Notes under the pieces: generated by a model
Told to the model about the DNA's origin: nothing
Database searches by the model: none
Seen by the model: the letters and a program-made list of their open reading frames with translations, nothing else
NCBI RefSeq assembly: GCF_044704955.1
Contig: NC_091981.1
Coordinates: 177,940,001-178,004,000 of the forward strand
Direction: 5' to 3'
Length of the DNA stretch: 64,000 nucleotides
Source of the DNA: Pristiophorus japonicus
Taxonomy: Eukaryota
Position numbers and translations under genes: made by a program
Shown: one piece after another, positions 1-64,000 of the stretch
Numbering within the stretch: the stretch's first letter is position 1
How the letters are laid out: every line of letters begins with the position of its first letter

Positions 1-436
1 CAAATTGTTTCCCAAAATAAGTTACCTCCTTCAGCAGAGATGGGGAATGGGGAAAAATACAAAGGAAAATTAGAAAGGAAAAAGTAGAACCACCACAGAG
101 TGGTTGCATCACTAGGGGAGCATTTGGCTCTAAACGTTATACTTTTTAAAATTATAAAAACACTTGAAATACCATGCAGGAAACATTAAACATAAGCCAG
201 AGAGACAGCTGGTGATCCAATAATAAACAACATTATTACTATTTAGAAAATGGATACTGCGATTCCTATTATGTCAATATTGGGTAGTCATTATCCGATC
301 TATCCCAATGAATTCTCACACATTTCCAGAAATATAAACATAGTCAGTTAACAGAGGTTATCTCTAAGTATTGACAACTTTGAGAAGTTCTACTGAGTCG
401 TGTGGAAAAAAAAATAGTATGAATGGCAGGTCAATA

Positions 437-590
437 TCCTGGAATCCCCCACCTGACATCATTGTGGGGGTATCATCACCGCAAGGACTACAACAGTTCA
501 AGGAGAAAGTCCACTACCACCTTCTCAGTGATGGCGAATAAATGCAGCCTGGCCAAGAAACTCCCACGTCACATCAACATATCCTTCTCT
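437..590 (+). mobile_element. Degraded 3' end of a CR1-group LINE
   Basis: Resembles the 'cagcggttcaagaagg..caccaccttctc..ggcaataaatgc.ggcc' LINE 3' terminus (recalled, not aligned). Confidence 0.45.
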
Positions 591-594
591 CAAA

Positions 595-720
595 AAAACA
601 GACTTGCATTTATATAGCGTCTTTCACACCCACCGGACGTCTCAAAGTGCTTTACAGCCAATGAAGTACTCTTTTTGCAATATAGTCACTGTTGTAATGC
701 AAGAAAAACAGATCACTAAA
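595..720 (-). mobile_element. SINE 3' fragment with L2-like tail (SacSINE/Deu-SINE-like)
   Basis: 'acttgcatttatatagcgtctttcac..caaagtgctttacagccaatgaagtac' is the reverse complement of an L2-type tail; a related fragment lies at about 12314-12500. Confidence 0.55.
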
Positions 721-929
721 GAGATGTTAAACGTTTTCCTAAACTTATGTTACATAACTAAAAATATGTTAACAGTGCAAAACCTTTTTGCTGTTTGCAT
801 TCATTTTGAATGTGCGACAAAATAATATTGGGCAAAAAAGATGAGGTCAACTGCACTAAGGTACAGTTTTACTCTTCTTTTCTGATGGCTGTTCGCTGAT
901 CAAACAGGACATTCGCCTATCTTGCTGCA

Positions 930-3680
930 CTCGTTCTTCTCACCGCACTCGCCCTACTTGCCCCTCTCACCCCGCTCACCCCACTCACCCCGTTTGGCCC
1001 CCCCCACCCCGCTGGCCCCTCACATCCCACTCACCCCTCACGCCCCACTCGTCCCCTCGCCCCGCTCACCCCTCCTGCCACACTCGCCCCGCTCATCCCT
1101 CTCACCCCTCCCGCTCCGTTCACCTCTCTGTCCCCTCCCGTCCCTCTTGCCTCTCCTGCCCACTCGCCCCTCTCTCTGCTCCTGCCCCGCTCCCGCCTAG
1201 TTCTCCCCTCCCACCCCGCTCTCTCCTCCTGCCCCGCTCGCCCCTCCCGCCCCGCTCGCCCCTCCCGCCCCGTTCTCCCCTCCCGCCCCGCTCGTCCCTC
1301 CTGCCCCGCTCGTCCCTCCTGCCCCGCTCGCCCCTCACACCCTGCTCGCCCCTCACACCCTGCTCACCCCTCACACCCTGCTCACCCCTCCCGCCCCGCT
1401 CGCCCCTCACACCCTGCTCGCCCCTCCCGCCCCGCTCGCCCCTCACACCCTGCTCGCCCCTCCCGCCCCGCTCGCCCCTCACACCCTGCTCGTCCCTCCC
1501 GCCCCGCTCGCCCCTCCCACCCTGCTCGTCCCTCCCGCCCCGCTCGTCCCTCCCGCCCTGCTCGCCCCTCACACCCTGCTCGCCCCTCACACCCTGCTCG
1601 CCCCTCACACCCTGCTCGCCCCTCCCGCCCTGCTCACCCTGCTCTCCCCTCCTGCCCCGCTCGCCCCTCCCGCCCCGCTCGCCTCTCCCACCCTGCTCTC
1701 CCCTCCCGCCCCGCTCGTCCCTCCCGCCCCGCTCTCCCCTCCCGCCCCGCTCGCCCCTCACACCCTGCTCGCCCCTCACACCCCGCTCGCCCCTCCCACC
1801 CTGCTCGTCCCTCCCGCCCCGCTCGTCCCTCCTGCCCCGCTCGTCCCTCCCGCCCTGCTCGCCCCTCACACCCTGCTCGCCCCTCACACCCTGCTCGCCC
1901 CTCCCGCCCTGCTCACCCTGCTCTCCCCTCCTGCCCCGCTCGCCCCTCCCGCCCCGCTCGCCCCTCACACCCCGCTCTCCCCTCCCGCCCCGCTCGTCCC
2001 TCCCGCCCCGCTCTCCCCTCCCGCCCCGCTCGCCCCTCACACCCTGCTCTCCCCTCCCGCCCCGCTCGTCCCTCCCGCCCCGCTCTCCCCTCCCGCCCCG
2101 CTCGCCCCTCACACCCTGCTCTCCCCTCCCGCCCCGCTCGTCCCTCCCGCCCTGCTCTCCCCTCCCGCCCCGCTCGTCCCTCCCGCCCCGCTCGCCCCTC
2201 ACACCCTGCTCGTCCCTCCCGCCCCGCTCGCCCCTCACACCCTGCTCGCCCCTCACACCCTGCTCGCCCCTCCCACCCTGCTCACCCCTCACACCCTGCT
2301 CGCCCCTCACACCCTGCTCGCCCCTCCCGCCCCGCTCACCCCTCACACCCTGCTCGCCCCTCACACCCTGCTCGCCCCTCACACCCTGCTCTCCCCTCCT
2401 GCCCCGCTCGTCCCTCCCGCCCTGCTCGTCCCTCCTGCCCCGCTCGCCCCTCACACCCTGCTCGCCCCTCACACCCTGCTCGCCCCTCCCACCCTGCTCA
2501 CCCCTCACACCCTGCTCGCCCCTCCCGCCCCTCACACCCTGCTCTCCCCTCCTGCCCCGCTCGTCCCTCCCGCCCTGCTCGTCCCTCCTGCCCCGCTCGC
2601 CCCTCACACCCTGCTCGCCCCTCACACCCTGCTCGTCCCTCCTGCCCCGCTCGCCCCTCACACCCTGCTCGCCCCTCACACCCCGCTCGTCCCTCCTGCC
2701 CCGCTCGCCCCTCACACCCTGCTCGTCCCTCCTGCCCCGCTCGTCCCTCCTGCCCCGCTCGTCCCTCCCGCCCTGCTCGCCCCTCACACCCCGCTCGCCC
2801 CTCCCGCCCTGCTCGCCCCTCACACCCCGCTCGCCCCTCCCGCCCCGCTCGCCCCTCACACCCCGCTCGCCCCTCACACCCCGCTCGTCCCTCCTGCCCC
2901 GCTCGCCCCTCACACCCTGCTCGTCCCTCCTGCCCCGCTCGCCCCTCACACCCTGCTCGCCCCTCACACCCCGCTCGTCCCTCCTGCCCCGCTCGCCCCT
3001 CACACCCCGCTCGTCCCTCCTGCCCCGTTCGTCCCTCCCGCCCCGCTCGCCCCTCACACCCTGCTCGCCCCTCCCGCCCTGCTCACCCTGCTCTCCCCTC
3101 CTGCCCCACTCGTCCCTCCCGCCCCGCTCGCCCTGCTCTCCCCTCCTGCCCCGCTCGCCCCTCCCGCTCCGCTCGTCCCTCCCGCCCCGCTCGCCCCTCA
3201 CACCCTGCTCTCCCCTCACACCCTGCTCACCCCTCACACCCTGCTCACCCCTCACACCCTGCTCGCCCCTCACACCCTGCTCACCCCTCACACCCTGCTC
3301 GCCCCTCACACCCTGCTCGCCCCTCACACCCTGCTCGCCCCTCACACCCTGCTCGCCCCTCACGCCGCTCTCGCCCTCACGCCCCACTCGCCCCGCTCAC
3401 CCCTCCTGCCCCACTCGCCCCGCTCATCCCTCTCACCCCTCCCACCCCGTTCACCTCTCTGTCCCCTCCCGTCCCTCTTGTCTCTCCTGCCCCGCTCGCC
3501 CCTCTCTCTGCTCCTGCCCCACTCCCGCCTAGTTCTCCCCTCCCGCCCCGCTCTCTCCTCCTGCCCCGCTCACCCCGCTCGCCCCTCTCTCCCTGTTCAC
3601 CCCTCCTGTCCCGTTCCCTCCTCCCACCCCGCTTGCCCCTCTCACCCCGCCTGCCCCTCCTGCCCTCCTGCCCCTCTCGA
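930..3680. repeat. C-rich minisatellite, 9-bp monomers in 18-bp pairs (e.g. CCCTGCTCG CCCCTCACA)
   Basis: Directly visible tandem array; a block of about 190 bp (1040-1240) recurs at 3380-3570. Confidence 0.95.
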
Positions 3681-4027
3681 TTTAATGGAGGAGAGAGATA
3701 GAGAGGTGAGGGAGGGAACTCCAGAGCTTTAGGGGTGGACTTTGGGCTTTTAGTATTTTGAGGCGTTAATCGCAGCGGGGCGTTAAAATTAGCGCCTGAG
3801 AATAGTTTGTGCCTTTGACTTCAAGTTTCGGCGAAAATGTAAGTTGGAGGAGCGTTGGTGTTAAGTCAGGTGTTGCACAACGGACTTTGTGCTCCTGAGC
3901 CGAAGCTTGCAGTATTAAAGGAGGCGGCCATTTTGCGCATGTGCATTGAAAAAAAAATTTTTCTTGGCACGACAGCTTCCTGCGCGCATGCGCATATAAA
4001 CCGCTCCACTTCAGCAACTTCCGCCAA

Positions 4028-4806
4028 GATGGAGGAGCAGGAAGGAAGGCAGCATGCCAGGCGCTTCTCCAACAAGGTGAGTGAGGCCTTTGTCAACGCA
4101 GTAAAGAGGAGGTGGTCCTCACTCCATCTTGCTGGGGGAGTCAGATCACTCCCACCTGTATTTAAGAGTCTGTGGAGGGAGAATTGGGACACAATGTCGG
4201 AAAAAGTTCAACGACCTTACTAGGTTCATCTGAGCTCATTCACATTTATGTATGCCTCCTTTCCTTCTAACATGAATCTCACACACTATGTGAAGTCTTT
4301 CATGCATATGGTCCCTCTCAAAAGTCTTGTTGTCTGTGGGGTGGGTTTCACAATGCATAAGAAGGCTTACTTTTGCACCTATTTCCTTCTAATGATCGAT
4401 ACACATGATCTCACTAATTTACATCCTTCTCACAATACACTCCCACTGCTGATGTGGCTTTCAGAAAGATCATGTACAGCACCTATGTTACATCCCTGTA
4501 ACCTCCTAACAATCGCTCACGGAGCTCATGCAACACCAAAACAGATTGAAGCCACTGGAACATTCACACAGTATCACCTATTGTACTATGGTAGGCATAT
4601 GTACCACAACAGTAGAGAAACCCTTTCTGAACCCTTCCTATTTTTCTCTTTGCAGTCGAAGCACTCCCACAACAGGAGGGAGCAGCTGCGCACAGGCGGG
4701 GGGCCGTCTCAAATACCATCACTTACTGATGTCGATGAACGAGTGTCGGCCCTCATTGGAGTAGCAATTGCCGGGTGTGATGCTGAGTCCCCTTCGGGTA
4801 GTGAGG
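4028..4806 (+). pseudogene. Harbinger Myb/SANT-like gene remnant (2 exons)
   Basis: Exon 1 MEEQEGRQHARRFS..W, frameshifted to QCRKKFNDLTR; exon 2 follows tctttgcag: SKHSHNRREQLRTGGGP, ending at donor gtatgt. Confidence 0.75.
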
Positions 4807-4871
4807 GTATGTAAATGTCCACAATGCGGGAGGCAGACTCCTCCACGCTCCTGACCACTTGCAACAGCCTG

Positions 4872-6050
4872 TCAGGCCACCAAGAGCTGGGATTGCATGA
4901 TGTCCACCCTTTTTTCATAAGCCCCAACATCGATGGGCTCGTCTGAGTCCTCTGCAGCAGAACTCGCATGTGAAATCGCCCCCCAGAGAGGTTCCCTTGG
5001 CCCTTGACCATGCTGCAGTCCACTAGGCCCCAGTGCATCACCCAGTGCAGACCCCTCTCTTGAATCTACCTGACTCGACTGTGCGCTCACAGTATCTGAG
5101 CTGGAGGGTGTGAGAGTAGGAAGCAGTGGCACGGTGCTGCCAGTACTGTCCCCCTTTTCCTCGGCCTCATCAGACATGCCGGTAATATCTGCCAAGGCCT
5201 GAAGGGTGTCCTCCTGACCCTGGCTGCCAGTCGCCTCAAGGGTGTGTCTGTCTCGCTACGGCTCACACTCGGGGTCTCATCTGCAATCATAAATGGGACA
5301 AGGGGTGCCGTCAGGGTAAGGTGGTGCAATGCACAATGCAGCAAGCAACTTGCACACAAGCATATGCAATTGCCAGGTAGGTGATTGCACTTTCAGTGAG
5401 AGATGGCATTGGACGAAGGACTTCACTTACCCAAGCTGCCCCCAGGGGGATCAGCGCGACTGCCGGCCGCAGGGAAGTTAACATGCATGCCGGGGAGCTG
5501 TTGCACCCTGTCCTCCAGATCAGTCAGCTGTTGTGTTTCAGCCTCGCCCCCACCAGTCATCGCTTGCTGGGAACGGTTGTGCGATACCTTGCCCTGCAAA
5601 GCAAAGAAGAGTTGCTGAGTAGCAGCGTCATAAAGCCTCGGCAATTAGTGCAAGTGTGGGTCCATCACATGCAGGTGTAACTCTGACATGAAAGGGGAGC
5701 CTCCATTGCGCGTTTGCACACATATATATACAGGCCTCAGCAATCAAATGTGCTTCAGTGACTATGTAGTGTTGAAGAGAAAGAAGAGAAGGTGAAGGAG
5801 AGGCTCGCAGATGGAAGGTGAGGAGTTGGAGGGACATGTACTCACTTTCGTCACTCGAATGAGGTCATTGAGCCTTTTCTGGCGTCGGGTGGTGATGCGC
5901 GGATGAATGGAGGGCCCCGATACCTCCTCAGCGATTTTTCTCCAGGCATTGGTAAATACGCTCCGAGTGGGTCAGCCTCCTTCACGCCACAGCTTCCAGC
6001 AGGGTTTCATCGCTGAAGCAGCTGGCCCTCCTCAAAGGTCTCCCATCAGC
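4872..6050 (-). pseudogene. Second Harbinger Myb/SANT-like gene remnant (3 exons)
   Basis: AWRKIAEEVS..RQKRLNDLIRVTK|gtgagt; exon 2 follows ttgcag: GKVSHNRSQQAMTGGG, donor gtaagt; exon 3 follows attgcag near 5280. Confidence 0.75.
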
Positions 6051-6877
6051 CATCTCCTCTCAAGCAACAGAGACCAAACTCAGTGCTCAGGGCCGAGCTG
6101 AAAAACCTGCACTTTAAGGCGCCCAGGGAGCAGCTGCCTCGTTGTAAGCAATTGGTCAGCAGCTGAATTTCATGGTCCTAAGGCCACTCTGCATCCACAC
6201 CGCTGCAAACAGCCCATTTCCACCTGCAATACCGCTCCGCTCCTTTTTACCACCAAAAGCACTGAATTTTGCTCTAATTACCGCCACATCCATTGCGGCG
6301 GCAGTGAATGCCAAAAAGTGGTCGATGCGCCCCATTTTGGGTGGAGGGCAATTTCGGCCCCTGCCTTTTAGATTTGTTCTTTAGATTCAGTAACTCAAGT
6401 CATATTTTGGTTTCATTGTAAATCTTTCATTCAAATATTGTTTGCTCCTTCCCTTTGCTTTAAAGTTTAGAGGCAGATGTAAAATGGTAAAGGGCATTGT
6501 GCCATTTGCCTCTTTTTAATATTCATGAATAAATTTAAGTTTAGAAATCTATTAGTTATACAGTTAACACAGTAATACATAATTGTGTCCTAGCTCCTCT
6601 TCCCATGGCATGATACGGTGAAAGATGAGATTATGAGCCGAATAGGAAAAGTTAGCACACCTAGCAAGAAAAGAAACAGCTTAACTAGCCAAATAGTTAA
6701 ACTGCATGTATTACTGCAGTTATTATTTGGATGGTGTCTAATACAAACCTGTAATCCAATCTTGAGATGGATTAAAAACAGCTCAAGTTTAATTTCTGTG
6801 GTCTGTGACATTACTGGAAGCAGCTCGATTGTATTACTGTTCAAGCCAGCTATTATCCTATCTACATCAAAATAAAA

Positions 6878-7748
6878 ATAACAATTTGTATTTAGATAGC
6901 GCCTTTAACGTCACCAGGCTCTTCACAGGAGTGTTATGAAACACAATTTAATATCGAGCCACATAAGGAGATATTCAGGCAGATGACCAAAAGCTTGGTC
7001 AAAAAGGTAGGTTTTTAAGGAGTGTGTTAAAGGAGAAAAGAGAGGTAGAGAGGCGGAGAGGTTTAGGCAGGGAGTCCCAGAGCTTGGCGTCTAGGTAACA
7101 GAAGGCACAGCCACCAATGGTGGAGCGATTATAATCAGTGATGCGCAAGAGGCCAGAATTGGAGAAGCGCAGAGATCTTGCAGGGTTGTGGGGCTAAAGG
7201 AGATTACAGAGATAGGGAGGGTCAAGGCCATGGAGGGATTTCAAAGCAAGAATGAGAATTTTAAAATTGAGGCATTGCTTAACCGGCAGCCAAGGTAGGT
7301 CAGCAAGCACAGGGATAATGTGTGAACGGGACTTGGTGCAAGTTAGGACACAGGCAGCAGAGTTTTGGATGACCTCAAATTTACAGAGTGTGGAAGATGG
7401 GCGGCCAGCCAGGAGTGTTTTGGAATAGTCAAGTCTAGAGGTAACAAAGGCATGGATGAGGGTTTCGCAGCAGATGAATTGATGCAAGGGCGGAGACGGG
7501 CGATATTGCCGAGGTGTAAATAGGCAGTTTTAGTGATGGCACGGATGCGTGGTCGGAAGCTCATCTCGGAGTCAAATACAACACCAAGATTGCGAACAGT
7601 CTGGTTCAATCTCAGACAGTTGCCAGGGAGATGGATGGAGTTGGTGGCTAGGGAACGGAGCTTGTGATGGGGACTGAAGACAATGGCTTCGGTCTTCCCA
7701 ATTTTTAGTTGGAGGAAATTTTGGCTCATCCAGTACTTGATGTCGGAC
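6878..7748 (-). mobile_element. L2 LINE 3' fragment
   Basis: WMSQNFLQLKIGKTE, VRNLGVVFD, LIHAFVTSRLDYS, LPWLPV; L2 tail near 6880. Confidence 0.9.
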
Positions 7749-8318
7749 CGTGGTGGGGTCAGGAGAGGTGGGTGATGTAAAGCTGGGTACATGTGCAACA
7801 AACCCCCTTCTGTCACTCTGTAACACCCAGCTGGAATACTGTGTGCAGTTTTGGTTTCCATAGTTACGAAAGGATATACTTGCTTTGGAGGCAGTTCAGA
7901 GAAGGTTCACTAGGTTGATTCCGGGGATGAGGCGATTGACTTTTGAGGAACGGTTGAGTAGGTTGGGCCTCTACTCATTGGAATTCAGAAGAATGAGAGG
8001 TGATCTTATTGAAACGTATAAGATTATGAGGGGGCTTGACAAGGTGGATGCAGAGAGAATGTTTCCACTGGTGGGGGAGACTAGAACTAGAGGGCATGAT
8101 CTTAGAATAAGGGGCCGCCCATTTAAAACTGAGATGAGGAGAAATTTCTTCTCTCAGAGGGTTGTGGATCTGTGGAATTCACTGCCTCAGAGAGCTGTGG
8201 AAGCTGGGACATTAAATAAATTTAAGACAGAAATAGACAGTTTCTTAAACAATAAGGGGATAAGGGGTTATGGGGAGCGGGTAGGGAAGTGGAGCTGAGT
8301 CCATGATCAGATCAGCCA

Positions 8319-11300
8319 TAGAAACATAGGGCCCAAGTTTCCACATGATTTGCGCCTGATTTTTAGGAGCAACTGGTGGAGAACGGACTATCTTAGAAAT
8401 CGCAATTCTCCACATTTTTTTTTCTGCAGTTCTCGTCAGGTAGAACAGTTCTACTTTGGAACAGAATTTTTTCTGACGCCACTGACGTCTGATTTGAAAG
8501 TTTCCACAGTGAAAATGTACTCCAAACTAAAGTAGAATGGAGCCAGTGAAGATTTTTGTAGAACTGAAAAAACCTGTTCTACACATTAAAAAATCAGGCG
8601 CAGGTTACAAATTAGGCGTCCAGAACGAGGTGGGGGGGGAAGGGAACTCATTAAATTCTACAATAAATCCTTATTTATACTTCTACAAATATTATACAAA
8701 TAAATCCAACCTGAATAAACATTTATAAACCAAGAAAAGATTAAATAAACCATCTTCCTATCTGTGTGAAAGTGCTTCAGCCAGGGAGAATTCTGCAGCC
8801 GTNNNNNNNNNNNNNNNNNNNNNNNNNNNNNNNNNNNNNNNNNNNNNNNNNNNNNNNNNNNNNNNNNNNNNNNNNNNNNNNNNNNNNNNNNNNNNNNNNN
8901 NNNNNNNNNNNNNNNNNNNNNNNNNNNNNNNNNNNNNGGGTGTCGGGTCGGGTCTGGTCGGCGGGGGGGGGGGGGGAGGGAGCGGGTGTCGGGTCGGGTC
9001 TGGTCGGCGGGAGGGGGGGCGGGGAGCGGGTGTTGGGTCTGGTCTGGAGGCAGGGGGGAGCGGGTGTCGGGTCGGTCGGGGGCAGGGGGGGTGGGGGGAA
9101 GCAGGAGCTGGCCGTGGGAGGAGCCTTATTCACGCAGCCCCAGTGAAGCCATTCAGCCAGGGCTTGGGGCTGCGTGCTTTGGGCCCCTCCCACACAGTTC
9201 GGCGCCTGGAGCTACTGCACTTGCGTGCTGAATGTAGCGCGCATGTGCAGAGGTCCCGGCACTGCTTTCAGCGCAGGGACCTGGCTCCGCCCCCCCACAG
9301 CTCGTGCTGGCTGCGCCGAGGGCCAGAGGACCTGTAAGTAGGTGGAGAATACCGAGGATTTTTTTAGGCGCCGTTTTAGGCGCGAAAAACGGGCGCCCAG
9401 CTCGGAGGGTCGCCCGTTTTTTTTCTTGTGGAAACTTGGGCCCATAGAAATATAGAAAATAGGTGCAGGAGTAGGCCATCCGGCCCTTCGAGCCTGCACC
9501 ACCATTCAATAAGATCATGGCTGATCATTCCTTCAGCACCCCGTTCCTGCTTTCTCTCCATACGCTTTGATCCCTTTAGCCGTAAGGGCCATATCTAACT
9601 CCCTCTTGAATATACCCAGTGAATTGGCATCAACAACTCTCTGCGGTAGGGAATTCCACAGGTTAACAACTCTCTGAGTGAAGAAGTTCCTCCTCATCTC
9701 AGTCCTAAATGGCTTACCCTTTATCCTCAGATTGTGTCCCCTGGTTCTGGACTTCCCCAACATTGAGAACATTCTTCCTGCGTCTAACCTGTCCAGTCCA
9801 GTCAGAATTTTATATGTTTCTATGAGATCCCATCTCATCCTTCTAAACTCCAGTGAATACCGGCCCAGTCGATCCAGTCTCTCCTCATATGTCAGTCCTG
9901 CCATCCCGGGAATCAGTCTGGTGAACCTTCGCTGCACTCCCTCAATAGCAAGAATGTCCTTCCTCAGATTAGGAGACCAAAACTGAACACAATATTACAG
10001 GCCCTGTACAACTGCAGTAAGACTTCCCTGCTCCTATACTCAAACCCCCTTGCTATGAAGGCCAACATACCATTTGCCTTCTTCACCGCCTGCTGTACCT
10101 GCATGCCAACCTTCAATGACTGATGAACCATGACACCCAGGTCTCATTGCACCTCTCCTTTTCCTAATCTGCCTTCATTCAGATAATATTCTGCCTCCGT
10201 GTTTTTGCCCCCAAAGTGGATAACCTCAATTTATCCACATTATACTGCATCTGCTATGTATTTGCCCACTCACCTAACCAGTCCAAATCACCCTGCAGCC
10301 TCTTAGCGTCCTCCTCACAGCTCACACCGCCACCCAGTTTAGTGTCATCTGCAAACCTGGAGATATCACTCTCAATTCCTTCATCTAAATCATTAATATA
10401 TATTGTAAATAGCTGGGGTCCCAGCATTAAGCCCTGCAGCACCCCACTAGTCACTGCCTGCCATTCTGAAAAGGATCCGTTAATCCCAACTCTCTGCTTC
10501 CTGTCTGCCAACCAGTTCTCTATCCACGTCAGTATATTACCCCCAATACCATGTGCTTTGATTTTGCGCACCAATTTCTTGTGTGGGACCTTGACAAAAG
10601 CCTTTTGAAAGTCCAAATACACCACATCCACTGGTTTTCCCTTGTCCACTCTACTAGTTACATCCTCAAAAAATTCCAGAAGATTTGACAAGCATGATTT
10701 CCCTTTCATAAATTCATGCTGACTTGGACCGATCCTGTCACTGCTTTTCAAATGCGCTGCTATTTCATCTTTAATAATTGATTCCAACATTTTCCCCACT
10801 ACTGATGTCAGGCTAACCGGTCTATAATTACCCGTTTTCTCTTTCCATCCTTTTTTAAAAAGTGGTGTTACATTAGCAACCCTCCAATCCATAGGAACTG
10901 ATCCAGAGTCAATAGACTGTTGGAAAATTATCACCAATGCATCCACTATTTCTAGGGCCACTTCCTTAAGTACTCTGGGATGTAGACTATCAGGCCCTGG
11001 GGATTTATCGGCCTTCAATCCCATCAATTTCCCTAACACAATTTCCCGCCTAATAAGGATATCCTTCAGTTCCTCCTTCTCACTAGACCCTCGGTCCCCT
11101 AGTATATCCGGAAGGTTATTTGTGTCCTCCTTTGTGAAGACAGAACCAAAGTACTTATTCAATTGGTCTGCCATTTCTTTGTTCCCCATTATAAATTCAC
11201 CCGAATCTGACTGCAAGGGACCTACATTTGTCTTCACTAATCTTTTTCTCTTCACATATCTATAGAAGCTTTTGCAGTCATTTTTTTATGTTTCCGGCAA

Positions 11301-11401
11301 GCTTCCTCTCGTACTCTATTTTCCCCCTCTTAATTAAACCCTTTGTCCTCCTCTGCTGTATTCTAAATTTCTCCCAGTACTCCGGCTTGCTACTTTTTCT
11401 G
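8319..11401 (-). mobile_element. 5'-truncated CR1 with RT domain, its tail interrupted by a MITE
   Basis: 333-aa ORF with KSPGPD, NYRPVSLTS, YLDFQKAF, FADDTKL; (CATAGAAA)n rc tail at 8317-8328 and 9444-9459. Confidence 0.92.
8329..9443. mobile_element. Non-autonomous Harbinger-type element (family A, copy 1)
   Basis: Perfect 17-bp TIR GGGCCCAAGTTTCCACA, 3-bp TSD ATA, internal G-rich repeat and a 135-N gap. Confidence 0.88.
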
Positions 11402-11779
11402 GCTATGATCTTATTGAATGACGGAGCAGGCTTGAGGGGCCGTCTGGCCTACTCCTGCTCCTATTTCTTATGTTCTTATGTTCTTATTAGCACCTCTACG
11501 TGTATAAAAGATAGGGTTCAGGAAGGCTAATCCTGTCTACAAACTCCGACAGCAGTCATGTCTCAAGTATCAAAATGGAAGGCACTGATTCAGGCTGAGA
11601 TCTGTGCCTGTGTGCGCGTTATTTGCGCATGCATCCATGTTCAGAGTGCTGGAAGTGCAGTGGAACATTAGATTTATCTGCATAGCTATCCATCAAAATG
11701 GGGAGATGTGGGAGGATGATGTATTGTAAAAAGGGAAAGGAGCCGTTTATTTTTTTTGTATCAGATGATAACATTAAGT

Positions 11780-12200
11780 GTTCTTAAAAAGCTTCCAGGA
11801 ATGGTTTCAATCAAGTGCAGTCTTCCCTTACATTTACTGCCACCATAACATACCTCAATCTGCATGCACCCTGAGATGAGCACACTACTATACCAGTGTG
11901 ACTTCTCCATTTTCACACATTGTCTGTAAACCAGATTGCTGAATTAGTACTAATCAGTATCAAACTCCTTTGGTTTTTCTGACAAAGTGTGTTTCCAGTG
12001 AAAATGGAATGATACTATGCTTGAGTATACTTGTCAGCACATTTACATACACATGTGTTGAAGGGGACAGAGAGGGACAGGACATGGCTTGGAGCTCCTG
12101 TCATTTTGATAGAAATTGTTTGCTGTGCCAGCTGGTCAATGAGGCACAGGAAGAAGTCAAATAGCCAAAGGCAATTATAATCAAAGTGATTTCTAACTAT
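11780..12200 (-). mobile_element. Possible ancient L2-like RT remnant
   Basis: Faint likeness to the GVPQGS/NVGKT motifs in broken frames. Confidence 0.3.
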
Positions 12201-13086
12201 ATTGTGTCCCATGCAAAGTGAAGGAATCCTCCAACAAAATTTGAACTAAGAAATACTCTGATCTCATTTCAAAAGAAAATATTAACTTTAATTGTGAAGT
12301 TTAAAGAAATTAGAATCTGCATTAATATAGTGCTGTACCACTTTTCTCTGAAATATCTCCAAGTGCTTCACTTAAAATGAACAACTTTGAAGTGAGGTGA
12401 TTGGCAGCCATTTTCCAGACAGCAAGCTCCTACAAACAACTTTGCAATTACTGACCAGTTAATAGGTGTTTTTGGTGATATTCATTTATTTTCCATGGCG
12501 ACAGAAGTATGAGAGTTATAAGAACCAGTGATTGTTGTGGTGTAGACTTAGATGTTTGTTCCCACCCCCAACCATTTATAGTCACCTTAATTTAAGCACC
12601 AGAGGGAGACTATACAGGATTAGTTAATTGAAGCCCGGGAGTTAAAATGGCTGGGGCTTGATGCTGAGTTTCCCGTGGGGGAATTCCCTCCCACCCTGCA
12701 CTCCCGCCGACCCAAAGCACGCACGCAATTAAAATGTTCCTTAGCAAACGACAGTCAGCGCTGCCTGGGAAGAGATGGCTGAGCAGGTGAATGCAGTTCC
12801 TGCAATAAAGAGCTCGCTGTCCCAGATGAGGAAAAATCTTAACACCTTGTCTCCACAGGCAGCTCGTGCATTTGAGGAGCACAAATGTGCTGGCAGCTTG
12901 TTTCACTCATGCAAATAAGGGGTGGCCCAAAACCTGGGATTGCTCTTGTTCCTCTCACTTCACACCAGATTTCTGCTGGGAGACAAAAATCGACCCATTG
13001 TAGTATTGACTAAGTTATTCCTTCCTTATTTCACTGGTGCTGAGGATAATTACTGTTTTAGATTGATGCATTATGGAATTCAAAAC

Positions 13087-13259
13087 TGAAAATGCTGTGT
13101 AATAAAAATTCAATGTCATTTATTCAATCACCTTAAATCAGTGGACCTGATAATTTATTGTGTACTACACATGTCCTCTGCAATTAAGAGCAAATACCCC
13201 AGAAATCAATTATCTGATTTCTGCTATTTTATTTACTTACTTTTTTCTCCTTTTCTGAC
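13087..13259 (+). repeat. Direct duplicate (about 170 bp) of 13711-13881
   Basis: Near-identical sequence that includes the flank plus the left TIR of the TTAA MITE. Confidence 0.9.
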
Positions 13260-13489
13260 AGTGAAAGTCCATGCTTGGATATCTTCTGGAATTTTGCTGA
13301 GTGGGGTAATTTTTCATGTATAAGCACATGAGCAATAGTATGAATAACAAGTTCACTGTGCTTATACATGCATTGCCAGGATGGGATGAGTCACCTGGAG
13401 GAATATGCTACTGTCGGTTAGGAATCTCCTTCCTAAGCGTATTTTGAATTACCAGTCTACTGGCAAAGCTAATGTGTTAGGGTTTCCCC

Positions 13490-13700
13490 AATAGCCCAGT
13501 AGATGAGCACACCATGTGGTTTGATACTGAGCCACACTGAGGGGTACGGTCTCAAGTTTGATCCCTGGTCTACACTGAGTTAATTGATCTCAGACAGTGG
13601 GAGCAATACTCTCGGCATCAGTGGAATATGAAAGGATTAAGTTAGTCAGGATTCTGGATTTGGATCACTGTCCAGTCACCTCTTCCAAACATTGCTGTGT
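13490..13700 (+). mobile_element. tRNA-derived SINE fragment
   Basis: B-box-like caagtttgatccctgg; related minus-strand pieces at about 14920-15115 and 15515-15600. Confidence 0.45.
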
Positions 13701-13810
13701 TACTGAAAGGTGAAAATACTGTGTAATAAAAATTCAATGTCATTTATTCATCTTCTTAAATCAGTGGTCCTGATAATTTATTGTGTACTACACATGTCCT
13801 CTGCAATTAA

Positions 13811-14060
13811 GAGCAAATACTCCAGAAATCAATTATCTGATTTCTGTTATTTTAATAACTTAATTTTCTCTCCTTTCTGTGATGCCCCCATATACAAATA
13901 GTCCGTCGACAATAACTGCCTGTACTCATACATGAAAAATGACCCCCTCAGCAAAATTCCAGGAGATACCCAAGCATGGTCTTTCACTCTCAGGAAAGGA
14001 GAGAAAATTAAGTAAATAAAATAGCAGGAATCAGATAATTGATTTCAGGGGTATTTGCTC
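13811..14060. mobile_element. 250-bp MITE with TIRs of about 70 bp, flanked by TTAA (Kolobok/piggyBac-type target)
   Basis: TTAA|GAGCAAATAC...GTATTTGCTC|TTAA. Confidence 0.8.
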
Positions 14061-15119
14061 TTAAACTCTGGGAAAGTAGTCACCAGTAGTCTTGTGCTGT
14101 AATGGGAGAACCTCAGATTCACCCCTGACTTCTAGAAGGTGCTAGGCTTATTTTACACTTTCAGTTCAACCTCATGCCAAGGATTACTAGAGCTATAATT
14201 TGCCACAGGCAACTTGTGATAAAGGCAGCTGGTAGAGGAATAGAATATCACCCCCTGCTCCTAAAAATGTCACCTCAGACAGTCACACAGAGTTCTGGCA
14301 AGCATTACATCACAAGGCACAAGACTGGAGGGCCATGACCAGCAGACATCCCCTAGTGCGGCCCCCTCCATATTTAGAGTAGGAAAACAAAGCCAGCACT
14401 CGTGCTCCCCTTGCCTGTAGCCACATGTTTGTGTTGAATGGCGTCCAAGGCTTGCTTCTGTCCCAATAAGAAAGGGGACACTGTGAACATGATCCTCCCC
14501 TGCTTTGAGTTTATACTTAAGAGGAATACCAGAGAGGGGCTCGTCCGTCAGGGAATGCAGGTTGTCCCAGATAAACTTACAAGTGGAAACTTCTACACAT
14601 GCTTCAAGTGTCTGTTAATAATGAAGCAATGTCTGCAATGATTGTGCAAATACATTAATATTTTACACAGTTAAGAAAAACAGACATCTGATTGGTACGG
14701 AAAAATATTTTGATAATATCTAAAAGTTTTGTTATCAAAATCTTTTAAATCTTTACTGCCTGATCAAGTCTCAAAAAACGTCTCACAGAATGCCACTGAC
14801 AGGGTGGCGTACTGGAAAATTATTCAGGGAAAAGCCTAAATATGTAACGGGCCTGCTTAAATTAATTGATAATGTCAGCTATTTTTCCGGGTACCAGCTA
14901 CCCTCTGACACCTTGACATTCTTCCTCTGGCAATGAATAGTGGTCTGCTATTTGGCCATGTAAATATCACCGCTGAACCCAATCTCACCCCATTTGGCAA
15001 CTACACACATGCACACATTTCAGCAAGTGTTACTGAATCAAGATTGGGAGCGGGGTCCCGAGCTGATATTTTGTCCTTTAGTCCGGTAGTGGCCTGTCAC
15101 TACTGCCCCCGGCTATGAT

Positions 15120-15512
15120 CCGGGTTATGAGGAAACACTAGAGAAACTGAGCTCTTGTTCTTGGAAAGAAGGCTTCTGAAAGGTGATCTTATAGAGGTGT
15201 ATAAGATAGTTAAGGATATGGAAAAGATAAATCCACTATACGACTTTAAATAAGGCTACAAGTGTAGGACAAGGGGACACGGGTTCAAACTAATAAAAGG
15301 TAAATTTAGGATTGACGTCAGAAAATTATTTTTCAGACACCGAGTGCTAAACATGGAATAAAACTTTCAGAAAGAGTTTTGAATGTGAAAACCGTGGAAT
15401 AATTTAAGAAATAATTGGATAGTGCATGGGGGGTGGGGGCTTTAGGGTCTTTCTGGATGGATGAATTAAGATCAATGACTTTCCTCATCTATAATTATCT
15501 TGTAATTTCATG
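15120..15512 (+). mobile_element. Old CR1 3' fragment
   Basis: YEETLEKL.L.FLERRLLKGDLIEVYKI; RTRGHGFKL. Confidence 0.75.
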
Positions 15513-16309
15513 ATCAATTGACTCAGCACAGACACAGAATCAAACCTGGGGCCTTCCTGGCCTGTATGAGTCGGTTCCACATTAAGCAGTTCACTTATCA
15601 ACAATGAATATTCCCACCAATCTTTTCACTGTTCTTTTACACAAGTAAAAGCGAAAGAAAGCTAATCGATAGATGATGGGATTAGTAGAGGTTGCATTCA
15701 ATTGCATCTTATAGAGTCAGCACCGGGGCTGGACGTTTGGGCAGAGATAGGCAGTGCTGGTCCCTGGCCCATTTTACACTGCCCGATCACTTCTGGTCTG
15801 GTGGTGACCCCAATGCATTGCAGTCTTGCTGAAAACTGGTGCGATGCTGAATGAAATATTTTAATGTGGCACAATGAGCTGCTGAGACAGAGCGTGTACT
15901 CCTGGCTGCTCCTCCTGGCTCGATCTTAAATCTGCGGCCCACCACTTGCCCCCTCGCCCCCCCGTTCCAGTAGCCTACTTCCCTCAGATTCTGCTGAGGA
16001 CTTCGGCCTGTGTTTGTACCGGCCGAACTTGCTGCAGCTCAACAGTACTATCCTAATGAGGCCAACAGACCAATTTGCTGTGGCCCTGTCAGCCTCATTG
16101 GGAGTGTGCGCTGCCATTCACGCACGATCACATTTCTAGCCCAATGTTTCTGAAAGCATAAAGGGAGTGTGGAATTTCCTTGATGTTGCACTCTGCACTG
16201 TGATAGACCAGAACAATCTCATTTGGAAAGTTTTTTTTCTGCAAGTTATACTTCATTCGCTTGTTCTTCAGGCATTAGTGTTCAAGTTTTACATATCATT
16301 TTGTTCTTA

Positions 16310-16920
16310 CAATGAAAATGCCAGCCTGGGACTCGCTTTGGGAATCCCACTGTATTTATGTGACCTGGAGGAAAAAGAGGACACGCAAAGGAAGATGCAC
16401 CACATCATCAACTACTCGCCTAGCCACATATCTCAGCTGAGACAATCATACTTCAATATGTCAGAGGAACAGTAGCTCAGGAGGCTGTGCTTCAGCAGAG
16501 AGTCTGCGATAGGCTTGAAGCCGACCAGCAGCCGCACTCCGGCATAGGCTATTTTCTACCTGTCAGGATCCTTCCAGGCTCCCACAGGGGACATCACTCA
16601 CCTCTACCAGTCTGCTGTCCACAGCAACATACCATAGGGATCATAAAGCAACGCTTCAGACTGTTCAAGGGGGTGGGGGAGGGGGCGCAGTGCTGCAGTG
16701 CATCCTATCAAAGACTTTCACATCACTGTGGTGTGATGCATGTTGCACAATTGTGCCCGGCAGAGGGGAATTCACATGGAGCTGTTGTACGAAGAATGGA
16801 GCTCATCAAAACTACAAGATCCCCATAATTAGGAAGACACAGAATAAATAGTTGCAGAAGAACCTGTGCAGCCTACGCAAGGCCTGAGGCAAATTCTCAT
16901 AGATCATACCTTCAGCTAAA
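16310..16920 (+). pseudogene. Internally deleted Harbinger (HARBI1-like) transposase remnant
   Basis: SYFNMSEEQ*LRRL, FYLSGSFQ, TIGIIKQRFR and an MLHN-like motif. Confidence 0.7.
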
Positions 16921-17391
16921 TATTCCATGGCCTACAATGCAATGTCGTTTTACTCATACAATGGCCAGTTGCATCCGACTCAACATTGTTCAGTGGTGCA
17001 TCTCAAGTCCCATTTATCTCGTTCCTTCCCTCTGATGAACCCAAGACAATAACAACAACCCCCAGGGCTCATTTTCTGAGTATGAGCTGGCGTTGGAGAA
17101 ACTCATTTGATGACAAACTCATTTGATGACAGCAAATATCAGTAATCCTGGGGCAGAGCCAAGATCCCTGCCACCATCACACACTCACTGGACACATAAT
17201 TACTGAATGCTGCCAAATAGTTATTCACCATAAGTGTTTTGTGTGTGTGGCCCTGCTTGCCTTTTCTGAAACAACATGATTATACACATTTGAACCTAGT
17301 CTACTCCTTTTACATGCTCCCCCTTGAGTTTGGTCTTCAGATTGTGGCAGGGTCAAGGTGTGGAACAGTCCAGAGAACCACAACACTTATT

Positions 17392-19329
17392 GGGCCCAAG
17401 TTTCGGGCCGCGCCAGACGCCCGTTTTTCGCGCCAGAAAGTGCGCCTAAAAAAAACTTACCTATTCTCTGGCTCCCTGCAGGTCCTCTGGAGCTGGGCGC
17501 AGCGCAGCACGAGCTGTAGGGGGCGGAGCCAGGTCCCTGTGCTGAAAACAGTGCTGGGACCTCTGCACATGCATGTGCAGTAGCTCCAGGCGCCCATAGC
17601 TGTGGGAGAGGCCCGAAGCACGCAGCCCCTAGCCGCACTGGGGCTGCGTGAATAAGGCTCCTCCCACCCGACCTGACCCCCGCTCCCCCCCCCCCCTCCG
17701 GCGATCCGACCTCCGCTCCCCTCCCCCCCCCTCCGGATCTCCGCGACTCTCTCTCCCCCCCGGACCGCCGCGACTCTCTCTCCCCTCCCCCCGCCGGACC
17801 TCCGCGACTCTCTTCCCCCTCCCCCCGCCGGACCTCCGCGACTCTCTCTCACTCCCCAGACCTCTGCGACTCTCTCTTTCCCCCCACCCCTCCCGACCTC
17901 TGCGATCCCACCGAGACCCGACGCCACCTACCTGTAAATCCAGCCCGAGGTCTTGGGCCCGGCTGTTCAGCCTCCTTNNNNNNNNNNNNNNNNNNNNNNN
18001 NNNNNNNNNNNNNNNNNNNNNNNNNNNNNNNNNNNNNNNNNNNNNNNNNNNNNNNNNNNNNNNNNNNNNNNNNNNNNNNNNNNNNNNNNNNNNNNNNNNN
18101 NNNNNNNTCCCTCCTCTTTCCCTCCTCTCTCCTTCCCTCCCTTCCTCCTCTCTCCTTCCCTCCCTCCCTCCTTCCTTCCCTCCCTTCCTACATCCTCTCT
18201 CCTTCTCCCCCTCTCCCTTCCCCCCACTCCCCCCTCTTCTCCCCCCCTTCTCTCCCCATTCCCCTCTCTCCTCCCCTTCTCCCCCTCTCCCCCCCTTCTC
18301 CCCCTCTCTCCCCCCCTTCTCCCCCTCTCTCCCCCCTCTTCTCCCCCTCTCCCCGCTTCTCCCCCTCTCCTCCCCTTCTCCCCCTCTCCCCCCTTCTCCT
18401 CCTCTCCCCCCCTTCTCCTCTTCTCCCCCCTTCTCCTCCTCTCCTCCCCTTCTCCTTGCCCCTCCTCTCCTCCTCCCACCCCCCACCCCATCTCCTCCCC
18501 TCCCACCCCCCTACCCCTCCCACCCCCCTTCTCCCCCTCCCACCCCCTTCTCTCCCCCCACCCCCTTCTCCCCCTCCTCCCCTCCCCCCTTCTCCCCTTC
18601 TCCCCCTCCCCCTTCTCCCCCTCCACCCTTCTCCCCCTCCTCCCCCACCCCCCTTCTCCCCCTCCCCCTCCCCCTCCCACCCCCCTTCTCCCCCTCCCCT
18701 CACTGTCAGAAACACAGATACTGACAGACAGAGAGTGAGAGACACACACACAGACAGACAGAGAGATAGAGACACTGACAGAGACACACTGGGGGGGCCG
18801 TTCCAGCACGCTGTTGGAGGACTCCCGGTGCTGCAGTCGGTAAGTAGAAAATGTTTTATTTATTGATTTTTAAAAAAATATATTTTTTTAATTAATTTTT
18901 TTTGATTGATTTATTGGTTGATTTATTGATCTATTTATCATTTATTATTGATGATGGCTCTTTATTTGTAAAACTGAAGTGTTTAATGTTTGTAAACTTC
19001 CCTTTAAACCCCCCCCCCCCATTCCCTACACCTAATTTGTAACATACGCCTGATTTTCTAAAGTGTCGACAAGGTTTTTTCCAACGTACAAAAATCTTCA
19101 GTTATTCTAAGTTAATTTGGAGTAAGTTTTCACTGCCTAAACTTTGAAAACAGGCGTAAGTGGCCGGACACGCCCCCTTTTGAAAAAAAAATTCTGTTCC
19201 AAAGTGAAACTGTTCTAACTGACTAGAACTGAAGCAAACTAAATGCCGAGAATTCAAATTTCTAAGATACTCCGTTCTAAACCAGTTGCTCCAAAAAAAC
19301 AGGAGCAACTCAGGCCGAAACTTGGCCCC
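17392..19329. mobile_element. Non-autonomous Harbinger-type element (family A, copy 2, inverted relative to copy 1)
   Basis: TIR GGG(C/G)CCAAGTTTCGG, TSD ATT; left arm matches the rc of 9110-9443; internal CT-rich tract and a 130-N gap. Confidence 0.88.
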
Positions 19330-19396
19330 ATTGTGTCAGCTAGAGCCATGCTCTCTGCACTTCTGAAACAACATTACAATAGATCTGTGAAGCTCT

Positions 19397-20109
19397 ATAG
19401 GGCAATAATAGTAGGGGATTTCAACTACCCTAATATTAACTGGGATAACATTAGTGTGAAAGGTATAGAGGGAGCAAAATTCCTAAAATGCATTCAGGAG
19501 AACTTTTTTAGCCAGTGTGTAACAAGCCCAAGGGAAGGGGCAGTTCTGGACTTAATTTTAGGGAATGAAGCTGGGCAGGTGGAAGGGGTATCAGTGGGAG
19601 AGCATTTTGGTGCTAGTGATCATAATTCAGCTAGATTTAGGGTAGTTATGGAAAAGGACAAAGATGGACCAGGAATAAAAGTTCTCAATTGGGGAAAAGC
19701 CAATTTTGATAAGCTGAGATGTGACTTAGCCAAAGTGGACTGGAAACAGCTACTTGAAGGTAAATCAGTGACTGAGCAGTGGGAGTTATTCAAGGAGGAG
19801 ATAGTGAGGGTTCAGAGCAAGTATGTTTCCCTAAAGAAAAAGGGGGGACTAACAAATCTAGAGCCACCTCGATTTCAAAGGACATACAGGGTAGGATAAA
19901 GAAAATGACAGATACCGAGAGCTCAATACTGCAGAAACTCGACAGGAGTACAGAAAGTGCAGGGGTGCAATTAAAAATGAAATTAGGAAAGCAAAGAGAA
20001 ACATGAAACAATTTTGTCAAGTAAAATCAAGGAAAACCCAAAGATGTTTTATAAATGCATTAGGAGTAAGAGGATAACTAAAGAAACAGTGGGGCCTATT
20101 AGAGACCAT
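19397..20109 (+). mobile_element. CR1 ORF2 fragment (endonuclease C-terminus and tether)
   Basis: IVGDFNYPNINW, LDLILGN, GASDHN. Confidence 0.88.
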
Positions 20110-21430
20110 GGGCTAGAACCTCCACTTTTGAGCTTATCGCCCAAAAATGGGCGTTATTTCCGGCGTGGGCATTAAAAAAGGGTTTTCAGATCACCGGCTT
20201 CTCACTCATTCGCAAAACACCTCGTTTACATTTTTGAAAATGGGCGTTACTGCGAGCGATATCAAATGGGCGGTATCATTAAATTTTTCTGACCTTCTGC
20301 CATAAAGTGTGGCCATCCTTAGCAACGGCATGGCAACGCACGATTCACACGATTCAGGAGGTCAAGGGTCATCATGACATGCACAGAAGAGGAGACAGAG
20401 AGAGGGAGCTCAGAGGCACTGAAAGCGTGTGTGGCTGTGGTGTGTGCTTGTCTGGCTGTTGTGGGAGGAACAACAGAGATTCACCAGTAGCAAAAAGCCC
20501 ACTAAGCACCAAGAACATAGTTGGCACCGAGTTTTTGTCCAACGAGTAACATATAAAATGGAAGGGTTGGAGGAGGCCCTGGAGCTGGTAGCCAGAAACA
20601 GTGGCTCCCAGTGGACCCAAGGTGCCGCACCCCCATTGCCAACCACACGAGAGCCAGCAGCGACATCTTGCTTATGGCTCGGAGCACGTTCCCATCTTGG
20701 AACCGTTCTCTCCCGTATCCATCCAAGCAGCGCTTCGGCCTTCACTGCGCTCCCCCCAATGAAGCATAGCCTGAGGAGCTCCTCGGCCAGGCGGCTTGGA
20801 GTCAGGAGGGGAAGGAATAGAGGTGGGGACGAGAAGCGGGTGGGGGGGGGAGGGGGGCGGAGGGAAAAGGGTTGGTTTGTACAGAAATACGAATGATTTC
20901 AGACTAATGTTCAGTTTAAATGTTTCTTATTTAACAAAACCTTGCAGCACATTGGCATTGGCTCAGATAGCTGCACTAAAACACACTGGTGATTCCTTAA
21001 CATCAAAAGGTCTAATCAAACTTAACTTCAATCAACTTAAACTTTAACTGCCCATCCTTGATGTATGACCTGCACACCCAGTAGTGTGTCAGCCTTGTAA
21101 ATAATACCAATGTTCTTTCAGGCAAAACGATCATTGATGAGCTCCTGATGTAAGGCTCTTGCAGCTATCATACCACCATGGGCCCTTTCATGCGGTCTAC
21201 AGGGGGCAGGGGCATGGCTTCAGCGTCAGCCTGATTGTCTGGGCTGATGTCAGCGTCCACCTCCTCATCCTCCTCTTCCTCTCTCTGGTGAGGTGGACTG
21301 TCAGATTCATCAGGCAATTCTTGTCCCCTGCTGATAGCCAAGTTGTGTAGCATGGAGCAGCCCACCACGAATTGAGCTACCTGCTCAGGGTGGTATTGGA
21401 ACTCACCTTCTGAATGGTCCAGGCATCTGA
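20110..21430. mobile_element. Truncated Harbinger element (left TIR plus transposase C-terminus on minus strand)
   Basis: Starts GGGCTAG; minus strand FRCLDHSEGEFQY..CSMLHNLAISRG plus an acidic tail. Confidence 0.8.
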
Positions 21431-22575
21431 AACATAGAAACATAGAAAATAGGTGCAGGAGTAGGCCATTCGGCTCTTCGAGCCTGCACCGCCATTCAAT
21501 GAGTTCATGGCTGAACATGCAATTTCAGTACCCCATTTCTGCTTTCTCGCCATACCCCTTGATCCCCCTAGTAGTAAGGACTACATCTAACTCCTTTTTG
21601 AATATATTTAGTGAATTGGCCTCAACAACTTTCTGTGGTAGAGAATTCCACAGGTTCACCACTCTCTGGGTGAAGAGGTTTCTCCTCATCTCAGTCCTAA
21701 ATGGCTTACTGCTTATCCTTAGACTGTGACCTCTGGTTCTGGACTTCCCCAACATTGGGAACATTCTTCCTGCGTCTAACCTGTCTAAACCCATCAGAAT
21801 TTTAAATGTTTCAATGAGATCCCCTCTCATTCTTCTGAACTCCAGTGAATACAAGCCCAGTTGATCCAGTCTTTCTTGATATGTCAGTCCCGCCATCCCG
21901 GGAATCAGTCTGGTGAACCTTCGCTGCATTCCCTCAATAGCAAGAATATCCTTCCTCAAGTTAGGAGACCAAAACTGTACACAATACTCCAGGTGTGGCC
22001 TCACCAAGGCCCCGTACAACTGTAGTAACACCTCCCTGCCCCTGTACTCAAATCCCCTCGCTATGAAGGCCAACATGCCATTTGCTTTCTTAACCGCCTG
22101 CTGTACCTGCATGCCAACCTTCAATGACTGATGTACCATGACACCCAGGTCTCGTTGCACCTCCCCTTTTCCTAATCTGTCACCATTCAGATAATAGTCT
22201 GTCTCTCTGTTTTTACCACCAAAGTGGATAACCTCACATTTATCCACATTATACTTCATCTGCCATGCATTTGCCCACTCACCTAACCTATCCAAGTCAC
22301 TCTGCAGCCTCATAGCATCCTCCTCGCAGCTCACACTGCCACCCAGCTTAGTGTCATCTACAAATTTGGAGATACTTCATTTAATCCCCTCCTCTAAATC
22401 ATTAATGTACAATGTAAACAGCTGGGGCCCCAGCACAGAACCTTGCGGTATCCCACTAGTCACTGCCTGCCATTCTGAAAAGTACCCATTTACTCCTACT
22501 CTTTGCTTCCTGTCTGACAACCAGTTCTCAATCCACGTCAGCACACTACCCCCAATCCCATGTGTTTTAACTTTG
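21430..22575 (-). mobile_element. CR1 3' fragment
   Basis: [29 protein letters not shown]; (TTTCTATG)n tail. Confidence 0.93.
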
Positions 22576-23864
22576 TCAAGGCCAAAGAAAGTGTGAAACT
22601 TTGTCATATTCCTTCTTTAAGTTCCTTTTTATGTATGAAAATTAAAGTTTGAAGCCACCAAACCATCCTTTAGACACAATAGGTGCAACATTTTCTAAGA
22701 ATGCAATTGTGGAAGCTTTTCAATTTTCAATGTAACTCATTATGATGCCATAAAGATCCATTCAAAAGTCTAGAACTACAGTGCAGGTTTCAATGGGAAA
22801 AAATAAATAAAAGTCACTTCAAAATCACCATAAAGCATTAGAAATATGACTTTGGGTGCTGTTGTTCCTCAAATTTTAGGCGGACATTTGCAGCTTATTC
22901 AGAACTGGCAAAAATGCGGGAAACTCGCATTCTCTGGTCTGTTCCACAGGTGACCAAGTGATGTTAATGACCGGTGAAGGTTTTCAGTAGAGATTCTGAT
23001 AAATTGGTGCAAAAGGTCAAGAACACTGGAGCATGGTGTAAAAATAGGCCTCAGTCACTTACACCCAAATTCTCTCCATTCTCCAAAATCAGCATTTTCA
23101 GGAATTTCCAGATGAACAGTAATAAAAACCCACTTAAGTATTAGAAGTGGTTTTATTATGGTAATGTTACCCTACCTAACAAACTTTAGGTTTGAAACAT
23201 GCAAACACTTTTCACCACCCCACCTTCTCTTTCTTTTTCTTCTCTTTTCTTTTATTCCCCATTCTCTCATCATTCCATTTTTAGTATTTTGACTCAATTT
23301 CTAAGCACCGGGCTTTACTTTATTATCCTATAACGTTCCTTCTTTATTTGTTACTTGTTGGTTCACCTGTTTTCCTTTCGCTTTCTGTGTTCCACTATTC
23401 TACATTGGGAGAAGCCACTGCCACAAACCAGAATGCTGGCCTAAGAACCTCCAGAGAGGACTCAAGGGAGCTGGGAATGGTATTATTTTGGAGCAATTTG
23501 AAGGAGGGCTATTAATTTTGCAACAAGTATGTGGAACAAATTGGCTAGAGAGTCAATTAACTCTGCAAACTGTACCCAGTCCAATTGCATAATATTAAGC
23601 AAGATCACCATGTATGTGTACACCTGGGAATTACCAGAGTATATATGGGCATGGACTTTGTCAGTTACTTTATGAAGCAGACACATAACCTCATCCAACA
23701 GGCCCTGGGATGATAATGAAATTATGCTTATCGTGAAGCCCAGAAGGTGCCATATAGAGGGCTGTTTCTTGTTGCATGATCTACTTCCAACGAGCCCTTT
23801 ATTCCCAATGTGGAACCTCATCTGCTAGAATTCACGTACGTGCTTCCCACAAAAAGGTGTGGAA

Positions 23865-24686
23865 AATAGTTCACGTCCAACGTGGACCATTTTCCATACC
23901 TCGGGAGCCTACTACCAGTAAGGGCAGACATCGATGACGGTGTCCAACACCACCTCCAGTGTGCCAGCGCAGCCTTCGGTCGTCTGAGGAAGAGAGTATT
24001 TGAAGACCGGGTCCTCAAATCTGGCACCAAGCTTCTGGTCTACAGGGCAGTAGTGATACCCGCCCTTCTATATGGCTAAGAGACGTGGACTATATACACC
24101 AGACACCTCAAATCGCTGGAGAAACACCATCAGCGTTGCCTCCATAAGATCCTGCAAATCCACTGGGAGGATAGATGCAGCAACGTCAGCGTTCTCGATC
24201 AGGCCAACATCCCCAGCATCGAAGCACTCACCACACTCAAGCAGCTCCGTTGGGTGGGCCACATTGTCTGCATGCCCGACACGAAACTCCCAAAGCAAGC
24301 GCTCTACTTGGAACTCTTACACGGCAAGCGAGCCCCAGGTGGGCAGAGGAAACATTTCAAGGACACCCTCAAAGCCTCCTTGATTAGGTCCAACATCCCC
24401 ACCGGCACCTGGGAATCCCTGGCCAAAGACCGCCCTAAGAGCATCCGGGAGGGCAGTGAGTACCTCGAGTCTCGTTGCTGAGAGCATGCAGAAACCAAGT
24501 GCAGACAGCGGAAGGAGCGTGCGGCAAACCAGACTCACCACCCACCCTTTCCTTTAACGACCGTCTGTCCCACCTGTGACAGAGACTGTAATTCCCGTAT
24601 TGGACCATACAGCCACCTGAGAATTCATTTTTAGAGTGGAAGCAAATCTTCCTCGATTTTGAGGGACTGCCTATGATGATGATAAT
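23865..24686 (+). mobile_element. RTE-clade LINE 3' fragment
   Basis: FPYLGS, AFGRLRKRVF, LLYG*ETW, C-terminal CPTC..H..H, (TGA)n tail; possible TSD TTCCCACA. Confidence 0.9.
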
Positions 24687-24929
24687 GGTTCCCACAATCT
24701 TCCATCCATGAATCACCCCACGATTTCTAATTATTGATTATTTTTATTCCCTATTGAACTACTTATGCAGTTTTATGCATTCCCTTCTAATAGTGTATAT
24801 TCCACTATGCTCAAACTCGTTTACTACTCTATCTCCATTACCTCTCTTTACCTGCACCCCACACACTCCACCTACAATTTCAGGACAAAGAATTTAGTAT
24901 CCCGGAACTCCATTTTTAATCCCTCCGAT

Positions 24930-26224
24930 CAGGTTTCTTCCCCTGCCACAGTAACGAATTAGCTATCATCAAAGTTACAAATGACACCCTTTATGACTGT
25001 GACAAAGGTAAACTAACCCTCCTTGTCCCTCACGACTTGTCTGCAGCCTTTGACAAGGTTGACCACTCCATCCTTCTCTAACGCCTCTCCACCGTCATCC
25101 AGCTGGATGGGATTGCACTCACCTGGTTCCATCCTTATCTATCTAATCGGCGCCAGAAAATCACCTGCAACGGCTTCTCTTCCCGCTCCCGCATTGTTAC
25201 CTCTGGTGTCCCCCAAGAATCTATCCTTGGCCCCCTCTTATTTCTCATTTACATTTTGCCCCCGGCGACATCATCCAAAGATACAGCGTCAGTTTCCAGC
25301 TGTACACTGACGACACCCAGCTCTACCTCTCCACCACTTCTCTCGACCCCGCCACGGTCTCTAAATTGTCAGACTGCTTGTCCGACATCCAGGACTGGAA
25401 GAGCAGAAATTTTCTCCAATTAATTATTGGGAAGACGAAGTCACAAACTCCGTTCCCTAGCCATTGACTCCATCCCTCTCCCTAGTATCTATCTGAGGCT
25501 GATCCACACTATTCACAACCTTGGTGTCACACTTGATCCTGAAATGAGCTTCCGACCACATATCCGCGGATTAACTAAGACCATCTATTTTCACCTCCAT
25601 AACATCACCTGTCTCTACCCCGTCTCAGCTCTTCTGCTGCTGAAACTCTCATCCATGCCTTTGTTACCTCTAGACTTGACTATTCCAATGCATTCCTGGC
25701 TGGCCTCCCACATTCTACCCTACGTAAACTTGAGGTCATCCAAACGCGGCTGCCCATATCTTAACTCGCACCAAGTCCTGTTCACCCATCACCCCTGTGC
25801 TCACTGACCTACTTTGGCTCCCGGTTAAGCAACACATTGATTTCAAAATTCTCATCCTTATTTTCAAATCCCTCCATGGTCTCGCCCCGCCCGATCTCTG
25901 TAATCTCCTCCAGCCCACAACCCCCTCCCTTGCGAGATATCTGCGCTCCTCTAATTCTGCCCTCTTGAGCATCCCCGATTATAATCACTCAACCATTGGT
26001 AGCCATGCCTTCAGCTGCCTGGGCCCTAAGCTCTGGCATTCCCTCCGTAAACCTCTCTGCCTCTCTTTCGTCCTTTAAGACACTCCTTAAAACCTAGCTC
26101 TTTGACCTCTGTCCTAATTTCTCCTTATGTGGCTCGGTGTCAAATTTTGTTTTATAATGCTCCTGTGAAACACCTTGGGATGTATTACATTAAAGGCACT
26201 ATATAAATACAAGTTGTTGTTGTT
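24930..26224 (+). mobile_element. L2 LINE 3' part with RT
   Basis: [24 protein letters not shown]; tail tataaatacaagttgttgttgtt. Confidence 0.92.
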
Positions 26225-29200
26225 ATCATCCTGTCTTGTTTCTGTTATTGTTTCTGTATATTTGTGAAAGCCTTCCTCAGTCTAGGAGTTTTGAATCAAG
26301 AATACCTGGACAATTATAACATCCTAGTGTTAATAACCACTAATACGACAGGTTTATATGTGACAAATATGCAGCCTAAAGGAATATAGATTATCTAAAT
26401 GTTTTATTTTAGTTACGATAGGCTTCCCATTGAAACTGATAAATATGAGGCTCATTTTACTGGAATTTACCTGTAGGCTACTGAGAACACAAACAGATAA
26501 GTGACTAACAGATCTGTTCCATCAGCTCACCTCTTATTACATTACAGAGTTTAAAACTAATAAATATTTCAGATGCCATCAAGCATCATTTGCCTGAGGA
26601 ACTCTTTACAGCTTTTCTACATTCATCTTTTCAATGCATTGAGTAGAACTGACTGCAGAATCAATGGAAGCCTTCCTCACGATTGTATGGTTTATCAACC
26701 ACATGATTGGCGAACTGTAGAGACCCGGTTTCTTGCTGCAGGCTTCCAAACATGGTTTGAATTTTTAGGATCGTAGTTTCATCTGAGCGAATGTTACTTC
26801 TGGCTCAAACTTTCAGCCTTTCAGCGGTTCCACTCATTGAAACAATTGTTATTTTTCAGTGAGTAACCCACTGGTGTAGCAATTAAACTGCTCATTTTAA
26901 ACCTCTGTTTGAATGGATTTGAACAATGTTGACGGTTGGCGTGTCGGCTTGGCCACCCTTGGACTTTCAATTGTTTGAGCATGAAACCTGTTAGTGAGGC
27001 GGAAAGATTTTTACTACTGGACTGGCTATCTGTCAATCGGTCAGTGCGTGTCTGTCACCGAGACCCTACAAGAGCAGCAATACCCACTTGGACAGAGATT
27101 TGTGAATTTAATAGCAAATTCGAGTAAAAATATGTTCATATTCCAATTTCCACAAGAGAGGTCATAGGGTTGATTTTCAGTCCCAGCAGGTCGTCAACAG
27201 AAGTGGATGGTAAACGTGTGCGAGAGTCTTTGTCGGAGGCCCAGCGGATTTCTTTTGTCGGGCTTCACTAGAAGCTGTTGGCCTGTTTGGGATGGAATGC
27301 TCCTGTTAGTTAGCGGGGGACGAAGAGGTTGGGTGTAAAGTAAGGGATAGGGTGAAGGTTAGTGAAGGGGGGGGGGGGAGGGGAAATGTGGGGCGGCAGC
27401 AAGGTTATGTCCAGGCAGAGTATGTTGCTGGGGTCTGGTGGCTGGGGAGGGAGGAGAGGCTGGGGCAGCAGAGGTCTGGACATTCCTGGTGCGGCCTGAG
27501 GAGCACTCACAGTCTTGGCCTGCTGTTTAACTTACCTTACAATGCCTCACTGGCTTGGCTGTCTGACAATTTTTTCCCCAAAAAGGAATGTTGGTCCATT
27601 TAATAGAATAATCAATATATTATTCATTACAGTATTAGTACTCAATACAATATTATACCACTCGTAGCTTACATACTCATAGCAAGAATCTGAAAAAGGG
27701 AAGGCAGGAAGGAGGAAATCATCAGAAAGACAGAACATTGAAAGAAGTTGAACTTAACACAAAAACTATAAAGCAGCAAGAAAAAAAAGTGAGATGGAAA
27801 AAGAAGCGAAAACGAAACATCAAAATCACTGGTTCAGATAGATGCAAGATAAAATAATTTTGATGCTTTTGATTGTCTGTAACTATAGCTTTGAAGTAGG
27901 CCTCAGACTGGTAGGTTGTTGAGCCAACTGCAGCACTGGAAATACTTTGAAATGGTCTATGGTGAAAATAAAACACAAGCAAAAGCTGGTAATATCCTCC
28001 AAAGGTTCTAGGCAGCCTTCTCTCAAATCAGATGGGAACCCCTTTAAATATCACTGGAAATGGCCACCTCCCGACTTGTGCTGCCCATGATTGGTGGGCT
28101 GGAGCAAGAAGTGGCAGTAGCAATGCAGGCAGAGATGAAATGGCACTGGGGTCTTAATTGCGTCATTTGACCCCAATTTGCATTGGCCGCCAGGTGCAGA
28201 TTGGGATGAACACCAATGCAGCAGTAAGCTTGCATGACCACCTACTGCTAAATCACCCCCAGTCTGTTCAAACCTCTTTAAAATTGCAATTTGGAAATTA
28301 GTGTCCAGGAAACATTCAATATCCTGTGGTGCAACAGAAACATGAATAACTTGGTCATAATCCATGGTCACCTGGAAAAACTCTCCAGCAAACACATCCT
28401 CAACATGGGCACACAGTGATCTTATGCTTCCTGGCCCGGTGTGTGGTAGATTTGGACCTCAGTTTCCTGTTTTGTTCACTCCAACGGGGTAGTGTTGGAT
28501 GAAGACCGATCTTCCCAACAATTCAAAGTGAAAACCCCCCTCGCATCGGATGGAGAATATCATAATAAAAAAAGACAACCTGTTCAAATTAAAAATGGTG
28601 GTGTTCATTTAAGTGACAATTTGGCAGCTTGTGTCAATGAAGCAAGTAACGCTTTGGAAAATTTCAACTGAACTGATGGCCATCTCATAGTCATACTTCA
28701 TAGTGATCCAGATGTGTATTTAATATCAGAACATGAACAAGCAGTGGGAGTGACCCTCCTTGATGATCTTATACGCACACTTGCTCCTCCTGTACCACAT
28801 TCAGGAAAGTAAATTTATTTTTATTTACCTTTTTGTGCCAGCCCTTTAAGGATCACTGGTTTGATGGCTTTAGGCCTGAGAAAAGTGTCTGCAGCTCGCA
28901 CAGTGCATGGTGCCATGAGTCACAATCGAATATGGGAAAGGGGTCTGGATTTGCATAGGAAATGGGCCGAACACTTGTTTCAGGTGTATGCCCTTCTCCC
29001 TCATGTATCCATCAAGCCTCCCCTTAAATGTATCAATGCTATCTGCTTTAACCACTCTATGTGTATGGATCACTGTTAAACAAATTGGGCAAAAAATGGA
29101 ATAGCTTAGCGCCACCTGTTCGCGCTCACGAGGGGCACTACAGGGGCGCTAAATGGTTATCGTCCGCACCAGGGAATGTTGCACCAGTGTGCAACGCCCC

Positions 29201-30427
29201 GATAGCTCCACAGAAGCCAACTTGAATGTTTTCGCCTGCCTTACCGCCCGGCGCTAATCTTGCTCGAGAAAGCTGGCGTGCAGAGCTGTCCCGGGCACTA
29301 ATGAAAGGGATGAGTGCATCAGGTAAGTTTTAAAGATTTTACTTAACTTTATTTACAATGCTTTTACTTTATTTGGTGTTCCTGATGTTTAAATAAGTTC
29401 ATTTGTAATTTTTTTTAAGTTTTAATGTTTTCCAGTGATCCTTCTCTTTGAGCGCTATGATACTGTTTTTTTAGCACCAGAACTTCAGTAGCACTACCGG
29501 CTTAGCGCCCCAAGAGAAGTGTGGAACGCTTCCCTTAGCGTTGCACTCCACTCTTAGAGCGCTAAAAATCAATATGGGTATCGCCAGCGCTAAAAACCTC
29601 CCGGCGATAAACTTCGTGACCAGGTGATATTAGCACCTCAAAACCGCATATATTACATTTTCTCTCTATTGTTATCAACCACTATTGTTGCCAACAGCAA
29701 CTTGCATCTGAATTGAACTACTGAGCTTGCCCAAAAGATTAATTTTCTTCAACTGGAAATAAAAGTTCAAACACACTGCAATCATTTAACTAAAATTAAA
29801 GTGCACAAAACATGGTTTGAGGAACAGACGGAGGGAACCTAATGTTTTGCTCTCAGGTGGATCCAACTGACTGTCTCCAGTTTGAGGTTTGCAATCTATT
29901 TTACTGGTATTGATTTTTAATATCACTCCTCACAATTCCCTGTGGATGCTGACTGCTCTGAAATGGATGGTGCAGGCTCTCTCCAATTTCTGCATGGTAA
30001 CAGAGGGATTTTTACCTTGTGCGTTTAATAAACAAGCTTGAAACAGCTTTCATAGTAACATCATACATAGCAAGGGACTGCAATTAATACACACACAATG
30101 GCCAACTGTCTGCATCACACGTCACAATAGCTCGCGGTGGTAATATCTTAAATATGAGAACCTCAAGTGAAATTATTTTTAATTGAGTGGAACTTACCAT
30201 CACTCCAGCACATTTATTATTTGCAAATTCTGACAATTCCTCAAATACGGTGACAGGAAAGCTAAATTAAGCCAGTTCTTGATTTCACACGCCAGAACAT
30301 CAGTCTCATCTCAAAAAAGCAGCTTCAATTTGTTTTGAAGAAAACGAACCTGCACCTCTAACAGCCCTAGATTGTTCCTTTGAGGAAAATAAAATATTTT
30401 TTAAAATCTATATTTTAGCAGTTTATT

Positions 30428-30910
30428 AAGAACCTAGGAACAGGAGTAGGCCATTCAGCCTCTTGAGCCGGTTCTGTCATTCAGTTCGATCATGGCTGAT
30501 CTGCATCTTAACTCCATCTACCCACATTTTGATTCCGTAACAACAACAACTTGTATTTGTATTACGCGCCTTTAACATAGTAAAACATCCCAGGTATTAA
30601 GGATAGTAACCCTTAATACCCTTGCCTTACAAAAATCTATCAATCTCAGTTATGACATTTTCAATTGGCCTAGCTTCAACAGCTTTTTGGTGGAGAAAGT
30701 TCCAAATTTCCACTACCGTTTGTGTGATGAATTGTTTCCTGATATCACCCCTGAACAGCCAAACTCTAATTTTACAGCTTCGCCGCTGGAGGAAATAGTT
30801 TCTCTCCATCTACCCAATCAAATTATTTAATCATCTTAAACATCTTAATTAGATCACACCTTAACCTTTCTATACTCAAAAGCAATACAAGCCGAGTCTA
30901 TGCAACCTTG
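30428..30910 (-). mobile_element. CR1 3' fragment with a short L2-tail insert (about 30540-30592)
   Basis: CR1 3'UTR (rc) and FITQTVVEIWN. Confidence 0.8.
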
Positions 30911-31011
30911 TAAAAGTCAGATAGCCAGATGTTGAAGCAAGAATACTACAGCCTAGACTTTAGTCGCTTGCACCTTTTATGCTGAATTCGGTGATTGACG
31001 GCTGGGGCCAT

Positions 31012-32912
31012 CACCAATAAAAAACAAAGCAAGTGCCCCCTTTTAACAGGGCACAACCAATAAACTGCAAATTAAACAGAATTGAAATACTTAAACCAAA
31101 ATCTGAATTTTGTTTCTGGGGGTGATGAAGCACTCCAGCCAATCCGGTCGCGAAAGGCCTCAAGCATACTGGCATGCTCCATCTCCAAGGACACCTGGGC
31201 GCACACAGAACCGTGGAAGAGAGGCAGGCTGTTAGGCCGAATGACCCCCTCGACCTCCTGCTGCCTGGACCTGTTAATGGCCATCTTGGCCAGGCCCAGG
31301 AGCAGTCCAACAAGGAGGTTCTCCGAATTGCCCGCTCCCCTCCGCTTCAGGTGCCCAAGGATCAGGAGCGTGGGACTGAAGTGCAACCAAACAGAGGAGC
31401 AGCCCCTTCAAAAACTGGATGAGTGGCTGCAACTTCTCACACTCTGTTGTGTATATATGGAATACAGACTCCTTCAAGCCGCAGAAATTGTCTGTTGCCT
31501 GCGAGTCTGTAAACCTACTTAAAAATTTGTTGCACTGGACAGCTCCATGCAATGCCCCCCGGCCAGGTCTCCAATAGAAAAAGGGGAGGCCGCCTGCATA
31601 GAGAGCCCTCCACTGAGGACCCCCATCTCCTCCGGATCATGGACTTGGGCACGGGATCGTTTGCGGGCACAGGTTCGCGAATGAGCGCAGGTATGGGACC
31701 TCCAGGGGACTCGCCCCGAGGTGTTTCGTTTTCCTCCACACCTTCCTTCCATGTGGACGCCCTTCCACCCTTCCTGTCGAGGCCGCCATGACAGTGGCCT
31801 CCGACGTCGACCACGTATTTGGTGTTGCTGGCGCGGGGACAGGGGCAGTGGCAGTGCCAGCCTTGGCTGTCTTAGTTGTTTTGGCAGCCTTGCAGTTTTT
31901 ACTTACATGTCCCATCTTCTGCACATCATCCGACGTCCAGAAGACACGGTAGGGAGACCTCTGGTGGTTAACTCCATGTCCTCCTCCCTCACCAGCTGAA
32001 GATAAAGATGTCACCAGAAGGAGAAGACGTGACGAAGGCTGGCCCCCCTGAAGCTGAGCGGGCTCACCTCCCCGACCTCACCTCCAGTTGACGTAGGTGG
32101 GTGAGGAGGAGTTCACTGGGGATAAAGGCAGGACATTTGATAAAATTATTCGCTGCGCGGTGACAGAGGATCCACCGGCAGTAAGGCCCTGCCCACTGTG
32201 AGCCTCAGACCTCAGGAAGAACACAGCTTTCCCATACATTTCCTAGGCGGCAACAATGGCTGAAGGGCCGACAACCCCATCCATGGCCTAACACACTCCT
32301 CAATGGTCATGTTGGGGCGAGTGTAGCTCTTCACCCCATGTTTTTTGGTGATAAGGGTGAAAGGTGACAGGGTAGCAGGAGTGGCTGCAGCTGCTATACC
32401 TGCGTATGTCCTTGCTTGCCCCATCACCGGTGAAGATGGAGTCGTTATTGCTGTTAATTAAGGGCTTCACTCACCCTACGTTTCAGGCTTGCGATGGATA
32501 TCTTAGGGGGATCAAGGGGTATGGCGAGAAAGCAGGAATGGGGTACGGAAGTTGCATGTTCAGCCATGAACTCATTGAATGGTGGTGCAGGCTAGAAGGG
32601 CCGAATGGCCTACTCCTGCACCTATTTTCTATGTTTCTATGTTTCTAAATATGACCTTTCCTTCAAACAGGGGAGTTTTAGAAAAAAAAAGGGAAAAAAA
32701 AAACACCTCCCCCTGTGGTGTCAGGATGGGAGAGGCATCTTCTCCCCTCTGATCAAAAAAGATAAAGGAGACAATAACAACAAAGAGAGAGGTTGCCTCA
32801 AGAGTCACAGAGGGAGAGAGAGAGGGAAGGAAGGAAGGCTGCAGAGGTGAGGTCACCATTCAAAACAGGGCTCAATGGGTGGGTGGGTGTACTGCAGGGG
32901 TGCAGTTTCTAG
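31012..32912 (-). mobile_element. Internally deleted Tx1-clade LINE (5'UTR, ORF1 pieces, ORF2 C-terminus); CR1 tail inserted at about 32500-32646
   Basis: ORF1 TYAGIAA..KKHGVKS and GHVSKNC; ORF2 HGAVQCNKFL..FCGLKESVFH, GLLLGLAKMAI. Confidence 0.82.
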
Positions 32913-32914
32913 CA

Positions 32915-34652
32915 CGAGATATAAAAACAGATAACATAAACTAGCACAAAATAAAAAAACAGATAGCAAGAGTTTCTAAGGTATATAAAAAGGAAAAGGA
33001 TGGCTAAAGTAAATGTTGGTCCCTTAGAGGACGAGACGGGGAATTAGTGATGCGGAACATGGAGATTGCAGAAACTCTGAACAGATCTTCAGTCTTTACA
33101 GTAGAGGACACTAAAAATATCCCAACAGTGAATAGTCAAGGGGCTATAGAGGGGGAGGAACTTAACACACTCACAATCACTAAGGAGGTGATACTCAGTA
33201 AGATAATGGGACTAAAGGCGGATAAATCCCCTGGACCTGATGGCTTGCATCCTAGGGTCTTAAGAGAAGTAGCGGCAGGGATAGTGGATGCATTGGTTGC
33301 AATTTACCAAAATTCTCTGGATTCTGGGGAGGTCCCAGCAGATTGGAAAACTGCAAATGTAACACCCCTATTTAAAAAAGGAGGCAGACAAAAAGCAGGA
33401 AACTATAAACCAGTTAGCCTAACATCTGTGGTTGGGAAAATATTATTAAAGAAGCAGTAGCAGGACATTTGGAAAAGCAAAATTCGGTCAGGCAGAGTCA
33501 GCATGGATTTATGAAGGGGAAGTCATGTTTGACAAATGTGCTGGAGTTCTTTGAGGATGTAACGAACAGGGTGGATAAAGGGGAACTAGTGGATGTGGTG
33601 TATTTGGACTTCACGAAGGCATTTGACAAGGTGCCACATAAAAGGTTACTGCACAAGATAAAAGTTCACGGGGTTGGGGGTAATATATTAACATGGACCG
33701 AGTGTAACGTAGCCAAGTTTGCTGATGATACAAAGATGGGAGGAAAAGCAATGTGTGAGGAGGACACAAAAACCTGCAAAAGGACATAAACAGGCTGAGT
33801 GGGCAAAAATTTGGCAGATGGAGTATAATGTTGGAAAGTGTGAGACTTTGGCAGAAAACAAATCGAAGAGCAAGTTATTATTTAAATGGAGAAAAAGTAC
33901 AAAGTGCTGCAGTACAGCAGGATCTGGGGGTCCTGGTGCATGAAACACAAAAGGTTAGTATGCAGGTACAGCAAGTGATCAGGAAGGCCAATGGAATCTT
34001 GGCCTTTATTGTAAAGGGGATGGATTATAAAAGCAGGGAGGTCTTGCTACAGTTATACAGGGTACTGGTGAGGTCACACCTGGAATACTGCGTAGTCTTG
34101 TTTTCCATATTTACGAAAGGATATTCTTGCTTTGGAAGCAGTTCAGAGAAGGTTCACTTGGTTGATTCCGGAGATGAGGGGGTTGACTTATGAGGAAAGG
34201 TTGAGTAGGTTGGGCCTCTACTCATTGGAATTCAGTAGAATGAGAGGTGATCTTATCAAAACGTAAAAGATTATGAGGGGGCTTGACAAGGTTGATGCAG
34301 AGAGGATGTCTCCACTGATAGGGGAGACTAGAACTAGTGGGTATAATCTTAGAATAAGGGACTGCCCATTTAAAACTGAGATGAGGAGGAATTTCTTCTC
34401 TCAGAGGGTTGTAAATCCGTGGAATTTGCTGCCTCAGAGAGCTGTGGAAGCTGGGACATGGAATAAATTTAAGGCAGAGATAGACAGTTTCTTAGCCGAT
34501 AAGGGAATAAGGGGTTATGGGGAGCGGGCAGGGAAGTGGACCTGAGTCCATGATCAGATCAGCCATGATCGTATTAAATGGTATAGCAGGCTTGAGGGAC
34601 CAAATGGCCTACTCCTGCTCCTATTTCTTATGTTCTTATATTCTTATGTTCT
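32915..34652 (+). mobile_element. CR1 ORF2 fragment with internal deletion
   Basis: KSPGPDGLHP, QHGFMKGKSC, FADDTK; (TTCTTATG)n tail. Confidence 0.92.
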
Positions 34653-34889
34653 AGTTGTTAAATATCAATCTTTAAGATCTTCCTGGTTGAGGGTAGGCAA
34701 TGTCTTCACCCAGGCTACTCCAACTGTCCCGGTCCAGTCAAGAGGGAGGGGTGTTTATAAGTGTGCGCGGCCTAGTTGATTTTGAAAGAGCACACACACC
34801 TCTCACAATCTTTCAGCCTTTATCTTTTTTCCTCCCCCCACCTACAGATAATAATCTTGAAGAGAAAGTGCACCAGCACCCAACTATGC

Positions 34890-34961
34890 AAAGAACTCAC
34901 TTCAGGAGTGGAAGCAAGTCTTCCTCGATTCCGAGGGACTGCCTACGATGATGGTGATGAT
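34890..34961 (+). mobile_element. RTE 3' tail fragment
   Basis: Matches 24620-24686. Confidence 0.75.
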
Positions 34962-35620
34962 ATGTTGATCTATGGTTGGTATTAATCTTCCTCCTTCCAA
35001 GTTGATGATATTTTCTTCCAGTTGTAGAAGTTGTAGTTGTGGTTCTTCCTCTCCCATTACAGAGAGCCAACAAGCAAGCAAACAACTCTTTTTAGGAGAC
35101 AAAATAAACCGTAAATCAAGTGCCCCCCGATCTGGGGGACACTTCAAACATTTTTCCAGGCCCTTTTTTTGTTTTTTTTTGTATTTTTTGTAGGTTTTTT
35201 TTTGAGGTTCCAGGGTTTGGTGCCGATGAGGAATTCCGTCCGGACGGGGGTCAGTTCGGACGGGATCTCCCCACGTGCTTGAGCCTCCTCGACACACCTA
35301 ACGGAGTCAGGGCCCAGAGCTGTTTTTAGCGACTCGATGGCATTGGCCGCGCGGCGGACGTCGGCCGAATTTAGGCGCCATCCAGACTGCTCCTCCCCCA
35401 TCGAGCAGGTCCCTGACCCTGGTCACCTCGCCAGCCACAGCCCTCTCGTCCGCCTGCCACCTAAAACCTCGGTCGTGGAGGTACGGATTCCTGAGCAGCG
35501 GCTCCTGCAGGACAGCCGCCACTCCAGCCGATGGAGAGCTGCGCTTGGTGGAGACTTTGTTCCAGACCCTGGTGAGTTCCTTGTAAAAGAAACAAGGACG
35601 GCGGTCCTGATGCAAAATTC

Positions 35621-35692
35621 AGCTTTTACCAAGATTTGAAATCATATCGCTGGATTCAAAGTCCAGAGTGCTCACCATTACACCATTGAACC
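35621..35692 (-). tRNA. tRNA-Gln(TTG) pseudogene, copy A
   Basis: GGTTCAATGGTGTAATGGTGAGCACTCTGGACTTTGAATCCAGCGAT..; B-box, T-arm and acceptor stem mutated. Confidence 0.85.
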
Positions 35693-36194
35693 AATACAAG
35701 CAAGCAAACAACTCTTTCCATTGGAAACAAAATTAACCAATTAAGTTAAGTGCCCCCCAATCTGGGGGACACTCCAAACATATTTCAAGGCCCTTTTTTT
35801 TGGTTGTTTTTTTTTGTATTTTTTGTAGGTTTTTTTTGGTTTTTTTGGGCACTAAAATCATAATTTTTACAAGTGCCCCCTATAAAAGGGAAGGGGGATA
35901 CTAAAACCAGCAATTAAAACAAATTAAACTTTAAAACATATAAAATCAAATTAAAATTTGGTTGCTGGGGGTGATAATGCACTCCAGTCCCTCCGGCGCC
36001 CACCTGTCGCGGAAGGCCGCGAGCGTACCGGTGGACACCGTGTGCTGCATCTCTAGGGACACCCTGGCCCGGATGTAAGCACGGAAGAGAGGCTGGCAGT
36101 CAGGCTGAACGACCCCCTCGACTTTGTTCCAGACCCTGGTGAGTTCCTTGTAAAAGACAGGCAGCTCCCGGAGGCCGGTCATGACACAAAATTC

Positions 36195-36266
36195 AGCTTT
36201 TACCAAGATTTGAAATCATATCGCTGGATTCAAAGTCCAGAGTGCTCACCATTACACCATTGAAAC
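36195..36266 (-). tRNA. tRNA-Gln(TTG) pseudogene, copy B
   Basis: Near-identical to copy A. Confidence 0.85.
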
Positions 36267-37250
36267 AACACAAGCAAGCAAACAACTCTTTTGGGGGGGA
36301 ACAAAATAAACATTAGATCAAGTGCCCCCCCGATCTGGGGGACACTCCAGACACTTTTAACTGCCCTCTTTTTTCATGTTTTTTGGGGGTTTTTTTGGTT
36401 TTTAAAAAAAAAAATTTTGGGGGGAATTAAAATTATATATTTTACAAGTGCCCCCTATAAAAGGGAAGGGGGACACTAAAACCGGCATTTAAAATAAATG
36501 AGACTTTAAAACAAATAAAATCAAATTAAAATTTGGTTGCCGGGGGTGATGATGCACTCCAGTCCCTCCGGTGCCCACCTCTCGCGGAAGGCCGCGAGCG
36601 TACCGGTGGACACCGCGTGCTCCATCTCCAGGGACACCCTGGCCCGGATGTAGGCGTGGAAGAGAGGCAGGCAGTCAGGCTGAACGAACCCCTCGACCGC
36701 CCGCTGCCTGGACCGGCTGATGGCACCCTTGGCCGTGCCCAGGAGCAGTCCTACGAGGAGGCCCTCGGACCTACCCGCTCCCCTCCGCACAGATCAGGAG
36801 TGTGGGACTGAAGTGCAGCCAGAAATTGAGGAGCAGCCCCTTTAAATAATGGAACAGGGGCTGCAACCTCGCACACTCCATAAAAACATGGAACACGGAC
36901 TCTTCCAGACCGCAGAAATTGCAGGCGGCCTGGGAGCCTGTGAACCGACTTAAAAATTTATTGCACGGGACTGCTCTGTGCACCATCTCCAGGTCAAGTC
37001 CCTGATGAATAGTGGGAGGACTCCTGCGTAGAGTGCCCTCCATCGGGGACCCCCGCCTCCTCCGGACGGCAAGATGGTACGCCATGGCGTGTCCGGACGG
37101 CAGACGAGGATGGCAAAGTTGAGAGTGTGCAGGAGCAACCCGTACAGGAAACCCCTCCACGCAGAACTGAAAGGTATGGAGGGGATTTCCCCGAGGCGGC
37201 TCAAGTTGTGAGGCAGGCAGCCCCTGGACGGCGGTCCTGACACAAAATTC

Positions 37251-37322
37251 AGCTTTTACCAAGATTTGAAATCATATCGCTGGATTCAAAGTCCAGAGTA
37301 CTCACCATTACACCATTGAACC
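37251..37322 (-). tRNA. tRNA-Gln(TTG) pseudogene, copy C
   Basis: Near-identical to copy A. Confidence 0.85.
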
Positions 37323-37942
37323 AACACAAGCAAGCAAACAAGCCACTTAATACCCACCACCTGAACACAATTAACACCCAACTGAATACAATTAACAAAC
37401 TGTCCTCATAATTTAACATTTTTAGCATATAAATTACACAAGTTATACATAACCTCTAAACAAACATACCTGATATTTGCAGTTCTCAGAAACCATCAGC
37501 TCATCTTCAATTTTTCTCTCCCACAAAAATCTTCCAATTTCCCATTCTTCGATGCTCAGCTCAGGTACAAAAATCACTAGGTTGCCGGGAGGCTTTTTCA
37601 TGGACACTTGTCAGTGCAGTTGATGGATTCATGCGTGCAACTGTTCATGCTTTAAGCTGCCAGTTAGCTTTTCACCCCATCACCAGTATTTCTGAATATC
37701 AGTTAGCTTTTTCACTGGGATTGGGGATTATCAATATGAACCAGTAAATACATTTATTAAATATGGAGGCCTCACTGCATTTTATTTCAAACCTTTATGG
37801 TGGAGAACAGAGCTCTTGGCCCTGATATTAATGGGGAGGCGGGGTTGGTGTGGGTGAGGCCAAAATCAGCCAAAGAACCTGGCAAAGCAGAGGATGTGGA
37901 GCCCCTGCCGATCTTAATGGTAGGGCCTCATTAACATATTAT

Positions 37943-38581
37943 GGGCCCGAAATTGGGGAACTTACCATTCGCTGCCACCAAGTTTTCTCGGCGGTCTCCC
38001 TGGTTTCTGGGTGGTCTCCCCTTCGAGTGAGTTTGGTGGAGGCCTCCCACCGGCAGGGAGAGAAAACCGCTGGGTACCATCCGCTGGCGTGCTCCGGTGT
38101 GCAACGCCCAGGAGAGTCCTCCCGCCCACTGAGCTGCCAGTTTGGTCCGAGCGGTCCTCCACTGCAGCAGGAGAAAAGGCCGCCGTGTGGAGGCAGGTCT
38201 ATCCTCAACGGTAAGATTGAAAACTTGCAAAAAAAGTTTAGTCCACTTCTTTTCTTTATTTTTTTTCCAGGGATTCAGGTGGATGGGGTCCCTTGAAGGA
38301 TTTTGTTTTGTTTTATGTTTAGAAATTTTTAATCTCATCAGTTTCCCCCCTCCCTGGGCCCGACTCAATCCTCGGCAGTACTTTGCCGAGGATTGCATTT
38401 GCTGCCGAGAATGGGAGCTACCGCCTGCTGCCGCCCAGAATCGGCGCATAAGTCCCATTTTTGCCGCCGGGCGGTCTTTCCCAGATTTTTCCCTGAAACT
38501 CCTGCCCAAAGTACCGTCAGGATCTCAGCAGTCCTTTGGATGGTACTTGGGCGGAACTTAGCTTCCACCAATTTCGGGCCC
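37943..38581. mobile_element. Harbinger-type MITE
   Basis: 14-bp TIR GGGCCCGAAATTGG; TSD imperfect (tat/ttt); appears to sit inside an older repeat starting near 37818. Confidence 0.8.
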
Positions 38582-39355
38582 TTTAAGTCCGGCTCCCACC
38601 TGGCAGCTGACCAAATGGCCAGTCTGGTTGGCCGCGGAGTGGCTTGTGATCGGGAGGTCTGGGGCAGCCGGGAGGGATGGGGTGCAGGAGGTGGGGGGAG
38701 GTATTAAAATCAAGACCATTGTCTTTTTTTGAATATTATAAGATTTTAGATTACAAAACCGTTTACTTTTTAAATAATTGCTCAAAATTTGCTGTCAAAA
38801 TAACAGCGATACTCCTACCACTCGCTGTTATTTATGTGCAAATGCCGCAGCAACTTCAGGCAAGGGCAGATGTAAATTAAATACGGAAATGGAAAAGTTG
38901 CTGTTGGAGATGCGCTGCTCTGCCTTTAACTTCACAAAAACGGCATTGCGCTGTCTGGTTCCCCATTCACATGCATTGAGCGACATCAGGTTCCTTGCAT
39001 GGTAGATATGAAGCAAACTCGCCACAGAAAGTTAATTCAAGTCATTCCAGTCTAAGTACCCTTTCAACAATGTGATCAGTGTTAATTACTGCCAGTCAAC
39101 CACTCTGGCACTGAGAATTAACTACTACAAATGTGGAGTCTCATGCCTTCAGGTTTTAATTGTTTTTTAGAGTTCTTTTTAATCAAAATGTAATTTATGT
39201 TTACTTTTTCTTTCTGTCCCTTTTTTCTTTCTCTTAATCCAGTCTTTCTTCCTCTTTAATACAAAAGCAAAATACTGCGGATGCTGGAAATCTGAAATAA
39301 AAACAGAAAATCTGGAAATACTCAGCAGGTCAGGCAGCATCTGTGGAGAGAGAAA

Positions 39356-39394
39356 CAGTTAATGTTTCAGGTCGAGGACCCTTCATCAGAACTG
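39356..39394 (-). ncRNA. Minimal hammerhead ribozyme-like motif in the Penelope 3' region
   Basis: CAGUU-CUGAUGA-AGGGUC-CUC-GACCU-GAAAC-AUU-AACUG: conserved core with stems I and II. Confidence 0.65.
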
Positions 39395-42300
39395 GAAAAA
39401 GTTAGAGATTTAACAAGTTTTTAAGCAAGTGTAGAGGCAGGGAAAGGGGGGAGGGGAGGAAAGAACAAAAGGGAAGCTCTGTGATTGGGTGGGAGGTAGA
39501 AGAGACTAAGAGACAAAAGGGATAATGGTGCAAAGCAAAAGGAGATGGTAATGGGACAAATTAAGGAACAAAAGATGACTAGATAGGGTTTAAATGGAAA
39601 TGACAGAATCATCAACAGCTGCCATAGGAAAGAGAAAAAACATAATTTTAAAAAAAATAGGGCCAGGGGTTACGGTCTGAAATTGTTGAACTCAATGTTG
39701 AGTCTAAAATATCTCTGATTTTAAGGTTGGAGCTAAAATTTTTCACGATAAAAATAATGGCCGTTCTGCACATGCACAAAAAAAGGGGGGAAAATCGTCC
39801 GTTTTTCATGTGACAGGTGTGCCCACGCATGTGCACTACACTTTCTGGTCTGGATCAGCCATTTTTAAAGACCATTGTAACTTGGAGGAGGTTTCTGAAT
39901 ACTTCCACACAGGAGCTCCAAAACAAAAAATGGAGTGCGAATTGGAAAGGAAAAGGGCCAGGAAGTTCACCCAAGATGCCAATGATGCCCTGGTAGCCAC
40001 TGTGGAAAGTGGATGGCAACAGATTGGCAAGAAAGGTGCTGGTAAACTGAAACCTGCAGCAATAGCTCAATCTTGGGAGCATGTTGCAGAGCAGGTTTCG
40101 TCAATGGGGTCCATCCAGAGGGATGGCAAGCAATGCCGGAAGAAATGGCAGAACTTTTGCCAAGTAGTTAGAGTAAGTAATATTTTTATTTATGCACTAC
40201 CATTACTTGAATTGTAAATGTGATTATCTGTGTGTGCCATGACAGCAGAAGTCCCCTCTTGTTGTGTACATGTAAATAACTGACAAACTGAGCCAGGAGT
40301 AAAGTAACTTAACTTAATTGTGCTTTTATACAACCCAAAATGGAGTCCCAAACCAGCATGAACCAGCATGAGTACAGCAACTGTAAATAGCTCCCGCAGG
40401 TTCCTAATGCCCGTCCAGTGTGCTGTAACAAATAAATAGAGTATGAACAGAACATATTTCCCCCCTTTTTAAAACCACAGTCTATGTACAGACAAAGTCC
40501 TTGAGATAGCCAGGTTGTGTTCTGAAACGCTGAGACCGGTGTGGAGCTTGCGGTGTTTGCTCTAGGTTTTGGTTGGGAAACAGAACGGAGCCTCTGTTCC
40601 ATCTGCTGGTCTCTTCATGCTAGGTTTGGCTGGGGGTTTGAGAATGTCCAGTAGCCAGCGAAGATTCTGCCCAATCATGAGCTCAGCGGGTGTCTTCCCC
40701 GTTACCGAGTGCTTTGTCGAATGGTAAGTGCGGAGAATGGTTTGAACCGCTTCGTCGAATGTTTGGCCTGCTGCGAGGTTGGCTTTCAAACCCACTTTGA
40801 TGACGCAATTAAAATGCTCAACACTTCCGTTGCTTTGAGGATTGTACCGAGCAGTAAAGCGATGCTCGAAAGTATGACGAATGAGGAAATCCGCGAACTG
40901 GTTGAACACAAACTGTGGTCCATTGTCAGTGATGATGACCTCTGGGAGGCCCCACTTCATGAACATACACTGCAGAATAGTGACGTTCGTTGATGAGGTC
41001 ACTGAACTTGTAGCGATTTCTGGCCATTTGGAATGCAGGTCATGTACTACAACAAGGAAACGCTGGTGTTGTGGAGCTGCTTCAACTGGACCGAAGATAT
41101 CCAACTGAAGTTGTTGCCATGGTCTTTGTGGCCATGGAATGGGCTTCATTGACACTAATCGGATGTTTGTGGCCTTTTCGCTCAGATTGCATGCTTCACA
41201 GTGTGAGAGGAACTCCTCAATGTGAGTGTCAAACCCAGGCCACCATATTGAATCGCGATATCTCTGCTTCATGCGGACAATGCCAGGGTGTCCATCGTGT
41301 GCCAATGAGAGAACGCGCTGTTGAAGTGACTTGGGAATTACTGCTCTATCACCACGAGCTAGGCAGCCATCGTTCCAAACGGAAAATTAATCGCGAAGTT
41401 TGTGAAACGTTTTCAGCTCTTCTGGAATTTGCTTAGGCCACTCAGTCTGGAGGAAGTGGCTCACGTGTTGGATCGTAGCATCACCTATGATTTGGTTTTG
41501 AGTTTGTTGCAGGAGACAAGGTTTCTGATGGACTGAGTGATGATCGATGTGACATATGTGTTGTCATCTGTGAACAAGTCAGCACCAGAGTCCGAAACAG
41601 GTGTCGAGCGGCTGAGCATGTCAGCTACGCGGTTGCAACTGCCAGCGATGTACTGTACATCAAAGTTATACTGATGAAGGTGATCTGACCATCGGCTGAT
41701 TCGTAGTGGTCTGTGCCCAGATCCAGTTCTACCGAGTAGCGTAGTTAGCGCTTGGTGATCCATACGGAGGATAAATTTCCTGCCATAGAGGTAGATGTGC
41801 CAGCGTTCACATGCATAGAGGCAAGTGAGAAGCTTTGTGTTCCCCTGTAGAGTATTTACGTTCTGCAGACGAGAGCGGGCGAGAGGCGAAGGCGACTGGG
41901 TGTTCCAGGCCATCAATCCATTGCGAGAGCACAGCACCCATGGCGGTGCCTGATGCATCCGTAGTGGCGTACTTAGTGGCATTCGGATCAAAGAGTGCGA
42001 GGATAGGAGGGCATGTGATTTTCTCCTTAAGCGTGTTGAATGCCTGAGCCTGGGAATCTGTCCATTCCTTGCGCAGCAACTTGCGAAGTGGTTCGGCAAT
42101 GTGCGCGTAGTGCGGGACAAACTTCAGATAGAAGTTGCAAGTGCCGAGGAATGATGAAAGTTCTTTGACGTTGGATGCCTCCTTCATTCGCTGGATTTCG
42201 TCAATGTTGTCAAGCGTTCCCTTGTGCTGTGACTCTGTAGCCCAGAAAGTTTATTTCTCCAGCAGCGAATGTACACTTATCGGCATTAAGTGTAATGTTA

Positions 42301-42428
42301 TGTATAGCAAGTCTAGCCATAACTGCGTGAAATCGCTGGTCATGTTCTTCCATTGTCCATCCATGGATGACGATATCATCAAGCAGATTGAGGGCTCCCT
42401 CTATGCCTGCTAGCATAGTAGTGACAAT

Positions 42429-43117
42429 AAGAACATAAGAAATAGGAACAGGAGTAGGCCATACAGCCCCTCGAGCCTGCTCCGCCATTCAATAAGATCA
42501 TGGCTGATCTGATCATGGACTCAGCTCCACTTCCCCACCTGCTTCCCATAACCCCTTATCGTTTAATAAACTGTCTATTTCTGCTATAAATTTATTCAAT
42601 GTCCCAGCTTCCACAGCTCTCTGAGGCAGCGAATTCCACAGATTTACAACCCTCAGAGAGAAGAAATGGGCTGCACCTTATTCTAAGATTATGCCCTCTA
42701 GTTCTAGTCTCCCCCATCAGTGGAAACATCCTCTCTGCATCCACCCTGTTAAGCCCCCTCATAATCTTATACGTTTCGATAAGATCACCTCTCATTCTTC
42801 TGAATTCCAATGAGTAGAGGCCCAACTTACTCAAGCTTTCCTCATAAGTCAATCCCCTCATCCCCGGAATCAACCACTTCTCTGAACTGCCTCCAAAGCA
42901 AGTATATCCTTTCGTAAATATGGAAACCAAAACTGCACGCAGTATTCCAGGTGTGGCCTCACCAATACCTTATATAGCTGTAGCAAGATTTCCCTGCTTT
43001 TATACTCCATCCCCTTTGCAATAAAGGCCAAGCTATCATTGGCTTTCCTGATCACTTGCTGTACCTGCATACTATCCTTTTGTGTTTCATGCACAAGTAC
43101 CCCCAGGTCCGCTGTAC
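42429..43117 (-). mobile_element. CR1 3' fragment inserted in the RT of Gypsy 1
   Basis: Removing it restores FQKIVTTMLAG; 2-bp AT overlap at the junctions. Confidence 0.9.
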
Positions 43118-45489
43118 ATCTTCTGAAATGGTGCAGAAGATAGTCCGTAGGACATGCGCGATATTGATACAGACCATCATGCTTCGTGAATGCCATGAGC
43201 GGTTTGCTGTCCTCCGCTAGGGGTATTTGCAGGTAACTGTGGCGCATGCTGAATTTCGTAAAGACTACTGAGCCATAGAATTCTGAAGACAGTTCGTTGA
43301 TGGTAGGAAGCGGATACTTGCCGGGGATGATGGTCTTGTTGACCTCTTTCAGGTCGATGCATAGACGGATCTCCCCATTTTTACGCCAAGCAATGACTAA
43401 GTTCAAGATCCAGGGTGAGGAGTCGATGCTCTCAATAATTCCCTGCGTTCGAGTCGCGTTAATTCTGCGGATACTTGATTGTGAACCGCGAATCGGAATC
43501 GGCAAAGTCATTGCGTAACCGGTTTGACGGAAAGGTCAGTGTGGGGACGATGGCAGAATTTTGTTGTCACTCTAAACCCTGTGAAGATTGAGGGATACTG
43601 TTTATCAAAGTGCACCGTGTACACAGGTGTTGTAAACTTTGAATCCAAGCTTGTTAAAAAGGTCAACACCCATGAGGCTTCGTCCCTTCGTGACATAAAA
43701 GGAAAAGTTCTCCAATGTTATGTCCTTGTAGTATATCGGGACAGATATGACCACCAGTACCTCAATTTTGGAGTCGGAGTACGCATGTAGAACGGAAGTT
43801 GCGGGCTGCAGTTGATAGTGCGTAAAATGGGTTTTGTACACAGCCTCGCTCAATATGGAGACTTTGGCTCCAAGGTCAATGAGGAGGCAGCAGGATGTGC
43901 CGTCAATGTTTACCTCACAATCCTTCAATTTGCCCGAACCGATGTGCGAAATGTCACTAACGGTGTAAACCATACTGGGTTCATCACTATCAGGGTTGTC
44001 TACATGTCGAATATGCTGCGATGAGCGACAGACACTAGCAAAATGGTTCATTTTACCACATGCAGAGCATTTCTTCCCACGTGCAGGGCAGTTAGGACTC
44101 TTTGCTGAATGTGATTTGTCCCCACAGTTAAAGCAGTGGACATTAGCCCCGCGATCCGTAGTGGGTGGCATAGTCTAGCCCTGGGTCTCTGCTGTGATTT
44201 CCGCTTTGGATGAACGCCTTGCACATGGGCTGTAGCTGCAGTCTGCTACACAGGGGGAGCAGGGGATCTGATCGCTTTTGAATCGGAGAGCACTGATTCG
44301 ATTTGGATGGCCAAATTAGGGGTCTAATGTCAATTTATCATTCTCCATTAGCAAGCATTCTGAATGCAAGGGATCGTTGTTTTCTCAATCATTTCCTCTG
44401 TATGTGCTCCAAAGTTACACATAGCAGCCAGTTCAGTTAATGAAATGATGTACTGTTTGATTGGTTCACCATTCCCTTGCGCACTTTGACGAAATTGGTA
44501 TTTCTCCATCATGGTACTTTTCTTTGGTCCAAAATAGTTCTCTAGGGCGCTTACCGTTTTGTCATGGGACTCTGTGTCTTCGATTTGGCCAAAGGCAGTG
44601 GATAAATATTGCACGGCAGCGAGCTGTTGTTTCGTTGTCGCCATCTAACCCACTCGCCGTGATTTAGGTAGAAAAACTTTTTATTCATCTCGGCCACCGA
44701 ATTGGAGGGTCCCTGGGTGTGGAGAGGAAAGCCGGGGAGTGTAGGGAGGTTAATTTGATTCATCCTTGTTGCCAAATTATATTGTGTATGCGTAAATAAC
44801 TGACAAACTGAGCCAGGAGTAAAGTAACTTAACTTAACTGTACTTTTATACAACCCAAAATGGAGTCCCAAACCAACATGAACCAGCATGAGTACAGCAA
44901 CTGTGAATAGCTCCCGCAGAGTCCTAATGCCCATCTGTAAAGTCTCTTATATTCTTAGCAGTTGACGAGACTCGAGTCCGGTGGTAGTATCCAGGCAAAC
45001 TTTGTTGGCTCAGTTACATTCAGTTACATCTTGCAGTTACTAAGAATAAAGTGCACTCTACCGCGTGTTACAGCTTCAGTTATAGTCGTGAACGTGGGGT
45101 CTTCCCATTCCTGATTGGCCCCCCTGCTGTTACTGGGGTCAGTTTGTCGACTCCGGACTGGCCGCTGGTTATGACCCAGCTGTCCATTGCAGATAGCAAT
45201 CGCCTTGGTCATGATGTGATTACCACATCATGCCCCTTCCTCCTGCTGTTCATTGTTTCGCAGCATGTTCCTGTTATCTGGTCGGAACAGTCGCTTAACC
45301 CTGTGACTGTGCAACCACGCTGCAACCTTTTCCATTGTTAGTGAGCACATACACAGCACACAGTTACTCTATAATTATAAATTAATCAAGTCCCAGTTAA
45401 TTAGGTCCCACAATAGTTAATCAGGTCCCACAATCCCCCCTTTGATTCCCTCCTTAGCCTGAATCATAACGCCCCGATTATATATATAT

Positions 45490-46782
45490 CTACTTCTTAA
45501 GGTGCAGAAGTGGGTGGCGAAAGCTCCCTTCCACATTCCTTATTCCGGGGTTAGTCGTTATTGTCATACGCATAGCCAAACATCTAATCAAAGCAAACAA
45601 ACAGTATAATGCTACTATTACAGCAAATACAAATATAATTCCTTGTATCAATGAGCTGCCCACGGAGCCTAGCCATCCTGTGGCCCAGCCCCACAGTGTG
45701 GTAGCTGAGGGTTGTTTCAGCTGTTCTATTTCCTTTTAAATGTGGTCTGCTAGCTTGGTGATATCCTCGTAACTATCCGGGATTTACGTGCAACATTCGG
45801 TGCCGATCAGGGCACATGTCCCCCCCCTCCCCCTCTCCACCAGGATAAAGTCAAAGGCCATTCGGTTTTGTAAGGCCACTGTGCGAATGGCCACCATTTC
45901 GGCGTTTATTTTAAGTAGGGCTCCCGCAGTGTCATTAGCCACCTTTTCACCTTTTCCAGGACGGATGCCATGTTAATGGACTCCCTTGCTAATTTACCAG
46001 TTCCAAGGAACCAGAAAGGCGAAGAACCTTTCAGTCTCCGTAATCGCCCGTTTACTCTTTTGTGGAGAAAACAACCCTGGAAGGGAAGTGAAGTGGCGAA
46101 TGTAGGGTATCACATAACCTAAATAACAAGATCCTGTCCAGTTCTGTGGCAGCCAAGAATAAGCCCTGTGGCCGCAAATAAAGTAGGTACCGTTGTATGG
46201 GGAATATCGGCCACTTCCTATCACTACCCATCCTTGTGTAAAGTTCTGGCCCGGGGTGGTCTTATTCGGGAAATGCAGGAAGCTCTGCATGCTTCCTTTC
46301 GTCACATTCACATTTTGCCTACACGTACTATTCCCCATTCCCTGCCCTCCGGTTTGGTTTCTGATCAGACATACCGACCCTTGTGGCCTTCCTATCCCTG
46401 AGGTATTAGTGAGGACCAAGAACGGGGGCTTTAGGGTCTGGTTATAATTGGGCTGATACCACTCCAAAAAGGTGTTTAACCCATAACCCGCCGACCGCCA
46501 TTCGGCCTGTGGTAATTCTACATCTTCCCCCAGACTATTGGTCCTATTCCCGTTTGTACGGTTCTGGTTAAAAAACCATTCCGCCATCTCAGATTCATTG
46601 AGGGGTACTGGTCTCAAAGGGATTCCTCCCTTTGAATGGATCGGTACCTGTGCACATACCCAACAACTGGAGATGTTGGCTTCCTTAGCATAGCTATATG
46701 ACATGTACATAAAAGTATTTACATGTAGCTCCATGTTACACAGGGGTCGGGTCAGACCCATGAGTACAATCAGTCCAAACAT
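45490..46782 (-). pseudogene. env: ERV envelope, gamma-type, disrupted in TM
   Basis: Hydrophobic N-terminus, CWVC, KSKR furin site, ISD-like LQNRMAFD, CALIGTECC (CX6CC), TM anchor; 8-bp duplication and stops. Confidence 0.9.
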
Positions 46783-46809
46783 TTTGTTGAGTTCAAAAGT
46801 TCAGTTCTT

Positions 46810-49800
46810 TTAGTCTGTTTCCGATACAGGTGCCCGTTTAACGTGCGAGGCGTGGATCCAAGCCTTCTTCCCTTGAATTTTAACCGCTGATCGGGTCGTC
46901 AGTAATACTTGGTACGGTCCTTCCCACTTGGCTCCCAGCGGTTCTTTGTGTATTTTCTTTACGTATACCCAAACTCCTCGGACAATATCGTGTCCTCCCT
47001 CCGGGGGTTCCCCCCAAGTTGCTTTGACCTATTGGGAAGCAGAACTGATAGCATTTGTTAAATTCTGGCAATATTCCAACAATGTGTCACTCATCAGGTG
47101 ACAGTCTGCTTTTCGCAGATCGATGGTCCCCGGGAGAGACATTGGTCTTCCGGTGATCACCTCAAAAGGGCTTAAGCCCGTTGTTCGGTTTGGGGTGGCC
47201 CTGATATTACACAAGACCATTGGGAGTGCTTGAGGCCACGGGATCCCCTCTTGGTGGTACTTGGCTAGTCGTTGTTTCAAAGTTCGATTCATACGCTGCA
47301 CTTGGCCTAATGACTGTGGGTGATCAGGGCAATGTAGATTCCAGGTGATGCTGAGCAATCTGCAGACCTCTCGGCACACGGCTCCAGTAAAATGGGTCCC
47401 TGATCAGAGTCAATACTTGCGGGGACTCCCCATCTAGGTATATAGTCTTTACACAGCACCTTAGCCGTGTGCACAGCGGTGCTCCTTCGGGTGGGTACGG
47501 CTTCCACCCACCTAGAGAATCGATCCATAATCATAAAGACGTCCGAATATCCCTGACATGGGGGCAATGAGATGTAATCTACTTGTAAATCTCGGAAAGG
47601 CCCTGCCGGGGCCGGAGAAGGGGCATTGTAGTGGAGGGTCCGGTGTTATTTTTCTGGCAAGTGACGCACCTGTCCACCGTGGCTTGAGCGTGTTTCCTAA
47701 AACCCCAGCCCCACCAGCTTTTCTGGAACTGAGCCGTCATTTGTTGGGGGGCTAAGTGCCCCCAGGAATGTATTTGATGGACCAAAAAGGGCATTAGCAC
47801 TTGTGGTGCCACTGGTTTTCCTGTCTCGGGCTGCCTCCACATTCCATCCGCCCATAGCTTTATCCCTTCACTTATCCATTCCCATTTTTCCGTCTGGAGA
47901 CATTCCTCCTGCATTTTTGCCAGATCCTGTGTCAGCGTTCGGGTCCCCAGTTGACATACAAGGATGCCCTTCTCTGGTTCCATTAAGGCGGCTTCCTTAG
48001 CTGCCTGGTCAGCCTGTGCGTTTCCTTTAGTCTCATCTGTATTCTCCTTCATATGGGCCTTGCATTTCAGGGTAGATACCTCCTCTGGCAACAATAATGC
48101 TTCAAGTAGGTCGTGGACTTCCGCCCCATTCCGTATTGGGGTTCCCACTGCAGTCAAGAATCCTCTCTTCCGCCATAACTGGCCGGAAATCATGTGCCAC
48201 CTCAAAAGCGTATTTGGAATCTGTGTATATATTAGTTGTTTGTTCCTCGGCTACCCTGCAGGCTTCGGCCAGCACTCTCAATTTGGCCTGCTGAGCGGAG
48301 ATTCCGGCAGGGAGCACCCCCTTCCTTACTACCTCGTGCAGCGTCGTGACTGCCCAGCCCGCCTTCCATGCTACACAGACGAGGATCCGTCCGTAAATAG
48401 GATCAAGTCCAGATTGGGTAACGGCTCTTCGGCTGTCGCAGCGGTTCCTTCTGCTTCTTCTAACATGCCCGCACAGTCGTGCTGGTCTTCATACCCTTCT
48501 TCAGGCAGGGGAAGCATGGTGGCCGGATTAACCGGGCTAGCTCATACAATTTGCAGGTTTAGAGCTTCCAGGACTGTTGTCCATCTGGCTGAGGTCATCT
48601 GGGTGACCCGGTTCATGGCTAGCATAGCATGTACTGTATGGGGACACTTGATGATCAGTTTCTGGTCTAAGGCTAATCCCGCCGTTACCATTACTGCTCG
48701 GCATAGCCCTCAGGCAACTTCCCCATCCGAGAACCACTGTGTCCAGTTTGGCAGAGTAGTATCCGATGGGCCTCTGTTGGTCAGGAAAGCAGTCATGTAT
48801 CTTCTTTCTCATGCACAAATAGGATGAAGGGCTTCCTGGTGTCTGGGATCCCTAGGGCGGGTGCCGTGCACAGGGCCTGTTTCAGTTTTTCAAACGCCTC
48901 CTTTTGCTCCTCAGCCAGGGTGATAGCTTCTTTTGAGGTCCGTTTTCCTTTTAGCAGGTCATTCAATGGTTGTAGCAAGTGTGTAGGAGTCCACCCAGTT
49001 CCTATTAAAATTGCACAGACCCAAGGAGGATCGAAGTTCCTGGATCGTGGCGGGCTGTTTAGCCGTGCTAATAGCCTCGGTCCTATCCTGGGTCAGTTCC
49101 CGCTCTCCCATTGAGATCTTTTGTCCTAGGTAAATCACTTCTTCCTGGGTGATCTGGGCCTTGGCCATACTGGCCTTGTATCCCTTTTCGACGAGGTCAG
49201 CACGTCTTGTTCATGCTGTTCTTCCGTGGTGGACGCCAGTAGGCTATCATCGACATATTGTATCACCGTATATCCCATCGGGGGTAGCTCCCTTAAGTGA
49301 CTCTGCAGGGCCATGTGGAACAGTGTTGGGCTGTTGTGGAACCCTTGAGGTAGACGGGTCCAGGTGTATTGCTGTCCCTGGATGGTAAAGGCAAACCACG
49401 GCTGCACCTCCAGGGCCAGCGGAATTGCCCAGAATCCATTGGCCATATCAATAACGGTGAAGAACTTGTCTTCCGGCGTCAGAGCCTGAAATATAGTGGA
49501 GGGGTCTATTGTGTTCCGAACACAGATGAGGCTGCACACAGGGAGGTTAAAGTAACAGTGACCTCAGTCTTTAATAAGACACTCCAGAGTGAGGAACAGG
49601 CCTTAGGGGCCGGCTTATATACAGTGCTCCCAAGGGATGCTGGGATCCCTTGGGACTTCAGGGGATGAGCTCCCTGGTAGCGGAACATGGGAGTGCATGC
49701 TTTACAGATACACAACATCACTCCCCCTCAAAGTCAAAGTGAAAACTATTTACAAGGTGAGGCGGTCGGGAGCCTTTCTTTCCCTGGTGGACCGCCTTGG

Positions 49801-52800
49801 TACAAATGTCTGTTCTGGTGTGTTGGCTGTGCCCTCGCTGGGCTGGCATGTTGTTGGCCCTGCAGTGCTGCTGGGTGAGCCTGACCTTGTTGGGCTGTTG
49901 GGCGTGATGGGTTTGATTTCCTGGTCCGGTGTGGTGGCATTGATCCTTTGGGTGTGTGTTGTGGGCTCGAAAAAGGTGGTGTCTGCTGTGGATTGTTCAG
50001 GACAGTCTGTGAACCGCAGCCTCGTTTGGTCCAGGTGCTTTCTGCAAATTTGTCCATTGTCTAGTTTGACTACAAACACCCTACTCCCTTCTTTAGCTAT
50101 CACAGTGCCCGCGATCCACTTGGGACCATCTCCATAGTTTAGCACATACACAGGGTCATTCAGATCAATTTCCCGTGACACAATGGCGTGACCATCGTTT
50201 ACATTTTGTTGCTGCCGCCTGCTCCCTACCTGATCATGCAGGTTGGGGTGAACCAGCGAGAGTCTGGTTTTAAGTGTCCTTTTCATGAGTAGCTCAGCTG
50301 GGCGCACCCCTGTGAGCGAGTGGGGTCTCGTGCGGTAGCTGAGCAGTACTCGGGACAGGCGGGTTTGGAGTGAGCCTTCTGTGACTCGTTTAAGGCTCTG
50401 TTTGATGGTTTGTACTGCCCGCTCTGCCTGTCCATTGGAGGCTGGTTCAAACGGGGCTGAGGTGACATGTTTGATCCCATTGCAGGTCATGAATTCTTTA
50501 AATTCGGCATTGGTGAAACATGGCCCGTTGTCACTGACCAGTATGTCAGGTAGACCGTGGGTGGCAAATATGGCCCTCAGGCCATGGTGGTGGTGGCGGT
50601 GCTTCCCAACATTATTTCACATTCAATCCATTTTGAAAAAGCATCCACCACCACCAGGAACATTTTACCGAGAAACGGGCCCGCATAGTCGACATGGATC
50701 CTCGACCATGGTCTGGAGGGCTAGGACCACAAACTTAGTGGTGCCTCTCTGGGCGCGTTGCTCAGCTGAGCACATACGCTGCATTGCCGTACACAGGACT
50801 CTAAGTCAGAATCGATACAAGGGCCACCATATGTGGAATCTGGCTATCGCTTTCATCATTACTATACCTGGGTGTGTGCTGTGGAGATCCGAGATGAACG
50901 TCTCCCTGCCCTTTTTGGGTAGCACTACGCGGTTACCCCACAACAGGCAGCCTGCCTGAATGGACAGCTCATCCTTTCGCCGCTGGAACGGCTTGATTGG
51001 CTCTTGCATTTCAACGGGGATGCTGGCCCAGCTCCCATGCAGTACACAGTTTTTTATTAGGGACAGCAGAGGATCTTGGCTGGTCCAAGTCCTAATCTGG
51101 CGGGCCGTGACAGGTGATTTATAATTTTCAAACGCTTCCATGATCATCAATAAGTCTGCGGGCTGTGCCACCATCAACAAGTTTGCAGCCTGCGCTATTT
51201 CCACCCCCGTGGTGGGCAATGGTAGCCGACTGAGAGCATCCGCACAGTTCTCGGTGCCTGGCCTGTGGCGGATGGTATAGTTATACGCTGATAGCGCAAG
51301 TGCCCACCTTTGTATGCGGGCTGAGGCATTAGTATTTATCCCCTTGTTTTCAGCGAACAGGGATGTGAGTGGCTTGTGATCGGTTTCCAGCTCAAATTTG
51401 AGGCCAAACAAGTACTGATGCATTTTCTTTACCCCGAACACACAAGCTAATGCCTCTTTCTCAATCATGCTGTAGGCCCTCTCGGCCTTAGACAAGCCGC
51501 TGGAAGCATAGGCGACAGGTTGCAACTTCCCCGCAACGTTAGTTTGTTGTAATATACACCCGACTCCGTACGACGACGCATCACATGCTAGCACAAGTCT
51601 TTTACACGGGTTATACAATACAAGCAGCTTGTTGGAGCATAAAATGTTTCTGGCTTTTTCAAAAGCAATTACTTGCTTTTTTCCTCATACCCAGTTCTCA
51701 CCTTTGCGCAATAACACATGTAGGGGCTCTAAAAGGTTGCTTAACCCCGGTAGGAAGTTACCAAAATAGTTGAGGAGTCCCAGGAACGACCGCAGCTCCA
51801 TAACGTTTTGTGGCCTGGGCACGTTCCTGATAGCCTCTGTCTTGGCATCTGTGGGCCGAATGCCGTCCGTCGCGATCTTTCTCCCCAAAAACTCCACTTC
51901 TGTTGCCATGAAGACGCAATTCAACCTCTTCAGCCGCAGCCCTACGTGATCCAGTCGCTGGAGAACCTCCTCCAGGTTTTGTAGGTACTCGACGGTGTCC
52001 CGACCAGTGACCAATATGTCGTCCTGAAAGACCACCGTGTGTGGTACCGACTTGAGTAGGCTCTCAATGTTTCTCTGGAAGATCGCTGCAGCTGACCGAA
52101 TTCCAAACGGGCATCTGTTGTAGATGAACAGTCCCTTGTACGTGTTGATGCAGGTGAGGCCCTTCAAGGACTCCTCCAGCTCCTGCGTCATGTAGGCCGA
52201 AGTCAGGTCGAGCTTGGTGAACATCTTGCCTCCTGCCAGCGTCGCAAATAGGTCGTCTTCCTTAGGTAGCGGGTATTGGTCCTGTAGTGAGAAACGATTA
52301 ATAGTTACTTTATAATTGCCGCAAATCCTGACCGTGCCATCACTTTTGAGTACTGGAACAATCGGGCTGGCTGGCCTACTCGCTGAATTCCACTGGGGAG
52401 ATGATGCCCTCACGTTGCAGCCTGTCCAGCTCGATTTCAACTCTCTCCCTCATCATGTGAGGTACCGCTCGCGCCTTGTGGTGAATGGGTCGTGCCTCTG
52501 GGACCAAGTGGATCCGCACCTTCACCCCGGAAAAGTTTCCAATGCCTGGCTCAAAAAGGGAAGGAAATTTGTTAAGAACTTGAGTACATGAGGCCTCATC
52601 GACATGTGATAGCGCTCGGATGTCATCCCAGTTCCAGCAGATTTTGCCCAGCCAGCTCCTTCCAAGCCCGGGACAATCCAGAGTGGCAATTTGTGCACCG
52701 TGCCCTCGTAGGTGACCTTGACAATGGCGCTGCCCAGGACAGTGATAAGCTCTTTGGTGTACGTTCTCAGTTTCATGTGGATGGAGCTCAGGGCTGGTCT

Positions 52801-54735
52801 GAATGCCTTGTTGCATCACAGTCTCTCAAACATCTTTTTACTCATGATGGATTGGCTAGCGCCAGTGTCCAGTTCCATGGCTACGGGTAAGCCATTCAAT
52901 TTTATGTTTAGCATTATAGCTGGAAATTTCATTGAAAATCTGTGCACCCCCGTGTACTTCAGCATCTTCCTCCTCTCTCTGAGGCTCGAAATTGCTTTGA
53001 TCCACCATGGACCGATCTTCCTCTGCCACGTGGTGGTTAGCAGGTTTTGCAGAGCTTACAGCTCATTTGCAAGCTCGTTGGAGGTGCCCCATTGTTTCAA
53101 AGCTCTTGCAAACATACCGTTTGAAGCGGCGTGAATAGGCTGAATGGAAGCCTCCATGACGCCAACAAGGTGTGAATTGCCTTACACTCATCCTTTGTTG
53201 GGGACTCTGAGTCATCTGGGTCACCTGAGGCCTGCTGGCAGTTGCAGACTCGTGGGTTCTGCCCTGTGCATTTCTGCTCGCAAACACAGTTCCAGTTAAT
53301 TTATGAACATTGCTAGCACTTGTGTGCTGAGAGATTTGTTTGGTGTTATCACTGGTGGACATAAACGCCTGTGCTATCGCAATGGCCTTACTGAGGGGCG
53401 GTGTCTCTAAATTCAAAAGTTTTCGTAGGATGCTCTCGTGGCCAGTACAAAAGTATTTGCTCCAGGTAGCCATCAAACTCACATTGTCCTGCAAGTCGCC
53501 TTAGCTCGGCGACTTAGCTCGCCACTTCCTGACCTTCAGATCGCTGGCACGTGTAGAACCGATACCTCGCCCTCCCTTGGGTTAAGATGCTCCCGAACCA
53601 GTGTACACAGCTCCTCATATGACTTATATGTGGGTTTCACCGGAGCCAGAAGATTCTTCATGAGGCTGTAGGTCGGTGCCCCGCAGACTGTGAGGAGGAC
53701 CGCTCTCCTTTTTGCAGCGCTTCCTTCTCCGTCCAGCTCGTTGGCTAAAAAGTACTGGTCTAGCCGTTCGACATAGGCTTCCCAGTCCTCACTCTCCGAG
53801 AATTTCTCCAGGATGCCCACAGTTTGCTGCATCTTTGCATTGGATTCTTATTCTCGTCGCCAGTTATTGTGTTCCTAACACTGATGAGGCTGCATATAGG
53901 GAGATTAAAGTAACAGTGACCTCAGTCTTTAATAAGACACTCCAGAGTGAGGAACAGGCCTTAGGGTCCAGCTTATATACAGTGCTCCCTGGTGGCGGAA
54001 CATGGGAGTGCATGCTTTACAGATGCACAACCGGGTCCGCTACCAACGGGGCTTTTTGGTCAATGCACTGGTTGGCCTTCCGATAGTCCACCTCATGCGC
54101 CAGGCATCTTTACCCTTATGCACTGACCATACGGGATTATTGGATGAGCTGTGGGTCTTAACTAGTACCCCTTGTTCTCTTAACTGCCGGATGATGGGTA
54201 ATATTCCTTGGATTGATGTCGGGCTGATCGGGTACTGTTTGGTGCAAGGAGGTGGAGTCCCGGTGAAGGTAACCAGGTCCATTTTAAGCAAGCCACAGTC
54301 ATGTTTGTCATTGGCCCATATCAGGTGGTCCCTTAGCTCTTCCCTCTGCAGGGATCGGATCGACCATGTGACTTGGCCGTCCTCAAAGTCCAGGGAGGAG
54401 TCTATTTTCGTCAAGACGTCCATCCCGAGTAGGGGTTGTCCCACCGGTCCCACCCGGACCGATACCGTTACTTCATGTGGTCCCAGAACCAAACACATCG
54501 GCTGGGTTCGGTGGAGTATCAGCTTATGGCCTCCGACTCCATGTGCTGCACGGGTTGTCCCGTCGAGGGGGAATTTATAATTTTCGGGCACGCACGTCAA
54601 TTCTGCCCCTGTGTCCAATAAACAATCAGTCTCTTGGTCGCCCACTCCCATACTGACATATAGTCCGTCCCTGCACTGATGTATTAATGCTAACAGGTAT
54701 CCTGCCGGGGAGGGGGTGGGCTCTACGAGTTTTTT
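46810..54735 (-). pseudogene. pol: ERV pro-pol, interrupted by Gypsy 2
   Basis: LLDTGA, LPQGFHNSP, QYVDD, FTDGS, YTDSKY, HSWGH..CVTC, DSDQG, WEGPY. Confidence 0.92.
49507..54032 (-). mobile_element. Gypsy (Mag-like) LTR retrotransposon 2; LTRs 49507-49717 and 53865-54032
   Basis: Exact TSD GGGTC, PBS TGGCGACGAG, PPT; LDTGAS, FQDD, CDAS, HSTHPG, SNGQAER; removing it restores ERV KAPLVADPSTIF. Confidence 0.95.
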
Positions 54736-56231
54736 GCACATTCCAGCAACTGCAGCTGCTGATCGAGGGAAAGTTCTTTAAACCGCTCCATCACTGACCG
54801 CCCATCGGCCTGTTTCTGGCCCGTCCCCGAGCTTCCCTGGTTGTTCTGTTCCTTCGCTCGGCACGATCGGGCCCAATGTCCCTCTTTACCGCAATAGTGG
54901 CACTTTCCTGGCAGTCTTCCGGACGTCTGCCCCTCCCGGTTCTTTGGTTTCCATCCAGTCTGCATTACTCGGACCTTTGAAGTTAAATCCCGATCTAACT
55001 GGCTACACAGGTCTACAAACTGCGCGAAGGAGGTTCCCTGATCATCCCAATCTGCCAGGGTCGCCTTCACTAATTTAAATAGTTTTGGTTTCAACCCCGC
55101 CATAAAGGTAGCCTTCAAGGGTCCAACTCTTTTGTCATCCATCTGCTCCGCATCTTGATGCAGACCCCGAATGTTCCAGCCACGTAGACTTGAATCGCTC
55201 CTCATACTCGAGTCCCTCCTCTGTGCCTTTTTGCTGGCACACTGCAATCTTACTCCAATCCATCCTTGTCGGCCCATACTTTCTTAACTACCCTTTCACT
55301 TCTCCCCTGCGTCAATCCCCTGTCCAGTGTCTCCAAGTGCCTCTTTTACTGCCCTCTGGAGCTTACGTGCCGATCGTCCCGGCACCATGACGATCAGAAT
55401 CTGGACTCCGTCCAAAGGATGGAGTGTGTAAATACTTCGCAGTCAATCTCATTGTTCCCAAGTTCTCACCCCCCACCTTTTTCGGGTGTTGGAGTTCTTT
55501 CGACGATTTATCTATTTTTTCGGGTTCCGTGGCTACGTGAACCATCATATTCTCGTATCTTTGTTTACGTTTCTTAGTTCCGCCTTCCGTCTTAGTCGTC
55601 GTCTCTACTTTAACTCTCGTTGTTTTTAGTGGGGCTAATATAGGACTAATATCGCTGCCGTCCGAGTCTTCGTCGGATGACGAGGAGCCTGAATCCGACG
55701 TCACTGATCCCGCCAGTTGCCTTTCCAGCTGTCGGTGTTCTTTCCCTAATTGTGACAGACTTGGATAGACGGCTTTATACTCCAGACGCACCCCTGCGTA
55801 CTGGCTGCGACCAAATCTTTCATCTCACCCTTCAGTTATCCCTTTCTTCCCTATTTCTGAATTTTTCTTGGTCACTTGTTCCCCAAGTGCCTTGATTTGA
55901 TGTTTAGCAGCTTTCAGATCCTGATCGAATTGGGACTGGGTCATGATTTCTTTTCTCTGTCGAACTTGGCTCATGACGGCCAGGGACCAGCAGGTCCTTT
56001 CTTTATCTTTCATGCGCGTGGTTTTCCCCCATACCCTTTTTATATCGTCCAGGGTACACTGACCCTTAGAGGTTCCATACTTTTGTTCAATTTCGGCACA
56101 TTCTTTCGTAAATCAAACCGCTGTTCGATGTATTCCCAAAGGCTTTCTAACACTTCCTCGTCCGTGACCTCTGGTGGGGCCAGGCCTCCTTTTTCAGTCG
56201 TGGGATGGTTTTTGTTTCCGCCTTCAGCCAT
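54723..56231 (-). pseudogene. gag: ERV gag (frameshifted)
   Basis: Lies after the leader; C-terminal CHYCGKEGHWARSC zinc knuckle. Confidence 0.85.
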
Positions 56232-56490
56232 TGTGCCGATTTAGAACCCTTAGTTATGGCGGGTGCGAGACGTGGACCTTAAGTCCGGGACAGGACGTTA
56301 TGTTCTGTCGAGTGGAGAGCTCTCTGTTACGGGGGTCTCAACCCAAATACTACCCACAGACGGTTCTTTTAAAGATCGCGTGAATGACGCCTGCCGCGAA
56401 AGACTTCGGACGAGGACTTTTATTTAAAGAGATGTCCTTACCCTCGTGTCGACGTGGGTCCTAGGGTCTCCCAGCGGCTGACATTCAGCG

Positions 56491-56508
56491 ATCCTGCCGA
56501 CTACGCCA
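56491..56508 (-). promoter_or_regulatory. ERV primer-binding site, tRNA-Ser
   Basis: TGGCGTAGTCGGCAGGAT, complementary to the 3' end of vertebrate tRNA-Ser(AGA/TGA), 3 nt from the LTR. Confidence 0.88.
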
Positions 56509-58659
56509 GAATGTAGGGTTGCGTATATTTCTAGTAGTTGACAAGACTCGAATCCGGTGGTAGTATCCAGGCAAACTTTATTGGCTCAGTTACATTCAGT
56601 TACATCTTGCAGTTACTAAGAATAAAGCGCACTCTACCGCGTGTTACAGCTTCAGTTATAGTCGTGAACGTGGGGTCTTCCCATTCCCTGATTGGTCCCC
56701 CTGCTGTTACTGGGGTCAGTTTGTCAACTCCGGACTGGCTGCTGGTTATGACCCAGCTGTCCATTGCAGATAGCAATCGCCTTGGTCATGATGTGATTAC
56801 CACATCATGCCCCTTCCTCCTGCTGTTCACGGTTTCGCAGCATGTTCCTGTTATCTGGTCGGAACAGCGCTTAACTCGGTGATTGTGCTTTGGCTCCAAC
56901 CACGCTGCAACCTTTTCCATTGTTAGTGAGCACGTACACAGCACACAGCTAGTCTATAATTATAAATTAATCAGGCCCCAATAAATCAGGTCCCACACCG
57001 TCCAGTGAGCTGTAACAAATAAACAGAGTATGAATACAAAACCTCTCTTAAAATTGTTTATTGCCATCTTTGCAGAAAAAGTTGTCCGACAACCACCGAG
57101 AGCAGACGAAAACTGGTGGAGGTCCGGCAAGAATGCACCCACTAACACCTTTGGAAATGAGGGTTGGAGGTATTATTGGTGGCACCTGAAGATCGACCAC
57201 CCATGCAGAAGCTGGGCCAAGGTTGCAGAGAAAGGGCAAGTCCTGCAAAATCCACAATCTGGGTTGGCTCAATGTTAAGTACTGTGTGGGCTACGCTTCA
57301 GTTTATGCGATGTACTTTCCGTAGACTACGCTTCAGTTTATGCGATGTACTATCATTCATTATGGTCCTCCAAATGATTCTACACTATGTGAGCCTACTC
57401 ATGTCACCCTGCCCCCTCCCCTGCTGCTAACCATTTGTCTGTTCTGTTATATTTTGCAGATGTTGCACAGACATCCAATAATGAAGCAGAAGGCCTCGTC
57501 ACCGTGCCACAACCAGAAGTGGATGAGCCTGCTGACCTCAGCTATACTGAAGAAGTTATAGAAGCCGATCAGGACAAGAACGAGAATAAGGAGAAGCAGG
57601 AAAACGACAATATATTTTTTTGGGGGGGTGGGGGAAGGAGGAGGATGAGACGATGACATTACAACTGGAGGTGGTGCAGGCCATGCATGTACCAAGCGCT
57701 TTCGGCAGCTCTATGCGCGAGGGGACATTACATGGTTGTACACACTCTGAGGTTGCGGCGGGTCCCAGTGGGTTGCAGGAAAGCACTCCCTGGGCGACGG
57801 CAGCAGGCCCATCTGCATGAATGAGGAAGAGGACGAGACCTGAACAGCACTCTCCTGAAATGCAGGCTGCATGGGAGGTGTTAGAGCTCATGGGAATGAG
57901 TGGGGAGAGCGTTGAGCTTACCAGATCGCTCTTGGAGGCCATGGGTTGGATCAAAGGAGAAATAGCAGCACTGTCGGGAGGATAGGGAGGGCATGTCGGA
58001 AATAGCTGCTGCAATGTGGGAAGATACCCAGGCTGTTATTGCCCAGCGGCATTTGACAGTATCAAGTGATGCCACTCGCACTCCAATCCCCAGACCAGCC
58101 TCAACAGTCAGTGTGCAGGTTGTTCTACAGGCTGAAAAGTCCCAAGCCGGGCCTTCCGCAGCCAGAGGTTTTCAAGGGCTTCCATTACCGTCTCCTGGGT
58201 CTGTATCCCACCCCAACAAGCGGAGCTCCGTATCCAAGACACTATCAAAAATCTTGGGCTGACCAGGAGTAGGGCGAAGGGCAAGGATAAGGACAAGAAG
58301 TGCGGGTGGCGTAGCGGTGTTTAAATAAGGGGGGCGGGTGGGAAGAGATGGCTGCAGCTGAAGTATGTTTGCTGCTGTTGTTGTTCTTTTGTTGTTGTTT
58401 TGCTGTTCTTTTGTTCTTCTTTTATTGTTATTTAATGATGTTAATTGAAAAGCTTAAAGTTCACTATTACATTGTTTTATTAAAGTTAAGTACAAGTGTA
58501 CAAATGTTCAATAAACTGAAAATTATTTTTTCAACTAAACCAAAATTATGTACATTATTTTTTCAACTAAACCAAACTTAGGTGGTGTCTCATTTGCAGA
58601 ATAACAGGTGGAAATAATCAACATGGTGGGATGCAATGGTCAAACGTGCCGTTCAGCCT

Positions 58660-59837
58660 TCATGCAAAGCGGTGAAGTATCAACTGCTGACGCAAGGCTC
58701 TTGCAATGGCATAACGTCCACGAGGCCTCCTCCGCCGTCGTCCTGCGGGTTGTAGTGGTGGCATGGGTTCCTCTTCCTCCTCATTCTCATCATCAGCCTC
58801 CTCCTCCCCACCCCTCCTCCCTCTCGCCTGAGCTGGTTCTGCAATGTCCTCCAGTGGGAATATCTGTTCCCTCATGATAGCTAAGTTGTGTAGCATGCAG
58901 CACACCACAGTGAACTCACCGACGTGCTGAAGGGAGTATTGCAGGGAGCCTCCAGAGTGGTCCAGGCATCGGAAACGTTGCTTGAGCACTCCAATTGTCC
59001 ATTCGACAATGTTGCATGTGGCTGCATGGCTCTCATTATAGCGATGCTCAGCTTCTGTCTGAGGGTTCCAGAGGGGGGGTCATGAGCCAGGTGGCGAGCC
59101 TGTAACTTATGTCCCCCAGCATCCAGCTCTGCCCCTCTGGCTGACACTCAAACATCTGTGACACACTGCTCTCACGCAAGATGAAAGCATCATGGATTTT
59201 GCATCTACTGCTATGATACGCTGCATATGGTTGCAGACGATCTGCACGTGAGTGGAATCCTTTTGTGTTTCAGTAAACCTCCGGATCATCTAAGGGTGCT
59301 CGCAGGGCGATGTGCATATAGTCAATGGCAGCCTGTACCTTGGGGAAGCCAGCAATTCGTGCAAAGCTTAAAGCCCTCTCATTCTGTGCCTCCCTGGTCA
59401 TTGGGAATTTGATGAAGTCCATCCTGCGTGCAAACAGTGCAACAGTCACCTGGCGAATGCAGCTATGTGTAGCATGCTGCAAGATGCAGCATACGCCCCC
59501 AAATGATGTCGGAGGCATAGAAGGAAAGTGCTGCAGTCACCTTGACCTGGGTGGGCAGTGCAGTCCTCCCGCTTCTAGGCTGTATATCTGCCTTTATGAG
59601 CTGGCATATCTCTGCGACCACCTCTTTTCGAAAGGCCAGAATTCTAACGCACCGTGCCTCAGTCAGGTGCAGGTATGAGCACCTCTCGCTGTAAACTCGT
59701 TCGGGATAAGGCCTCCTCCCCATAAGTCTGCGACCTCTTTGATTACCCAGATAATGCTGCCGAATAAGCCTTCTTCGATGATAAGATAGGACAGCATAAG
59801 CACGCTCCACATATGGCAAAGATAGAATAGCCCCCAT
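58660..59837 (-). pseudogene. Harbinger (HARBI1-like) DDE transposase, disrupted
   Basis: FARIAGFPKVQAAID, LKQRFRCLD..GGSLQY, VVCCMLHNLAI. Confidence 0.9.
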
Positions 59838-60926
59838 TCTTTAAATGTCCTTAACTGTCCTTAAAAACTAATTATAACCTCACACAAAGCTCAATCTGTA
59901 AACACAGCCTTCCCTACAAAAGCTTTAACTCAGCTCCGTTTTCCAAGATGGCGCCTTTGACATTTTACAACTTTGAAAACCTTTTCACACAAAATCCGTA
60001 TCAACACCCAACCTGCAAAGGGTGCCGATCTATAGTGACTTTCTGGAGTCACAGTTGTACCTGTTCTTTTCGGATCAGCCTGGTGTTTTAAAAGTGGACA
60101 TTGCTGCGTCGAAATTGCGGAGAACTAAAAATAGATTCCCATAAAATAAAGTTATTATTTTCTTCAAAGTGGCAATTTAAAAAAATACCAGCTAATTCGG
60201 AGTGTGAGAACACGAGTTAGCTTTAGCGGGCCCACTGTAAACAAACCAGTGATTGGATTTATGTTGAAGAGAATCCAACATGGCGCCGTTATCGCGGATT
60301 TTCATCCGACTCCACCAGGTAAGGAAAGCTTTTTAAAAACAGTATTTAGCACTGTCCTTAAAAATATTCTTATTGGTGAAACTCGCAAAAAATGGAGCTA
60401 AATCGTGGCGAATTTTGGGCCCGAAGTGCTGTTCCTTGAGCTTATGTTGAGTTTCGCTGGAACAGTGTAAGAGGCCAAGGATGGAGAGGTCAGAGTGGGA
60501 ATATAGTGGAGAATTAAAGTGACAGACAACCGGAAGCTCAGGGTCACACTTATCGACAGAACGGAGGTGTTCTGCAAAGCGGTCACCCAATTTGCGTTTG
60601 GTCTCCTCAATGTAGAGGAGACCACATCGTGAGCAACAAATACAATATACGAAATTGAAAGAAATACAAGTAAATCACTGTTTCACCTGGGAGGAGTATT
60701 TGGAGCCCTGGACAGTGGAAAGGGACGTGGTAAAAAGGCAGGTTTGCATCTCTTGTGCTTGCACGGAAAGGTGCCATGGGATGGGGAGGCAGTTTTGGGG
60801 GTGACTGGGGAATGGGTCAGGATGTCGCGGAGGGAGCAGTCCCTTCGGAATGCTGAGAGGGGAGGGGCGAGGAAGATGTGATTGGTGATGGGATCACGCT
60901 GGAGGTGGTGGAAATGGCAGAGGATG

Positions 60927-62250
60927 TGTTGGAAAGTTTAAGGTTATCTCTGGTCACTTTAATAATCAGGATCAACTGTAAAACCAATCTGGTGGATATA
61001 TTGTGTTTAATCAGAGTTTAAGACAGAATATAACACATTAGTTATATAGCAAAAACATACAACCATAACAGGTAGTGGATACCAATCCCGATCGGACAAA
61101 CGGCTGCCGCACGTGAGCAGTTCTCTGGCTCGCAGTCATTTTCTCTGTCTAGAATGGGAACACTCAAAGAGTGTTCGACCAGCTCAACTTCTGTTTTGCC
61201 CTCCCCTCACACCATCTGTGAGAGCAACCTTGAGAAGGCTACCTTTATTCTATTTTTAGGGGTGGGCCTGACCTGGGATATTGACAAGACCTTTTGACCT
61301 AGAGAGGTTCCCCTAAAAACGTAATATTCAACAAGGTTTCTAGTTCTGTGTCTCGATTCCGGAAACAAAGCCCACTCTAAAGATGTCATTTGATTTGGAC
61401 CACATGTCATTCTCTGTTTACACTAACCCAGGGTTTCTTCCTGTGGAAATTGTTTCATCCCTCTTGTCCCTATTCTCTCGGGTACAATCAGTACAAAGCC
61501 TTAGCTCTACCCTTTGAACTATGAGGCCCAAATCATAAAACTGCTTGCTTCCGAGCATTTCTTTTCAAGTATTTTCAACCACTGAACCCACACAGGGTGC
61601 GTCCCTGGCGTTTCAGCACGTACACCACGTCCATGGCCATCACGGTCTTGCGCTTGGCGTGCTCGGTGTAGGTGACTGAGTCCCTGATGACATTCTCCAG
61701 GAAGACCTTCAGCACCGCGCACACCTCCTCGTAGATCAGCCCCGAGATGCGTTTGACGCTCCTGCGGTGAGCCAGGCGGCGGATGACCGGCTTGGTGATG
61801 CCCTGGATGTTATTGTGCACCACTTTGCAGTGCCGCCTGGCTCCGTCTTTGTCCAGCCCCTTGCCGCCTTTCCCTCTGCCCGACAGTTACCTCCTTTATG
61901 ACGTAGCAACATGTTTATGTTAACTCTCAACTTCCATCCATTATCTTCGCCAGCAGTTTTGTTAAGCTAACTTCAAATCCTATCCTTAGCATTATACAAA
62001 AAATACATAAACAAGGTTCAAGTCTTAACTTAAAAACAACAGATAATCGCTTAGCAACAGGGAGATTGTATATAGTGCAAAGATCTATACCTTCCGTAGG
62101 AAACCAAGACATTAGCATTTCTAAGCATTTCTCTGATCCGAAGAGACTTTCCGTCTGCAATTCGAACATCAGAGTTTAAACAGCATTTTTTCCCGTCACA
62201 GTTTTAATCGCATAACCATATACATTTTTAGGCATCCCTGATTTCTAACA
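60927..62250 (-). mobile_element. Solo-LTR-like element (1,324 bp) carrying a histone H4 frame
   Basis: Termini TGTTGGAAA..TTTCTAACA, TSD GATG (60923-26, 62251-54); Penelope is contiguous once it is removed; orientation inferred from ATTAAA sites near 60960-61012 on the minus strand. Confidence 0.82.
61575..61886 (-). pseudogene. H4: Histone H4 reading frame, full length, CTG in place of ATG
   Basis: 312 bp with no indels or internal stops: [34 protein letters not shown]; 19 of 102 residues differ from canonical H4. Confidence 0.93.
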
Positions 62251-64000
62251 GATGATCCGTTGAACGTGGAGGCTGGTGGGGTGAAAGGTGAGGACAAGAG
62301 GAACCCTATCGTGGTTCTGGATGGGAGGGGAAGGGGTGAGATCAGAAGTGCGGGAAATAGAGCAGGCACGGTCGAGGGCCAAAATCAAACACGGTAGAGG
62401 GGAATCCTCGGTTGAGGAAAAAGGAAGACGTATCGGAAGCACTAGTATGGAAGGTGGCATTGTCGGAACTGATACGGTAGAGTTGGAGAAACTGGGAGAA
62501 TGGAATAGGGTCCTTACAGGAAGCGGTGAGGGGATGTGTAGTCCAGGTAGCTGTGTGAGTCAGTGGGCTTATAGTGGATACTGGTCGATAGCCTATCCCC
62601 AGAAATGGAGACGGATAAGTCGAGGAAAGGAAGGGAAGAGTTGGAGATGGACCATGTGAAGGTGAGGGAAGGGTGGAAATTGGAAGCAAAGTAAATGAAA
62701 TGTTTTAGTTCAAGCCGCGAGCAGGAAAAGGCACCGATACAGTCATCAATGTACTGGAAAAAAAGGTGACGCAGGGGACCTGAGTAGGATTGGAACAAAG
62801 AATATTCCACATAGCCCACGAAAAGGTAGGCATAGCTAGGACCCATGCGGGTTCCCATAACAACACCTTTAATTTGAAGGAAGTGAGTGGAGTTGAAGGA
62901 GAAGTTGTTCAATGTGAGAACAAGTTCAGCCAGGTGGAGGAGGATGGTGGTGGATGGGGACTGGCTGGGCCTCTGCTCAAGGCTTCTGTTCTTTCTCTCT
63001 CTTTATTTCTCCTTCTGTACCTGATTTGATTTTGAATTCCTTGCGCTGTTAATTTCACAATGCTTCAACCTGATTGGTTAAGGAGGTACACATAAGGCCC
63101 ATCGTGCTGTGCCGGCTCTTTGAAAGAGCTATCATTTTTGGCAGTACAAGTTCCAAAAGACATTCAGGACTAAAAAGGATTAATCTGTGCTATTTCATTT
63201 CAGTGATGTGTGGCAGTGGTAAAACACTGGCCTTTCCCTGTTTACTCGGGTCCCAGATACCTTGTAGAGGGTGCCACACCATTTCCATCTGCCACATCCA
63301 GCAACAGTGCAGCCCAAAATATTGTTGACATTAAATGGGCCTGGACAAGTCTAACTAACAGTGCCCTGCCACAGGAACGTTTAGGCCAATGTTTGCAAAA
63401 CTATCTTGCAAGTTTCATATCAAGACATCAATTTTACATGAGGGTCTTGAAGTTCGACATTTTAGATTGTTACATCAGTACTACTGTGACAAACTACAGA
63501 GCTTGTGCTAATTGGGAACGCAACTAAAGTTCTCGCAGTCTCTGTTGTGATTAAAGGAAAGATATTGGAAAAGTATTTTTCCAGTTACACGAATTTTAGA
63601 ATTAATATATAAAATGTTAATGCACATTATATATTACTGCAGTATTTTAATTCCTAAGGATTTATATGCTGTATAACATAATAGTTTCTTAATTGAGCGA
63701 ATGGATGGGATTTGTAAATTAACTGCATGCTGCAACAAGCTTGAAATGCCTGGCCCCACATATCCCTGGATTTGGAAATGGGGAGTGAGGGTGAACACAA
63801 AGTTGGAATTGGAACTATTGATATATTTTAAACCAACGTTAAAAAAACATGTGATTATATTTGATAGGAAGTTTTATGGTCTGCCATGGTGTAGGTGGTT
63901 CAGAAATAATGAAAACTATAGGCCCCAGGTTTCTTCAAAACATCTTTCTTTGATATCCAGAATCACATTTTCACCTGCCAGTGCTGAATTCTTTTAAAAC

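Follow-up and report, generated by a model that had tools for sequence, protein, structure and literature searches.

Many SINEs are proposed to have arisen when template switching fused a tRNA head to a LINE tail. Founder-stage chimeras in which the tRNA is whole and precursor-like have, to our knowledge, seldom been described. The closest described systems include the following two. In U6/L1 chimeras, U6 ending in 4–6 T is joined in sense to a variably truncated L1 (PMC6789731), and the same composition of a whole Pol III transcript with its T run, a truncated LINE and a short target-site duplication (TSD) has been reported for L2, RTE and lizard L1 (PMC6789731; PMC4476161). In crocodilians, small-RNA heads are found on Tx1 families, and tandems of SINEU-3 sandwich a TSD (PMC4494074). 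LINE inserts may also carry extra 5′ bases taken from their flanks and have TSDs of over 20 bp (PMC4245944), and long TSDs for LINE inserts are cited second-hand via PMC2912911. In the literature searched, no shark Tx1 with a tRNA head is described, though one may be listed in Repbase or Dfam or appear in subscription journals or supplements.

The window analysed here is the whole 64,000-nucleotide stretch of Pristiophorus japonicus DNA. It contains an array that reads, in minus-strand order, flank, 15-mer, unit 1 (37326–36286), 15-mer, unit 2 (36270–35712), 15-mer, unit 3 (35696–35086), 15-mer, flank. The 15-mer, TTGTTTGCTTGCTTG, occurs four times in the 64 kb, every time inside the array, and the base that follows it (T) is also common to the copies, extending the repeat to 16 bp. 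The features are as follows.

37361..37472, no strand assigned: stretch of the 5′ flank, itself repeated elsewhere (depth 1,000–2,650; another locus has a LINE 5′ junction at 37362)
37327..37341, minus strand: TSD copy 1 (15 bp, 16 with the next T), the original target, with non-LINE flank before it
37244..37326, minus strand: head of unit 1, with a 4-nt leader, a 72-nt degenerate tRNA-Gln(TTG) at 37251–37322 and a 7-nt trailer ending TTTT (Rfam match; other-locus joints break at 37244)
37216..37243, minus strand: 5′ LINE piece of unit 1, about 28 nt of post-RT ORF2
36286..37215, minus strand: 3′ LINE piece of unit 1, about 930 nt, with a frameshifted ORF2 end, a weak zf-RVT match, a stop at 36521 and a 3′ UTR with a terminal hairpin
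36271..36285, minus strand: TSD copy 2
36188..36270, minus strand: head of unit 2 (Rfam tRNA match)
36120..36187, minus strand: 5′ LINE piece of unit 2, 68 nt, with a 3-nt microhomology (GTC) at the junction
35712..36119, minus strand: 3′ LINE piece of unit 2, 408 nt, ORF2 end and 3′ UTR
35697..35711, minus strand: TSD copy 3
35614..35696, minus strand: head of unit 3 (Rfam tRNA match)
35204..35613, minus strand: 5′ LINE piece of unit 3, 410 nt, with homologs among whale-shark LINE ORF2 fragments
35086..35203, minus strand: 3′ LINE piece of unit 3, 118 nt, end of the 3′ UTR only
35071..35085, minus strand: TSD copy 4, followed by flank with no tRNA

Each insert consists of an 83-nt head and a LINE 3′ fragment and is bounded by ordinary short TSDs. 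Because n insertions need n + 1 target copies and the 15-mer alone has four, the 15-mer is the TSD and the head is part of the inserts; the tRNA has three copies, and the fourth 15-mer leads into flank without one, a point that the initial annotation had passed over. That annotation, made from the sequence, had proposed, as one of two options, a TSD of about 100 bp that copies the tRNA. This fails on the same count of four 15-mers, three tRNAs and none after the last 3′ end, although the serial site-specific insertion to which it belonged is supported. That all LINE 3′ ends abut one motif was correctly noted, the motif being TTGTTTGCTTGCTTG, which adjoins each of them. The near-identical tRNA-Gln pseudogene units stand as three heads, but the ‘19-bp leader’ assigned to them resolves into the 15-bp TSD and a 4-nt leader, while of the ‘12-bp trailer’ most likely 7 nt, ending TTTT, are trailer and the other 5 nt are LINE.

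The head runs from the 4-nt leader through a 72-nt tRNA-like body with anticodon TTG to the 7-nt trailer ending TTTT, and has no CCA. The three heads score 35.1, 31.3 and 26.1 bits against Rfam RF00005, two of them above the gathering score of 29, and the Rfam scan of 34500–38000 gave tRNA matches and no U1 or U2. ARAGORN found no tRNA genes. The acceptor stem is broken in all heads (4/7 pairs form in units 1 and 3, 5/7 in unit 2) and the heads fold no better than shuffled sequences (z −0.58 to 1.03). Presumably, about eight changes relative to canonical vertebrate tRNA-Gln are shared by all three. T4 lies at unit positions 80–83 in every head, with further T4 runs behind it.

The bases directly after TTTT are GTGTC, GTGTC and GCATC. 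Taken as LINE codons they would be compatible with G-V, given CpG decay on either strand. In whale-shark homologs the sequence is G-L-x-x-[AT]-L-R-M-L-P-x-[FI]-Y, the leading G being present in two of the four rows that hold the motif, and unit 2 translates there as C-V-M-T-G-L-R-E-L-P-V-F-Y. Since these 5 nt fit LINE codons, the head–LINE junction probably lies immediately behind the T run, at the base used by two joints from other loci described below. An in-frame likeness of the head end to ORF2 residues (QIL against QLL) was dismissed as chance. The exact pattern of the head junction was absent from the metagenome and viral contigs scanned.

Behind the head, the units continue in ORF2 for 28, 68 and 410 nt and then jump to 3′ pieces of about 930, 408 and 118 nt (units 1, 2 and 3, respectively). 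Three LINE 3′ fragments with unlike 3′ ends and unlike internal gaps, all beginning at one ORF2 position, had been reported initially; the minus-strand analysis confirms this for all three units, and neither a deletion nor a 3′ end is common to two of them. The 5′ pieces are nested, shrinking from 410 to 68 to 28 nt from unit 3 to unit 1 (chance 1 in 6), and the microhomologies at the junctions, 1–3 nt, are close to chance. What is left of ORF2 is the post-RT region, with no RT in any unit, and the zf-RVT profile matches under its cutoff (E 0.0018; 19.4 bits against 27.5). Among proteins, the fragments are closest to whale-shark gene models (7 of the 8 looked up). These models have sub-cutoff RVT_1 matches, and the ORF2 remains are 60% identical to one whale-shark model over 70 residues. 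phmmer returned 19 relatives, at least one of them spurious (P0012), word-indexed protein searches gave 0 matches among 242, 20 and 59 candidates, and the exact pattern of the ORF2 end was absent from the metagenome, viral and prokaryote contigs scanned. The label Tx1, first given to this LINE in the initial annotation, is plausible.

All three 3′ ends contain a GC-rich hairpin of 11–12 bp about 35–60 nt before the end (36286–36370 and the equivalents in units 2 and 3; z −1.2 to −2.5), which may serve the LINE protein as a recognition signal. A further element of this LINE group, more diverged, lies at 30950–32900 on the minus strand, its 5′ region and ORF1-like start (ORF1 identity is weak) joined at about 31636 to an ORF2 end. 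It is an internally deleted copy, 73.6% identical to unit 1 over 552 nt, and has no tRNA head by BLAST against the three heads.

The heads differ at 2/83 positions in every pair, with one private change per unit, whereas the last ~80 nt differ at 17/81, 13/79 and 11/79 (14–21%), mostly outside CpG; at non-CpG sites of the 3′ ends, 11–18% differ. The divergence of 3′ ends exceeds that of heads in each comparison (Fisher p 1.6e-4, 2.3e-3 and 8.4e-3). Near-identical heads with 3′ ends so far apart mean that the 3′ ends come from different sources. Simple tandem duplication, named beforehand as the refuting alternative, is accordingly rejected.

On the 5′ side of the array, directly 5′ of the target, the repeat at 37361–37472 is AT-rich and has splice-like ends (GTATGT to TTCAG). 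By analogy with Mariner-N4 for Tx1-Mar, it is a possible preferred target. Two frames of the 5′ flank gave no usable Atlas match. In the 3′ flank, 35047–35070 (minus strand), directly behind the last TSD, is similar to the beginning of the head, sharing TTGG and TGTAATGG; 73 of 5000 shuffles scored as well, uncorrected. Further away, reading of translations suggests broken retrovirus-like frames at 45994–54777 on the minus strand (env-like at 45994–46800, RNase H/integrase-like at 47579–48250 and protease-like at 54040–54777), interrupted by gypsy-like pol frames at 49750–52449. A GC-rich, short-period minisatellite of about 2.8 kb with open frames on both strands occupies 860–3732.

Public contigs were compared over 36241–37900, comprising unit 1, the 5′ flank and 30 nt of the unit 2 head; 4 of 13 runs, all of them contigs, were used, at 82% likeness. 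The joints listed (15 of 107 and 12 of 71) all have support in run X1, probably the source sample. In X1 the single-copy flank has a depth of 14–15 and the LINE body, in bins 36409 to 37192, a depth of 0.4–2.8 million, which is summed over contigs and is not a copy number. Over the head, runs X8 and X9 are uncovered, a gap that proves nothing. An assembly artefact is unlikely, given the many substitutions between units and a 217-nt contig from the probable source sample that matches the flank–TSD–head junction with 0 differences. This contig stops at 37297, 27 nt earlier than the stop at 37270 that the window alone predicts, and a common 30-mer that starts at the head's first base falls at its end, which hints at a head of the unit 1 type with another 5′ neighbour elsewhere.

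Two of the 12 of 71 joints listed connect the LINE, at 36610 and at 36330 (in the latter case through nine letters that prolong the LINE match), to the final T of the trailer at 37244. Both have a depth of 15.6, about single-copy; the sides of two joints are short (23 and 27 nt). At these TTTT–LINE loci the head may have been co-inserted, or it may have been the target. A joint of 36267 to 37242, at a depth of 21.4, reads as a head T run joined to the first bases of a head. Four more of the same 12 listed run from the LINE 3′ end through TTGT and 8–12 further letters into the next truncated LINE. With spacers of 12–16 nt, the size of the array TSD, they are other tandems of the same LINE. Bearing on a possible target preference of the LINE, TTGT follows its 3′ end in the array and in these four listed joints, and another locus of the 5′-flank repeat also has a LINE junction.

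The reading that we favour, with about even confidence, is that a tRNA-like Pol III transcript, still unprocessed, formed a chimera of the U6/L1 type and that its site was then targeted again, new cDNAs being completed on the 5′ end of the resident chimera. The LINE would belong to one abundant, Tx1-like shark family. This reading is favoured by (i) the four 15-mers for three heads, (ii) the joining of TTTT elsewhere to two other LINE truncation points, (iii) the TSD-spaced tandems, (iv) the near-identity of the heads against the divergence of the last ~80 nt and (v) the nested 5′ pieces, at 1 in 6 by chance. In the founder, a tRNA-Gln-derived Pol III transcript, unprocessed from leader to TTTT and without CCA, would have been joined to a 5′-truncated LINE by template jump or RNA ligation, as in U6/L1 chimeras. 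A founder with a reused 5′ end is needed because independent captures would not repeat one junction three times. LINE RNAs with the different 3′ ends seen here would then have re-targeted the same TTGT-starting site, each event leaving a TSD of the 15–16 bp now present. In the weakest step, a truncated cDNA would jump at short microhomology onto the resident chimera, either onto its DNA, which amounts to a 126- or 166-bp duplication, or onto read-through RNA. This single step would give every unit the common head and junction together with its own ‘internal deletion’ and 3′ end. A long duplication of these variable lengths that copied the earlier chimera, not a tRNA gene, remains one route to the common 5′ ends; re-targeting with completion on the resident chimera is, we infer, the most economical.

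Several observations weigh against this explanation. No unit is intact as a founder, since unit 3 too has a gap and its own 3′ end, and the signal of separate 3′ sources is confined to the last ~80 nt. In the first 30 LINE nt, units 1 and 2 differ at 5/30, above the heads (p 0.014), and units 1 and 3 agree against unit 2, contrary to a simple copying order from unit 3 through unit 2 to unit 1. The contig stop at 37297, with its hint of a unit 1-type head elsewhere, counts against the explanation as well, as do the origin of the head joints in one run and microhomologies so close to chance. The array is probably dead sequence, with no expected function and no host function implied.

A somewhat unlikely alternative is a low-copy nascent SINE-like element. 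Here a single master with a tRNA head and a fixed LINE junction would be transcribed through TTTT, gain its varying 3′ ends and deletions through template jumps, and insert into a preferred target one copy after another. The fixed junction and the star-like private head changes would suit such a master, copies elsewhere are suggested by the head-to-head joint and by the contig that breaks where the head begins, and SINEU-3 provides a precedent (PMC4494074). However, at position 37275 a letter other than that of the array, read as ordinary tRNA-Gln genes, makes up 2161.2 of 2191.8 depth in X1 and 9.49 of 9.49 in X5, and if diverged copies existed in the hundreds, many contigs should carry the array letter. 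The array allele thus accounts for at most 30.6 of the 2191.8 in X1. This bound is soft, because the local heads alone predict about six copy-equivalents, or about 87 depth, in a k=31 graph of the window, so contigs are missing; it leaves the alternative some room. The rarity of the head allele speaks against copies in the hundreds but would allow a handful, and a proliferated SINE is unlikely. Also opposed to a SINE are the TTTT directly behind the tRNA, a Pol III terminator (4–5 T; PMC4476161), the different junctions used by the other-locus joints among those listed and the lack of any deletion or 3′ end common to two units. The SINE-like option of the initial annotation therefore holds for the unit, which is tRNA-headed and LINE-tailed, but the contigs give no support to a dispersed SINE, the head allele being scarce there and its TTTT continuing into other truncation points.

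A bolder proposition, which we regard as unlikely, is that the array shows a SINE at birth. A defective tRNA-Gln copy would give an unprocessed, U-tailed Pol III RNA that is repeatedly captured by a shark Tx1-like LINE, as L1 captures U6; one chimera would become a reusable 5′ module, swapped onto the 3′ ends of different LINE subfamilies at site-specific re-insertion, and heads would seed chimeras elsewhere.

We consider it quite unlikely that one chimeric insertion was triplicated by unequal exchange between TSDs, followed by different internal losses and the overwriting of 3′ ends by gene conversion from the very many other LINE copies. The ORF2 ends of units 1 and 2, which differ at 12/175 (6.9%; 4.0% without CpG), are compatible with the divergence of the heads (2.4%), the difference being not significant (p 0.24). 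Units 2 and 3 share exactly a 38-nt ORF2 stretch together with an A-rich linker. In family coordinates, moreover, the 5′ piece of unit 3 ends (35204) about 14 nt before the 3′ piece of unit 1 begins (37214), as if one element had been cut, judging by a loose end in run X8, from another organism; this near-adjacency may be chance or the trace of one broken element. Triplication would require two duplications, three deletions and at least two conversions, though, and has to accommodate both the 11–18% difference at non-CpG sites of the 3′ ends and a LINE family that forms TSD-spaced tandems by insertion elsewhere (four joints among those listed).

Targeting of a tRNA-Gln locus by the LINE, with each insertion duplicating 103 bp that include the tRNA, would accord with the frequent target specificity of Tx1-clade elements (PMC4494074), with Dewa, which targets tRNA-Leu spacers (PMC3706591), and with the weak resemblance of the 3′ flank to the head start, but it is highly improbable given that no tRNA lies past the last 3′ end, that other tandems of the family have 12–16-nt spacers and that the two other loci joining the head TTTT to other LINE positions make a fixed microhomology unneeded.

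For the favoured chimera reading, the wider interest lies in two points. If the other TTTT–LINE loci are co-insertions, they would form a countable set of founders and a test of why most fail, namely the internal terminator. The array itself may also preserve a trace of how a LINE returning to its target finishes its 5′ end on the copy already there.

The array has a tRNA-derived 5′ head and a LINE-derived 3′ tail with a short TSD, which are features of SINE2 elements, but a Pol III terminator (T4) lies between head and tail. As to SINE2 copy number, the array-letter bound at 37275 (at most 30.6 of 2191.8 depth, with contigs missing) speaks against a large family, though a handful of dispersed copies may exist. 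Human tRNA/LINE-1 chimeras likewise combine a tRNA and a LINE 3′ part in one TSD-flanked insertion; the 21 loci are mostly antisense tRNA halves, however, whereas the array heads are full-length and in sense with precursor-like ends (bioRxiv 10.1101/2025.02.02.635956). The jumps of R2 to tRNA and U12, and the SIDEs, are further cases in which a site-specific non-LTR element has a tRNA at its 5′ junction, and they include internally deleted derivatives, but the R2 case used a mature tRNA ending in CCA (PMC3414825), while the array lacks CCA and has its junction after a terminator-like T run.

Two further comparisons return to the systems with which we began. Like SINEU and Tx1-Mar, the array, if its LINE is a Tx1, shows small-RNA heads on Tx1-mobilized elements, repeated head addition, TSD-sandwiching tandems and insertion into another repeat (PMC4494074). 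Its head allele is rare and tRNA-derived and its bodies differ per unit, unlike the SINEUs, which have 137–7,700 copies and U1/U2 heads (PMC4494074). As in U6/L1 chimeras, a full-length small RNA up to its T run is joined in sense to a truncated LINE within one TSD. Those chimeras combine a fixed RNA end with variable LINE truncation; the array junction is fixed, and the two short-sided X1 joints at 37244 use other LINE points. The array further differs from them in its degenerate tRNA head with leader and trailer, its three tandem units with one junction and its cartilaginous-fish host. It represents a local and unusual form of the known chimeras between small RNAs and retrotransposons, not a new mobile family, and by analogy appears to work like a U6/L1 chimera and to insert like SINEU-3.

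Follow-up and report, generated by a model that had tools for sequence, protein, structure and literature searches.

A single decayed histone H4 copy within a solo LTR of Pristiophorus japonicus, probably derived from the mRNA of a host H4 variant gene

We analyzed a 64,000-nucleotide stretch of Pristiophorus japonicus DNA (hereafter the window) that contains a 1324-bp LTR-like repeat inserted into an older retroelement. The repeat and its immediate surroundings comprise the following features:

60431..60926, minus strand: fragment of an older retroelement split by the LTR, without a Pfam match, putatively Penelope-like by motif
60923..60926, plus strand: left target-site duplication of the LTR, GATG
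60927..62250, minus strand (element sense as deduced from linked copies): solo-LTR-like repeat of the Gypsy or ERV type, bounded by TGTT..AACA and flanked by the 4-bp duplication GATG
62251..62254, plus strand: right target-site duplication of the LTR, GATG
62251..62980, minus strand: other part of the split retroelement, putatively reverse-transcriptase-like by motif

A 4-bp duplication is also found in 10 of the 19 other LTR copies with clear ends. Two copies that are linked to internal sequence show a PBS-like TGG directly after the LTR, and on this basis the H4 insert described below is judged to lie in the sense of the element, on the minus strand. No Pfam family was found for six internal frames taken from these two copies. 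Elsewhere in the window, the segments 44782-45412 and 56512-57039 are direct repeats (92-97% identical, 11.6 kb apart) that are probably the LTRs of a separate element, and related sequence is found at 40262-40452. Finally, positions 58663-59079 of the minus strand encode a fragment of a DDE_Tnp_4 (Harbinger-type) transposase (Pfam E 5.5e-13).

Translation of the window revealed a stop-free H4-like frame within the LTR-like repeat:

61575..61886, minus strand: H4-like frame without a stop, with a CTG start, an in-frame TAA directly upstream and 18 amino acid differences from the host gene identified below (the parent)
61836..61838, minus strand: codon R16, a private single transition
61722..61724, minus strand: codon V54 (GTG), common to the parent gene and both of its other copies
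61716..61718, minus strand: codon A56, a private single transversion
61677..61679, minus strand: codon S69, inherited from the parent gene

The earlier note had singled out V54, A56, S69 and R16 as departures from vertebrate H4, and all four are indeed present when the frame is aligned to vertebrate H4. It had also described the H4 as borne by the LTR. This is correct insofar as the frame lies inside the LTR-like repeat, but it is not cargo of the family. In a genome search with the LTR, in which the best 40 of 3441 candidates were scored, the H4 part was covered by the self match alone, and none of the 29 other LTR copies examined showed an H4 match. The matched LTR sides are 1-48 nt apart in 26 of the 28 copies for which both sides were found; of the remaining two, one contains a 111-nt repeat piece and the other an 873-nt gap. 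The H4 of the window is thus an insertion in one copy of a family whose 29 other members examined lack it, and a gene cargo fixed in the LTR family was rejected on this ground. Within the family, the site that corresponds to the insertion (window 61555/61886) varies by 0-12 nt in length across L002-L030, and the 111-nt piece, found in copy L003, is a LINE-like 3' piece placed almost identically to the H4 insertion.

We then asked where the copy comes from. In an H4 DNA search of the genome (best 40 of 521 candidates scored), three loci, L033, L032 and L034, rank above all cluster genes. L033 (G000:C19:14129657, 14.13 Mb) is an intact intronless H4 gene with a TATA box and a histone stem-loop, whose protein differs from canonical H4 by T54V and A69S and by nothing else. 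L032 and L034 are degenerate V54/S69 copies; they share G9E, whereas the parent keeps G at codon 9, and this may be a parallel change, a lost allele or a sign that one copy derives from the other. After 14 of 55 loci had been dropped before tree building (13 duplicates and 1 frameshifted), 41 distinct in-frame H4 loci were left, 38 of which have T54/G56/A69/K16 and three V54/G56/S69/K16. Neither A56 nor R16 occurs in any of the 41.

In the tree, the window copy groups with L033, L032 and L034 against the 38 cluster genes (100/100, with a bootstrap that was not fully settled), and the group persists (100/98) when a second H4 variant from the gene cluster around L033 is added. The window copy and the parent group have 27 columns in common that differ from the canonical majority, 21 of which are missing from all 38 cluster genes, and the window copy extends about 19 nt into the parent 3'UTR. 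The grouping, the shared columns and the shared start of the 3'UTR together indicate that V54 and S69 were inherited from a host gene, while A56 and R16 are private to the window copy. Hence, of the two donors the earlier note had proposed, the variant gene is borne out. Part of its refuting condition, that the residues be private to this copy, holds for A56 and R16 and not for V54 and S69.

A non-host donor, be it fungal, protist or parasite, is the other possibility that had been raised. PDB chains 7wlr_B and 9lox_B do combine V54 with A56, but both keep A69, and the best PDB matches of the window copy are vertebrate-type H4s, in line with its retention of the vertebrate residues V60, N64, A83 and M84. 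Since silent sites and the 3'UTR start are shared with the host gene as well, and the copy groups with that gene at 100/100, we consider such a donor extremely improbable. The substitutions had further been suggested to rebuild the yeast motif EEVRAVLK..IRDSVTY: the residues V54, A56 and S69 are there, but the literal motif is not, because R55 is replaced by C. According to the earlier note, S69 is also the residue of S. cerevisiae H4, a protein that the PDB alignments did not display. The yeast resemblance is in part inheritance from the host variant and in part chance. As to the base changes, the earlier note was right that T54V needs at least two, as V54 lies three changes away from the cluster codon, and that G56A is a transversion. 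Its appeal to CpG decay covers a portion of the changes, as CpG-type transitions account for 8 of the 18 positions at which copy and parent differ.

The window copy is 84% identical to the present-day parent. Of 58 informative columns, it shows the canonical-like state in 25. The parent has letters found neither in canonical H4 nor in the window copy at 25 columns; all of these differences are silent, and 17 are C>T. Our own reading is that the canonical-like columns reflect later silent drift in the parent, since the C>T changes predominate (17/25) and are interspersed. Parent-like and canonical-like columns alternate along the copy, which leaves a block mosaic of variant and canonical H4 unsupported. 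Twenty-five silent and no replacement columns would fit purifying selection on the parent protein, including V54 and S69, since the time of copying; possibly, however, a lost sister paralog was the true donor instead. This leads to an alternative in which the donor was a sister gene of the V54/S69 gene that was richer in GC and has since been lost or is missing from the assembly, or in which the insert is a DNA-templated repair patch. It would accommodate the branching of the window copy below L033, L032 and L034 (97/88), its higher GC3 (0.85 versus 0.68) and the fact that the V54/S69 gene is intronless. Against this, no intact gene closer than L033 was found by DNA and pattern searches, and the insert lies wholly inside the transcribed unit and ends where other retrocopies end. 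We therefore give this alternative an outside chance. Three further candidate donors were rejected: L107 and L110, which bear S69 but are degenerate T54 pseudogenes, and L125, an H4 with five substitutions that is 75% identical to the window copy. A pattern search for an H4 with N64S, V65I and A69S gave 0 matches. L107 (C1:18.31 Mb) and L110 (C3997) represent a degenerate H4 pseudogene that follows tandem repeats of an H4 tail motif (GKGLGKG-like) and occurs twice in the assembly.

Among the 18 residue differences between the window copy and the parent, 16 others besides A56 and R16 are private. The ATG is lost; the junction has CTG, with the in-frame TAA immediately upstream. Several changes are radical, namely G11D, G13D, G41R, R19C and R55C. 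We compared the changes to neutral simulations of 400 runs each, which assumed 20 or 26 substitutions and either included a CpG boost or left it out. The simulations yield 14-19 replacements compared to the 18 residues observed, which at 20 substitutions would, if at all unusual, be on the high side (P about 0.04). The mean BLOSUM score of -0.39 is not unusually mild either (simulated -0.46 to -0.76, P 0.15-0.44). Moreover, changes at non-CpG nondegenerate sites (6/143) are comparable to those at conserved LTR columns (19/677, p=0.42), where the LTR figure is rough because it comes from window-anchored alignments. The private changes thus likely reflect neutral decay, and the copy has the loss of coding function and the neutral decay of a processed pseudogene.

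These results weigh against selection inside the element, which the earlier note had considered, and more specifically against an H4 carried by the LTR family and shaped by selection that preserves its fold. The frame has retained neither stop nor frameshift, and A56 is found in some non-vertebrate H4s while G56A arose in just 0.7-1.8% of simulations. However, 62-80% of the neutral runs are also stop-free, A56 was chosen after the fact among 18 changes, and H4 is present in only one of the LTR copies examined, with no start codon and with changes that look neutral in both number and conservativeness. We regard this explanation as very unlikely.

The boundaries of the insert inform on how the copy arose:

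61556..61885, minus strand: copy of the host V54/S69 H4 gene, probably a retrocopy, comprising the CDS from base 2 of the start codon and about 19 nt of 3'UTR, without stem-loop and without poly(A)
61886..61893, minus strand: 5' junction, LTR letters, 6/7 match to the 5'UTR/ATG stretch of the parent (7/7 in most other LTR copies)
61556..61574, minus strand: remnant of the A-rich 3'UTR of the parent, which at its end shares a short AACG-like overlap with the LTR

As is the case for retrocopies, the insert has an identifiable parent gene and is confined to its transcribed unit. Since the parent gene is intronless, intron loss is no proof of an RNA route. The microhomology at the 5' junction has a 0.3% probability of arising by chance. 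At the 3' junction, AAACG in the parent UTR faces TAACG in many natural LTR copies, an overlap which implies that about 3 nt were duplicated and hardly any LTR sequence was lost. All three copies, those in the window, L032 and L034, end 10-22 nt past the stop codon and thus do not reach the stem-loop. In L034 the copied sequence begins about 30 nt downstream of the TATA box, and a 7-bp duplication is present; an A run is found at the end of L032. In the parent, an AATAAA is located one base past the stop codon and upstream of the histone stem-loop (L033:1819-1830); a short polyadenylated isoform could be the reason for the shared end of the three retrocopies.

A tail is absent and no more than about 3 nt are duplicated, which sets the insert apart from classical LINE retrocopies. 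With tailless retropseudogenes it shares a 3' end in an A-rich single-stranded stretch and a short complementarity to the target, but not the target-site duplication of at least 8 nt described for them in PMC5322556. We favor, at somewhat better than even odds, a route in which a LINE-type reverse transcriptase would have used a nick in the LTR to start synthesis at an internal site of the mRNA, its A-rich 3'UTR ('tailless' retroposition), leaving a duplication of about 3 bp, and in which the 5' end would have been joined through 6-7 nt of microhomology at the start codon.

The competing route, to which we assign a substantial chance that falls short of even, is that the donor mRNA was captured by the reverse transcriptase of the LTR element itself through two R-region template switches, and that the element integrated together with H4 and was then reduced to a solo LTR. 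It concerns the route only and leaves the source of the copy as above. Here, too, the configuration is suggestive: one LTR element flanks the H4 on both sides, the H4 lies in the sense of the element, 6-7 of 7 nt match at the 5' junction, and poly(A) and a long duplication are both missing. The LTR is solo, the ages of the H4 copy and the LTR overlap, and H4 is no less decayed than the LTR. Sense orientation, 5' microhomology and LTR-like age are explained by template switching no less well than by the LINE route, and the same pattern, with a median microsimilarity of 6 bp, is reported in PMC5131818. However, almost no LTR sequence was replaced, and no second H4-bearing LTR was present among the copies scored. 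Furthermore, both sister copies, which lie outside LTRs, share this end point in the A-rich stretch, one of them with a 7-bp duplication, and 5'-truncated LINE inserts show microhomology as well, CR1/L2 duplications being 3-5 bp long according to PMC4245944.

In summary, the window copy belongs to the V54/S69 lineage of the host, is single, has lost its ATG and ends in the A-rich 3'UTR before the stem-loop. We conclude, with a probability of close to nine in ten, that it is a single dead copy of the host T54V/A69S H4 gene in one solo LTR, likely reverse-transcribed from mRNA, and that its other odd residues are likely due to neutral decay. By itself it is an ordinary dead retrocopy, and the parent gene matters more.

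L033 is a non-allelic intact gene encoding a distinct H4 protein. NCBI entries with exactly this protein (four accessions listed) include ones named for Chiloscyllium punctatum and Rhincodon typus, and the UniRef label of the exact protein is Elasmobranchii (23 contigs), a taxon that includes sharks and batoids and thus suggests a ray member. At the sequence level, the identical elasmobranch records and the silent drift described above agree with conservation across species and purifying selection. The three retrocopies moreover imply that RNA of the parent was present in the germline or early embryo at some time. The parent is therefore predicted to be a functional H4 variant of elasmobranchs that is expressed in the germline or early embryo and is under purifying selection.

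The gene is not an orphan, a possibility that was rejected because L033 sits in a cluster of atypical histones (G000:C19:14.02-14.16 Mb; L093, L096, L097, L122-L126). The 290 kb around L033 contain two H2A genes, two divergent H2B genes, several divergent H1-like genes that are long or Arg-rich, and a second H4 variant, but no H3 motif. The second H4 variant (G000:C19:14035255-14035566; L125:255-566, minus strand) is intact, has a stem-loop and differs by S1T, V65I, A69S, K79R and M84L. It is located about 94 kb from the V54/S69 gene, with which it shares S69 without grouping with it in the tree.

If its two helix 2 changes are fixed and the protein is identical across elasmobranchs despite silent drift, the T54V/A69S H4 would be an old vertebrate variant. 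The sequence comparisons point to it as a vertebrate H4 variant, likely of the germline and apparently undescribed: the open-licence PMC and bioRxiv texts contained no description of a shark H4 variant or of T54V/A69S, although it may appear in gene tables that supplement shark genome papers. More tentatively, as a scenario we hold to be possible and clearly less than even, sharks and rays may have preserved a dedicated H4 variant of full length (T54V, A69S) without change from the time they diverged, in a germline histone set encoded in one cluster with atypical H2A, H2B and H1 and the second H4 variant. Nucleosomes built from this set would have an altered H3-H4 packing, and the window would hold an ancient relic of the variant's mRNA, which an LTR reverse transcriptase may have captured. 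The variant is directly testable, and the dated retrocopies provide a built-in control for selection.

Regarding known systems, the window copy resembles the tailless retropseudogenes of PMC5322556, whose screened sources include histone mRNAs, in being an RNA copy without poly(A), with an A-rich internal end and short complementarity to its target. However, those belong to therian L1 and have duplications of 8-35 nt, whereas here at most about 3 nt are duplicated in a shark genome. It equally resembles the products of LTR-mediated template-switch retroposition (PMC5131818), which are flanked on each side by LTR-element sequence, show junction microsimilarity and lack poly(A); in contrast to the cases described there, it lies inside the LTR itself, replaced almost nothing and is a single copy for which no amplification was seen.

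The closest counterpart of the parent gene is H4t of Oikopleura dioica (PMC3156773), which likewise departs from canonical H4 at few positions, A69S among them, and is encoded in a separate group of atypical histone genes. S69 of H4t is buried and faces helix alpha3 (PMC3156773). H4t also has V21I and L22M and is testis-specific, whereas the shark gene has T54V and is known here from its sequence; the two variants likely arose independently. Variants of H4 are called infrequent, with human H4G as an example (PMC8015243; PMC10878826). H4G/H4.7 is, like the shark protein, a sequence variant of vertebrate H4 (PMC8015243). However, H4G shows 85% identity, has a truncated C-terminus, is polyadenylated and is restricted to hominids, whereas the shark variant, at 98% identity, is full length, equipped with a stem-loop and common to elasmobranchs.
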